This document shows, piece after piece, positions 1 through 64,000 of a stretch of 64,000 bases of DNA. The notes under the pieces are model-generated. The model did no database searches. It saw nothing but the letters and a program-made list of their open reading frames with translations, and was not told the origin of the DNA. How positions within the stretch are numbered: position 1 is the first letter of the stretch; each line of letters opens with the position of its first letter. The position numbers and the translations under genes were made by a program. The DNA lies in the NCBI GenBank assembly GCA_009914755.4, contig CP068257.2:14848001-14912000 (forward strand). Reading direction: 5' to 3'. Origin of the DNA: the human T2T-CHM13v2.0 reference genome, Homo sapiens.

Positions 1-944
1 ATTCCGATGACTGTCCTTTAAGGTGTAAGAACTTGTTTCTGAGTGATGTGCGCTGTTTAGTAGTCATGTTTTATTAGTTTCTGTCAGTGTAGGAAAGTGC
101 CACAGACTTTTCTTGAGTTTCTTGACCCTGACACTTTTGAAGATTACATGCCAGCTGTTCTGCAGAATGAATTTAATTTGGGTTTAATTCAGGGATCAGG
201 TTTTATGCCAATTTGGATCCTAGTGTCTGGGACAGTGTCTGGCATAGAGATTGTGTTTCATAACTAATTGAGGAATGGATTATGATTGAAAATATCTATT
301 GTGCACCTCTGAATCACCAGGCTAATGCTAAGTATTTCAAAACTTTCTAAATAAAAAAAATGTCAAAAATAGAAAACACACAAGTCTAAAATCAGAAAAG
401 AAACCCTCAAAAACACAGACTCTGGTGTCTTCTCCTAGCAGCACTGGGATCTGTTCTTTAATGTATATAGTGAGCAGGCAGGTGCTAGCCACTGTGTAAG
501 TGAATACTAGTTTCTTTAGAGCAGGGCTTCTGAAAGTGTGGTTTGTGGTCTGCTTCCAGGTCACAAGTTGTTTCAGATTCATGATGACATAAGAAGAGAA
601 ATTGGAAATGAGAATTTAGAAATCTTTGAGCATTTTGACAAAATAATTTTGTTTTTGCTATCTAATAATTCCAAAACCATCTCACATTTTATCTGTATTT
701 TTATTACACTAAGCTGATTATTAATTTACATTGTATTTTTCCATTGTATTGATCCATAATTGAGTGGAAATTTTAAAATGTAATTATTTACCACAGTTGG
801 TGGCCATTCTTCATTGCTTTAGGGGGATTAAAGTAGAGTGGTGTAAATGTGATCTAGACCATGGTGGGATTTGACATAGACCCCAAAGAATGGATAAAAT
901 CCACCTAGAACATAAAGTATAGAGCTCGACAATTTATGCACAAT

Positions 945-1150
945 AAAATGTTAGAATATATGTGTATGCATATATGTGTGCATGTGTGTACTTGTATGCC
1001 TGTTTGTATGTGTGAACTTTCTTTTATGCACTGTTATCTGTGCACATGTACTCTTGTGTATGTGCACATATATCATACATGTGGGTGCACATGGGTGCGC
1101 ATATATATGTTTGCATGGGCATGTGTGTGTATTTGGGAATGTGCATGATA
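945..1150. repeat. Imperfect TG/CA-rich low-complexity tract (tgtgyatg-like units)
   Basis: Runs of tgtgtatgcatatatgtgtgcatgtgtgtacttgtatgcc read directly from the sequence. The three overlapping short ORFs on both strands here are artefacts of the repeat. Confidence 0.6.
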
Positions 1151-1245
1151 TGTTCATAGAACTGGGTAATCATGATCTTGACTAGTTTTTTAGCTGTCCA
1201 GTTTTGGACATTAAATTTGAGGTGCCTGTAGAAGAAGAGAGAGGG

Positions 1246-1545
1246 GGCCGGGCACAGTGGTTCACACCTGTAAAGCCAGCACTTTGGGAGGCCAAGGTGG
1301 GTGGATCACGAGGTCAGGAGTTTGTGACCAGCCTGACCAACATGGTGAAACCCCATCTCTACTAAAAATACAAAAATTAGCCTGGCGTGGTGGCACATGC
1401 CTGTAGTCCTGGCTACTCCGGAGGCTGAGGCGGGACAATCGCTTGAACCCTGGAGGCGAAGGTTGCAGTGAACCAAGATCACGCCATTGCACTTGCACTC
1501 CAGCCTGGGCAACAGAGCAAGACTCCATCAAAAAAAAAAAAAAAA
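1246..1545 (+). mobile_element. Alu SINE, full length, with A16 tail
   Basis: Starts ggccgggcacagtggttcacacctgtaa... and ends ...cagcctgggcaacagagcaagactccatc plus poly(A). A-rich linker and right arm present. The ORF 1262..1669(-) is an Alu translation. Confidence 0.95.
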
Positions 1546-4500
1546 GGAGTGAGAGAAGGTCAAACTGGAGAAATGTATGTATGTACTTTTGTATGTATGC
1601 ATACGTAATATACAGCTTATGCATATATCTCAAGAGCTCTGTGTGCCAGTTCTGCCTGTGCAGAATCATATGGAGGCTTTACTTTCTCATTTGTTGCTGT
1701 CACATTAATTTATTGCGTGAACATATCATTTGAAACTCCAGTAATTTGTCCCATATTTCAAAATGTAGTATGGACAGAGAAGAATGACATAGCTTAAAAC
1801 TGGTTCCAGACGTGTAAAAACATCTTGTGTCTCTACTACCAAAGCAAGGAGGAAAATTGTGCCGATTAAATGCCTGAACCTGTTTTGGTTTCAATTACCT
1901 GGATTATTGAGGCAGAAACAATCTTTGTGCCTGATATATGCTTATAATTGCCTTAGTCTTCAGCTTTGACTTGCTTTGGGAACATGCGCATGTTCTATTA
2001 ATACCATTGTTAGAAAGGAGAATTTATTTCCTTTTTTGATGGTTCCATAAAAGCTTTAAAATATATTTTACAATTCAGAGAACTAACATTTTATAAAGCC
2101 TCCATAATGGAGAATAGTATACGGAGCAAAGGGAAAAGAGTTAACTAGTATTCACTTCACAGTCATCATGTGATAGTTGAGTTACCTCTTACTCCTTTTT
2201 CACAACAAACGTTAGTGATTCAATCTTATCTGTAGTGACCTTTGAGCACCTTCTGATTTAAGACATCCACGGAAACCAAACACACTCTTGAATTCTCCAT
2301 ATATTAGGGTCAGTATTGTGAAGATCAAGCCTCCATTCAATTCAAGCACTTTCGAGTGAAGCTCAAAATGAATTAGAATCCATAGGAAGAGAAGACTCAC
2401 CTCTCTATCCCCCAACCACAACCTCAGCTTTTCTATTTAGCACCCAAAACCTAAGGACTTCAACTAAATGGAGATTTTTCAGCACAGACATTATTATACA
2501 CTTCATCCATAATACCTACTTAGTATTTTTATTTCAACTCAGTTAATGAAAAAGCCAGAATAGTAAGGTAGTGCATGAGTAAATAATGACCATCTCAAAA
2601 TACCTTTTTGGACCTTTTTTCTATGAAAGAAGTAGACAAAATTTATGTAATGACACTCCTTTTCCCTGCACAGTCAGTAAAATAGATGTCAAGTTTTAGT
2701 GGTCAGCATCACTTAAATATCTAAAATGTATAGAATCCAACATATATAAACCTAAATTGAGCACCTTAAAAATCAAAAATATTTAACATTCCTATTTCAT
2801 AAAACATGTAGGTAGTCTCCACCATTTATTTTGATCTACTAAAGTGTCTATTAATTTATGAGTTAAATCAAAAAGCATTGAGCATAGACTACATATTAGG
2901 CACTTTAGCAGGCTCTGAAGACTCAGTAGGTATAAGTTATATTATCTGTCCTAGAGGGAAGTGCATTATTCCTAACCTGGAGTGAAAGCTTCAGGTGTAG
3001 CCTCTCAGAGAAGGGAATGTAAAGGAAAAGATTTCAAAAGTCAGGCATTTGGTCCAAATGGATAAGGGAGCTCCGAGCATCATAACAAATAATAATGGCA
3101 CTTGAGAAATAGCAATACGATGTGTTTGAAATGTAGAGGGCAGGAGGAGGAGGGACAAGATAAGTAGGAACATGCCAGATCACAAGAGCTTTACATGCAA
3201 TAACAACTTTGAACTAAAATTTAAAGACAGCAAGGAACAAATGAATACATTTAAGAATGAGCATGAATTGATCAAATTTACATTTTAGACTGATATCTGG
3301 AAGTGTGTGCAATTGTGATAGCTGTGTAAGTTGATCAAGCAAGAAAGATAAAGGAAGAAGAGCATGGTCAAAGAAGAGAAGAGTGAGAAGATAGAGTTGA
3401 GTAGGTTAGCCAAGAAATGTATTTTAAATATCAAATTGACAGTACTTTACCATTCATGTGTGGTAGGTTAGCACAGCTGTAAATCTTAAAACTCCCAAAG
3501 GTTTGCAAGAAAAACTGGGTAGATGAAGGTGCCAATAAATTACTACAAAGAACAGATTTGGGGGATAGATGATTAGTTCAATTATGAACATATTGAGAGG
3601 TTGGTGTGTCTAGGGTATATTCAATTAGTTATTTAAGTAGATTGTTCTGAATAGACAAATCTGGTTTCTTTCTTAGAGAAACTTAGACTGTAATCATTAT
3701 AATGATATAGATGGAAGTTAATTCATTGATGTAAGTGGATTAATTCAGCAGTATGTATATGGCAGGAAATGAACAGAGCTTGAAACCTGGTAAGCCAGTA
3801 AATTACATAAAATTACAAATTCAGGACCAATGTGACAAAAGTCTCAACCATAATCTTAATGTCTTCGAATGTTAATGTGGGATGATTTCTTTAATAGATG
3901 CCTTGTATTTTTAAAGACAAAAATGCAACATCTAGGAAAAATATTTTTTAAATAAATGGACGAGTACCCAAATCTTGATCTTTGTCGTATTTCTGCAAAT
4001 CTTATTTTTCTTAAATCCACTTTTATTTTGACTTGCAAATTTTCAAATCAGTACTGTTCAAATATGAGTTTAAACATGAAAACATGATTAAAATTTTCTC
4101 AGCACTCAGGATATCACTCCTTCCTACCAGATTTTTTTGTTTTTTTATAATTTTATAGCACTCAACTTGCTTGAAGAACAGCCTTCTCAAAGTGTGCAGT
4201 TTTCAGTGATCTAACCCGGATACAGCAATGTTTTCCTGCATTAGCTCATCGGAAAGAATGCCAATGATATAAAAATAAATTGGAGCAAAAATAAGTTAAA
4301 TATTTGACCTTAATAACATATTGCTCAACTCTTATTATGTTTATGTCACCTTCATATGAATTATCATAATTGACAAATAAGAATGATTTTATTTTCTATG
4401 CTGTAAAACAAAGTTACAGTAAGGTTAAATAACCACAGAAAGAAATGCACTCTGAGAAGGTATTTTTTTCTTTGAGAATTCTACAGGTTTTAGGCAGTTA

Positions 4501-5189
4501 TTACATCATAGAAAATATACTTTAGGCCAATATTTTATTTAAGCTATTGTTAGACTTTTGATTAGATCTGTAAGCATTAGTGAGGTCTCTTTGGGGTCAA
4601 TATTAGTAAAGGAAAATGGAGTTGAGTGTAACAAAGATGAATCAATTTCATTGTCTAGAAGTCTTTTAGGATTCATTATCACTTGGATTTTATTATAGTT
4701 CATCATCATTGCCATATTATGCAAGCAAATCAATGAACTTTTAACAAAACCGGAGATAAAAACCTAATTACTTAATTTGATAATAGTTATTTTCTAATTT
4801 ATACTGCCAAAAAATTTATATCATATTTTATTACAGAATTGTCATTTTAAAATACATATGTTGAGTCATGTCCAAGTCATAAAGAAACATATAAAGCCTC
4901 TGTCTTTTATAAGTCATTTTTATAGTCACATTCAAAAACTGAATTTTTAAAAATTTTACAATACAAACAAAATAATATATTTTGAGATAATTTGAAGATC
5001 AGTCATAACTCATGAGCACATGGGATTGGTAGATCTTTTATTAACCTAAATCCTTACCTCATTCCCCTTCAAGTCCTATCCCCCTTCTCCCTTTAAGGAA
5101 GTATTTTCTTGACCAAACAGAACAATAGCTCTGACGTGTGTATGGCCAACAAATATCAAGAGCATTTGAACGCTTTCAAAAGACAATTA

Positions 5190-5743
5190 AATATGTTTGT
5201 TGGCCATTTGTATATCTTTTGTGAATTGCCTATTCATGTCCTTGGCCCACTTTTTGATGGGATTGTTTGGTATTTTTCTTGCTAATTTGTTTGAGTTCCA
5301 TGTAGATTCTGGATATTAGTCCTTTGTCGGATGTGTAGATTGTGAAGATTTTCTCCCACTCTGTAAGTCTGTAGGTTATCTGTTTACTCTGCTGACTGTT
5401 CCTTTTGCTGTGCAGAAGCTCTTTAGTTTAATTAAGTCCCACCTATTTATCTTTGTTTTTGTTACATTTGTATTTGGGTTCTTGGTCATGAGGTGTTTGC
5501 CTAAGCCAATGTCTAGAAGGGTTTTCTGATGTTATCTTCTAGAATTTTTATAGTTTCAGGTCTTAGATTTAAGTCTTTGATCCATCTTGAGTTGATTTTT
5601 GTTTGAGGTGAGAGATGATGATCCAGTTTCATTCTCCTACATGTGACTAGCCAATTATCCCAGAACCATTTGTTGAATAGGGTGTCCCTTCCCCACTTTA
5701 TGTTTTTGCTTGCTTTCTCAAAGATCAGTTGGCTATAAGTATA
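5190..5743 (-). mobile_element. LINE-1 ORF2 segment in antisense orientation (inverted 5' part of a twin-primed L1 insertion)
   Basis: Reads as the reverse complement of L1 ORF2 (gcccactttttgatgggattgtttgg..., ttgtgcagaagctctttagtttaattaagtccc). ORF 5513..5746(-) translates to the L1 ORF2 motif [36 protein letters not shown]. Confidence 0.85.
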
Positions 5744-6526
5744 CAAATGCCAATAAACATATGAAAAAAATGCTCAACGTCACTAATGAGCAGGGAAATG
5801 CAAATCAAAACCACAATGCAATACCACCTTACTCTTCCAAGATTGCCAGAATCAAGAAGTAATGGATGTTGGCATGGATGTGGTGAAAAGGAAACACTGC
5901 TACACTGCTAGTGGGAATGTAAACTAGTACAACCACTATGGAAAACAGTGTGGAGATTCCTTAAAGAGCTAAAAGTAGAACTACCATTTGATCCGGTAAT
6001 CCCACTACTGGGTATCTACCCAGAGGAAAAGAAGTCATTATACGAAAAAGATACTTGCACAAACATGTTTCTAGCAGCACAACTTGCAATTCCAAAAATA
6101 TGAAACCAGACTAAATTCCCATTAATCAATGAATAGATAAAGAAATTGTGATATATGTATGGAATACTACTCAGCCATAAAATGGAACAAATCAATGGCA
6201 TTCATAGCAACCTGGATGGAACTGGAGACTATTATTCTAAGTGAAGTAACTCAGAAATGAAAACCAAACATCTTATGTTCTCACTCTGAAGTAGGAGCTA
6301 AGCTATGAGAATGCACAGGCATGAGAACGATACAATGGACTTTGGGGACTAAGTAGAAAAGGGTGGGAGGGGGACAAGGGATAAAAGACTACAAATTGAG
6401 TTCAGTGTCTATTGCCCAGGTGATGGGTGCACCAAAATCTCAGAAATCGCCACTTACTCATGTAATCAAGAAGTTACTCATGTAACCAAATACAAACTGT
6501 TCCCCAAAAACCTATGGGAAAAAAAA
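5744..6526 (+). mobile_element. LINE-1 3' end in sense orientation (ORF2 C-terminus + 3'UTR + short poly(A)); older primate L1 (L1PB-like 3'UTR)
   Basis: Sense L1 ORF2 C-terminal sequence (aacatatgaaaaaaatgctcaac...gaaatgcaaatcaaaaccacaatg...). 3'UTR motif gtgatgggtgcaccaaaatctcagaaatcgccacttactcatgtaa, ending in a short A run at 6519-6526. Confidence 0.85.
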
Positions 6527-6886
6527 TTTTTAAAAGTAACACAATTAAAGAAAAAACTTTTCTAAAGGAGGAAATTCTCTTCTGCAAGAAATTTGACTTT
6601 ATTTTTATTAAATCTCAACATAATTTTTATTTCAGGTTCCCGTTTGTCCTCAAGGTAGTAAAAACCAGCCACAGTCAATTCAGGCTTTCTCCTTATTTTG
6701 CCTGATGTCTAGTCTAAGTTCTGGTAGGGGACCTCAGGTCCATTCAGTCATCTGTCTACTCAGTTATTCACCAAGGATTCCATGATTCCATCATCTGGTT
6801 CTTAGTCACTAATTCATGATTGTCATTTCTGAGAGGCTTCTTTCTCCCATTCCTATGGCCGTCCCAGGCCTACAACTCTCTTCATG

Positions 6887-6943
6887 TCAGTGCAAGACTC
6901 CGTCTCAAAAAACCAATCAACCAACCAACCAAACAAACAAAAA
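6887..6943 (+). mobile_element. Extreme 5'-truncated Alu remnant (3' terminal ~20 nt) with A-rich/(CAAA)n tail
   Basis: agtgcaagactccgtctcaaaaaa matches the Alu 3' terminus (cagagcgagactccgtctcaaaaaa). It is followed by ccaatcaaccaaccaaccaaacaaacaaaaac. Confidence 0.4.
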
Positions 6944-8122
6944 CTCTCTGATGCTGTTTTGGGCTTTACATACACATGCAACATGCCCATATTTAAGTTA
7001 AAGGAGGAGATTAAACAAAAATTATCTCCCTCCTCTTCTTCTAAACTATCAGATGTTGTTTTCAGGAGGACAGGGCAGGGGTCAAGAGAAGGTGGAACAG
7101 TATAGTTGTTTGAATGAATACTTAACAATTATGTCATTTAAGACGTATTTTTCACGAGTTTCTTGATGCAATATATAATTAAGATAAGTGTTTGCTTGTT
7201 TTAATATTGCTTTGATCTACTTTTAGCAAGAGACTTTTATCATATTTTTATGGAATATGTCTTTAATTTAGTATCGAAACATAAATCACTCCTTAAATTC
7301 AATTACTAACATATAATTCCAGCTAAGAATTTCAGGAGCAAAAAAAAAGTTTGTATTTTTAATGTCAAGAACACATTAAAATATAAATGCTTTTGATATC
7401 TTAGATTTAAAATAAGGAATTTGTGTATTCATGAAAAAGATAAAAATTTCCGAGAAGACTTTGACAATAAGTTACATGAAGAAAAGTAAATGTTCTCTTT
7501 AAAAATTAGATCTTTCCTTACATCCAAATGAATCAGCTATCTAATGTTTTTGGTTTTTTGTTTTTCTATTTGTGTACTCTACTTATATTATTATGAGAAA
7601 TTTGTGAGATTTCCAAATTTACCTCTCTCCAATATTGGAAATTCTCATAATGTTTAATGTCTGCTAATTAGATGAGTATTTAAAGTGTGTAATTTGTCAT
7701 TTTAAACTAGGTTTCTGTCATTTATGCTAATTAATGGTAAATTTTAAACATGTTTTACACCATTTTCTGTGATGGTTTTCTAGCCTCCCGTCTTTCCACT
7801 TACTGCCTCTAATCCACTACTTCCACAAAGCTCTCCTTACAGCACACTCTGACTGCATTGTGCAGAGAATATCAATGATTCCCAGTTATTCACAAAACAA
7901 ATTCGAAATGCATGGTCCAGATGACCTGTTCTTTACAGCCCAGTCCCAATGTCCTTTCTTGTCACTTAATTTCTCAACTCTTCCTCCCATGCCTTATAAC
8001 TGTGTCAAGCTGGTATAATTTTCAGTCCCTTTCCCTATAACTTTATTTTTCCCATTTTACTAATTGAAATCCTACCTATGGTTTAATATTTGGCAAATAT
8101 GCCCCAACATTTATGTAAAATT

Positions 8123-8320
8123 TTGTCTTAGTCTGTTCTGTGCTACTATAACAGAATACCATAGGCTGGGTAATTTATAATGAACAGAAATTAATTTTTT
8201 CACAATTCTGGAAATTCTAGAAAGTCCGAGATTAGTGTGCCAGCATCTGGTGATGATCTTTTTGCTCATCACGGTGGAAGGTGGAAAGAAGAGAGAGAGA
8301 GAAGGAGAGAGACAGGCATT
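8123..8320 (-). mobile_element. MaLR-family (ERVL-MaLR, MST/THE1-like) LTR fragment, 3' end of LTR, truncated
   Basis: ttgtcttagtctgttctgtgctactataacagaataccataggctgggtaatttataa...ttcacaattctggaa...agtccgagattagtgtgccagcatctggtgatg is the reverse complement of the conserved MaLR LTR 3' terminus (...TAAATTACCCAGTCTCGGGTATG...GAACGGACTAATACA), recalled from memory. Confidence 0.5.
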
Positions 8321-10456
8321 TTAAAAGGCCATTGAAAGCATGTTCAACTGTTGTTAAGATTTAATTTACAAACCATTAGATTTCTTTAATATTTTGTGTT
8401 TTAAAATAACCTCAGGTCTACATGTCCAGAGCTTTTCAGAAATGTTTATAAAATTTGGTTGCTGCGTCACCAAAAAATAGCTTAAAGGTATATAACTTTA
8501 AGCATTTGAACAAATTAAGATTATTTAAAATAATGTATGTATGGTTGTTCTACATATATCTACATTTAAGTTTATTTTAAAAATTATGCAAACTAACTTT
8601 GCATAACCGTAACCAAATAGAAGTCATTAAACCCTATTTATTTTTGTAGTATTCTTGGAATACAAGTGTTTTATTCTTGATGCTATGCTTTCTGTTCAGC
8701 CAAACATATGTTTGTTCCCAAAGAAAAAAATTGAGAACATGATAATTAAGATATGCACTCAATTTATAAGTAAATAACTGATGAAAAAATAGACCAATTG
8801 CTTTGATAATCAGTTCTGTTAGCTTATGTTTAGGGCTGTCACTTCAAAACTGGAAAATGAATCAAAAGGTTTTTCTTTTCCATCTGTTAATATCATCTAT
8901 GACATTTGGATACATATCTATATTTACATTTGCATTTTTACATATACTTATGTCTTACTTAATATAGTATTTACATTTGTTAATCAGCAAATTGTGGTAG
9001 TCCTTCTTTTAATAAACAGTGGTAGAGTTTGAATTTTTGAAGTGTTTATTAATTTATAATAGTGGACTAAAAGAAAGTATAGTTATTTATTTAGATTATC
9101 AGACCATATGATGAGTTATGAGGATCCATATTTATTAATGGTTTTGCCTTGTCAAATGTAAGTCTTGATTACTCTTAGCTGGAAAGAAGTGATGTTTTTA
9201 TTATTTAGCTTAATTCATCTAAAATAAAGAAAATGGCTTTCTGGCAAGACATGACTTCGCCTTTTTGATTACAGCATTTATTTCCCGAGTCTTCAAACAC
9301 CTCAATCACGCAAGGTTCAATTCCAATTGAGTGTTCAGACCACACAAATAGTACAATGTTTAATACTTGGTTTAACAAAATAAGGGCATTAGCACTCACA
9401 ATTTTGATTCTTTACATATTGCCTAGGCTCGTTAAGGCAAAAGATCAAAGACTCTTTTTTAAAAAAGGGAAAAAAGAAAACCTCCATGCTAGAAAATGGG
9501 GAAAAGCTGAGTCTGAAATTAAATCCTAAGCCTCATAGGTTGGCTTTTCAACAGTTCAAACCTCAATTTTTCTTCGCTGTAACTCCCATTTGAAACAAAA
9601 TGAAATTTTCCAAACCTAAGTACTGTGTTTTGCAAATCTTTTTGGTTTTCTTCATAACAGCATTTCTCTTTTTAAACAGTCTATCGCCTGCTTTTATTAG
9701 TTTTTTATCTCTACTCTCTTAATTTTACTCCTTTTCTATTTAGTCTCTTTTTTCCATCACCCTTTTTCTTCAGCTTCTCCTATGTCTTCCTGCTTGAATC
9801 TAATGATTAGACCTCCTTGCGTTCTAGTACTTTTGTCTGCTTGGAATATGCATACACAAACAAAACTGTTCAACTTTCTCAGTTCCGTTTCTACTATTTT
9901 CGTAATTTATGAAACCACAGTAGATGTAATTTGCGTAAACATTCTCAACATACAAATTTCGTTTCCTGTAATTCTCGGTATCAATTTGGAGTATTGTTTA
10001 TCTATATCCTCAAATTTGACAAATGTTGATTATTAGAATCTTTTCCTACTTCTCAAAGAAGCAACAGTTTCCATCTTTAAATTACAGATTTCTGGCGCTT
10101 TATCTCATATCACTATGAATTACTTTTGCTTTATTTAAAAAATTTAAAAAAGATATTATGTAGAAAATACATTCTGGACTCAGGGAATATAGAGAGGTCT
10201 GAGAGCTTAAGAAGAATAGAAACTCATCTGGCTAGATGGCACCAAACTGCATCACTTCAGGCCACACAATGTTCATTAACACTTAAAGGACTTTTTTTTT
10301 TTGTATATAAATTATATAGCCAAAAACAAAGTAAAACATAACCCACCAAAAATATTTTGTTTTACCTCTTGGTTGGCAATTTTGGCATCAAGCACACATA
10401 CTTTAATCATAGTAATACTTTTCTTACAGAGACATGGAGGTTGCTCGCTAAATAGA

Positions 10457-10494
10457 GCAAAGCAAAACAAAACAAAACAAAACAAAACAAAAAC
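10457..10494. repeat. (CAAAA)n simple repeat
   Basis: agcaaaacaaaacaaaacaaaacaaaacaaaaacac read directly. Confidence 0.8.
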
Positions 10495-10715
10495 ACACCT
10501 TTCAGAATGAACAGGGCATTCATACAGAAACTGTGGAGGTGAAGTTGGCACTTACTCATCTCAAAGGACATTGTCTTTTGGCCAAGGCTGCCATCCTGTC
10601 TGCTTTGACACTTGGAAATGGCAACTGAGTTCGTAACACAAAACTGAATGTTGCCCTTCTTAATGTGAGGAGAGAATGAAATAGAACACAAAAAAAATGG
10701 CATTCAAGAATATAA

Positions 10716-11027
10716 TCGCCATGGTGGCTCATGCCTGTAATCCTAGTACTTTGGGAGGCTGAGATGGGTGGATCACCTGAGGTCAGGAGTTCGAGACCAG
10801 CCTGGCCAACATGAGGAAACCCTGTCTCTACTAAAAATACAAAAATTAGCCGGGCGTGGTGGCATGTGCCTATAATCCCAGCTACTCAGGAGACTCAGGC
10901 AGGAGAATCACTTGAACCCAGGAGGGGCGGAGCTTGCAGTGAGCCGAGATCACACCACTTCACTCCAGCCTGGGAGAAAGAGTGAAACTCTGTCAAAAAA
11001 AAAAAAAAGAAAGAAAGAAAGAAAAAA
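10716..11027 (+). mobile_element. Alu SINE, slightly 5'-truncated, tail degraded into (AAAG)n
   Basis: gccatggtggctcatgcctgtaatcctagtactttgggaggctgag...cactccagcctgggagaaagagtgaaactctgtc followed by A14 agaaagaaagaaagaaaaaagg. Confidence 0.95.
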
Positions 11028-14000
11028 GGATATAATTATAAGAAATATTGCTGGGAGCAAAACAGACTCATCAGACTCATTGCTACACTAAGTCAATGAT
11101 CTGAGTTTCAGAATAAAAAGAGAATTTTAAATTTAGCACCCAGAGTAATTTGAAAAAGTATGAAGAAGACATATTTTAAATAGGTGATTGTAGATTGATG
11201 GGATTTTCTTGATTTATTTCTGTACTTGAGCTTTTTCTCTGCAGTAAAGTTTATAAAAGATAAACAGTACCCCTGTATTCTATGAAGAAACAGATAATAC
11301 CCCCACTTGAGGTTGTTTTTGAAAATTATTAATTGAAATTTAAAGTGAGAAAAATATTAGGTTTCTGGGAATAATCCTACAACATTGAAATGAATACATA
11401 AAGAAATAAATTGGTTACCACAGCTCACCTCTTTATTTTGCACTTTTGTATAACATACATCAAAAACCATATTCCATTAGTTTCCCTAGACCATCCTATG
11501 ACTTCTACCTTTTCCTTACATTTCATATTTTCATATCAGATCTCATATTTCTCAACCCCCACTTCTATGTGTTTTGACCAATTTTTAAGCTGCATTTCTT
11601 TACAGAGTACTAGGCATCTCACTATTTTATTAATATTAGGCATATTAATAAAATGTCTATCATCAATATTATCAATTATTAATATTGTTAATATTAACTA
11701 TGTTAATACCAATATTCATTATGTGCAACTCTTAAACATGCTATATATGCATAAGTATTTGGATAGACAGATTCGATTGTAAAGGAAGAATGGACAGGAT
11801 AAAGCCATGTGTACAGAGTGCAATAGTGAGGTCCAGAAAAGCTGGATATTTGTCTAGGAGAGTTTCTAATGCATGACATATTCGGTTGGTTGGGATAATT
11901 TGGCAGTAATCCCTGTGCTTTTAAAGTAGTAACTACAAAATAGAAGTGTTGTACCTTTTGAATTTAGTATGTCACTTCTTTAAAAGTCTGTAAAAATTTT
12001 ACAAGAATTTCAATATAAGTTCTTTTCTGGAAATGTAAGTAACATTTAAAGAAATGTACAGACAAAATAATACACTAAGAATTTTACACACACAAAAAAA
12101 AGTTCTAAATGTTTAACTCTATCCAGTACCTATTATTGCAGTTTAACAAAAATTGATCACCCTTGAGGTTTGTGGTACTGTTACTCATCACAGAGGTTGA
12201 AAAACCTTAATTGCTAGCTTATTTGGTTCAAAAGAATAAAAAGAATCAGAAAGAAAATAAATATTTTTCAGAAATCCAAAAATAATTCTTTAGTGCAGAA
12301 TTATTAAATGTTAATTTATTGCCAAGTTCCTTGTATTTATTGAAATAGTTGTGCTACTTTGGGGAAAATAGCAAACATTGTTAAGTGATGTGTAGTGTTT
12401 GGTTGCCAGTTTCTACATTTTTAAACAAGGGACAAATGTATCTCTTGGGGTTAGCAGAAATTAAGCTGTTTACATATCTTCTCATTGCTCAGAAATTTTG
12501 AGCCACACATATGTATGGAAATTCAAATGTTTTTATATATAAGAGTTTTAACTCCTATAGTACCTTGTAACAAATATTAACTTCCATAGCAAAAAATATT
12601 TTGTTATATTTTGCAAACCACTTTTATTACTGGAAAAGCAAGATGAATTCAGAAATAGGTAGAAATATCATGTTCTGTTTTTTATTGCTTGTGACAATGC
12701 ACTATAAGTGATGAATAATTTTTGAGTGCTTGCTGTATTTCCACACCATTTTTGTCATCATAAAAGTGACTGATAATTAACATAGTTCTCTTCAAATGTG
12801 TTTTGATATAATTATGGAAATGTCTCTAAAAGACATAAAAGGATCTTGCATATTAAAAAGTCATTCACCAGGAAGTGATATTAGAGTTACAGGAATTGAC
12901 AGGAGGTGGAGCCGAATGATAGTGGCAATAATGAGCGAGTGCCTCATGGAAGCATCAGGGTTACAGTATTGAAGATTATGTAGAACTTTATTAGAGAGAC
13001 GAGGGTAAAAGTGGAGGGCACTTTGTATGAAGGCAAGCTCATGAATGAAAGAATGCAGTTTTCAATGATACAGCAGTGAGAAGGTAACCCTGAAGTATTT
13101 CTTGGTATGTTCCAGTAAAAATAAATAAATAAATAAATCAGATGAGTATTATGGAAACAGCTTATGTATGGCTTTGACATCTAGATAGAATAGTTTTATG
13201 TTTGATGTTGTCTGAAATAGGGCACCATAATCGATTTTTAAGCAGAGTTACAATATAATGAAAGCAGCATTTAATATGGATTATTCCAGAAGTGACAGGC
13301 AATATATAGGTGACAGTTGGAGGGTGGAGAGAGAATCTGGAGGCAGCTCAAGCTTTGAAAGTCCACAGGAAACATTTCCAGGAATGCAGGTGTGAAGTGA
13401 ATGATAAGCTTTTAGCTTTTGGTGGTGGCAATTAGAACACTGAAAAGGAGAGGATACCTGAGGCATTTAATTTATAATAACACTGTATATCTATATTTTA
13501 ATCTTATAACTACCCTTATATGTTTGGTGTTACAGTTGTCAGTTTTGTTCCATGGGCAAAATAGGTTACCATTAATGCATTCCTTATCTTTCTGTTAAAG
13601 GCATTATTTAAAAATCCACATTGTCCTGCTTATGCAAAGATAGTACTACATAGTACTATCCACTATTATAATCCACTGAGAGCATGTACTTTGAATTATT
13701 TTCCAACAGTTGCAGAAAAATTTGCTGAAACAGACACATGCTCTCTCAGTCCATCCTCATTATAAACAATAGCTGGTACTTTTGAGATTCTTAGTAAGAA
13801 TTGGTGAACCATTTGATGGCTTGGGACTGAAAGCTCTGTATCCATCATATAGAAGAAGGCAGCTGATACATAATGGTTGCCATCTTCCAATAGTGTTATT
13901 AATGCCATCTACTAAGCAACTGAACCAATCTACTATGTATAGTATGGAAGGTAAGCTAGCTGCCAGAAGATGGCAGAAAGGTAAACTAACAGAATTTGTC

Positions 14001-15607
14001 TTTGAGTTCTGTGTTGATGAACACTTTTGAACTTCTCACTAATTCTGTAGATTGTCAGAATACGAGGTCCAAATTAAACTTATAGCAAATTTGATGAAGA
14101 CATAGAGTTGATTCTGATATGAATCTTACGAATGATAAAGGAGTACATTTTATATATTTAGAGTATTGATTCATACTAATTAATTGGAATGCCATTTAGG
14201 GGTCATTTATGATGTTATGGGGTTCAGCAATACAAGCATGAGAATTCCTTCTATTAAATAGAAAATTTATTTCCTGCTCTTTGGAAGGGTGAGGCCCATT
14301 TTGTAATTGGAGTGTGAATGTTGTAAACAATATTTGCTATTGTTTGATTGCTTTTAGAGCTGTATCAAAGAGCCTTAACCATTGTGTGTTATTTTTTGCT
14401 TTATAGCCTCTAACCTAAGCGTCAATATATATTGTTTTCACGTATTGTATTGATTGTATCAATGTCACGTAATTTTGTCAGCAACAGCCTAGTCAATTCC
14501 ATCTGTCCTGTTTTGATGACTGATTTCCTTATGTCAATAAATTGACAACTAAGTTATCCAAATGAGCAATCTAAAAAAGATTGCTTTTAATATGCTTTCT
14601 TCCCCTTGGACATTTAGACAACTTTATACCAAGTCTCTGTGCATCCATTATTAGTATATTCTGGCCAGCTAAGCCTCTCTGAAAAGCATGATTTTTACAT
14701 AATACATCTTTATTTGTTATATTGCTGTAATCAAATTATCTCTATGTTGTTGATCAGGGAGGAATTCTAGACATATAAGTAAAATATTGTGTGAATTTTA
14801 TTGAATGAAGCAATTAGGGCTCTTTGACCTTCTGGTTGCAACTTCTATTTTAGAAAGACATTAGAAACCCACATTTGAAAATGTCTAGGAATTTTCTCTT
14901 GGCAATATAGTGCTTTCATTTTTAAAGGCGGAGAAGAAAACTTCACTTTCTGGGTTGTACTTGTCTACAGAAAAATTGTACTGGAGCTTTAGTATGATCC
15001 TGACAAGTAGTTTAATCATCCCTGGCTGTAAAATACCTAACAAAGCTTGAGGGGGAAGATAAGACTTAAATTTTATAGAGAGTTCATTGTTTTGGGTACA
15101 ATTTGTCTATTATTTTCCTGCAGATATGATGATAATTATAACATAGTCATTAAAGCGGAGGTTACTTACCTAAAGAACAAAACAATACTTCTTTGTTAAT
15201 GATGAAGAGAAAGTTGTAAGTAATTTAGAGGTGAACATAAAGATGGAAGAAGTGAAGCTGTGCCGGGATCCTGGGGATGAGGGAGAAGACATCACAGGCT
15301 TCTGTAACACTCAAAATAACAAATGATGCATAAATAGTACAGCAATATTTAATAAGCATTTTGATATCTTTGATGACCACTTCAGAAAATGAACATTATT
15401 GAACAAAGTATAAAGCATATTTAAAATATTGAATCAAATGACAAGGACCAAGAATTGACAGTACCAGATTATACATACTAAAAAGAAAACAAAAAATTAA
15501 GTAATTATTTGAGAGAAAAAGTCTCAAAATGGATGTATCTTTAAAAAACTACACTGAATTAATAGAAGTTGGTATAGATTCAAACCAGGAACTGGAAATT
15601 CTTTTTA

Positions 15608-15916
15608 ATTTATTTTTTTGTTTTATATTTTTTTGAGACAGAGTCCCACTCTGTCACTCAGGCTGGAGTACAGTGGCACAATCTCTGCTCATTGTGACCT
15701 TTGCCTCCTGGGTTCAAGCGATTCTCATGCCTCAGCCTCCTGAGTAACTGGGACTACAGGCGTACGCCACCACGCCCAGCTAATTTTTGTGTCTTTAGTA
15801 GAGAGAGGATTTCACCATGTTGCCCAGGCTAGTCTCGAACTCCTGGCCTCAAGTGGTCTGCCTGCCTCAGCCTCCTAAAGTGCTGGGATTACAGGCATGA
15901 GCCACTACACCTGGGG
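15608..15916 (-). mobile_element. Alu SINE, full length, minus orientation
   Basis: T-rich tail then tttgagacagagtcccactctgtcactcaggctggagtacagtggc...cctaaagtgctgggattacaggcatgagccactacacctgg. Candidate TSD ggaaattct on both sides. Confidence 0.9.
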
Positions 15917-16712
15917 GAAATTCTCACCCTAAACATGAGCACAAAGTTTATCTGATAATTGCTCATATAAATAATCTACTTCCATGCAAAAAGTTTAGAT
16001 CAGTGTGAGAAACTATATTTAAATTTCACAAGTTAGAAATTTTAAATACAATTTATTATATTTTAATTATAATGTACTTATTTATAATTTAATTTTCATT
16101 CAGAGAATATCATAAAAAAACTTGTATGTGTTTCTTAAGCTCAAAGGGCACAAAATCTTATTATTTTGTAATCAAAGAACAAAATAGGAAAAACAAAACA
16201 ATGTATATGAGTACAAGGCATTTTTCACCTTCAATTTAATGCTTATAATGTAGTCCAGGTCTTCAAAGTAGCCTAAGCACCATGGTGCAACCACTTAATA
16301 TATTTTGATTTATGTTTATTTGTTTCTACAAATCACACGATGTGTAGATGAGTATTCTCAGGACACTGTGTCAGTAGTAATTTGTATTGGAAAAATTATT
16401 TTGCTAGATTTATTAACATTTACTACATTTTTTTCAAGAAATTGTTCATTTTGTCATAAAAGAATTTTTCCATCAGTCTATAATATCAAGAAGAAAGAAT
16501 GCAAAAACAGAAATAAAAAGGTGCATGGTGAGTGAATGAACAAACTGTAGAGTGTAAGATTTTTAGGAAGAAATTAAGGAACTGATTCATAAATAAAAGA
16601 AAATGGTAATGAAAACAAAGTGAATTGATTGCAAACATGCTGTTGATATAACCATAGAATACTGGATATCCATGGGAGAGCTTATAAATGCTACTGGACA
16701 TTTGTACACAAC

Positions 16713-16755
16713 TGTGTGTATATGTGTCTGTGTGTGTGTCTGTGTGTGTGTGTGA
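16713..16755. repeat. Imperfect (GT)n microsatellite
   Basis: gtgtgtatatgtgtctgtgtgtgtgtctgtgtgtgtgtgtgatg. Confidence 0.75.
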
Positions 16756-16989
16756 TGAGGAGTGGGGGGAGAAAGGATGCATCATTGTATTTTTTATTCT
16801 AGGTTTGTTTTTTATTTGTATGTAGTTACCACAATGATATTCAAATTTTAGGGGAAAATGAGAATTTTTTTACTTCTGCAAATATATTTAATACAACCCA
16901 TCCAAATTTATTCTAAATACATTTTGATACAATTTGTCAACCTATAATTCTTCAAGAAGTGGAATCAGCAGTTGGTAATAATTGCACAT

Positions 16990-17230
16990 CTGTGGTTAAT
17001 TAGCTCAGTTGGTTGAATCATGGAGCTAATGAGGCCAAAGCCTGGGTTTGATCTCTGCGTGGGCTGGTGAGTTTTGCTCTATTCCTGGGTCGTAGACTGC
17101 AGTTCAAACCCAGGCCAAGTATCTCATGGATGCATGCCACTGACCATAAGAAACTGGGCAAGAGAAAGTAACTTCAACAGGTCCGGAACACATCTTCAAA
17201 CTATATACAGCATCTGCTTGTTAATGTATG
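16990..17230 (+). mobile_element. MIR-like tRNA-derived SINE (diverged), with an internal inverted partial duplication
   Basis: tRNA-like head ggttaattagctcagttggttgaatcatggagc. Region gaggccaaagcctgggtttgatc resembles the MIR segment GGAGCCAGACTGCCTGGGTTCGAATCC, and ctgggcaagagaaagtaacttcaac resembles CTTGGGCAAGTTACTTAACCTC. The assignment is from memory of the MIR consensus. Confidence 0.4.
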
Positions 17231-18740
17231 AAGAGAAGCATTAGTTATGAACTCAGTACTCTCACAAAAAGACACACAGGAAACTTTCTGTGGCCTCAAA
17301 TGAAACATTGAGGAATAAGTAATATTAGGAATTACCTAACGAGCACATGGGAAATAGCTAATTCATAACCACAAATAGAATCTATTTCAAATGGCAAGGG
17401 AAGCAAAATCCCTGTCATTCCCACACATTGATTTTTCCTTGGTAGATTGTAAAGGTCTTTAAGGTGTTGGATGAAGAGTTCTGAATCAGCTGTGAAATAA
17501 GACAAAAGAGGGAGGAGAGAAAGCAGATGGAAAGCCAAAATGTCACATTCGTTTTAGATAAAGACTAGAGGATGTAGTTTAGACCCACAGGTAAGTGGGC
17601 TCCTTAACACTAACCTCAGAATTAGAGACATTTCCCACCAACATAGAGTAAGAAAACACAGGTCTCCCCAGTGCGACCAGCCTCACTTTGTGGCCTGATA
17701 ACGCTTTTTGTAGGAAGGTCATCCCCAAGGAGAAAAAGGGAAGAGAAAGGGAGTGTTGTCATATATGGACAGATCGTTTTTCTTACAAACATATAAATCA
17801 GATTGGGCCACTGGTTAACACTGAGTGAGAGAAGGAGAGAGGCCTGGATTGTTCCATATGAAAAAAAAAATCAAGAGTGGAAAATAATTCCTGCCACCTC
17901 CATCTTCAACTATATATTTTATTTTTAAATTGGATAAATGGCCAGTGTAAGATGAAAACCAAGAAAAATGCCAGAAACTGAGACTTAGACTGTATGTCCA
18001 TTGTGGTAGATAGAAACTTGTGAACTTACTAAGAATCAATGTATCTCTGTTGCAGTGTGATGGTCTTTCCTCATGGTCTCCCAAATTTCTAAGGGTAGTT
18101 GGTTCCCAGTATGTCTGCCACATTGTGATCACAAATATCATGATCATGAAGAAATGCTTTGTTTGGAAATGCCTACAAATAATGATGGAAGGGCCCAATT
18201 GAAAGTAAATATTTTGCTGAAATTATCCATTTACCAATTCATTATCATTAACAATGAACTCAACATAACATTAGTCTAATGAGATAGCTCATTTTTTTTT
18301 TTAAAAGTTATGTTGTCGAATATATCCTTTAAACATTGTCAGATATATTCCCTTTAGGGATTCACAATGCACTTCGTCTCTTTAATGTTTGACTTTATCA
18401 CAATGTTTTTCATACTTTGGTAAGTAATCCCATCTAACTGCTGTTTGATAATTTAAGTTTGGGAAACACTAATCAAAACCATAATGTGAGCAAGTTCTTT
18501 GTAGTAATATTTTATGATGTTTAGTTTACTAATAATTATGAATAGATAATTTATCTTTCAATGATGTTTGCTTTTAAAAAAGCTATAAATTCATGGCATA
18601 GTAAGTTGAAATAACATTTTAGTTGTAGAAATGATAATTAACAGCTTTTTGTAGATGCTGTTTTGTATTTTTTTTACTCTGTTATGGTCTATAGAGAAAG
18701 ACTCTTGGAGTGCATTTGCATTGCTGCCATTGTGATTTTC

Positions 18741-19626
18741 TTTTTTTATTATTATGCTTTAAGGTCTAGGGTACATGTGCACAACGTGCAGGTTTGTTAC
18801 ATAGGCATACATGTGCCATGTTGGTTTGCTGCACCCATCAACTTGTCATTTACATTAGGTATTTCTCCTAATGCTATCCCTCCCCCAGCACCCCCTGCAA
18901 CAGGCCACAGTGTGTGATGTTGCCTGCCCCGTGTCCAAGTGTTCTCATTGTTCACTTCCCACCTATGAGTGAGAACATGCGGTGTTTGGTTTTCTGTCCT
19001 TGTGATAGTTTGCTGAGAATGATGGTTTCCAGCTTCATCTATGTCCTTGCAAAGGACATGAACTCATCCTTTTTTATGGCTGCATAGTATTCCATGGTGT
19101 ATATGTGCCACATTTTCTTTATCTGGTCTATCATTGATGAACATTGGGCTGGTTCCAAGACTTTGCTGTGAATAGTACCACAGTAAACCTACGTGTGCAT
19201 GTGTCTTTATAGTAGAATGATTTATAATCTTTTGGGTATATACTCAGTAATGGGATTGCTGGGTCAAATGGTATTTCTAGTTCTAGATCCTTGAGGAATC
19301 ACCACACTGTCTTCCACAATGGTTGAACTAGTTTACACTCCCACCAAGTGTAAAAGGGTTCATTTTTCTCCACATCCTCTCCATCATCTGTTGTTTCCTG
19401 ACTTTTTAATGATTGCCATTCTAAATGGCATGAGATGGTATCTTATTTTGGTTTTGATTTGCATTTCTCTGATGACCAGTGATGATGAGCATTTTTTCAT
19501 GTGTATTTTGGCTGCACAAATGTCTTTTTTTGAGAAGTGTGTGTTCATATCCTTTGGCTACTTTTTGATGGGGTTGTTTGTTTTTATCTTGTAAATTTCT
19601 TTAAGTTCTTAGTAGATTCTTTAAGA
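18741..19626 (-). mobile_element. LINE-1 (L1PA-type) 3' terminal fragment, ~0.9 kb, 5'-truncated, minus orientation
   Basis: Poly(T) then the reverse complement of the L1PA 3'UTR/ORF2 end (ttattattatgctttaaggtctagggtacatgtgcacaacgtgcaggtttgttacataggcatacatgtgccatgttggtttgctgcacccatcaac ... gtgagaacatgcggtgtttggttttctgtcc ...). Moderately diverged from the young consensus. Confidence 0.9.
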
Positions 19627-19965
19627 ATCCTACATGTTATTTGTGGCTTACAAAAAACTTTAACCTTAGCTTATATAGAGATATTGATTGAGTTTAGATC
19701 TCAACCTCAAGATTCCATTGAAAGTGGTTATACAGACATCTAAGTTCATTTATTCCTCTTTAATAATACATACAGTCCTATTATTATTTATACAGTTAAT
19801 TTATCTTCGGGGAAGTCGTCAACAAAATGACATCACAAAAATTAATCAATTACATTCAAATGGAATAAAATGTAATCATGGAGATTCCAAATTATATTAA
19901 AAACATCTGTATACAAAATACTGTTTAAAATTAGGCCTTTTGTTGCAAAAAAAGAATTTTTAATT

Positions 19966-20149
19966 TGTCGCCCAGGCTGGAGTGCAGTGGCAGGATCTTG
20001 ACTCACTGCAACCTCCACCTCCCTGGCTCAGGCAATCCTTCTAACCTAGGCCTCCTGAGTAGCTGGGACTACAGGTGTGTGTCACCATGCCCAACCAACA
20101 TTTTTGGATTTTTGGTAGAGACAGGGTTTTACCATGTTGCCCAGGCTGG
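19966..20149 (-). mobile_element. Partial Alu (right-arm portion only, ~185 bp; no tail)
   Basis: tgtcgcccaggctggagtgcagtggcaggatcttgactcactgcaacctccacctccctggctcaggcaatcc...ggtagagacagggttttaccatgttgcccaggctgg. It stops before the left-arm complement. Confidence 0.85.
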
Positions 20150-21294
20150 GAAAATAATTCCTTTTTTAAAAAAGCCATCTTTTGGTATGTTTGTTTATTA
20201 TGATTCTACTTAAATTCTCACTGAATTCTTTTCCAGAAGTTATTGCAAAACAGAACTCTGAACATTCTTCCTGTTCTTTTCTGCACAAGCAAACAGTCCA
20301 TCCAGATAATCCGGATTTCGCCAAACTCAAACTTTACTTTTACTTATTGTCAGTGAATTTTACTCCCCTCTTAAAAATCTAGTGATCTAAACCAGACTAA
20401 AAAAAAAGTGTTCTATAAAATTATACAGGGAAAATCATTTTATATTGTATGCCTCCTCTTATCTTCATCACCCTCATAGGGGCAGGCAGGCTGGAGCGAG
20501 AGAGAAATAGAGGAAGAGATAAAGGAAGAAAAATGCAATAGAATGTATGTTTTCCCTGAAAAGCACACTCAGTGAACAAAATTAGCCCTTGGGTTGCACG
20601 GACCCTGGGTTTTACATCATGGCTATTGTTTATTACTTGGAAGTAAGTATTATTTCAGTTTATTGATTTGTAAAAGAGAATAATAGCATCTACCCTGCTA
20701 AACTTTCAAAGATATTAACTGACATAATATATGTAGCATCATATAAATGTACAGTCATGTAATATGTGCATATAGATGTACAATAATGTACATGATATAA
20801 ATGTATAATGGTAGCATCATCGCCCTTTTTAAGAAATGATGCTGAGAAATTTTTCTAGATAGCTTTCTGTTTATAAATATTTTCAATGTAGGTATAAAGT
20901 CCTGAGGTGTAAAAAAATGACTGTGATGGCTAATATTTAATTTTTAGTATGTGCTAGACATGTTCTGACTCTTTTAGATGAATATATTTTTATTTAATTA
21001 TTTCAATGACCCAATTAGGTAATTATTTCCTTTTATTCTTATTGCAAAGGAGAGGAAAGTGAACACACGTTGACTAAATGGCTTACCCCAGGTTACAATG
21101 CAAAAAGGGGTTCAGGTTATCTCGTCTACCCTTAGTTTTGACAGGCAATCTCTTCTATAGAATCCTTTCACACAATGTTCCAGCCTCTTGTGAAATTTAT
21201 TCCGGTAAATGAGGCAGGGCATGCTAGTATGCTCATTTTTCTGTGCAGACTCCCTTCCACAGTAACTCCATAGATTTAAAACAAACTTTTGTCC

Positions 21295-23560
21295 TTTTTT
21301 TTTTTTCAACTTTTATTTTAGATCCAGGGGTAACATGTACAGGTTTGTTACCTGGCTGTATTGCATAATGCTGAGGTTTGGGGCCAAATGATCCCATCAC
21401 TCAGGTACTGAGCCTCGTACCCAATAGCTAGTTTTACAGCCATTGACCTCCTCCCTTCCTCCCACCTTTAGAGTCCCAAGTGTCTATCATTGCCATCTTT
21501 ATGTCCATGCGTACCGAATATTTAGCTCCCACTTATAAGTGAAAACATGTGATATTTGGTTTTCTATTTGGCAAAAAATTAACTTGGGACAGTGTCCTCC
21601 AGCTGCATCCATGTTGCTGCAAAGGATAGGATCTCATTGTTTTTTACGGCTGCATAGTAGTCCATGTACCACATTTTCTTTATGCAGTCCTCTGTTGTTG
21701 GGCCCGTAGGTAGATTCCATGTCTTTGCTATTGTGAATAGTGCTCTGATGAACATGCCAGTGCATGTGTCTTTTTCATAGAATGCTTTGTTTTCTTTTGG
21801 CTATATAGCCAGTAATGGGATCGCTGGGTAGAATGATAGTCCAGGTTCTTTGAGAAATTACCAGACTGCTTTCCACAGTGGCTGAACTCATTTACATTCC
21901 CATGACCAGTGTGTAAGTGTTCCCTTTTCCCGCAGTCTTAGCAGCATCTGTTGTTTCTTACTTTTAGACAATAGCCATTCTGACTGGCCTGAGACAGTAC
22001 CTCATTGTGGTTTTAATTTGCATTTCTGTGATGATTAGTGATGTGGAACATTTTTTCATATATTTCTTGGCCACTTGTATGTCTTTCAAGATGTGTCTGT
22101 TCATGTTTTTTGCCTACTTTTTAATAGCTTTTTTAATTATTCAATTGTATAAGTTCCATATAGATCCTGGATATCAGGCCTTTGTTTGATGCATAATTTG
22201 TAAATGTTTTCTCCCATTCTGTAGGTTGTCTGTTTCCTCTGTTGATAGTTTCTTTTGCTGTGCAGAAGCTCTTTAGGTCCCACTTTGTCAATTTTTGTTT
22301 ATGTTGTGATTGCTTCTGAGAACTTAGTCATAAATTTTTTTCCCAAGGCCAATGTCCAAATGGTGTCGCCTAGGTTTTCTTCTAGCATTCTTATAGTTTG
22401 AAGTCTTAACATTTACATTTTTATTTCATCTTGAGTTAAATTTTTGTATATGGTGAAAAGTAAAGGTCCAGTTTTATTCTGCTGCATATGGCTAGCCAGC
22501 ATCAAGAATAGGAAGTCCTTTCTCCCTTGCTTACTTTTCAAATCAATTTTGTTGAATATCAGATAGGCTGTAGGTGTGCCACTTTATTTTTGGGGTCTTG
22601 ATTCTGTTCCATTGATCTTTGTGTCTATTTTTCTACTAGGACCATGTTGTTTGGTTACTATAGCCTTATAGTATAAAGTCAGGTCATTGTGATGCCTCCA
22701 GATTTGTTCATTTTGCTTAGGATTGCTTTGCCTATTTAGGCTCTTTTATGGTTCCATGTGAATTTTAGAATAGTTTTTTCAAATCCTGTGAAAAATGACA
22801 TTGGTAGTTTAATAGGAATATCTCTGAATCTGTAGATTGCTTTGGGCAGTCTGGCCATTTTAACGATACTGATGCTTTCAATCCATGAGCCTGGAGTGTT
22901 TTTCCATTTCTTTGTCTTTTAGTAGTGTTTTGTAGTTCTCCTTGTAGAGATCTTTCACACTCTGGGTTAGATGTATTCGGAAATATTTTATTTTTTGTGT
23001 GACTATTGTAAATGGGATTGCATTTTTAATTTGGCTCTCAGCTTGAGCTTTATTGATGTATAGAAATTCTACTGGTTTTTATACATTTATTTTTTATCTT
23101 GAAACTCTATTTAAGTTATTTATCAGTTCCAGGAGTCTTTTGGTGGCCTCTATGGTTTTCTACTAGTTATAATGGAAATAACTATGATTATTAAAATAAT
23201 CACTACTATAATAATTATGATTCTAATAAAGAATCATATCATATATGAAGAGAGATAGCTTGACTTATTTTCCTATTTGGCTGCCTTTTATTTCTTTCTC
23301 TTGTTTGATTGCTTTGGCTAGCACTTCCAGTTGTATGTTGAATAGGAGTGGTGAGAGCGGGCATCATTGTTTTGTTCTACTTCTCAAAGGGAATGCTTCC
23401 AGTTTTTGCCCATTCAGTATGATGTTGGTTGTGAGTTTGTCATAGGTAGCTTCTATTATTTTGAGGTATGTTCTTTCAGTGTCTAGCTTCTTGAGGGTTT
23501 TTATCATGAAAGGATTTTGGATTTTATCAAAAGCTTTGAAGAAGCATTTTGTTGAATTAA
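21295..23560 (-). mobile_element. LINE-1 (older, L1MA-like) 3' ~2.2 kb, minus orientation
   Basis: Poly(T) then ttcaacttttattttagatccaggggtaacatgtacaggtttgttacctggctgtattgcataatgctgaggtttggggccaaatgatcccatcactcaggtactgagc (antisense L1MA-type 3'UTR). L1 ORF2 antisense continues through ...tgaataggagtggtgagagcgggcatcattgttttgttc... to about 23560. Confidence 0.85.
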
Positions 23561-23982
23561 GTTGATACTTATTTTTTACTTATTACTAACAAGCATAAAT
23601 ACCTGAAACTGTAGAATAAAACACTTCTACAATATATCACTTCTATTGAAAAAAGGAATTTCAGTAATAATTTGGACAAATGATAGTGAAGGGAGTAGGA
23701 GGGGATATTTCTAAAAAAAATTCTGATACATCACAACAAGACTTTATAAGTGTAAAATTAGATGCTGCTTATTATGTACATGGAGAAAGGCATTTTGTAG
23801 TGTAGTCTGAGCAATAACCTTTTGAAATGAAACATATTAATCATGCTTGCTCAACATATGTAAGAAATCTTTGTAAACACATATGCACGTGTTATCATTT
23901 CAGAAGCTCAGGCTAAATAGTTAAATAGATCCATTCTCCACATCCTAGATAAATTTCTGGGTAAATAAACTATCATCTAGAT

Positions 23983-24112
23983 TTATCTAGTTACATTTTT
24001 AGATAAATTTATCTGGATACATTTTTAGATAAATTTATCTAGATACATTTTTAGATAAATTTATCTGGATACATTTTTAGGTAAATTTATCTAGATACAT
24101 TTTTAGGTAAAT
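23983..24112. repeat. Minisatellite: 26-bp unit (acatttttagataaatttatctggat) x5, alternating ctggat/ctagat variants, plus a partial unit upstream
   Basis: Read directly from the sequence. Each unit contains the perfect 14-bp palindrome agataaatttatct. The array is flanked by direct copies of tttctgg(g)taaa(taa)actatcatct. Confidence 0.9.
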
Positions 24113-24565
24113 TTATCTAGATAAGTTTCTGGATAAACTATCATCTTTATCAAATTCACATATCTGTAGTTAAACACTATGATCACAGATCCATTGTCTG
24201 TAAAGTAAATAATGCAAATGAAATTCAGAAGTCAATTCTGACCCCAGCTCTACTATAGACAAAGTTGTTTCCAAAAACAAGTTTGATTTCAAGTTGTTGG
24301 ATTGAAAAAAACAAAAAACAAAAAAGTATATACTCTGCATATCTAGATATTACTTTTAGCTTTGCTAATCTAGTTCTCTTTTCTATCTTAAAATAACAAA
24401 TAGAAAGATAGTCTTCTTTTTAAATTGAAAACATAATATAAAAAGTTGTAATTGTTTAACTGTATACATACACACATATATACATATAGACATGCACAAA
24501 TACATTTATGTACACACATTCTTCCCTTTTCATATCACTTTCCATTTTTATTTTTCTTTAAAAGC

Positions 24566-24691
24566 ATTTTTTGAGACATGGCTATCACTGTATCACCCAG
24601 TCTTTAATCAAACTCATGGGTTCAAGTGATCCTCCCACCTCAGCCTCCCAAGTAGCTGGAACTGCAAGGATGTACCACTATGCCTGGCTCC
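24566..24691 (-). mobile_element. Old, internally deleted Alu/FLAM-like fragment
   Basis: ttttttgagacatggctatcactgtatcacccag...ggttcaagtgatcctcccacctcagcctcccaagtagctggaactgcaaggatgtaccactatgcctggctcc. Confidence 0.5.
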
Positions 24692-26039
24692 ATTTTCAAG
24701 TAATAAGGAAACACAGATTTGACCAAGTAGTGCTGGGATTTGTTCATTAGAAATCCATTTCAAAAATATTTTGAAAACATGGTCAAGACACATAATGCAC
24801 CTGATAGCGTACTTGAATTATTCTATCAAAAATATGCAAATAATAAATTTATTGATGTATATACATTACACCTAGCTTTGTGTTTTCTCCTTTCTATCTT
24901 CTGCCCAAAGTGGGATATGTTACTGCCTATGAGCCACCATAGAGCAAACACTAGAGTGACTGCTTACTTTTTTTGTAGCCTTCTAGATATTACATCATTG
25001 GAATGTCAGACAAAGCCTTGAAATTCATACTCCATCAAGTATGTGATTTTTGTAATACTTTAGGAACAGAATAAATTTTAAAATATTTCACAGGATTGTG
25101 AAATTTTTACCCACCAGTGTCTAGGTGTACATGAAACTCTTCAGATTTTGTTTTCACCCCTTCTCACCCAACCTCCTTTTTACAACTGCTCTCAGTTATG
25201 ACCAGCACTTTACACTTTTAAAAGTACACATGACTTAACTGTCATAAGCCATCAGAGGAAAAACATTTGGCCTTATGTTAAAGAACTTTTTCACATGTTT
25301 TATCATTTCTACAAGATTTTAAGCTTTTTGAAGACATGGAACTATTTCTCGTGTAGCACTTTACACATATGCAGTACTCATTTTTTATTAAATATTAAAG
25401 GAGTGAAAGCCATCTTCACACTATTCTATGATTGGATTATCTGTATGTTTTTTCTGGGCCACTGAAGATTAAGTTGAATAAACGAGGAGCTGGCACAAAC
25501 CCTGACAGATAGTAGAAAGTTGACATCCTAACAGAGACAAAGAAAGAAGTATAAATGAAGATAATGAAACTCAAAATATAAATAAAAAATAAATATAACA
25601 TAATATAATAAAGAATATAAAATATAAAGACGATGTAGATTAGGGGTAAATAAATTCTATTTTTTAAAAACTGTATGGACCTTCTACTTTGGGCAGTAGG
25701 CTACATAGACATTGAATATTACAGCAATTTAAAGGATCATATTCTTTTTTGTGAAAGACTATCTTGTTCCATTAAGGAGATGGGACACTCTGTTCAATCA
25801 AAGTGCAAAATCAAAGCCTATAATCATGACACCTAGAAAACTAAATTTACCTAGAAAGCTAAAATTATGATAATGTTTTCTGTTTTGTAACTCCAAATAT
25901 GCAATAGTTTCTAAATATATATAATATATATATTTAGATACATATATTTAGATAAAATAATATATAATATATTTAAAAACATATTTTTTATTTTAAAAAT
26001 TATTTTAAATAGTCTTTGGTTAAGTTAATTTCTAGGTAT

Positions 26040-26215
26040 TTCTTTGGTTAGTTTCTACATACTGAATTTTATGTGTGGCTTTTGTAAATGGAATTTTTTA
26101 AATTTCATTTTCAGGTTGTTTACTGTTCGCGTATAGAAATGCTACTGGTTTTTGTGTATTGATTTTGTATCCTGCGATTTTACTGAATCAGTTTATGTAC
26201 AAATCACATACATTC
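26040..26215 (-). mobile_element. Short LINE-1 ORF2 antisense fragment
   Basis: ttttgtaaatggaattttttaaatttcattttcaggttgtttactgttcgcgtatagaaatgctactggtttttgtgtattgattttgtatcctgcgattttactgaatc resembles the antisense L1 ORF2 segment ...tgctattgtaaatgg...gtgtatagaaatgc...attttgtatcctgc. Confidence 0.5.
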
Positions 26216-28288
26216 TTTTTTTTCTTTTTAGTTACACAGGTATTTTGTAAAATGAAGTTATTCTTCACAAACATAATATGAATGAAATTATCCTTGCATT
26301 ACTCTAAAAATGAATGTTATAGATAAACAAAAATCAATGTTTTCACCCATATTAGTATGGTAATCTAGAAAAGTTTGTATGCAGAACATGGACAGTAAAC
26401 TCCTTCTATAGTCCATGAGATGATTGCAAGTATAAATCTTACGAGATTTCCATTTGGTTCTCCTGGAGATAAGGGATGCTTAAAAACTGACGTATTCAGT
26501 CCAGTGGCCATTAATATGGGGATAATCTGGAATATTCCATTGTGGATCTGGAACAAATTTAACACAATTCACTACAGACGGCAGTGTATGAATAATCCAT
26601 GTGTTTTGCTAATTCTGCCTGCTCTTGGTTCAGTGACATGCTTTTTAAGGAGAATCTGTCATTACACATGCAGAAGACATTCAGGCCTGGGGGATATCAC
26701 TACTCCAGCATAACCTCAAGTTAGTGGGGAGATTAAAGTCTGAAGTCAAAATTATTTCATCTGAAGTCAAAATTGTTATAAAATTGAAAACACATACTTG
26801 AGGGTAAAGTGAGGTCATAGAGTGACTTTTCAAAAGCAGAATATACTCTCTATAACTGAGAAAAGACAGAGGAAGAGTGCCTGGTGGGCTGTGGTAAACA
26901 GAAAACCGAGGTGCAGCTCCTTTTGTGCACTCAGACACCATACTGGGTTGTTCACTGGATTCACTCTACCTTTCTAGGATGGCATTAATTAATTATTATT
27001 CATTTTTCATTCTTCAAAACACCCACATTTGCACCTAGATATTGCTTGAGCATATTCATTTGACTGTGGAGAAACATACTTATCAAATAATCCAGTTGCA
27101 ATAAGGGAATAATGAACAGGTATTTTCAGTTCTGGGGGTCATGCCCTACCCAGCAGTACTCCCAATTAATGGTTCAAATATGGGATTGGCTCTTCACTGG
27201 GCAGCTCTGGCTCAAGCTTCACTTCTTTCCAAAGGCTTTTCCACTTACTTGAGGTGATGCAATTGATGATGTCATATGTACATTTGATATTGAATCAAGA
27301 AAGCCCTGATGATGCCTCCCATTAAATAGAAAGAAATGTCTTGAATATTTATGATTTTGTTATTTAAGTCTGAATAAAACCTTTCATTTGCTAAATGGTT
27401 GTTCTTATAGCCCATCCTTTCCTTTAAATCTGAAATTAGTTAATACATAAAATATAACTCCTAAGTGGTCAAGAAAGATGCCAGACTTCCTAGACTGCTA
27501 TACTTAACATGCAAACCTCACTTGGCATGTAAACCAGAAAATGAAATATTGTGAATGGTTACCGTAAATGTCTTCTTAAACGAAGTCCAATTAATAAAAC
27601 AACTAATAGTTTTACTGGTCTGCAACATCTTTGACTACCCAAATTTATTCATTTTAAACTTGACGTGATTTATCATTTTTAACTCAATACAGCACTAGGA
27701 CCTCTTTAAAATTTCATAGAAAGAAAGGATTTATGACATATATTTAAAATTTATTGGCTAATTTTTTTTAAAAATTTCAAATCAATTTATTTCAGGCCAT
27801 TGTAATCTGGTTTATATGGTCCCAGAGGGATGACTGTGGAACCCCAAATTCTTAGACCAGTCAAAACCCCACTGAATCTGCCAGACAAAGATTGAATGAA
27901 GACCTGAAGGCCAAATCTCTAGATCTGAGAAGACAAAATATCTAAAAGCAGCAGAAGAGGCATTATACAAAATTACTTAGAAAAAGCCCTTATATTAAAA
28001 ATTACATATTATTCAGTTTCTCTGTTTTGGAAAATTAAAAATTAAATGTACAATTTTTATATTTATTACAAAAGTAAGGGTTAAAACCCTAAACCACTTA
28101 AAACACCAGTTTTACCACACACTTAAACACAGAACTCTTCCCCAATGCGTGATGGGTAGCATTATACTAGCAAAGATAACCGTACTTTATGAACTTCATA
28201 CTTGTGTAAGTTGATTAGGGAAACTATTTTTAGAGTTATCAATCGAATCAATTCACATAAATTGCTTGGCACAATATCTGTACTTTAG

Positions 28289-28644
<356 letters not shown>

Positions 28645-29118
28645 CTATTTGTGTTTATTAACTAAAATGTTTTAACTATAACTTTTAAGTGTGTTAATAC
28701 ATATTGACTCATGTCAGTAATGATAAAACCTCATTTCACTTTTTGGTTGGTGTTTTAAGAACTTATGTTTATTTAAAATTCATCATTCCACTATGCAGCC
28801 ATCAAAAGGAATGAGATCATGTCCTTTGCAGGGGCATGGATGAAGCCATTATCCTCAGCATATATACATTATTACCTCAAAATATACATTATTACCTACT
28901 ATCATTACCTGCATTTAGGCCTTGCTTTTAAATTTCTCTTTGTGATCGACATGGTTTTCTTTCTTTCTGACAAATTAATTTCAATATCCTTATTATTGTC
29001 ATCAACTACTTTACCCTCCTGCTTTGCATGCCATCTCTGCCCCTCCATCCATCCCTGTCAAGTGCCACCTACAACCACAGCACACCATACCACAGTGTTT
29101 CTTATAGGCTTTTTTATT

Positions 29119-29388
29119 TTTTTCTGTTGCCTAGGCTGGAGTGCAGTGGCACCGTCTCAGGTCACTTCAACCTCCGCCTCCTGGGCTCAAGCGAGTCTCC
29201 CGCCTCAGCCTCCTGAGTACCTGGAATTGCAGGTGCCCATCACCATGCTCAGCTAATTTTTGTATTTTTAGTAGAGACGAGGTTTCACCATGTAGGCCAG
29301 GCTGGTCTCGAACTCCCAACCTCAAGTGATCTACCTGCCTCAGCCTCCCAAAGTACTGGGATTACAGGTGTGAGCCACTATGCCCTGC
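29119..29388 (-). mobile_element. Alu SINE (AluS-like), minus orientation, with intact ~20-bp TSDs
   Basis: Alu complement tttttctgttgcctaggctggagtgcagtggc...gggattacaggtgtgagccactatgccctgc. It is flanked by ttcttataggcttttttatt (29099-29118) and ttcttatagccttttttatt (29389-29408), 19 of 20 identical. Confidence 0.95.
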
Positions 29389-32112
29389 TTCTTATAGCCT
29401 TTTTTATTAATCTATTTTTTCCCAACTTCTTGGTCTAAATAAATCTGAATTTTTCAACTAGTTTGCCTCATGCAATTTTCTCCTCTATTGATTCTCAAGG
29501 CATGAATCATCAAAGCGGTCTTGTCAAAAGGAAACATTATTTTTTTACTAAAATTATGAAGAAATTGAAGCAAATGTGATTTCAAAGACCTAACTTTATC
29601 CAATTTTCTACTTTTTTCCAAGCTCTACATTTTCACAGTAAAACTTCTGTTTTATCTTTTAACAACATGATAAAGAAAAACACAGATGGAAGAACATTGA
29701 GGGGGAATTCCTAAATGGGAGCAGTTAGCAGCTATGAAAATGTAGATATTCAAGAAGAAAAGAAAAAGTAAGCAAAACTGAATCATGAGACCATAGAAGA
29801 GTCAAAAAAATGTCAATTTATCTCAGCTTTCTGCAAACTACAACCCATGGGCCAAATTCAAGGTCTGTTTTTGTACAATCTACACATTAAGAATGGTTTT
29901 TACAATGATACGTGTTAGAAAAATGTTTAGAAAGTCATATTTTATGATGTGAAAATTGATAAAATGTTGTTGTCCATAAATAAAGTTTTATTGGAACACC
30001 ATCACACTTTCATTTATGTATTTTCTATGACTGTTTTTATGCTGTAACAGCAGAATTAAGCAGTTGCGACAGAGATCATATGACATGCAGCATGTAAAAC
30101 ATGTATTATCTAGCCCTTCATAGAGAAGTTTGCTGTCTCCAGATTTAGAACATTCCCCTAAGTTAATTTTCCCAGCTGATTACATCACTGTTTATTGAGT
30201 ATCAGCTCTGGAATTTCAAGTTCAAATAAACCAAGGAGTACCTTCAGATTTTTTCATTAGAGTTTTTCTTTACAGTAACACAAGGTGGGAGCAAATAACC
30301 AGTAAGAGCAGTTACCTTCGTGTATCTGTCATTTTACAAAAAATTAACTGTTCATTTTGGGATAACTGTAGACTTATGCAGTTGTAAGAAATAAAACAGA
30401 GTTAGGTTAATCTTTATCCAGTTTCTCCAGTGCTAAAATCTTGAAAACTGTAGTACAATTGGAAAACAACGAAACAGTTGTACAAAACAGTACAACTGAA
30501 AACAATATTATAGCCCAGATGTTAACATTGATATAGACAAGATACAGAATGTTTCCATTACTATTAGAATCCCTTGTGTTGCCCTTCTATAGATACACCT
30601 GCTTCTCTCTCAATCCCATCTCTGCCTTCACTCCTTAGCAACTTACCTGTTTTCCATTTCTATAATTTTAACATTTCAGGAGTATGAAAATGTAATCACA
30701 GAATGTGATCTTTGGGGATTGGCCTTTTTCACTCAGCATAATTCTCTTGAAATCAACCACATTGCTGAGTTTATCAATAGTTTGCTTCTTATTGAGTAGT
30801 ATTCCAGGGTATGAATATACTACATTTTAACCACTCATCAGCTGAAATACATCAAGGTGGTTTCCAGTTTGGGGCTATTGTGAATAAAGCTTCATGTATA
30901 GATTTTTCATGTAAATAGAAATTTTTATTTTGGGGGAATACATTCCCATGAGTCAAATTGCTGGACCATATGTTAAGTGTTTGTTTCATTTTTAAAATAA
31001 TTTGGCAAACAATCCCCAGAGTGGCTGTATCATTTTACGCTTTTGTTAGTAATATATGAATGATCCAATATACTCACCTACATTTGGTGTTGCCACTACT
31101 GTTTTGTTTGTTTATGTTAGACCTTCTAACAGGTATGTGGTGATATCTCATTGTGGTTTTAATTTGCATTTCCCTAATGTGCTTGTTTGTCATCCATATA
31201 GCCTCTTGGGTAGAATGTGTCTTATATGTTTTGCCCATTTGCCATTTAGACTGTTTGATTTTTTGACTGTTGAGTTGTGAGAAGTCTTTATGTTTTCTAG
31301 ATACTGGTCCTTTTTCAGATAGATGGTTTGAAAAGATATTCTTCCAATCTGTGGCTTGTCTTTTCATTCTCTTAATGGAATTGTTGGGTAGGAAGTGTAA
31401 TTTCTCCTCGACGCTCATAAATTCATAGTTCAAACAGACTTCAGTAGCAAAAGACAAACAAGAGAAAAACAATCAAGTTTATTAATATGCACAGTGCCTA
31501 TCACTCGGGAGAAACTTCAATGAAAGGTAACACAAGGGAGTGGCTTAGAAATCTGGTTTATATAGAATCTTCGACAAACAACAATGTATTTTAGAGAAAT
31601 GACATGACAAAGAAAAGCAGTTTTAGGCTTCCAGAGGCAGGAAGCTGTGGGAAGTTAAATATATAGAAAAAAACTAATGGAGTAAGATTTGTTTGTAGAT
31701 TCCTCTGGTGCCATCTCTCAGCTGATAAGAGTTGTTTCCAGAAAGGATTTATACCTTCTCCTTACATGGAAAAGGGTGAGGATAGACAGAGCTCTTCCTT
31801 TGTTGGCTGTTTCGTGATTGCCTTTAGCTCAACAATATTTGTGTCACAGAGGCACATTTTGGGGTGACATCTCTGGTTTCCTTCAGAGTATTTTATGGAG
31901 CAAAAGTGTTTAATTTTGATGAATCAACTTACCAATTTTTCTTTATGTATAGTGATTTTGTTATGAATTCCAGTAACTCTTTGCCTAGTTCCAGGTCCTA
32001 AAGATCTTGTTTTGTTATTTTCTAAAAGTTTTATAGTTCAATGTTTTACATTTAGGCCTGTGATCCATTTTGAGTTAATTTGTATGTAAGATGTGTTATG
32101 TAGATCAAAATT

Positions 32113-32188
32113 CTCCCTCTCTTCCCCTTCACTCCCCTCCTCTCTTTATTTGTCTCTCTCTCTTCCTCTCTCTCTCTCTGTCTCTCCT
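32113..32188. repeat. Pyrimidine-rich (TC)n-like tract inside the L1
   Basis: ctctcttccccttcactcccctcctctctttatttgtctctctctcttcctctctctctctctgtctctcc. Confidence 0.7.
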
Positions 32189-32257
32189 GTGGCTGTCCAA
32201 TTGCTGTGACACCATTTGCTGAAATGACTATCTTTTTTCTATTGAATTGGTTTTGGG

Positions 32258-32602
<345 letters not shown>

Positions 32603-33516
32603 CTAGGTTCCCTGTTCTATTCCGTTGATTGGTGTGTCTGTCTCTCTGCCAATACTGCCACACAGTCTTGATTAGAGTCACACAGTAACCTACTACTATT
32701 TTTATTATTACTAATTTATTTTACATATATTATTAGGTCTAATGTTAGTATATTATACTAGTTAAAAATCAGTCTTTACATCAAATAGACTAATTCCTGC
32801 TGCTATATATTTTTTCCCAAAATTGTTTCAGTTATTCTAGTTCCATTACATTTCCAAATACATTTGGAATACTTTTATCTATATCTATAATAAATCTTGC
32901 TGGGGTTTTGGTCAGAATTGAATTAAACGTGTATATCAATTTGGAGAGAACTAACATCTTTGTTGAGACTTGCAATCCATGAACATAACAATATCTCTCT
33001 CCAGATCTCTTAGGTTTCTTATCAGCATTTTGCAGTTTTCATCACACAAGTCCTGTACATGTTCTTTTATCTACACCTAACCAGTTCATTTTTTTAGCAA
33101 TTCTAGATAATATTGTGTTTTTATCTTCTTGGCTTATTGCTGATCTTAGGGAGAAAGCATTTAGTTTTTTACCATTAAGTATAATGTTAATTATAGGATT
33201 TTTTTTGTAAAAGATCTTTATCGAGTTGAGAAAGTTCACCTGTGTTCCTAGTGGTCTGAGAATTTTTAGTCATGAATGGGTGCTGAATTTTGTCAAGCGC
33301 TTTTTTTTAATTTTTGCTTTGATTGATATTATTATGTGATGTTTCTTTTTTAGCCTGTTGATGTGGTGAATTGTACTGATTGATATTTGAATATTAAACT
33401 GGCTTTGCATCCCTAGAATATACCTCACCAGGTCACTGTGTACTAGGTTGGTGCAAAAGTGCTTGCCATTTTGGACCATGAATTTTGAATCATTAAAACT
33501 AGGCTCAAACACATCT

Positions 33517-34522
33517 GTATTAATCAAAGTAAGAACCATTACAATCAACACAATTTTGCCAACAAGAAATAAGTTTGTTTACTCCTGTAGCATAAAAATC
33601 CGTGCTTTGAGATTCGAGGAACTTTTGGAAAGCACTTTCTGCATCCTGCTGGTTGTGGAAGCGTTTTCCCTGCAAAAAGTTGTCAAGATGCTTGAAGAAG
33701 TGGTAGTCGGTTGGTGAGAGGTCAGGTGAATATGGTGGATAAGGCAAAACTTCATAGCCCAATTAGTTCAACTTTTGAAGCGTTGGTTGTGCAACATGCA
33801 GTCAGGCATTATTGTGGAGAATAACTCGGCCCTTTCTGTTGACTAATGCCAGCTGCAGGGATTACAGTTTTCAGTGCATCCTATCGATTTGCTGAGCAAA
33901 CTTCTCAGCTATAATGGTTTCACCAGGAATCAGAAAGCTGTAGTGGATCAGACCGGCAGCAGACCACCAAACAGTGACCATGACCTATTTTGGGTGCAAG
34001 TTTGGCTTGGGGAATTGCTTTGGAGCTTCTTCTCAGTCCAACCCTGAGCTGGTCATCACAGGTTGTTGTATAAAATCCACTTTTCGTCACACGTCACAAT
34101 CTGATCAAGAAATGGCTCATTGATGTTGTGTAAAATAAGTGAAGATGACACTCCAAAACGACGATTTCTTTGATTTTCACTCAGCTCATGAGACACCCAC
34201 TTATCGAGATTTTCACCTTTCCAATTTGCTTCAAATGCCAAAAGACCATAGAATGGTCGACGTCGAGTTCTTTGGCAACTTCTCATATAGTTGTAAGAGG
34301 ATCAGCTTCTCAATTGGTCATTGTTAACTCCCAATGGCCAGCCAATATGCTCCTCATCTTCAAGGCTCTTGTCTCCTGTGCAAAACTTCTTGAACATGAC
34401 TGTACTGTAGGCTTATTAGCAGTTCCTGGGCCAAATGTATTGTTGTCGTTGATGTATTACCCATTTTGAACTCAAATAAGAAAATTGCTTGAATTTGCTT
34501 GTTGATTAATGTTATTTCCATA
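33517..34522 (-). pseudogene. Hsmar1 mariner transposase pseudogene (frameshifts/stops; ~335 codons of ~343)
   Basis: ORFs 33520..33762(-) and 34056..34286(-), plus intervening minus-strand frames, match Hsmar1 transposase motifs (DEKWILY, PPYSPDLSPTDYHFF, the C-terminal CNGSYFD recalled from SETMAR/Hsmar1). The plus-strand ORFs 33448..33717 and 34170..34469 are opposite-strand artefacts. Confidence 0.8.
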
Positions 34523-34628
34523 GTCTAAAATAAATGTAAAATAAACAGCAAGTAATAAGTCATTAGTAAAAAACATAAAGTGAGAAATGCCCATTAAAAT
34601 GATGTATAACATAACCACATTTATTTAA

Positions 34629-34952
<324 letters not shown>

Positions 34953-35209
34953 AAGAATGTATTTCAATACAAATGGCAAATTCCAACCATGTACTCACCT
35001 AATATAATTCTTTTTTATATATTGATGAATTTTATTTGCTAATATTTTGTTAAGAAATTTTGTGTCCATATAGATTCCTCCTCTTACACTGTCTTGTCTG
35101 ATTTAAGTATCGCAATAATGTCAACTTCATAAAATAAATTGTGAAACGTTCCCTCTTCCCTATTTTCTCAAAAAGTTTATGTAGAATTGGTGATAAAACT
35201 TTCAATAAT

Positions 35210-35551
<342 letters not shown>

Positions 35552-35610
35552 TTATCTAGGCCTGGAGATTTCTTTTTGAGAGAGTTGTTAAATTACATAT
35601 TCAATCTCTT

Positions 35611-35953
<343 letters not shown>

Positions 35954-36860
35954 TAGGGATCAGTCAAGTGATCTAATTCATGTTGAGTGAGTTGTGGTAA
36001 TATGTGTTTTTAAATAATTGGTTCATTTCATCTAAGATATTCAATTTATGTGTTTAGTGTAGTTTGCAGTGTTCCCTTATTATGTTTTGCTGTGTGATAT
36101 GCCCTGTTTCATTTCTGATATTGATAATTTGTATATTCTTATTTCTCAGTCTTGCTGAGGGGATGCCGATTTTATTAATCTTTTCAAATACGCATGTTGT
36201 TCATCGATTTCTCCCTGTTGTGCTGTTTTCATTTTTGCGTACTTGTGCTCTTATTTTCTTTCTCTTCTGCTTTAGGCTGATTTTGCTCTTCTTACTCTTG
36301 TTTTTTGATATTAGACCTTTGATTATAGATTTGAGACTTTTCCTCTTTTCTAGTTTATACATTTATTGCTATTACTTTTGCTGTGAGCACTGCTGTAGCT
36401 GTGTCCCACAAATTTTGATATGTGGTATTTTCATTTTCATTCACTCCAATTTCTTTTTCTTTCACTTGAGACTTCCTCTTTGACTCATTAATTATTTAGG
36501 AGTGTGTTAATTAGTTTCCAAGTGTTTGGAGATTTTCCTGTTATCTTTCTGTTATTGATTGCTATTTTGATCATATTGTGGTCTGAAAACACTTTCTGTA
36601 TGATTTCAGTTATTTTTAATTTGTTGAGATGTGCTTTACGTGCTATATAATGTGACCTATCTTGGAATATGTTTGTTTGTGGGCACTTGAAAATAATGTG
36701 TATACTTCTGTGGTTGGGTGGTATGGTTAATAAATGTCAACTAGATTCTGTTGATGAATGATTTGTTGGATTCTATATCCTTGATAATTATCTGTTTAAT
36801 TGTTCTGCCCATTATTGGGAGATGTGTGTCAAAGTATACAACTATAAATGTGAACTTGTC

Positions 36861-37181
<321 letters not shown>

Positions 37182-40100
37182 AAGGTGAACTTGTCTGTTT
37201 CTCTTTTCTGTTTCATACTCTACATATTGAGCAGCTTTGTTTTGGTGCATACACATTCAGGGATGCTATGTCTTCTTGCTGGATTGTTTCTTTTATCATT
37301 GTGTGATGTCTACCTGTGTCTCTGGTAATTTTCTGTCCTTGGAAGTCTATTTTATTTGATATTATTAAAGACACTTCTGTTTTCTAATGTTTGACTAATA
37401 TGCTTACTTTAATCATTTTACTTTCAACCTGTTTATATTGTTATATTTAAATTTTCATTGTAGACAGCATATAATTGGGCCATGGTTTTTAAATCCACTG
37501 TGCAAATCTCTGCCATTTCATTGGTATATTCAAACAATTCACATTTACTTCAATAATTTATTTATATGATTTAAGCCTGCCATTTGAATAGTTCTTTTTT
37601 GTTTGTTCTTTCTGTTTTTTATTTCTCTGAGTTTTTTCTCCTGCCTTTTTGTGGTTTACTTAAACAAATTTTAACATTTTTAGAATTTTGACATATCTAG
37701 AATTTTTTTTTACTAAATTTCGTTATGTAATTTTTTAGTGGCTGCTTTATGTATTATGTTACATATACATAACTTATCACAGTCTACTAGTATCCTCATT
37801 TTACCATTTCAAGCAGTTAAAAAATCTTACCTACTTTTGTACCTTCACTCTTACCCATTTATAATATAATTAATTGTCTTAGATATTTCCTCCACATGCG
37901 TTTAGCACTATACCAGACAGTGCTCTATTTATGTTTCCACAATCAAACATAATTTAGAAAACTCCAGAAAAGGAAAGTCTGTTCTATTTATCCATATTTG
38001 TATGTACTGAATTCTTTCTTCCTTTCTAAACTTCCAAGATTCCCTCTTTTGTCTTTTCCATTCTGTGTGGACAACTTCCTTAGCCATTCTGTCAGGTTAG
38101 GCCTGCTAGTTGAAAATTATTCTAGTTTTCTTTATCTAACAATGTTTTCCTTTCCCCTTCATTTCTAAAGGATATTTTCTATGGATATAAAACTCTAGGT
38201 TGATAGTTCTTTGCTTTCAGCAAGTGAAACGGTCATGTCCTTTCCTTTTGGCTCCCATGGTTTCTGATGGGAAACCCACTGTCTGAATCATTTTTCCTCT
38301 ATAGATAAGACTGTGTTTTTTCCTGCTCTTTTCAGATTTTTTCTTTAAGTTTTTGTAAGTTTGACTATGATATGCTTTGGTATAAATTTCTTTGGTTTTA
38401 TTCTGTTTGCGGTTTGCTCAGCTTCTTGAATCTGTGTCCTTTTTGCTATATTTTGGAAGTTTCCAGCCACTATAGCCACTATTTCTTTGAGGATATTTTA
38501 AGCATTGCCCTTTTTCTCCTCTCTTTCTGGGATTCTAGTGACACAGATACAAATGTTTTATTTTTTGTTATAGTTTCACAGTTGCCTAAGTCTCTGTTTT
38601 TAAGTATAGTTTATTTCTGTTGTTCAGATTAAGTTATTTCCATTATTCTTTCTTCCAGTTCACTGATTCTTTCTTCTGCCTTCTCCACTCTGCTGTCAAG
38701 TACATCCTCTTAGTTTTTGATAATTTCAATTATTTTATTTTTCTGTTCTAAAATTTTATCTGATTATTCTTTGTATCTTCTATTTCTTTGTCAAAACTTT
38801 TACCTTTTTCGTTTGTTTCCACTATGCTTATAATTGCCTCTTGGAGCATTTTCATGACAGCTGCTTTAAAATCTTTGTCAGATAATTCTAACATCTCTGT
38901 CATCTCAATGTTCACATGTATCAATAGCCTTGTAAAAATTCAGTTTGAGATCTTCTTTCTGTTTTGGGTGACAAATGATTTTCGGTTGAAACCTGGACAT
39001 CTTAGGTATTAGGTATGAGGTTCTAATTCTTATTTAAACCTTCTGTTTTATCTGGCTTCTTCTTACACCACGCCGGCCGGGAAAAGGGAGCATGCCGCCT
39101 TGTTACTGCCAGATATGGATAGAAGTAGCTCCTGCTCTTCAATGAACCTCCGTTGGTTTCTGCTACCAAACTGACCTCCACTGATATCTTCCTGGCAAGA
39201 AAAAATGGAGTAGTTTGTTGCTGCTCTTATTGTGGTCTTCACCAGTGCTTTAGAAGTTGAGGGATAGCATGGTAGCCTCATTACAGCTGGACAGTTTCAA
39301 ATGTTCTCAATCTCCACCAAACCTCCTCTCATACTACCTCAGTGGAGAGGGAGATGGATACCTCATTATTGTTGAGTTTGGGGTGGAAGTCTAGACTGCC
39401 CATTTAGTCAACATAGACACTGCATGTAGGGTAAGAGAAGAATCTTGCTAACCCCCGGCAGGGATGAAACTCCTAGATTCCTGCTCAGACTTCTTTTACA
39501 CTACTCTGGGTGCTGGAAGGAGAGGGTGTTGGAATACCCTGGCAAGGATCAGCGTCTGGGCTTGCCACTTTGCCTTTGCAGGTGTACATGGGGATGGGAC
39601 CATAATTCTTTTTGTGGTGTTCAACGAGAGCAAAATGATATTGCTTTCTGTCTTTCTAGGCTGCCCCTTTCTTGTTCCTTTGACTAGAGAGAACAGCCTT
39701 TCGTTGGAACTTGGTTTTTTTGTCTGAACCAGTTGGCATTTCTGGGTTGCAGGCTTCTTCAGCTCTGAGGTTTTGATGTATAAGGTAAAAATTTTAAATC
39801 CATGTCATTCCTTGAGTCCTTCAGTCTCTAGCTAGTTTTTCATCTTCTCTCAGCTTTTCAGAGTCTCTTTAAATTTCTTTGATATGTAATGTGGAGAGAT
39901 TTTAGTTGTACCTAGAAGGGGAATTAGAAAAAACTACGTCTACTCCATCTTTCTACAAGTGAAAGTCTCCCATTACTTTGCTTCTTTTTAAAAATTGTTT
40001 TTAATTGGGAAGACAGCATACAATTTTCACATCAGATTCTTTCAGGAAGTTCAACAGAATTATACAAAACTAACCATGAATTTAGTATTAAAAAGGAAAC

Positions 40101-40299
40101 CTTCAGACAGAGAAAACATCTCTAATTTATTTTTTAATATCCATTTTACTTCCACTTTGCAATTTCCATCGGTTTGTTTCTTGACAAGTTTGTCTCTTTT
40201 AGGACCTGCAACATCTCTGTTTAGTAGTGAGCTTTTCTCATTTAAAAGTACTTACTGAAAGACTCCCACATGGGAGTCACATCAGTTTCTTTCACTGAT

Positions 40300-40372
40300 G
40301 TTCTCCTATGCCTATCAGAAGGCCTGGCACATACTAGGACTTAATAAATAATCTGCTGAATAAGTGAATGAG
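40300..40372 (+). mobile_element. MIR SINE 3' fragment
   Basis: ctatcagaaggcctggcacatactaggacttaataaataatctgctgaataagtgaatga against the MIR 3' end ...GTGCCTGGCACATAGTAGGTGCTCAATAAATATTTGTTGAATGAATGAA. Confidence 0.5.
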
Positions 40373-42873
40373 AACTGGAAATTTAAATTTTTATGTCAAT
40401 GAATGTGTCATCTGCTTTCTTGTTTTGCTGAATCATGGGGCTTAAGTTTCTGCCAAGCACTCTTTAAATATGTGCTTAGGACACTAGCAGATTTGTCCAG
40501 AATTTTGCAATCTAGAAAAAAAGCAATTTTAATTTTAGCCCGTGTGTAAATTTTTAGTTTATGGTTTAGAATTGCATTATTTTGAATTACAAATGGGGAG
40601 GACGACATGATGGTTCTCACGTGTGTGTATGTGTGTGTACACATTCACTCCTATCGTTGCTAAAGAAAGTCACCTGAAGGACATGGCACAAAAACAACCA
40701 CAAACCATTTTTAGTTATGTTTCCTAGATGCCTGAATCATTTTTCAGATTTTTTTCTATTAGACAAGTCACAGTTTGATTATCTTTGAAAGTCATTGTTA
40801 TGTATTGTGCAGTGTATGTGTTTACACATGGAAAAGGGGCAACATTAATCCATCATTTGGGGAAGACACTGAATATAATGTTAAATTTTTTGCAAACAAT
40901 CATACTTTAGATAAAGATTCTCCAATTATTGCAACATTTTTAAAAAATAAAGTTAAAGGACATGGTTCTTTTTAGTGCCGCTCAGTATGTTTGGTTTCTG
41001 TACTAATAATGCTTGCTTTCCTGTTTGGCTTTAAATTCTGCTTAAGGAAATTGTGAAAAATTTAATTCACTCTACTTTTGTTAGAAAGTATAGAAATGTT
41101 CGTGCATGGGATTCATTGCCTGCTAGAATGGAAATTCATTGGGGAGGGGAACCATTTCATTTTACTACCTAAGAGCTGTTGACACAGTCCCTGCATCTTT
41201 CAAAGGCATCTTTCATGCCACGCGGGCAAACTGTAGCCAGCGAAGAAACAGAAAGAGCCCTTCTCACATATGTCAGTCTCAGAAAACTTGCATAGCAGCT
41301 GTGCTAGGTACCGATGAGGATTACTATAGACCCAGTTGCAGGGTTTTATGTGGATAAAGAGACAACTGGCTTTCTCAGGGGAGCACTTTGTTGGAGATTG
41401 CAGCAATAGTGCATCCCTGCTGTTGCTAGAAGACATTGTGACCATGTAGTACAAAATCAGTGCCAGATAAAATCAGAAAGTAACAAAAAGCAAGAAGAAA
41501 ACTCGGAGTTTTTTTAAATCTTAAAGTGAGAGACGAAAACAAATGTTCTGGGCTTGTTTCATTCACTTGTAAGGAAAAGGAGACAGATGAAGGGATGCCT
41601 TTAACTCAGAAAACTTGAAGGGCTTTCAGTCTTTTCATTTGAGAACCATTTGGGTGTGTTGAGAAAAAAAGTTGCCAGAGTAGGCATGTTCAGACCTTTA
41701 TTTGCTACATTTGGTAGGAAAGATTTTTTTTTTCCCCTCTTAACTACAAGAAGCCAGAGTTTTCTGTGCAAACGAAACAGGCGTTGCAAGAATCAGATTC
41801 ACTTTGGACGACTCTTCACATTCCAAGTCATCATTGCGTTAGGCAGCACAATTCCATCTCTGGTTGATGGGCAGAAAAAGTGGGCAGCTTGCCAGGTAGA
41901 CGTTTCCATGACTCCCAGCCCCCAAAGGTGATGCGTTTTTCAGCTAATTCAATGAAGAGTGGGCTGAACTTTGGGTCTAAACGAGACAATAGCTGCCTTC
42001 GCAGTATCAGCAGAATGGTTGATGGGAGTGCACTCTACATTTGGCAGAGAATCATGTGACCTTACGACTGAGATTTTGTGATGGTGCCAACGGAGACTTG
42101 GAAAGCAGCAACCGTCCTGACTTTTTTCTTCTTTTCTAACATGGCTCAGAAAATGGTGGATCTTAATACTTGACTTTAGCCAGACTCAGCAAGCGACTGA
42201 GCTTTGAAGCACAACTTCGCCTTTATTCTGGGTTTTTGGCAGGCCACCAGGAGGCTGTCCCTTTCACGCCTGATAAATTCTGCTGCTTATCTCTAAATAG
42301 AAAAAAAAAAAAAGGAAAATAATAATAGAATATTGAGGCATAACAAGTGAATTCTAAAATTGTATGTGCTTTTTGTTTTTTTTTTTTGTTTTTTTTTGCC
42401 TTTTCTGACTGGTGATTTGTATTTTTGTTTTATTTATTTATTTATTTTTTAGGTTACTACCTTTCTGCTTGTAGAAGAATCCAAGTAGTTGGGTCTTTTT
42501 TTTTTTGGTTTATAATGAACAGGCATTTGAACTGGGCAAACAGGACGACAGCAGCAGTGAGCATGAGATCATTGCATTGCAGCACTGTAGCAAACTGGCA
42601 CCCTGCCTTTGCACCCCTTTGGTTCAGGAGACAAACGTGTGTAATCCTCATTTCTAAAGTCAGCACAGCCTGGAAGGATTCCTGGTCTCTCCCACCTTCT
42701 ACCATTCTGCTGCCAGTGACGGCAAGGATTGGTGTAGCTTCTGCGCAGTGCTTTGTGCCTGGAATACCGAGAAGGAAGAAAAAGAAGACAAGCACCCTGG
42801 TCCTTTTCTAAGAAATTACAGGCGCCCTTGAAGAAAAAATCTGAGTGTGTCCTACTACATGCAAGAGTGCTGG

Positions 42874-42901
<28 letters not shown>
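42874..42901. repeat. Poly(A) 28-mer followed by an A-rich (CAAAA)-like tract up to about 42990
   Basis: gagtgctgg then 28 A, then gagacgctcctgctcaaaaacaaaaacaaaagcaaacaaacaaaaatccaaaccaaaacaaaccaaaaaaagc. Confidence 0.9.
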
Positions 42902-42904
<3 letters not shown>

Positions 42905-44811
42905 ACGCTCCTGCTCAAAAACAAAAACAAAAGCAAACAAACAAAAATCCAAACCAAAACAAACCAAAAAAAGCAAACATTGGCTGTATAACTACAGAGA
43001 CATCGGGCTTTGTAAATCAGCTTTTTAAGGCAACATAACCAAATGAGCCTTCTTTATTTTTATTATTTCAAACCATATGGCATAATTAGCAATATATTGC
43101 ACTTGGTGAAATCGCACCTTTCATATCAGGTATAACTTTTTTTGTTGTTTTTCTTTTAAAGGCTACTGTTATATAAAAGGGAATCCTTGAACTTTTAATT
43201 TACTTTTATTTAACTCATTGCCCACTTTACTCTTATTAACTTTTTCCTTTTCCTCTCTTGCTCTAATCTTGATTAAAATAGAAACTTAAGGAAAGATAGA
43301 AAAATCTCTATGAAAAAGACAATACATGTTTTTATGTGGGGTATACACAGAAGTTTTGGAAAGATATTAATATATCTGTGCTTTTTGTGTCCAGTATTAG
43401 TTTTTGCTATCTAAGAAAAGTGAATGTTTAGACCTAGTGGGTAAAAAAAGTAAATCTTTCATGTGACTTATAATTTGAAATGTGAAAGAAGAAACTTTTT
43501 AAACTTGTAGAAAAGGGTTATATTAGAATATGCGTTGAATGACTGATAAATAAGATTGCTTTTGGGGAAGTTATATTCAAATTATTTACAAAGATTTCAG
43601 TAGAACAAAAATAGGAATGAGAAGAGCATGTTCTCAGTTGCTAGGTAGAAAAGAAGCTTCTTTCATAATAATATGCTCTTTTAAAATACATTTTAAAAGA
43701 AGTACTTGTCCTAGAGCAGTTGCAAAAAGCATTGGAAATATCAAGTGTATTAGAAAAAGTACATGCAAACTTGTTTTAAGTTCAGAGCAATGTATTGGCT
43801 CAGCAGATAACTGCATTGCATTATAATTATTTTGTCTGTTTGTAGAAGTAAATTGCTAAGCAATTTAAGCATTTTATTAAAAAAACAGTTTTGCCTGGTT
43901 CAGTGTGAAAGGATTAGCAGATGCATTCCAGCTATTTTAGTTTTGATAAAAAATGTTTCTAAACAAGTGTAAAAATAATTTTTAAAAGAGAATGCTTTTG
44001 AAAAATTCAGCAAGTATCAATGAAAACTATAATTTGCATACTAAGAATTGACGTTATAATATTTCGGTAAAAATATACTTTGGTAATCTGTTATGCTTTT
44101 AAAATCATATTTTCTTATATTACAAATATGTAGGGTAAACAATGAAAAATGTAGAACTGATTAATTCTGCCTTTGTGTTTGCTATTCTATGAACAATTAC
44201 AGGAAATTGCAAAATCCCTATATACTGATAACATTCAAATAAAACGTTCTGTTGGTTATTGTTCACTAATTATTTACAAAATAGCTCTTGTACCTCCATG
44301 CTGCCTCAGCTAATGGTACACCAACTTTCACTGGCTTAATTAATATTGATAAACCTGTTTCCATGTTTCAAGATCCGTTTAAAAACATTATTTTAAATGT
44401 TATTTTTAGCAGCCATTAATCTCTACACTCTTAATTATCTTATTAAGCTCCATGCCAAATCCAAATCTCTTTTCAGCTTTCGCTACTTCATTGTGCAAAA
44501 CCTAGTCGCTTCTTTAACAGCCATCGTCCTTTCACTTTCAAAACTGTTACTGTGAAAACAACACGAACCAAAATGAACGCATAAATGCAAACTATGAAAC
44601 CACTTTATATGTCATATGAGTAGCCTGGGTGGGGCCCTGTGAGTCTTCCAAGGCTTTAAAAAAAAAATACTTTAAAAGGTTTTGCCCATTTTGATATCGT
44701 GTTTTCTTCTCGATCGTCTACCCTCATTCCCACGATCCACTCAGATGCTCCTCCTAGACAGCAGTTGTCTGATATTTCTCCTTTTGTGGTTGTTTTAGGG
44801 AAAAACTTAAA

Positions 44812-44859
44812 ATGGATATGAAAAGTGAAGAAAGTGATCATAGGAGAAAACCATTTCAG
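44812..44859 (+). CDS. Hypothetical short coding-exon segment (exon 44799..44859) with an in-frame ATG: M-D-M-K-S-E-E-S-D-H-R-R-K-P-F-Q. Gene not recognised
   Basis: Acceptor-like ctccttttgtggttgttttag|GG, then GGAAAAACTTAAA ATG GAT ATG AAA AGT GAA GAA AGT GAT CAT AGG AGA AAA CCA TTT CAG, then donor |gtaaaa. A local CpG cluster lies 40-320 bp upstream. There is no homology support. The segment is short and could arise by chance. Confidence 0.2.
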
Positions 44860-47789
44860 GTAAAAATAAAAAACAAAGAGCAAATAAGATTTACTGTTTT
44901 TAAAGAAAAACAACATTCTTTTGACTGTGTTTTGTTATAAGAATTAATTTCATATTCTTTATGAGTGTAACTGTTGAAATTTTATTGATGGTTTTCATTT
45001 GAAAATGTGTGCTATGACCTACCTTTGTGAAAAATTTCTTGTGGTCAATTGGGCAGTTTGTGTCCCATTGAATATATGTCTGTGTATCCATACGCTTAAG
45101 ATAGGTGCAATACGGTTTACTAGAAAGCTTTATAGGAAAAGAAAAAAATTATATTTTCTTATTTGTTGTACCATATAAAAGGAAGTGAAATCAGGAGGAG
45201 GGGAATAAGGTCATGCTTTTTCATCTTTTTTACATGACCTGATAAGACAATGAAACCAAAACATGCTTTCTTATAGTTATGGTAAAACTAAACCCAATGC
45301 TGCCTCTTATTTCACATTTGCATTTATAAATATATGTTGAAATATTTTTACTACAACTGAATGTATGATTGTTGATTATTTACTATAGTTTTTAATAATT
45401 ATGAGGACAATTTAAGAATAAATAATGGTTTAAAATTATGTAGAACACATGATCTATATAAAGGCTATAAAACGTATTTATTTCAAAATATGCAAAATCA
45501 CTAAGCAATTAGTATGTAGTATTATTTTACACAATAAAGATATAATTAGGAAATGCTAAGTGATTATAGATGTGAAATGATTAATGATTGTACAACTTAT
45601 CATTTTGTTGCAGTTGAGTTTACAATCTTAAAAAAACGTGTATGTGGCTGGCTTTATGTTTACTCGTTTGTGTGTTTGCTTGTTGTCTGGTGGTTTAAAA
45701 CATTTTTTAGTAATATTTTATTTTTGCCCAACCTGTTGACCAGATGAGAGTTGTATGTAGCCATGCATTTTAAGTGTATCTTTTTTGAACAATAAGTTTA
45801 AATATATTTTATTTAGGAAAGAAGATATCCTATGTCATGTAATACATCTGGAGTATAAATGTTAGTGTGGAGTATTAGTAATCATGCCATTATCGTGCCA
45901 TTTAGTTTAGTTTTATATTAACTCATCCAAATATTGTAAATTTTAGCACCATTCCGACTATAGACACAGATGTATATATTTAAGGCTGATAATAACTTCC
46001 TGTATTCTCTAGCTAGTGAACAAGATCTTACTGTTTTATGAGAAAGTTATAATGTTACCAATTCCTTGAAACCAGTAACTAAACTAGTTTTATAAAAATT
46101 AAAATAAGCACGGTCTAACTCATACACAATTAACTTAATAGTTAATTTGGTTTTAATTATAGGCTCGTAATACTACATTCATGCCTCACAATTATATAAT
46201 TCATACATGCATGTATGGATTCTTTTTTCTTTTAAAACTCAATTAGAATAGTTTAATTCCAAAATATTTACTATTGAAACAAAAGCAGTTCGTGAAAAAT
46301 TTTTCAATAAACTACTTTTTAAATTCTCATGCATATAAATTTGTATTTAGTTTTGAATATTTATGAAGGCCTTTAATGGAGAATATGCATCCTTAGAACT
46401 CAGCATTTAAAACATTTATACTAAAGGATCAATATTATTTTTGACTCTTAATTGCATCAGATATTTACAACAAATTCTATATTAATAGGGGGCCCATGCA
46501 AGATGTTGCCCATTGGCATAAACCCGTAGATCCGATCTTGTGGTGAAGTGGACCGCACAAGCTCGCTTCTATGGGTCTGTGTCAGTGTGGTAATCTGACA
46601 AAATGCTATACACAGTGCCGTTCAACAATAGTTCAGTAAAATCCTGTTAAACTCCAGTTGATTATATACTTTTGAAGTCATTATATTTTCCTTTGTTTTT
46701 AATGTTTATTTTAATCATTGTCTGTCTTACAAGGCAGGCTTCAATTCTCAACAACTTGGAAGCGTTTATATCACACCCATTCAAGTTCGATTCCATGTAC
46801 AGTAAATTGCATAAGAAAGTTGAACCTTTATAGCAGGGTTTGGACCAGGATCTGAATAGATTCTGTTCAGAAACTTCAGTGCATACTGTAGTGCTTAGTG
46901 TACCTCTTCAACTTCAGTAAGAAAATTAAAGACTACCATTGGATTTATATGTTTTTATTGAGCCTATTTCTCCTGAAAAAATGAGGCTGAATGCAATTGA
47001 CTTTTACTATTAATTGCGACTAGAACTATGGCAGGTTAGATGGTCAGAAGACATTTTACGTGACCTATGCTGGAAACCCAAGTGTTTAGGTTAGTCCTAT
47101 GAGAAACAGTTAGCAGCAAAGTTTACTGGTAAAATGTTAGAATATTATATCTATATCCTTGCCAAGCCCTTAGGTGTATGGCTGCCATATTTGGAGGAGC
47201 TGACTGAAGATATGATAAGGAGTTTGAAGCAACATTGGAAGCTGTGTGCATCCGGGTTGAGGTAGTAGGTTGTATGGTTTAGAGTTACACCCTGGGAGTT
47301 AACTGTACAACCTTCTAGCTTTCCTTGGAGCACACTTGAGCCGTCGAGGAATTCTTCATCACTTTAACCTGATTGAGCCAATTTGTGTGCAAGAAGGTAA
47401 TGTGTCATGAGTATCTTGGATCATTGATTTGGGCCTTTATTACATTAAAATGATCATTTCAGCCCTATTAGATTATTCCATTTGTATCTGCTTATGAACA
47501 ATGTCAAAATGGTATTTCTAATGGGTTGTCACTCCATGTTCAAACATTTTAAGAAAATTGTAGGTAGTGACTTAAATTGCATTAATATTAAAGCTTTTTA
47601 TCATCTATAGATTAACAAAATTCAGACCTTAATTTTCAAATGGATCATTGGTCTATTTATATTGGCTGCTTAGACACTATAATAAAAAATGTCTGCTAGA
47701 GTTAATAGCTCCCATAGCACATTATTTGCGTTTTCCTTATGACACATCACTTTCTACCTTATGTTATGGCTATTTATGTGCTTGCTGAT

Positions 47790-47910
47790 TTTTTCCGCAC
47801 TAGACTGTAAGCCCCTTGAGGGCAAAGTCCATGTTTTATTTTTCACTGTATCCCCTCCAATGCCTTACTCATAATGAGCACTAACTATTTATTGGATTAG
47901 TGAATGGAGT
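47790..47910 (+). mobile_element. MIR SINE 3' region
   Basis: cactagactgtaagccccttgagggcaaagtccatgttttatttttcactgtatcccctccaatgccttactcataatgagcactaactatttattggattagtgaatgga matches the MIR core/3' (...CTAGACTGTAAGCTCCTTGAGGGCAGGGACTGTGTC...TGTATCCCCAGCGCCTAGCACAGTGCCTGGCACATAGTAGGTGCTCAATAAATATTTGTTGAATGAATGAA). Confidence 0.65.
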
Positions 47911-49481
47911 GTAAGACCTCACTCTGTGATGAGTTTCTATTGAATATTTGAATGAGTTATGGCAGTGGTCAAACATCTGAGTTTTATTTATTGCTCCTAA
48001 AACTGTTTAAATTTAATTCCTGGACTGCTCCGCATCAGTAATACATGTGTCGATTTTTGACTGTGTTGAATGTGTTCATTCATTCTAAACAGATAAGTTA
48101 AAATTTAGAAGTACTTTTTATCTAGAATAAAAATAATAGAGTAAATTCATTTTTACTAATTAGTTCATGACAGTTTATGATCCTACACTTAGATAATTCA
48201 TATTTCTGTTGAATTTAAATACCTTTCTTTCCAGATGAATCGTTTTTCTTTTAGCATCAATTTCAACTAAATATTCTATTTTAAGTCTCATTTAACAATA
48301 TGATTTTTAAAAATTAGATTTGTGTCTTTTGTGTATTTCCCTCGTCTCCTGCCCTTTATTTTTGTACAGCTATATCTGTTGAATAAACCAGAAGCAACTA
48401 AACCAGAAACATGTCAATAAATTAATAATAAATATGTATATAAAGTATAATTTGAGAATGTGAACACATTTTTGTTTAAAGGAAAGGCACTTTATAATAT
48501 TCTTTGTGTTACAAAGCAAATGGGACTCTTTGGAACCTTAGTTTGCTGTCAACTTTAGCAGCTGTTAGTGGTGTAATTTGTGTAGTGAGGCTATCTTACA
48601 TAGATCATCTTTCAGACACAGGATTAAGTAGTTGTTGATGTTAGAACTTTAATTTAAGACTCCAAATATGAAACATGGAATTCATTAAAGAGACGTTTAG
48701 ATGCAAATATATATTAAGGACCTCAAGATACTGGCTATGTGGTGCTGACCTTTCTAGAATGCTCAGGCATCCAAAATATCTTAATACCTAGAACTTGCTA
48801 ACAATGTAGTGAAGAAGGAATGGCTACCCCCAACACGTAGAACATGTGAGCCTTAGAAAGTGAATACCAGTCACTTCAAGCAAAATAATTTGATTGGTCT
48901 ACAGTAGTAAAGACTCTTTCTCTCTGTGAAAGAAAAATATTTGCAAGGACTAATCAAGAAGCAATGAATAAGAGGCAGTAGACATAGACCTAAAACAAAC
49001 AAACAAAAAGACATGAAGAGATGAAAAGGAAAGTGACTCATAGCAAATAGGAACACCATTGTGTCTAATGATGGCAGTTCAACCCACGGATGAAAGAAAG
49101 GGACAACTAAATGGGTAAACAATTGTATCTTTATAAATAGTTTTTTCCTTGAGAGCCTAGGATCCCTTTCCTATGTGTTTCTATGTATGTATCTCCCAAT
49201 ACTAGGTGTATTTATTTAGAAGCCAAATCTATTGATGGGCCAAATAGAATATGATTGCCAATAAATGTCTATTTCCTTACAGTGTAATGGAGTTAAGTGC
49301 CTCACAGAGGTCAAGTAAGATGTGCAGTTTAAGGATAATCTTACAAAAGTACTATAATGAATTGTTAGAATTACAGCCTCTTTTATATACTATCACCTAA
49401 AGTGAATGAGTATAATAGAAGAATAATTGAAGAATGGTGAAGATGTCTCTATGATTCATTATGTTAGTTATGTAGAAATCA

Positions 49482-49970
<489 letters not shown>

Positions 49971-50382
49971 TTATAAATAAATGGCAAATGTCAGATATAG
50001 AAATTGATAGGATTTTTTGAGAAACCAAGATATAGGACCACTGCTGATGTCAGTAATTAAAAATAGTTAAATTATGTCTAAGAAATCAAAGCGAAAGATT
50101 GTTCATATAGAGGGCTTATGTTCAGCTATGGGGAAACAACTAACCAGACTGAATAATTTCCTTAAGAATTTTAAGTGGTCAAGTTTAACTGTAGACTGGG
50201 GTTTTCACATCTGGTAACAGAGTATGACAATTCAGGAAATTATTAAATATCAGTGAATCATACTTCGTTTAACCAATATTTCTTTTGATATTTTGGGGCA
50301 CAAAGTTGGATATGTCTTTATGTTCATACTGGTTGATTTACCTCAAATGCTTTGTGGGATGAGGCAGGAAGGAGTTTTAGAG

Positions 50383-50425
50383 TGGGAAGGGAGGGAGGGA
50401 GAGAAGAAGGGAAGGAGGGAAGAAA
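50383..50425. repeat. GA-rich (GGGA/GGAA)n purine tract
   Basis: gggaagggagggagggagagaagaagggaaggagggaagaaaag. Confidence 0.7.
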
Positions 50426-51802
50426 AGTAAAATCAAGTGCAAAGCAATCGATTGAGCCTCACCAGAAAAGTCCATTATTAGATTATAAGAACTAATGAGA
50501 GAAAGTAACTATGAGAGAATCAGATAAATTACTTGGCAATTGGACTGGGTCTTTTTGAAAAACATCCAATAGTCCATGAACTATGTTATTAGAATAAATG
50601 AATGATTTCTGTAAATAATAATTTAGATTCTCTTATTCCCTATTATCAAATGCTGACTAATGAGCACAGGTGATTCCTCAAGATTACCCAAATGATCTGA
50701 TACAGGATTCCGTCTTCCTGAGCATTATTTCACACCCATGGCTAGTTTCTCTGCTACAGGATAGAGGAATAACTCCTGAGGTAACTTATCTTAACTCTAC
50801 CTATACTTGACCTCTAAAACCCTTTGGGAATGCTTGTGAAAGATATACCAGAAGAATACTTTATTCTTACTTTAATGCCTACTGCCCAAGCAAAACTAAT
50901 ACCTGTTATTATTATGTCATTTAACATGATAATATCATGTTCACCTACAAATCCTTTACTGATTCTCTAAGATAGAATTTCTCAGTTTTGAATCCTCAAG
51001 GCCCTTGCCACTTTCATTCCCACAGGGATTTCTCTGACTTCTATTAGTAGTATTTACAAGTGTCCAAAGGGACTGTGACTTGCCTTTGTACCTCTTGTAA
51101 TGTACATGCTTTACTTTTTTAACTATGGATATATTGAATCAATGCCTGTCGTCTTGAGTTGAACTTTAGATCATTTATGGGCAATGATGAGAACTGCTAC
51201 ACACCTTACGATAAACTTGGTTTCAGCAGTAAAGTCATGGGTTACCCAAGACATCTCTAGACTCTCCAGAATGTATTGTCATGGTATTAGGAGTATTCTA
51301 ACGGTGCCTAGGTCTGCAGCCCACTCTTGATTAAGCATGTGATATACCAGTGGAAATGATTTAGGCAACCAGCCAATCACTATAATTTGTAGTAAATCTA
51401 AGCCCCTTTATGTAAGAAATCCATGTCTGTTTCAAACTGACAGCTCCTACCATAATGTTTAGCTTATAGGATCCATTCACCACTCCATTTTGGTGAATGA
51501 GCAAAAATTTTTTAAACAAAATAAAAAAGTGTTATATATTGGAGCAATTCTATATTTAAGTAGACTTCTTCAAACTTTTAAAGTTTAGAATTTAAAATAA
51601 ATTAGAAATATCACTTTTGGGGGGAATTCTGTTTGATGATAATTCTTTTTTTTTTTTTTTATAAGCCATAATTAATATAGATTTAATGCATTTTTCCATG
51701 TATTACATGATTTAAGTACAGTCTTCAAAAGTGAAGGAGTCTTTACTTGAAAGATGTTAAAGTGTATATGTTTGTGACTCTAGAATTTTCTTTTTTTGTT
51801 GT

Positions 51803-52340
51803 TTTTTTTTTTTTTTTTATTATACTCTAAGTTTTAGGGTACATGTGCACATTGTGCAGGTTAGTTACATATGTATACATGTGCCATGCTGGTGCGCTGC
51901 ACCCACTAATGTGTCATCTAGCATTAGGTATATCTCCCAATGCTATCCCTCCCCCCTCCCCCGACCCCACCACAGTCCCCAGAGTGTGATATTCCCCTTC
52001 CTGTGTCCATGTGATCTCATTGTTCAATTCCCACCTATGAGTGAGAATATGCGGTGTTTGGTTTTTTGTTCTTGCGATAGTTTACTGAGAATGATGGTTT
52101 CCAATTTCATCCATGTCCCTACAAAGGATATGAACTCATCATTTTTTATGGCTGCATAGTATTCCATGGTGTATATGTGCCACATTTTCTTAATCCAGTC
52201 TATCATTGTTGGACATTTGGGTTGGTTCCAAGTCTTTGCTATTGTGAATAGTGCCTCAATAAACATACGTGTGCATGTGTCTTTATAGCAGCATGATTTA
52301 TAGTCCTTTGGGTATATACCCAGTAATGGGATGGCTGGGA
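51803..52340 (-). mobile_element. Young LINE-1 (L1PA, low divergence) 3' terminal ~540 bp, 5'-truncated, minus orientation
   Basis: T17 then attatactctaagttttagggtacatgtgcacattgtgcaggttagttacatatgtatacatgtgccatgctggtgcgctgcacccactaatgtgtcatctagcattaggtatatctcccaatgctatccctcccccctcccccgacccc...gtgagaatatgcggtgtttggttttttgttcttgcgatagtttactgagaatgatggtttcc. ORF 52024..52266(-) translates to the L1 ORF2 C-terminus MFIEALFTIAKTWNQPKCPTMIDWIKKMWHIYTMEYYAAIKNDEFISFVGTWMKLETIILSKLSQEQKTKHRIFSLIGGN. Confidence 0.95.
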
Positions 52341-52696
52341 TAATTCTTGATCTCTTAAAATTGGCATTGTCTTGTGTGTCCCTTAATTTTTAACCTTATT
52401 CTATGCTATGTGAAGGCGTGAATTAAATCATATTTCTCTCCTACATCCAATATCTCTTAAATCCCAATTTTGTTTCTCTTCATCTGAACTCTTAGAGTAC
52501 TTATTTGACAACAATCATAGTCAGTCTGTGTTTCTAATTACTTTTTATATGTTTATATAGTATATAAGAAGATTAGATCATATGCTGTATAATTTGTGTA
52601 AATTTGTACACAATAGGCACTTAATAAATTGTGCTTTATTGAAATTAAAAATAAAATTGACACTTATTAATGATAAGAACCTTAGAGATCAAATGG

Positions 52697-52800
52697 CCCA
52701 TTTTCCAGATGACCAAACTGAGGCCCAGTTTCTTTAATGATTCTGCCAAGGTCAATCTACTAGTTACGGACATAACTCAGATTTCAAACCATTTCAGTGA
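52697..52800 (-). mobile_element. MIR SINE core fragment, minus orientation
   Basis: cattttccagatgaccaaactgaggcccagtttctttaatgattctgccaaggtcaatctactagttacggacataactcagatttcaaacc against the reverse complement of MIR: ATTTTACAGATGAGGAAACTGAGGCACAGAGAGGTTAAGTAACTTGCCCAAGGTCACACAGCTAGTAAGTGGCAGAGCCGGGATTCGAACCC. Confidence 0.6.
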
Positions 52801-53456
52801 CCTATCCAAGAAGAAATATTTTAGAATTGCTGTCATTAGATTTTTAGTTAGTACTCCATTTTAATGTGTCATTAAACAAATTTTAATAAAGTTGATTGAA
52901 ATTAGAGAATAGACTTTTGTTTCCGAAAGGCTATAAATCACATAGTAATTTAGCTTCAAGCTCAAATATGATAGACATATAATTAAAATGATTTAAAATA
53001 AACTCATCCCTTCAATTATTTCTTTCCAAGTACCATTGCACCCTCATTCTTCTAGGCAAAGAGAGGAAGTTATCTACCTCAGTTACATTCTGATATTTCT
53101 CCTCCTTCTAGAACACTTCTCCAAGAGAGGAGAGTATGGCCTAGCAGTTGGTGGTGTATCTTAAGCAAAAAGGAAAAAAACAAACTATATATTGTTCAAT
53201 CTGTTAGCACTGTGTTGCTCAGAAAAATGAAAGTTAATATTAAATGGTAACCGTAACTAAATCCAACTTCAAGTTTCAATTGTTCATGCCCTCCATGAGA
53301 TAGGCAAGATATTATGTAAGGTGCTTTCACAGGGATCATAAACTTAAGTAACTTCTGGGTCCAGGTAGTATAAGCCAGACTTTTAAGACAAGGGGAAGTA
53401 ATGGGGACTGTGGTAGACCAAAGAAGGCATATTTACCTTTAAGATATTTCAAAATA

Positions 53457-53758
53457 GGCCAACGCCGTGGCTCACGCCTGTAATTCCAGCATTTTGGGGG
53501 GCCGAGGTGGGCGGATCACCTGAGGTGAAGAGTTCAAGATCAGCCTGGCCAACATGGTAAAACCCCCTCGCTACTGAAAACACAAAAATTAACTGGGCGC
53601 GATGGTGGGCACTCGTAATCCCAACTACTCAGGAGGCTGAGGCAGGAGAGTCGCTTGAACTGGGAGGCAGAGGTTGCAGTGAGTTGAGATCACGCCACTG
53701 CACTCCAGGCTGGGCCACAGAGCGAGACTGTCTCAAAAAAAAAAAAAAAAAAAAAAAA
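53457..53758 (+). mobile_element. Alu SINE, full length with A26 tail
   Basis: ggccaacgccgtggctcacgcctgtaattccagcattttggggggccgaggtgggcggatcacctgaggtgaagagttcaagatcagcctggcc...ccaggctgggccacagagcgagactgtctc plus poly(A). TSD aagatatttcaaaata / aagatattttaaaata (~16 bp, one change). Confidence 0.95.
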
Positions 53759-55883
53759 GATATTTTAAAATAACTCTTGTTAGTATGAATTTGGATCCCA
53801 AGGGCAGCCAGTTTTCCATTTCTGATATGAAGGTATCAGATAGTAAAGCAAAATTTCAAAAAACTTATTATTTTGATGAAGCTAACAGCATCTTTTCATA
53901 AAGTTAAACTAGATAATTTGGGATCGTTTTACTACTCTCAAGTCATTATAAAGTTCATATAAAAGACAACTTCTATGCTGACATTGTTATTTCAAATAGA
54001 TATGTATGTTGCATGACAGTCGACATGGTTTCTTGAATTTAACTGACTAATGAAAAATATTCATTCATCAAGCAATAATTAGCAACCACAATATTATTTT
54101 GATGTCATTTTAATAAAAGAAGTGTAGTAGTAGTAGTAATTGTAATATTCTTGGTAGGAATATATAATTTTCAGTTTGTATTTGCATATAAACCGCAATG
54201 TACAAAAAATGAAATTCTTATAATTCTTATGCTCAGGTAATTGATGCTATAGATGGATAAATATATAGCATTTTCAAGTTAGAAAAAACAAAATGTTAAA
54301 TAGAATGAAGACTAAGTTCAAGTATTCTCATCTCCATATAAAGTCGGGCAACTGAGTAGAGTTCAAAAGTAAAGAAACATTGGTATTGTTAATTATATTT
54401 TATTGTGTTATAATTAAAAGACCAATTATACATAAATCTGGAATTAGATCAGGTTCCTGTCCATAAATTTTCGATATAATTTAATCCAGTGAATCTAAAT
54501 GTGTAAAAGAGAAATGACAAAACCACTTATGAAAACACAGAGTTTCTAGTAGTAAAAAAACATGTATTGTCAATTTTGTTGTCTGTTGTAGAAGCCCTCT
54601 TATTTAATATAATTGGGATCAATAGTCAATGAGTTAATGCACTCAGATATTAAAATAAATTGATCTTAAAAACAAATACATACACACAACCTACATTTTA
54701 TTTAAATTTTAAACACTTGATTATATATTTATTTGCCAATAATTTTATGTAAACCAAGAACTTTTTTTTTTGGTTTACGTTGTTGGTTACAGATTATAGT
54801 CATCCTTCCTTTCAATAAATCCTATAATGCATCATATATGATTTCTAATTTTTCATCGCGTCATGAATGTCTTTAAGTAAGTTCAAATCCAATGCAAAGA
54901 AATCTAAGAGCAGAATTCTACTTTCTCCAATTTTTTTCTAAGCTTCTGAAATTGTCTTTCCCACATGTTATTCTATAGCATTGTGGGTTTTTTTAAGTGA
55001 CTGAATTTTATTAAATCTTCCCTAAATATTCAACTTAGAGGTATAGAACAACAATTCTCATTTTCTTTACAATTATATTTCAATTTGTTTATGTGATATT
55101 TAATTAAATTGTGCAATTCGGTATATGCAAAACTGGCATAAACTGGTTTGGGAGCAAACGTAATGGACTCCAGGGAGGCATGTAAACCACTTGGTGGGAG
55201 CAGACATGTTCAACTGGGTGTTCCAGAAATCTTGATGGCGACGGAACTGTTCTCTCTGCACTGTCCAAAACAATAGCCACTGGCCACATGAAGCTATTGA
55301 GCACTTGAAGTACGTCTAGTGTGACTGAAAAATGAATTTTAAATTTTAGTTAATTTTAGTTGACTCAAATTTAAATAGCTACATGTGGTTTGCAGTTAAG
55401 GCAGTAGGCTGTGCAGTTCTAGAGAGTAGCTCACTTGCATTTAGCATTTAGCAGCCAGGATATCTGTTAAGAATATCAGATAATCTGCAAAGTGGCTAAT
55501 GGTTAAGAATACTACTGTAGTTGAATTAAGATACACTTAGGAAATGCAGATTGATTTGGAATGTGTTTGTTTTGCTTTTTTTGTTTCATTTTATCATCTT
55601 TTACATTTGTCTTTTTTTATATTTGAGTCTAAATTTAGTTTTGAGGAATTTTTTAAACTTTATTCGAAATAAGGAAGCCAATGAGTAAAACGTTAAACAC
55701 TACAGAGATTTACAGCTCTTTATGTAGCATTCAATTCAACCGAAAACTAATCAGAAAGTAATGACATTCCTTCTCATATTGGCAAAAAAAAAGTTCTTAA
55801 TTCAGCATAATAGATCCATAGGAACCATAGGATGAATTTGTTGAGTCTTTAGAACCTTTGAAATATTTATATTAATAGTTTAA

Positions 55884-56285
<402 letters not shown>

Positions 56286-56668
56286 TAATAATAACTCCAT
56301 GAGGTTACTGTTTAATACTTTTTGAGGTGCCTGAATTTAATTCAGTGTAAACTGTGATAGAATCGAAAGCCTTCATTTACAAATATTGTAAATCTATCAA
56401 TCCACATATATGTTAAATTATAAAATGTATACATGTTATTAAATATGTAAAAATTTTATGTATTGCACAATATATAATTTATATGTAATTAATAATACAT
56501 TTATAATTTAATTACTTAGATAAACCTGTGGAACAAAGTTGACATAAGAAAAAAGGTAGCTTAATTCTTTGGAAGGACTAAATTAAATTGGATAGGTAAA
56601 ATTGGTATTATATTAAGTTTGAACATTTAACTCTAAATTACTGGACATATCATAAAAATGTAGACTGA

Positions 56669-56823
56669 AGCCACACATGGTGGCATGCGCCTGTAGTCTC
56701 AGCTATTCAGGAGACAGAGGTAACAGGATTGTTTGCGTCCAGGAGTTTGAGGGTGTTGTGAGCTGTCATCTCCAACCTGGGTGATGGAGGGAGATCCCAT
56801 CTCTAAAAAAAATAAAATAAAAT
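56669..56823 (+). mobile_element. Right-arm-only Alu / FRAM-like monomer with A-rich tail
   Basis: gccacacatggtggcatgcgcctgtagtctcagctattcaggagacagaggtaacaggattgtttgcgtccaggagtttgagggtgttgtgagctgtcatctccaacctgggtgatggagggagatcccatctc then taaaaaaaataaaataaaatag. It starts where the Alu right monomer starts (gccgggcgtggtgg...). Confidence 0.7.
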
Positions 56824-57286
56824 AGATTGAGCCATCTCTCAGTTTTACAATATAAGTACATTTACTTTTTATTAATGAATAACTGGGCTTATTAAAGTGG
56901 TGCTTTACGAGTGAGGTTTATGAAACATAAAAAGATAGTCATCAGTTTCATGCTAAATGAGAGAACTTGCCTCATGTGAAAACATCGGGAAAATTAGAAA
57001 ACTGTACTTTTATATGTTTTTAAAATAAAATATTTGTTTTAATGTATTTGTATGTTTCCCTTTTTAATCACAGTTGGTCCTTGAACATCACAGGGGTTAG
57101 GGGTCCTCACCCCCGGATGTAGTTGAAAATTTGGGTATAACTTTTGACTCCTCAAAAGCTTAAGTACTAATAGCCTACTTACTGATAACATAAACAGTCT
57201 TACTGATAACATAAACAGTTAATTAACATATATTTTGTATGTTATATGCATTATATACTATATTCTTACTCTAAAGTATACTTGAG

Positions 57287-57588
<302 letters not shown>

Positions 57589-60500
57589 GTATTCTTGAGA
57601 AGAGAAAATGTTATTAAGAAAATTGTATGAGAAAATATTCCACTGCTCATTAAGTTAAAGTGGATAATCATAAAAGCCTTTATCTTAATTGTCTTCAAGT
57701 TGAGTAAGCCAAAGAGGAGGAGGGAGAGGAGGAATTGGCCTTGTCGCCTCAGGGGTGGGAGAGGCGAGGGCAGAGGCAGGAGAGGCAGGCACACTCGTTG
57801 TAAGTTTTATTGAATAAAATTCACATATAAGGGAACCTGTACAATTCCAACCTGTGTTGTTCAAGAGTCAACTGTGACATTTTTAATCTATCAACTACCA
57901 ATTCCAAAGACATCAAGTAGGATGGCTTCCACTGCAATAGTATTAGTCTTCTTATAAAAGTGAGAAAACCAGGGTCAGGGAGTTACACATATAAATTCCT
58001 TACAGCCACATAAAAGGTAAATCCCAGACTGAAGCAGATATATCTTACTCCAAAGGATTTGATTTTAATCATCTTGTTATAATGTCTCCTGTGACAGAGA
58101 ATTAGAAACTTGAAAGCATTAGGTATCCACAGTAAAAATTTGCAAGTAAGGTTTTTCTCTGTTTTATTTAGAATGAATGTGCAGCCTCCCCAGTCCAACT
58201 GACCAGCTTCCTGTGCTTTCAGAGACCTTTTCTAGACCAGTATTACAATTTGGAGATCCACACAATAAAAGTTCAAGGAGCTGTCTTCTCTTTCTGAGTT
58301 TTTAAAATATAGACTAGCATATGGTTACTAAACCTAACCTATCTAAAAACAGCAAATATATTTGCTTCTAACTGGGGATTTATCAGGTTAATGTGGTAAT
58401 ATGTTTATTTGAGGATTAAAAAAAAATTGTGCATTATCACTCAGTCTTTTAACTTCAGATTATTTCCATTTAAAAATTCTAAGTATTTCAAAACATGGGA
58501 GAACAATAAACTTTACGTCACAGACTACTTGAGATTAACTGACTAATATTTGGGAAGCATCTAGATAACACAGTTTCTTACATAATATAGGGGCCCAGAG
58601 AAGACTCCGTTTTTCCTTCCCCCGCTTAAGAATTAAGAATCTTAAGAATTAAGAATGATTAAGAATCACTTGACCCTCACTTACTGTTTTCCTTCCTGCT
58701 CTGGGTTTTAAGACCTTTTAGAACAATGACCCTCAGCTGGGCATGAATGGGAGGGGAATGTGAGGCGGGAGGTGGGTGTGGTTGGAAAAGTCTTCAATAC
58801 TATTCAGATTTTACCTCTGCATGGGCACCCATTTCGGTAAGAATCCATTCTGTGATATTATTTCAGAGGCGAAGGAAAGGCTACCCCTCCTTCAAAATAG
58901 CTTGGTCTTACATTGCACATTTAACTTAGAGCACAATGACTATCCCTTGTTCTCCAGTAATATAGTGGTTGAACTCCACCCTGGAGTCAGGATCCCTGAG
59001 TTTATAGTGAGTGTGAGTCAACACCAACTATAAAAGCTGACCTTTTCATCAGTGCTTTGTGGTCTTTATCTGTAATGTGAAAATTATAACACCAATGTTG
59101 CAAGATTTTCGAGAGAATTAAAAGATTATATGCACATGACCTTTAGCAACCATGATGCCTAGTAGGTAATAGGAGTTGAATAAAAGGTAATTACTATCAT
59201 TAGGCATATTAACTGAGGCAGTGTATTGTTTGCTTATAAAGGTTCCGCATGCTCAGTGCTGCAGAATTTATATAGGCAGAGCCGTCGCAAGAAATGTTGG
59301 GAGGTGGTTTTTTTTGTTTTTGTTTTTGTTTTTTCTGACGGTCCTCTTATCTTCAAAACATCATGGCACTGCTGCCTGGATTTGCTGGTTTGAATAGGCC
59401 ACATTTCAGCTATTCTTCTCATTGTCAGGTCATGGCAAATAATAAGTCTCACCTTTTCTTTCTGAAATTGCATTCCCGCTTCATTCATCTGAAGTTAATT
59501 CTTTTCTTTTTTGTATCATGCTTATTTTGCAAACATGAACAATCTTGTCACTACCGTGTATATGCAAATAAAGTGAAATGATAAATTGCTTAAGTGTCTC
59601 CGTTTTTCTATCTGTAGAATAGGGGTCATAATCCCTTCCTGTTGCACTTTTCCAGACAGTTGAGAAAATAAAAACACGTAATGTAGAGAAAAGAGCATCA
59701 GTATTCTCATAAATAGAAAATTAAGCCATTTAGACTATGTACAGGAAGTTTGATAAGTAGACTTCCAGAAAAGAAGTGGCAAAGTATTCTTTAATTGTTC
59801 ATTCCCTAAGAAAAAGCTGTCTCTCTCAATCTTTTGATACCTCTGTCTTTCTTTCCCTCTCTGTCTACCCGCCTCTGTTCTGTGTGCCTAGATCCTGTTA
59901 ATATTTTCTCTCCTCTACTATTTTCATGTCTGCATGTAATTTTTTTTCATATCTAGCCAAGTGCCAAAATAACATTATGTTTGATATATCAATTAATTTT
60001 TTAATTAAATCAATTAATGAGAACAGCTAGAGAAATGTAGATTTTAGTTCACATGAAACTGGAGGGTACTGGCTACGTTGTAATTAATATATTAATAGTT
60101 TGTCAGTCTTGGTCATTGTCTTGGTCAGAGGATGCCATAGGAAGCTAGATCAGTCCTGTAATTTCTTCCTATTTTTTTTTTTTAAATAAAGCCAATTATT
60201 TCCATATAAGCTAGGTATGCACTCCATACCTGTTTGATAAGATTGATTACATTAAACATTTCTCACAGGAAAATGAGTCTATATTTTATGTTTAATTTTA
60301 ATTTTCACTTTGTAGAAACTAAGTTCAGTGTGCCGTGCTGATCCAGTGAAAGCATGTGCAGTAATTTCATTGTAACCAGTTTTCACTTTAGATAGTGGCC
60401 AGGAGATGTTTGAACCGGGTTATGAGTTTGTGAGGTTTTGAGCATGGTTCTTCCTTCTTTCCCTAGGCTGGATAGAGTACTATAGCAGGGTATTGGATGG

Positions 60501-60620
60501 TTTCCCAAAGCAGGATAACTTCCAGGGAGGAAGCATCACAGATGTCTGAAGTTCAGTGGTATAATGCACTTTTATTACTCCTCTGTTCCTGGCCTACAAA
60601 TCTGCAGAAAAGACATATGA

Positions 60621-60994
<374 letters not shown>

Positions 60995-62466
60995 TAAGCT
61001 TAACATCTATTCTGTTTATGGTGTTGTCAGAGATTTGGGGAACTGGGATAATGAGTTTGTCCATTTCAACTGTTGATTATTTTACTAATGGCTATGAAAG
61101 TGCTATGATGTTCAGAGCAGGTCTTTTCACATTTGATGGATAATTTTGGGAGCAGGGAAGATAGACCTTATTTCCTTGCTTAGAGTTTCATTTCAAAACA
61201 TGGATTTTAGATATAGGACTGCCAGTTTTAGCAAAATAAAAATATGAGACATGCAGTTAAGTCTGAATTTTAGCTAGACAATAAATAATTTTAGAATATT
61301 AGTATGTCCAATATGTCATATTGTTTTTACTGCTTATTGGAAATTCAATTTTGACTATACATCTTCTATTTTTATTTGGCAACTTTATTTAGATAGTATT
61401 TTCCATAATGAAGTGTCTTACTCCTGTTTCTCCATATATTTCCACTCACAGTAAGTAAAGGAATAGAAACTAACGAATAAAATTCATGTATGAAATATCA
61501 GGGGAAAAATACAAAATTAAAATAATTTATATTAAATTAATAGAAAATCAAAGAAAATGCCCTTTTTCTAAATGCCAGAATCATATAAAATTTGTATTAG
61601 GCTATGTTTATTTTATATGATTAAACAAAATGGTTTAGCAAATGGCATTTAATAAACAAAAGCCAGTTTATAACATTAGCATAAACTTCAGAGGATTAAA
61701 AATTTGTTACAGTGTCTAAGCCATATTTCTGGTGGGTTTCTGTGATATTCTATGTGGTCTTTGCATTAGTTACTACAGAGTATTTTTCGGTGCAAGTTCT
61801 GGAGGGAAAGTTTTCTAAGAAATGAACATTCCCATTAAAGGAATTTCACTCTTCAATTAATAGAAAGCATCATTTGTTTTTCACATGATCTGTTGCTATC
61901 GGTTCCTTTAAAATGTTTGTTAGCTTTTTAAACATCTGTTGCTGTAAGAAGATAAATCTTACACACATTACTTGTGCTGTGTGTTTGCCCCAGAGTCAAG
62001 TCAATGTTTTACATGGCGCCTAGAGATCTGTGATAACAGCTCACTGGCTGTGTTCCTGCACGTCATAATCTAACCCTTTCCCGTATCCTGATCTCTTCCT
62101 TCCTGACCATCCTCACCATCCTCAGCTCAGTGGCTCTCCCCATTTCCTGTTTTGCTCAGACCCTCACCAGAGCCAAGCTCTCCAGCCAGGTCTTCTCCCT
62201 ACATTCATCAGCCACCGCCCTCCGTCCGCCCGGCTGCGGCAATTCTGTCCTACTTTTGCAGCCTGAACCCTGAGCAGAGAATAACAAACCTGGAAACTTT
62301 CATAGTGTCACCCAAAGTCACACCGCACACACATGTGCTTGGCCACGTATTCACACATAATGATTTTTTTTTAATTTAATGAGGGAATTGTTATGTAAAT
62401 TTGGCACCATTTCTTTTTGTTTTATATGGATGGACATGAGCACTTAAAGATTAAGAGGTTATTTTC

Positions 62467-62788
<322 letters not shown>

Positions 62789-63345
62789 TTATTTTCAAAC
62801 TTGCATAGTCACACGTCAAGGCAGGAACCCAAGCCCTGCCATCAAATCAAAGTTTTGAGATTTAAGTTCTTCCTCTGTAATACAGGATCGTATGGTCCCA
62901 GAGTTAAAATAGAACTTAAAATACCTAGCTGAAGTGCTTATAGTTATCAGAAAATGTTTGTTTCTTCCCTGCAATTTTCACTAAAGTGAAGAAGACGTGT
63001 GAGAGACAATTTGTGAGACCTAATTCTGGTTGAGGCTAAGAATTCCATTCGTTTTCCAGTCACTGACAAATTTATTTAACTCTTTTGCTTTTGGACATGT
63101 TTCTTTGTCACACAAGGTTGTTCTGTGATTATATGTTTCTATAATCTTTTCAGTTTAAAATTTGACTTAATAATTAGCATATAGCAAGTCAAGAATTTTT
63201 TTTTTTGCAAGTCAACAATTTTCAAATGAATAAATGCATGAGTAAATGGTGGTATCCCTTGCTTTACTACAAATAATACAAAATATTTTGCAATTGTTTA
63301 ATGACACATTTGAGAGTGACATAGGTATTTTATTGTTTCTGTGGA

Positions 63346-63548
63346 TTTTTGTTTGTTTGTTTTTCTAGATGGAGTCTCGCTCTGCCGCCCAGGCTGGAGT
63401 GCAGTGGCGCTATCTCAGCTCACTGCAGGCCCCGCCTCCCGGGTTCACGCCATTCTCCTGCCTCAGCCTCCTGAGTAGCTGGGACTACATGCGCCCGCCA
63501 CCACGCCTGGCTAATTTTTTGTATTGGTAGAGACGGGGTTTCACCGTT
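63346..63548 (-). mobile_element. 5'-truncated Alu (3' ~185 bp plus (GTTT)n tail), minus orientation
   Basis: gtttgtttgtttttctagatggagtctcgctctgccgcccaggctggagtgcagtggcgctatctcagctcactgcaggccccgcctcccgggttcacgccattctcctgcctcagcctcctgagtagctgggactacatgcgcccgccaccacgcctggctaattttttgtattggtagagacggggtttcaccgttct. It stops short of the Alu left arm. Confidence 0.85.
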
Positions 63549-64000
63549 CTGTGGGTATTTTAAAGTAAACTCTAGGACATTTTTAAGTAGTTGGATTTTT
63601 AAAAATTGTCCCACATACTAAGTTACATTTTTTACACAGTTGCAGCACAGTACTTACCTTTGATCCTCGTTTGAGCCTCTGGCTTTCTTTAGCCTGCTTA
63701 AGCTCTGTCCTCTCTCTCTTTACTCTTCTATTCAAAGAGTAGTATGTATTTTGTAAAGATTTTGTAATCTTGCCTACTAATAAAGTTTACATTCCTCAGC
63801 AGGAGAGTAAGGAACTTTACAATCTGCTTCCAATGCACCAACATAAACTCGTATCAGGCTGTCTCTTCATCTCCTGTGTCCACCATTTCCCAGCCCCTAC
63901 GTGTACACCACTACTTTATATTTCACTCACACTGGGGCTCCATGCACCAACGTAGCACATGAGCAGTGGTGTGTAGCAGAAGGCAAGAAAGTCCATAAGC

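What the first reader, a model, noticed from the sequence alone, without database searches (positions are those of the whole stretch)
41100..43050. Repeat-free, CpG-retaining ~1.9 kb block whose sub-segments end in poly(A): native UTR/lncRNA exon or processed retrocopies
In a window where CpG is almost absent outside Alus, this interval has about 23 CpGs and no recognisable interspersed repeat. It has two internal A tracts in a suggestive context. One is ...gataaattctgctgcttatctctaaatag followed by A13 at 42301-42314, a polyadenylation-signal-like hexamer ~25 nt upstream of an A run. The other is ...gcaagagtgctgg followed by A28 at 42874-42901, itself followed by an A-rich (CAAAA)n tail. Two readings are possible. 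(a) A conserved transcribed or regulatory region of the host gene (3'UTR, 5' exon or promoter-proximal), with CpG preserved by constraint or hypomethylation. (b) One or two 5'-truncated processed retrocopies of mRNA 3' ends, with CpG preserved because the insertion is recent. ORF 42425..42811(+) (128 aa) has no protein-like composition, and ORF 42569..42976(-) is a poly-F artefact of the A tract.
Basis: partly seen in the sequence, partly recalled or inferred. Interest (0 to 1): 0.5.

Follow-up and report, generated by a model that had tools for sequence, protein, structure and literature searches.

The report
Ancient conserved element upstream of let-7c
This ~2 kb stretch is not a retrocopy: it is an old, strongly conserved non-coding block about 4 kb upstream of the miR-99a/let-7c microRNA genes in the human MIR99AHG host gene, most likely part of their intronic promoter/enhancer region, which earlier Pol II mapping had already flagged.

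Summary
Window 41100-43050 has 29 CpGs, the highest count of any Alu-free window of that size. It contains no Alu or MIR, and it carries A13 (42301-42313) and A28 (42874-42901).

The window is human MIR99AHG (LINC00478/C21orf34). miR-99a lies at 46514-46585, let-7c at 47252-47327, and a 60-nt host exon at 44800-44859. The block lies in the intron 3.5-5.4 kb upstream of miR-99a.

Orthologous DNA shows strong purifying selection. Human-titi identity is 96.3% in the block against about 90% in the flanks (p=2.5e-22). A 556-bp core (41745-42300) is 94% identical to two distant, non-primate vertebrates, in which otherwise almost only the miRNA hairpins and their near flanks align. Both A tracts have orthologous A-rich tracts in those species. 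There are no target-site duplications and no canonical poly(A) signal. The retrocopy reading is therefore refuted, and the CpGs are retained through constraint.

The core is non-coding: stop codons in every frame, no codon periodicity, and no RNA-structure signal. A published Pol II ChIP-chip peak and predicted TSS window for miR-99a~let-7c cover the block.

Best reading: a conserved cis-regulatory module (intronic promoter/enhancer). A role as transcribed RNA is not excluded.

This is an ordinary kind of element that is already visible in the literature.

The parts
41097..41744 (.). Left shoulder of the conserved block. Constraint at primate level starts sharply near 41100. Similarity to the distant vertebrates is weaker, from about 41284. 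The shoulder ends in a T10/C-rich pyrimidine tract (41724-41741) that abuts the core.
   Evidence: Human-titi mismatches fall from 4-11 per 50 bp left of 41100 to 0-6 inside. Human versus the distant species is 62-75% over 41284-41744. The 500-bp predicted TSS window of Corcoran 2009 maps to about 41055-41555.
41745..42300 (.). Core conserved non-coding element of 556 bp.
   Evidence: 514 of 556 columns are invariant in human, titi and the two distant vertebrates. Identities: human-titi 99.3%, human-distant 93.9-94.1%, distant-distant 97.7% against 77-84% beside the core. There are 6-9 stops in every frame, and substitutions fall 9/12/11 over the three codon phases. MFE z-scores are +0.58 and -0.56. 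RNAalifold gives 0 of 153 compensatory pairs.
42301..42313 (.). A13 tract at the right edge of the core. It is an old homopurine tract, not a retrocopy tail.
   Evidence: Orthologous A/G-rich tracts sit at the same place: AAAAAAGAAAGAAAGAAAATA in L002 and (GAAA)n in L004; in titi the run is shortened to A7.
42314..42500 (.). Fast-evolving, low-complexity spacer rich in T: T runs at 42370-42397, (TTTA)n at 42429-42451, T run at about 42489-42499.
   Evidence: TRF. Human-titi identity is only 90.5% with 21 gap positions, and 42400-42499 has 16 mismatches per 100 bp.
42501..42873 (.). Second conserved sub-block.
   Evidence: Human-titi 97.9%. Human-L002 79.4%, with indels that are not multiples of 3 and shift the long minus-strand ORFs between frames.
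42874..42977 (.). A28 tract, the conserved motif GAGACGCTCCTGCT, and a (CAAAA)n array.
   Evidence: L002 has A10-GTGACTCTCCTGCTTCC-A16 at the orthologous place, and titi has a shorter A run. TRF. No canonical poly(A) signal lies within 40 nt upstream.
43092..43140 (.). Small conserved island (..GCACCTTTCATATCAG|GTATAAC..). It might be a weak 5' splice site on the + strand or a protein-binding site.
   Evidence: 85.7% identity to L002 over 49 bp, while the sequence on both sides is at random level, 46-49%.
44800..44859 (+). Context: a 60-nt MIR99AHG exon with AG/GT splice sites. It places the block in the intron upstream of this exon.
   Evidence: The published primer NR_136544-45-R matches 44833-44859 exactly. 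Sequence. The exon is only weakly conserved in L002.
46514..46585 (+). Context: miR-99a hairpin, a presumed target of the regulatory block.
   Evidence: Rfam mir-10 family, 77.4 bits. The mature sequence aacccgtagatccgatcttgtg is present.
47252..47327 (+). Context: let-7c hairpin.
   Evidence: Rfam let-7, 67.6 bits. The mature sequence tgaggtagtaggttgtatggtt is present.

Best explanation
The block is a cluster of conserved non-coding elements inside an intron of the lncRNA host gene MIR99AHG, 3.5-5.4 kb upstream of the miR-99a and let-7c hairpins on the same strand. Its centre is a 556-bp core, nearly invariant from primates to two distant vertebrates.

I think it most likely acts as DNA. It would be a cis-regulatory module (the intronic promoter region and/or a proximal enhancer) that binds transcription factors and recruits RNA polymerase II. 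This would drive or time transcription of the pri-miR-99a/let-7c (and possibly miR-125b-2) transcript independently of the distant host-gene promoters.

The CpGs survive because the bases are under purifying selection. The A- and T-rich tracts are old homopolymer tracts that bracket the conserved modules; by inference they may act as nucleosome-excluding boundaries. They are not poly(A) tails.

Shown here: locus identity, constraint, depth of conservation, non-coding nature, and orthology of the A tracts.
Taken from the literature: Pol II occupancy, and the existence of an intronic let-7c promoter.
Inferred: that this block is that promoter/enhancer, and that it acts as DNA.
For: Locus:
- miR-99a and let-7c lie 738 bp apart.
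- An exact 27-nt match to a published MIR99AHG primer defines the exon at 44800-44859.

Constraint:
- Human-titi identity is 96.3% in the block against 89.4-90.2% in the flanks, Fisher p=2.5e-22.

Depth of conservation:
- In L002, a 71.7-kb vertebrate contig that carries miR-99a and let-7c 4.5 kb downstream, essentially only the block and the two hairpins with their near flanks align to human.
- 514 of 556 core columns are invariant in four species.

Non-coding, with no RNA-structure signal.

Literature:
- Corcoran 2009 (PMC2668758, Table 3) reports a significant Pol II ChIP-chip region at hg18 chr21:16826951-16832700. It also gives a CpG-poor predicted TSS window starting at 16827826 for miR-99a~let-7c.
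- Anchored on the paper's own miRNA coordinate, these map to window ~40180-45929 and ~41055-41555.

General knowledge: uniform near-identity over hundreds of bp, without coding periodicity, is the usual signature of developmental enhancers/HCNEs.
Against: - No direct TSS, chromatin or reporter data at this resolution could be read. The Pol II region is 5.7 kb wide, and Pol II also accumulates at 3' ends.
- The CPPP prediction may itself use conservation.
- The exact coordinates of Pelosi's promoter were not available.
- The only TATA-like motif (about 43163) is not conserved.
- There is no CpG island in human or in the distant species.
- Promoters are rarely 94% conserved over 556 bp, which fits an enhancer or an RNA element better than a core promoter.
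- Splice-like signals (a conserved TAG|AAATG near 41096 in primates, TTTTTTAG|G at 42451, CAG|GTATAA at 43129) leave an exon reading open.
Confidence: 0.5

Rival explanations
1. The block acts as RNA. It would be an alternative or terminal exon of MIR99AHG, or the 5' leader of the intronically initiated pri-miRNA, and its conserved core would be a functional RNA domain (protein or miRNA binding, or control of pri-miRNA processing). This is partly compatible with the best explanation.
For: - The block lies on the sense side, upstream of the miRNAs, inside a Pol II-occupied region.
- Primate-level constraint starts within a few bases of a conserved TAG|AAATG acceptor-like site at about 41096.
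- An acceptor-like site (CTGAC branch point, long pyrimidine tract, AG at 42451) precedes sub-block 2, and a conserved CAG|GTATAA lies at 43129.
- GATAAA is a known weak poly(A)-signal variant, and it is conserved in all four species.
Against: - No transcript evidence could be obtained. The Logan/ENA contigs that cover the core are colinear genomic pieces that break at homopolymers and at a repeat.
- The published MIR99AHG primers map only to the exon at 44800.
- MFE z-scores are near 0 on both strands, there are no compensatory pairs, and there is no Rfam match.
- By a rough position-weight estimate the candidate donor is weak.
- GATAAA is equally well read as one of two paired GATA motifs (TGATAA..TTATCT).
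- lncRNA exons are very rarely 94% conserved at this evolutionary depth (general knowledge).
Confidence: 0.3
2. One or two 5'-truncated processed retrocopies of mRNA 3' ends, with CpG retained because the insertion is recent.
For: Two A runs lie on the same strand at the ends of unique segments, and a poly(A)-signal-like GATAAA lies 23 nt before A13.
Against: - The whole block and both A-rich tracts are present at the orthologous site in titi monkey and in two distant vertebrates.
- The block is under strong purifying selection rather than drifting.
- There are no target-site duplications.
- No AATAAA/ATTAAA lies before A28.
- An extremely ancient retroposition cannot be excluded formally, but it would not explain the constraint.
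Confidence: 0.02
3. Neutral unique intronic DNA whose CpG excess is a chance fluctuation.
For: CpG o/e is only 0.35 and GC 41%. 12% of Alu-free windows reach that o/e.
Against: - The substitution rate is three-fold lower than in the flanks (p=2.5e-22).
- Identity to distant vertebrates is 94%.
- The CpG count is the highest of 606 Alu-free windows.
Confidence: 0.01
4. A protein-coding or micropeptide exon.
For: Several ORFs of 90-135 aa lie on both strands. A titi gene model uses 42625-42765(-) as an exon.
Against: - Every frame of the core has 6-9 stops in both human and L002, and substitutions show no codon periodicity.
- The long ORFs of sub-block 2 change frame between human and L002.
- The titi model is a chain of Alu-derived 'GVQW' exons.
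- Two protein searches of 5.8 billion sequences found nothing else.
Confidence: 0.02
5. An exapted ancient interspersed repeat of the kind catalogued as a conserved repeat family, which RepeatMasker would label. This concerns origin and does not conflict with a regulatory function.
For: None directly. Homopolymer tracts at the ends of modules are reminiscent of retroposon tails.
Against: - The block is single-copy in the 64-kb window and in 70 kb of orthologous sequence.
- There is no Alu or MIR similarity.
- A 24-mer from the core has no match in the viral or prokaryotic genome collections, which is uninformative for vertebrates.
Confidence: 0.1

Closest known systems
Highly conserved non-coding elements (HCNEs/CNEs; the 'conserved non-genic sequences' described on chromosome 21 by Dermitzakis et al. 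2002; related to, but looser than, the ultraconserved elements of Bejerano et al. 2004). Cited from memory.
   Same: - Hundreds of bp of uniform near-identity between distant vertebrates.
- No coding periodicity.
- Single-copy and in a syntenic position next to a developmental regulator, here the let-7/miR-99/miR-125 cluster.
   Different: - The longest exact human-to-distant-species run is 58 bp, so it does not meet the criterion of 200 bp or more at 100% identity against that species. The mouse/rat comparison that defines ultraconserved elements could not be made.
- Enhancer activity is untested.
Intronic promoters of intragenic miRNAs (Corcoran 2009, PMC2668758; Pelosi 2014, Mol Cancer Res, 'dual promoter usage' for let-7c; Ozsolak 2008 and Monteys 2010, cited from memory).
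   Same: - Lies inside the host-gene intron, a few kb upstream of the hairpins.
- Falls inside the published Pol II ChIP-chip region, with a CpG-poor predicted TSS window in its left part.
   Different: - No mapped TSS or core-promoter motif could be verified here.
- The degree and length of conservation exceed what core promoters usually show.
Processed pseudogenes / retrocopies
   Same: A runs at the 3' side of unique segments.
   Different: - No target-site duplications and no canonical poly(A) signal before A28.
- Present at the orthologous site in distant species.
- Under purifying selection.
Temporal regulatory element upstream of C. elegans let-7 (Johnson et al. 2003). From memory, a lead only.
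   Same: A discrete upstream DNA element proposed to control when let-7 is transcribed.
   Different: No sequence relationship is claimed or tested. The organism and the locus architecture differ.

Membership tests
Processed retrocopy | Target-site duplications flank the insert and its poly(A) tail | tested here: not met
   The repeat finder on 40000-44000 gives no direct repeat with that geometry. The only exact 11-mers are TAAATTCTGCT, whose second copy lies before A13 rather than after it, and a low-complexity A-rich word.
Processed retrocopy | Canonical poly(A) signal 10-30 nt upstream of the A tail | tested here: not met
   No AATAAA/ATTAAA lies before A28. Only the weak variant GATAAA lies before A13.
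Processed retrocopy | Lineage-specific insertion that is absent from the orthologous site of outgroups and evolves neutrally | tested here: not met
   Present in titi and in two distant vertebrates at the syntenic position. Identity is 96.3% against about 90% in the flanks.
Processed retrocopy | A spliced parent gene elsewhere in the genome | not testable with these tools
   No human genome or transcriptome was available.
Conserved non-coding element (HCNE) | High identity (70-90% or more) over at least 100-200 bp between distantly related vertebrates, at a syntenic position | tested here: met
   94% over 556 bp, located 4.1-4.5 kb upstream of miR-99a in both human and L002. The taxon of the distant species was not verified.
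Conserved non-coding element (HCNE) | Not protein-coding | tested here: met
   Stops in all six frames, no codon periodicity, and frame shifts between species.
Ultraconserved element (Bejerano definition) | At least 200 bp at 100% identity between human, mouse and rat | not testable with these tools
   No rodent sequence was available. The longest exact run against L002 is 58 bp. From memory, no such elements were reported on chromosome 21.
CpG island | GC at least 50% and CpG o/e at least 0.6 over at least 200 bp | tested here: not met
   GC 41% and o/e 0.35. No 300-bp window qualifies in the orthologous sequences either.
Pol II promoter of a pri-miRNA | Pol II occupancy upstream of the hairpins | tested here: inconclusive
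   The published ChIP-chip region maps to window ~40180-45929. It is 5.7 kb wide and was measured in a single study.
Pol II promoter of a pri-miRNA | Mapped TSS (CAGE/RACE) with promoter chromatin marks | not testable with these tools
   The TSS positions of Emmrich 2014 and the promoter of Pelosi 2014 are given only in figures or in a paper that is not held.
lncRNA exon / UTR | Bounded by splice sites or a poly(A) site, and supported by cDNA | tested here: inconclusive
   Splice-like motifs exist, but there is no cDNA evidence. The primers of PMC9926633 map only to 44800-44859.
Structured RNA family (Rfam) | Match to a covariance model, or thermodynamic/covariation support | tested here: not met
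   No match near any gathering score. MFE z-scores are +0.58 and -0.56. 0 of 153 pairs are compensatory, though with little variation the test has low power.
Interspersed repeat (Alu/MIR and others) | Similarity to a repeat consensus, or multiple copies | tested here: inconclusive
Single-copy in all sequence held. No Dfam library was available.

The most novel reading that the evidence does not exclude
The 556-bp core is a dedicated control element of the heterochronic miR-99/let-7/miR-125 cluster, conserved across amniotes and possibly all vertebrates. It would work in one of two ways: as an enhancer that sets the developmental timing of let-7c transcription (a vertebrate counterpart, in function only, of the nematode let-7 temporal regulatory element), or as an RNA domain in the primary transcript that gates its processing. 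Its near-invariance would then mean a dense, overlapping code that could be dissected directly.
Probability: 0.2. Interest if true: 0.6.

Novelty: already known. Interest (0 to 1): 0.3.

Why it matters
[quoted passage not shown] How they are transcribed independently of their 700-kb host gene is only partly understood. Pinning the intronic control region to a 556-bp near-invariant core gives a precise target for deletion and reporter experiments. For the scan itself, the useful results are negative and methodological. The block is not a retrocopy. Its CpG retention is explained by constraint. Genome-encoded A runs next to unique sequence are not evidence of retroposition.

Tried and rejected
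1. Retrocopy reading: rejected. There are no target-site duplications, the A tracts are orthologous, and the block is under constraint.

2. LacRNA / last exon of NR_136544 (PMC9926633): none of its primers map in the block. Only the exon at 44800 is hit.

3. TATA-like motif at about 43163 as a core promoter: not conserved in titi or L002.

4. CpG island in the distant species upstream of their block: there are GC-rich patches, but o/e is 0.26-0.5, so no island.

5. Coding potential: rejected. The only named protein hit, 'GVQW1' of titi monkey, is a gene model built from Alu exons.

6. Structured RNA: no Rfam match, no z-score signal and no covariation.

7. Logan/ENA contigs as possible transcripts: they are colinear with the genome and end at homopolymers and at a repeat, so they say nothing about transcription.

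8. Scans of genome contigs and viral contigs with a 24-mer from the core: no hits.

9. Taxon of L002 and L003-L009: not settled. A repeat fragment at the end of L003-L005 resembles, from memory, a common avian repeat, but it is absent from L002.

10. Papers sought for exact TSS coordinates: Pelosi 2014, Ozsolak 2008 and Monteys 2010 are not held. Chang 2015 does not mention the locus.

11. One literature search was too broad and gave nothing useful.
Full report
OBSERVATION.
The interval 41100-43050 was read directly.
- It contains 29 CpGs, not about 23. That is 14.9/kb, with GC 41% and CpG o/e 0.35.
- The block has the highest CpG count of all 606 Alu-free windows of the same length (median 11). 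Its o/e is 0.35 against a median of 0.20.
- It is not a CpG island.
- A13 is at 42301-42313, with GATAAA 23 nt upstream. A28 is at 42874-42901, followed by a (CAAAA)n-like array at 42916-42977.
- No Alu or MIR similarity lies in the block, and it is single-copy in all the sequence I hold.

WHERE WE ARE.
- Rfam finds a mir-10-family hairpin at 46514-46585 and a let-7 hairpin at 47252-47327, both on the + strand.
- The mature sequences are those of miR-99a-5p and let-7c-5p (the sequence identities are from my knowledge of miRBase).
- A 27-nt qPCR primer for MIR99AHG isoforms NR_136544/45 (PMC9926633, supplementary Table S2) matches 44833-44859 exactly. It lies in a 60-nt exon, 44800-44859, with AG/GT splice sites.
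- The window is therefore human (or a very close ape) MIR99AHG, also called LINC00478 or C21orf34, on chromosome 21.
- The block lies in the intron upstream of that exon, 3.5-5.4 kb upstream of miR-99a on the same strand.
- The literature places let-7c in intron 6 of LINC00478 (PMC7164295).

ORTHOLOGOUS SEQUENCES.
There is no vertebrate genome among the tools, so I used pseudo-peptides translated from the block as handles.
1. A protein search returned one spurious gene model from the titi monkey Plecturocebus cupreus. Its locus, L001, is the 48-kb orthologous region.
2. A degenerate-pattern scan of metagenome contigs returned a 71.7-kb contig, Ga0065711_1026429 (L002). It carries miR-99a and let-7c 733 bp apart and 4.5 kb downstream of the match. 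It is therefore vertebrate host DNA and the true ortholog.
3. A second protein search gave a Logan ORF. Its cluster led to seven contigs from six sequencing runs and one ENA metagenome assembly (L003-L009).
   - These contigs are about 99% identical to each other, so they come from one species, 'A'.
   - They are 81% identical to L002 ('B') outside the conserved parts.
   - They are colinear genomic pieces that end at homopolymers and at a repeat, so they carry no information about transcription.
4. The taxa of A and B are not verified. Against human, almost only the block, the two hairpins and their near flanks align, which suggests non-mammalian amniotes or something deeper. A repeat fragment at the end of L003-L005 resembles, from memory, a common avian repeat.

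CONSTRAINT.
Human versus titi:
- The block is 96.3% identical (70 mismatches in 1917 aligned bases). The flanks are 89.4% (37500-41099) and 90.2% (47330-50000). Fisher p=2.5e-22.
- Constraint begins sharply near 41100.
- 41750-42299 has only 4 mismatches, which makes it as conserved as the miRNA hairpins.
- The low-complexity stretch 42301-42500 is not conserved (90.5%, with many indels).
Four-way alignment:
- The core, 41745-42300, has 514 of 556 columns invariant.
- Identities: human-titi 99.3%, human-A 93.9%, human-B 94.1%, and A-B 97.7% against 77-84% beside the core.
- Sub-block 42501-42873 is 97.9% identical to titi and 79.4% to L002.
- A 49-bp island at 43092-43140 is 85.7% identical to L002, amid sequence at random level.
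CpG retention: 26 of the 29 CpGs are retained in titi and 14 of 29 in L002. The CpG excess is explained by purifying selection.

THE A TRACTS.
- At the position of A13, species B has AAAAAAGAAAGAAAGAAAATA and species A has a (GAAA)n tract. In titi the run is shortened to A7.
- At A28, species B has A10-GTGACTCTCCTGCTTCC-A16, against human A28-GAGACGCTCCTGCTC-(CAAAA)n.
- Both tracts are therefore ancient, orthologous and variable in length.
- No target-site duplications flank them, and no AATAAA/ATTAAA precedes A28.
- The conserved GATAAA before A13 is equally well read as one of two facing GATA motifs (TGATAA at 42271, TTATCT at about 42287).
- The core is bracketed by a pyrimidine tract on its left (41724-41741) and the purine tract on its right in all four species.
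The reading as a recent retrocopy is refuted.

NOT CODING, AND NO SIGN OF STRUCTURED RNA.
- Every frame of the core has 6-9 stops in human and in L002. The 32 human-L002 substitutions fall 9/12/11 over the three codon phases.
- In sub-block 2 the long minus-strand ORFs of human and L002 switch frames because of 3- and 4-nt indels.
- The titi 'GVQW1' model is a chain of Alu exons.
- Folding the core gives z=+0.58 on the + strand and z=-0.56 on the - strand.
- RNAalifold finds no compensatory pair among 153 predicted pairs. With so little variation this test has low power.
- No Rfam model comes near its threshold.

WHAT IT MOST LIKELY DOES.
Published evidence:
- Corcoran et al. 2009 (PMC2668758, Table 3) did Pol II ChIP-chip around miRNA genes. 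For miR-99a~let-7c (listed at hg18 chr21:16833279) they list a significant intragenic Pol II region, 16826951-16832700. They also list a CpG-poor predicted TSS window starting at 16827826.
- Anchoring the paper's miRNA coordinate on the hairpin start at window 46509, these become window ~40180-45929 and ~41055-41555. The Pol II region covers the whole block, and the predicted TSS window is the block's left shoulder.
- Pelosi et al. 2014 is not held. [quoted passage not shown] The intronic promoter is functional in prostate and lung adenocarcinoma cells.
- Emmrich et al. 2014 confirmed three TSSs for the cluster by 5'RACE, but their positions are given only in a figure.
Conclusion: combining these reports with the conservation signature (long, uniform, non-coding, position kept relative to the miRNAs), I consider a cis-regulatory module the best explanation. 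It would be the intronic promoter region and/or a proximal enhancer of the pri-miR-99a/let-7c unit (confidence about 0.5).
Weak points:
- The Pol II region is broad.
- The TSS prediction may itself use conservation.
- There is no conserved core-promoter motif. The TATA-like site at about 43163 is not conserved.
- Neither human nor the distant species has a CpG island.

MAIN RIVAL.
The block, or part of it, could be transcribed and act as RNA, as an alternative or terminal exon or as the leader of the intronic pri-miRNA.
For it:
- An acceptor-like TAG|AAATG lies at about 41096, where primate constraint begins.
- A good acceptor-like site lies at 42451, in front of sub-block 2.
- A conserved but weak CAG|GTATAA lies at 43129.
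Against it:
- No cDNA evidence could be obtained.
- There is no structural signal.
I give this reading about 0.3. It is partly compatible with the regulatory reading.

COMPARISON WITH WHAT IS KNOWN, AND NOVELTY.
- The element meets the working definition of a highly conserved non-coding element. It fails every testable criterion of a processed retrocopy and of a CpG island.
- Membership of the 'ultraconserved element' class cannot be tested without rodent sequence. The longest exact run against L002 is 58 bp.
- The region is already in the literature as a Pol II-bound putative intronic promoter, and its conservation would be obvious in any genome browser. I therefore rate it as already known in kind and, largely, in instance.
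- What is not in the papers I could read is the sharp definition of a 556-bp near-invariant core and the demonstration that the flanking A tracts are ancient.
- Interest is modest (0.3).
- The most novel reading not excluded is that the core is a dedicated, amniote-wide timing element, acting as DNA or RNA, for the let-7c cluster (probability about 0.2).

Noticed in passing
window 44300-44799: The 500 bp immediately upstream of the 60-nt MIR99AHG exon is 97.2% identical between human and titi, against flanks of about 90%. CpG o/e is about 0.5, yet the stretch does not align to the distant vertebrate L002. It is a second constrained element, at primate or mammal level, of unknown role.
   Followed up: partly
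window 47181-47626: Conservation around let-7c extends about 300 bp beyond the hairpin on its 3' side: 74% over 451 columns against L002. The miR-99a/let-7c spacer is otherwise unalignable.
   Followed up: no
window 42369-42397 and 42874-42901: A T-rich run and the A28 run form a 29-nt, 93% complementary inverted pair that brackets the second conserved sub-block, about 475 nt apart. T-rich and A-rich tracts occur at the corresponding places in L002. In a transcript they could pair. The meaning is unknown.
   Followed up: partly
window 41724-41741 and 42301-42313: In all four species the 556-bp core is bracketed by a homopyrimidine tract on the left and a homopurine tract on the right. The composition of these tracts is conserved, but not their length or exact sequence.
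   Followed up: partly
L001 10001-38140 (titi monkey CM080821.1); window 42625-42765 (-): The annotated 'Protein GVQW1 [Plecturocebus cupreus]' (388 aa) is a gene model made almost entirely of Alu-derived exons on the strand opposite to MIR99AHG. One of its exons is taken from the conserved block. It is an annotation artefact in a public genome.
   Followed up: yes
L002 (contig Ga0065711_1026429, 71.7 kb); L003-L009: Long vertebrate host contigs sit inside public metagenome and Logan assemblies. One species appears in six runs and one ENA assembly at about 99% identity. The taxa were not determined.
   Followed up: partly
window ~39100-39300 and ~39990: There are structural differences between human and titi just upstream of the block. 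About 125 bp present in human is missing in titi at 39100-39299. A 302-bp insertion, Alu-like by its BLAST hits, is present in titi near 39990.
   Followed up: no
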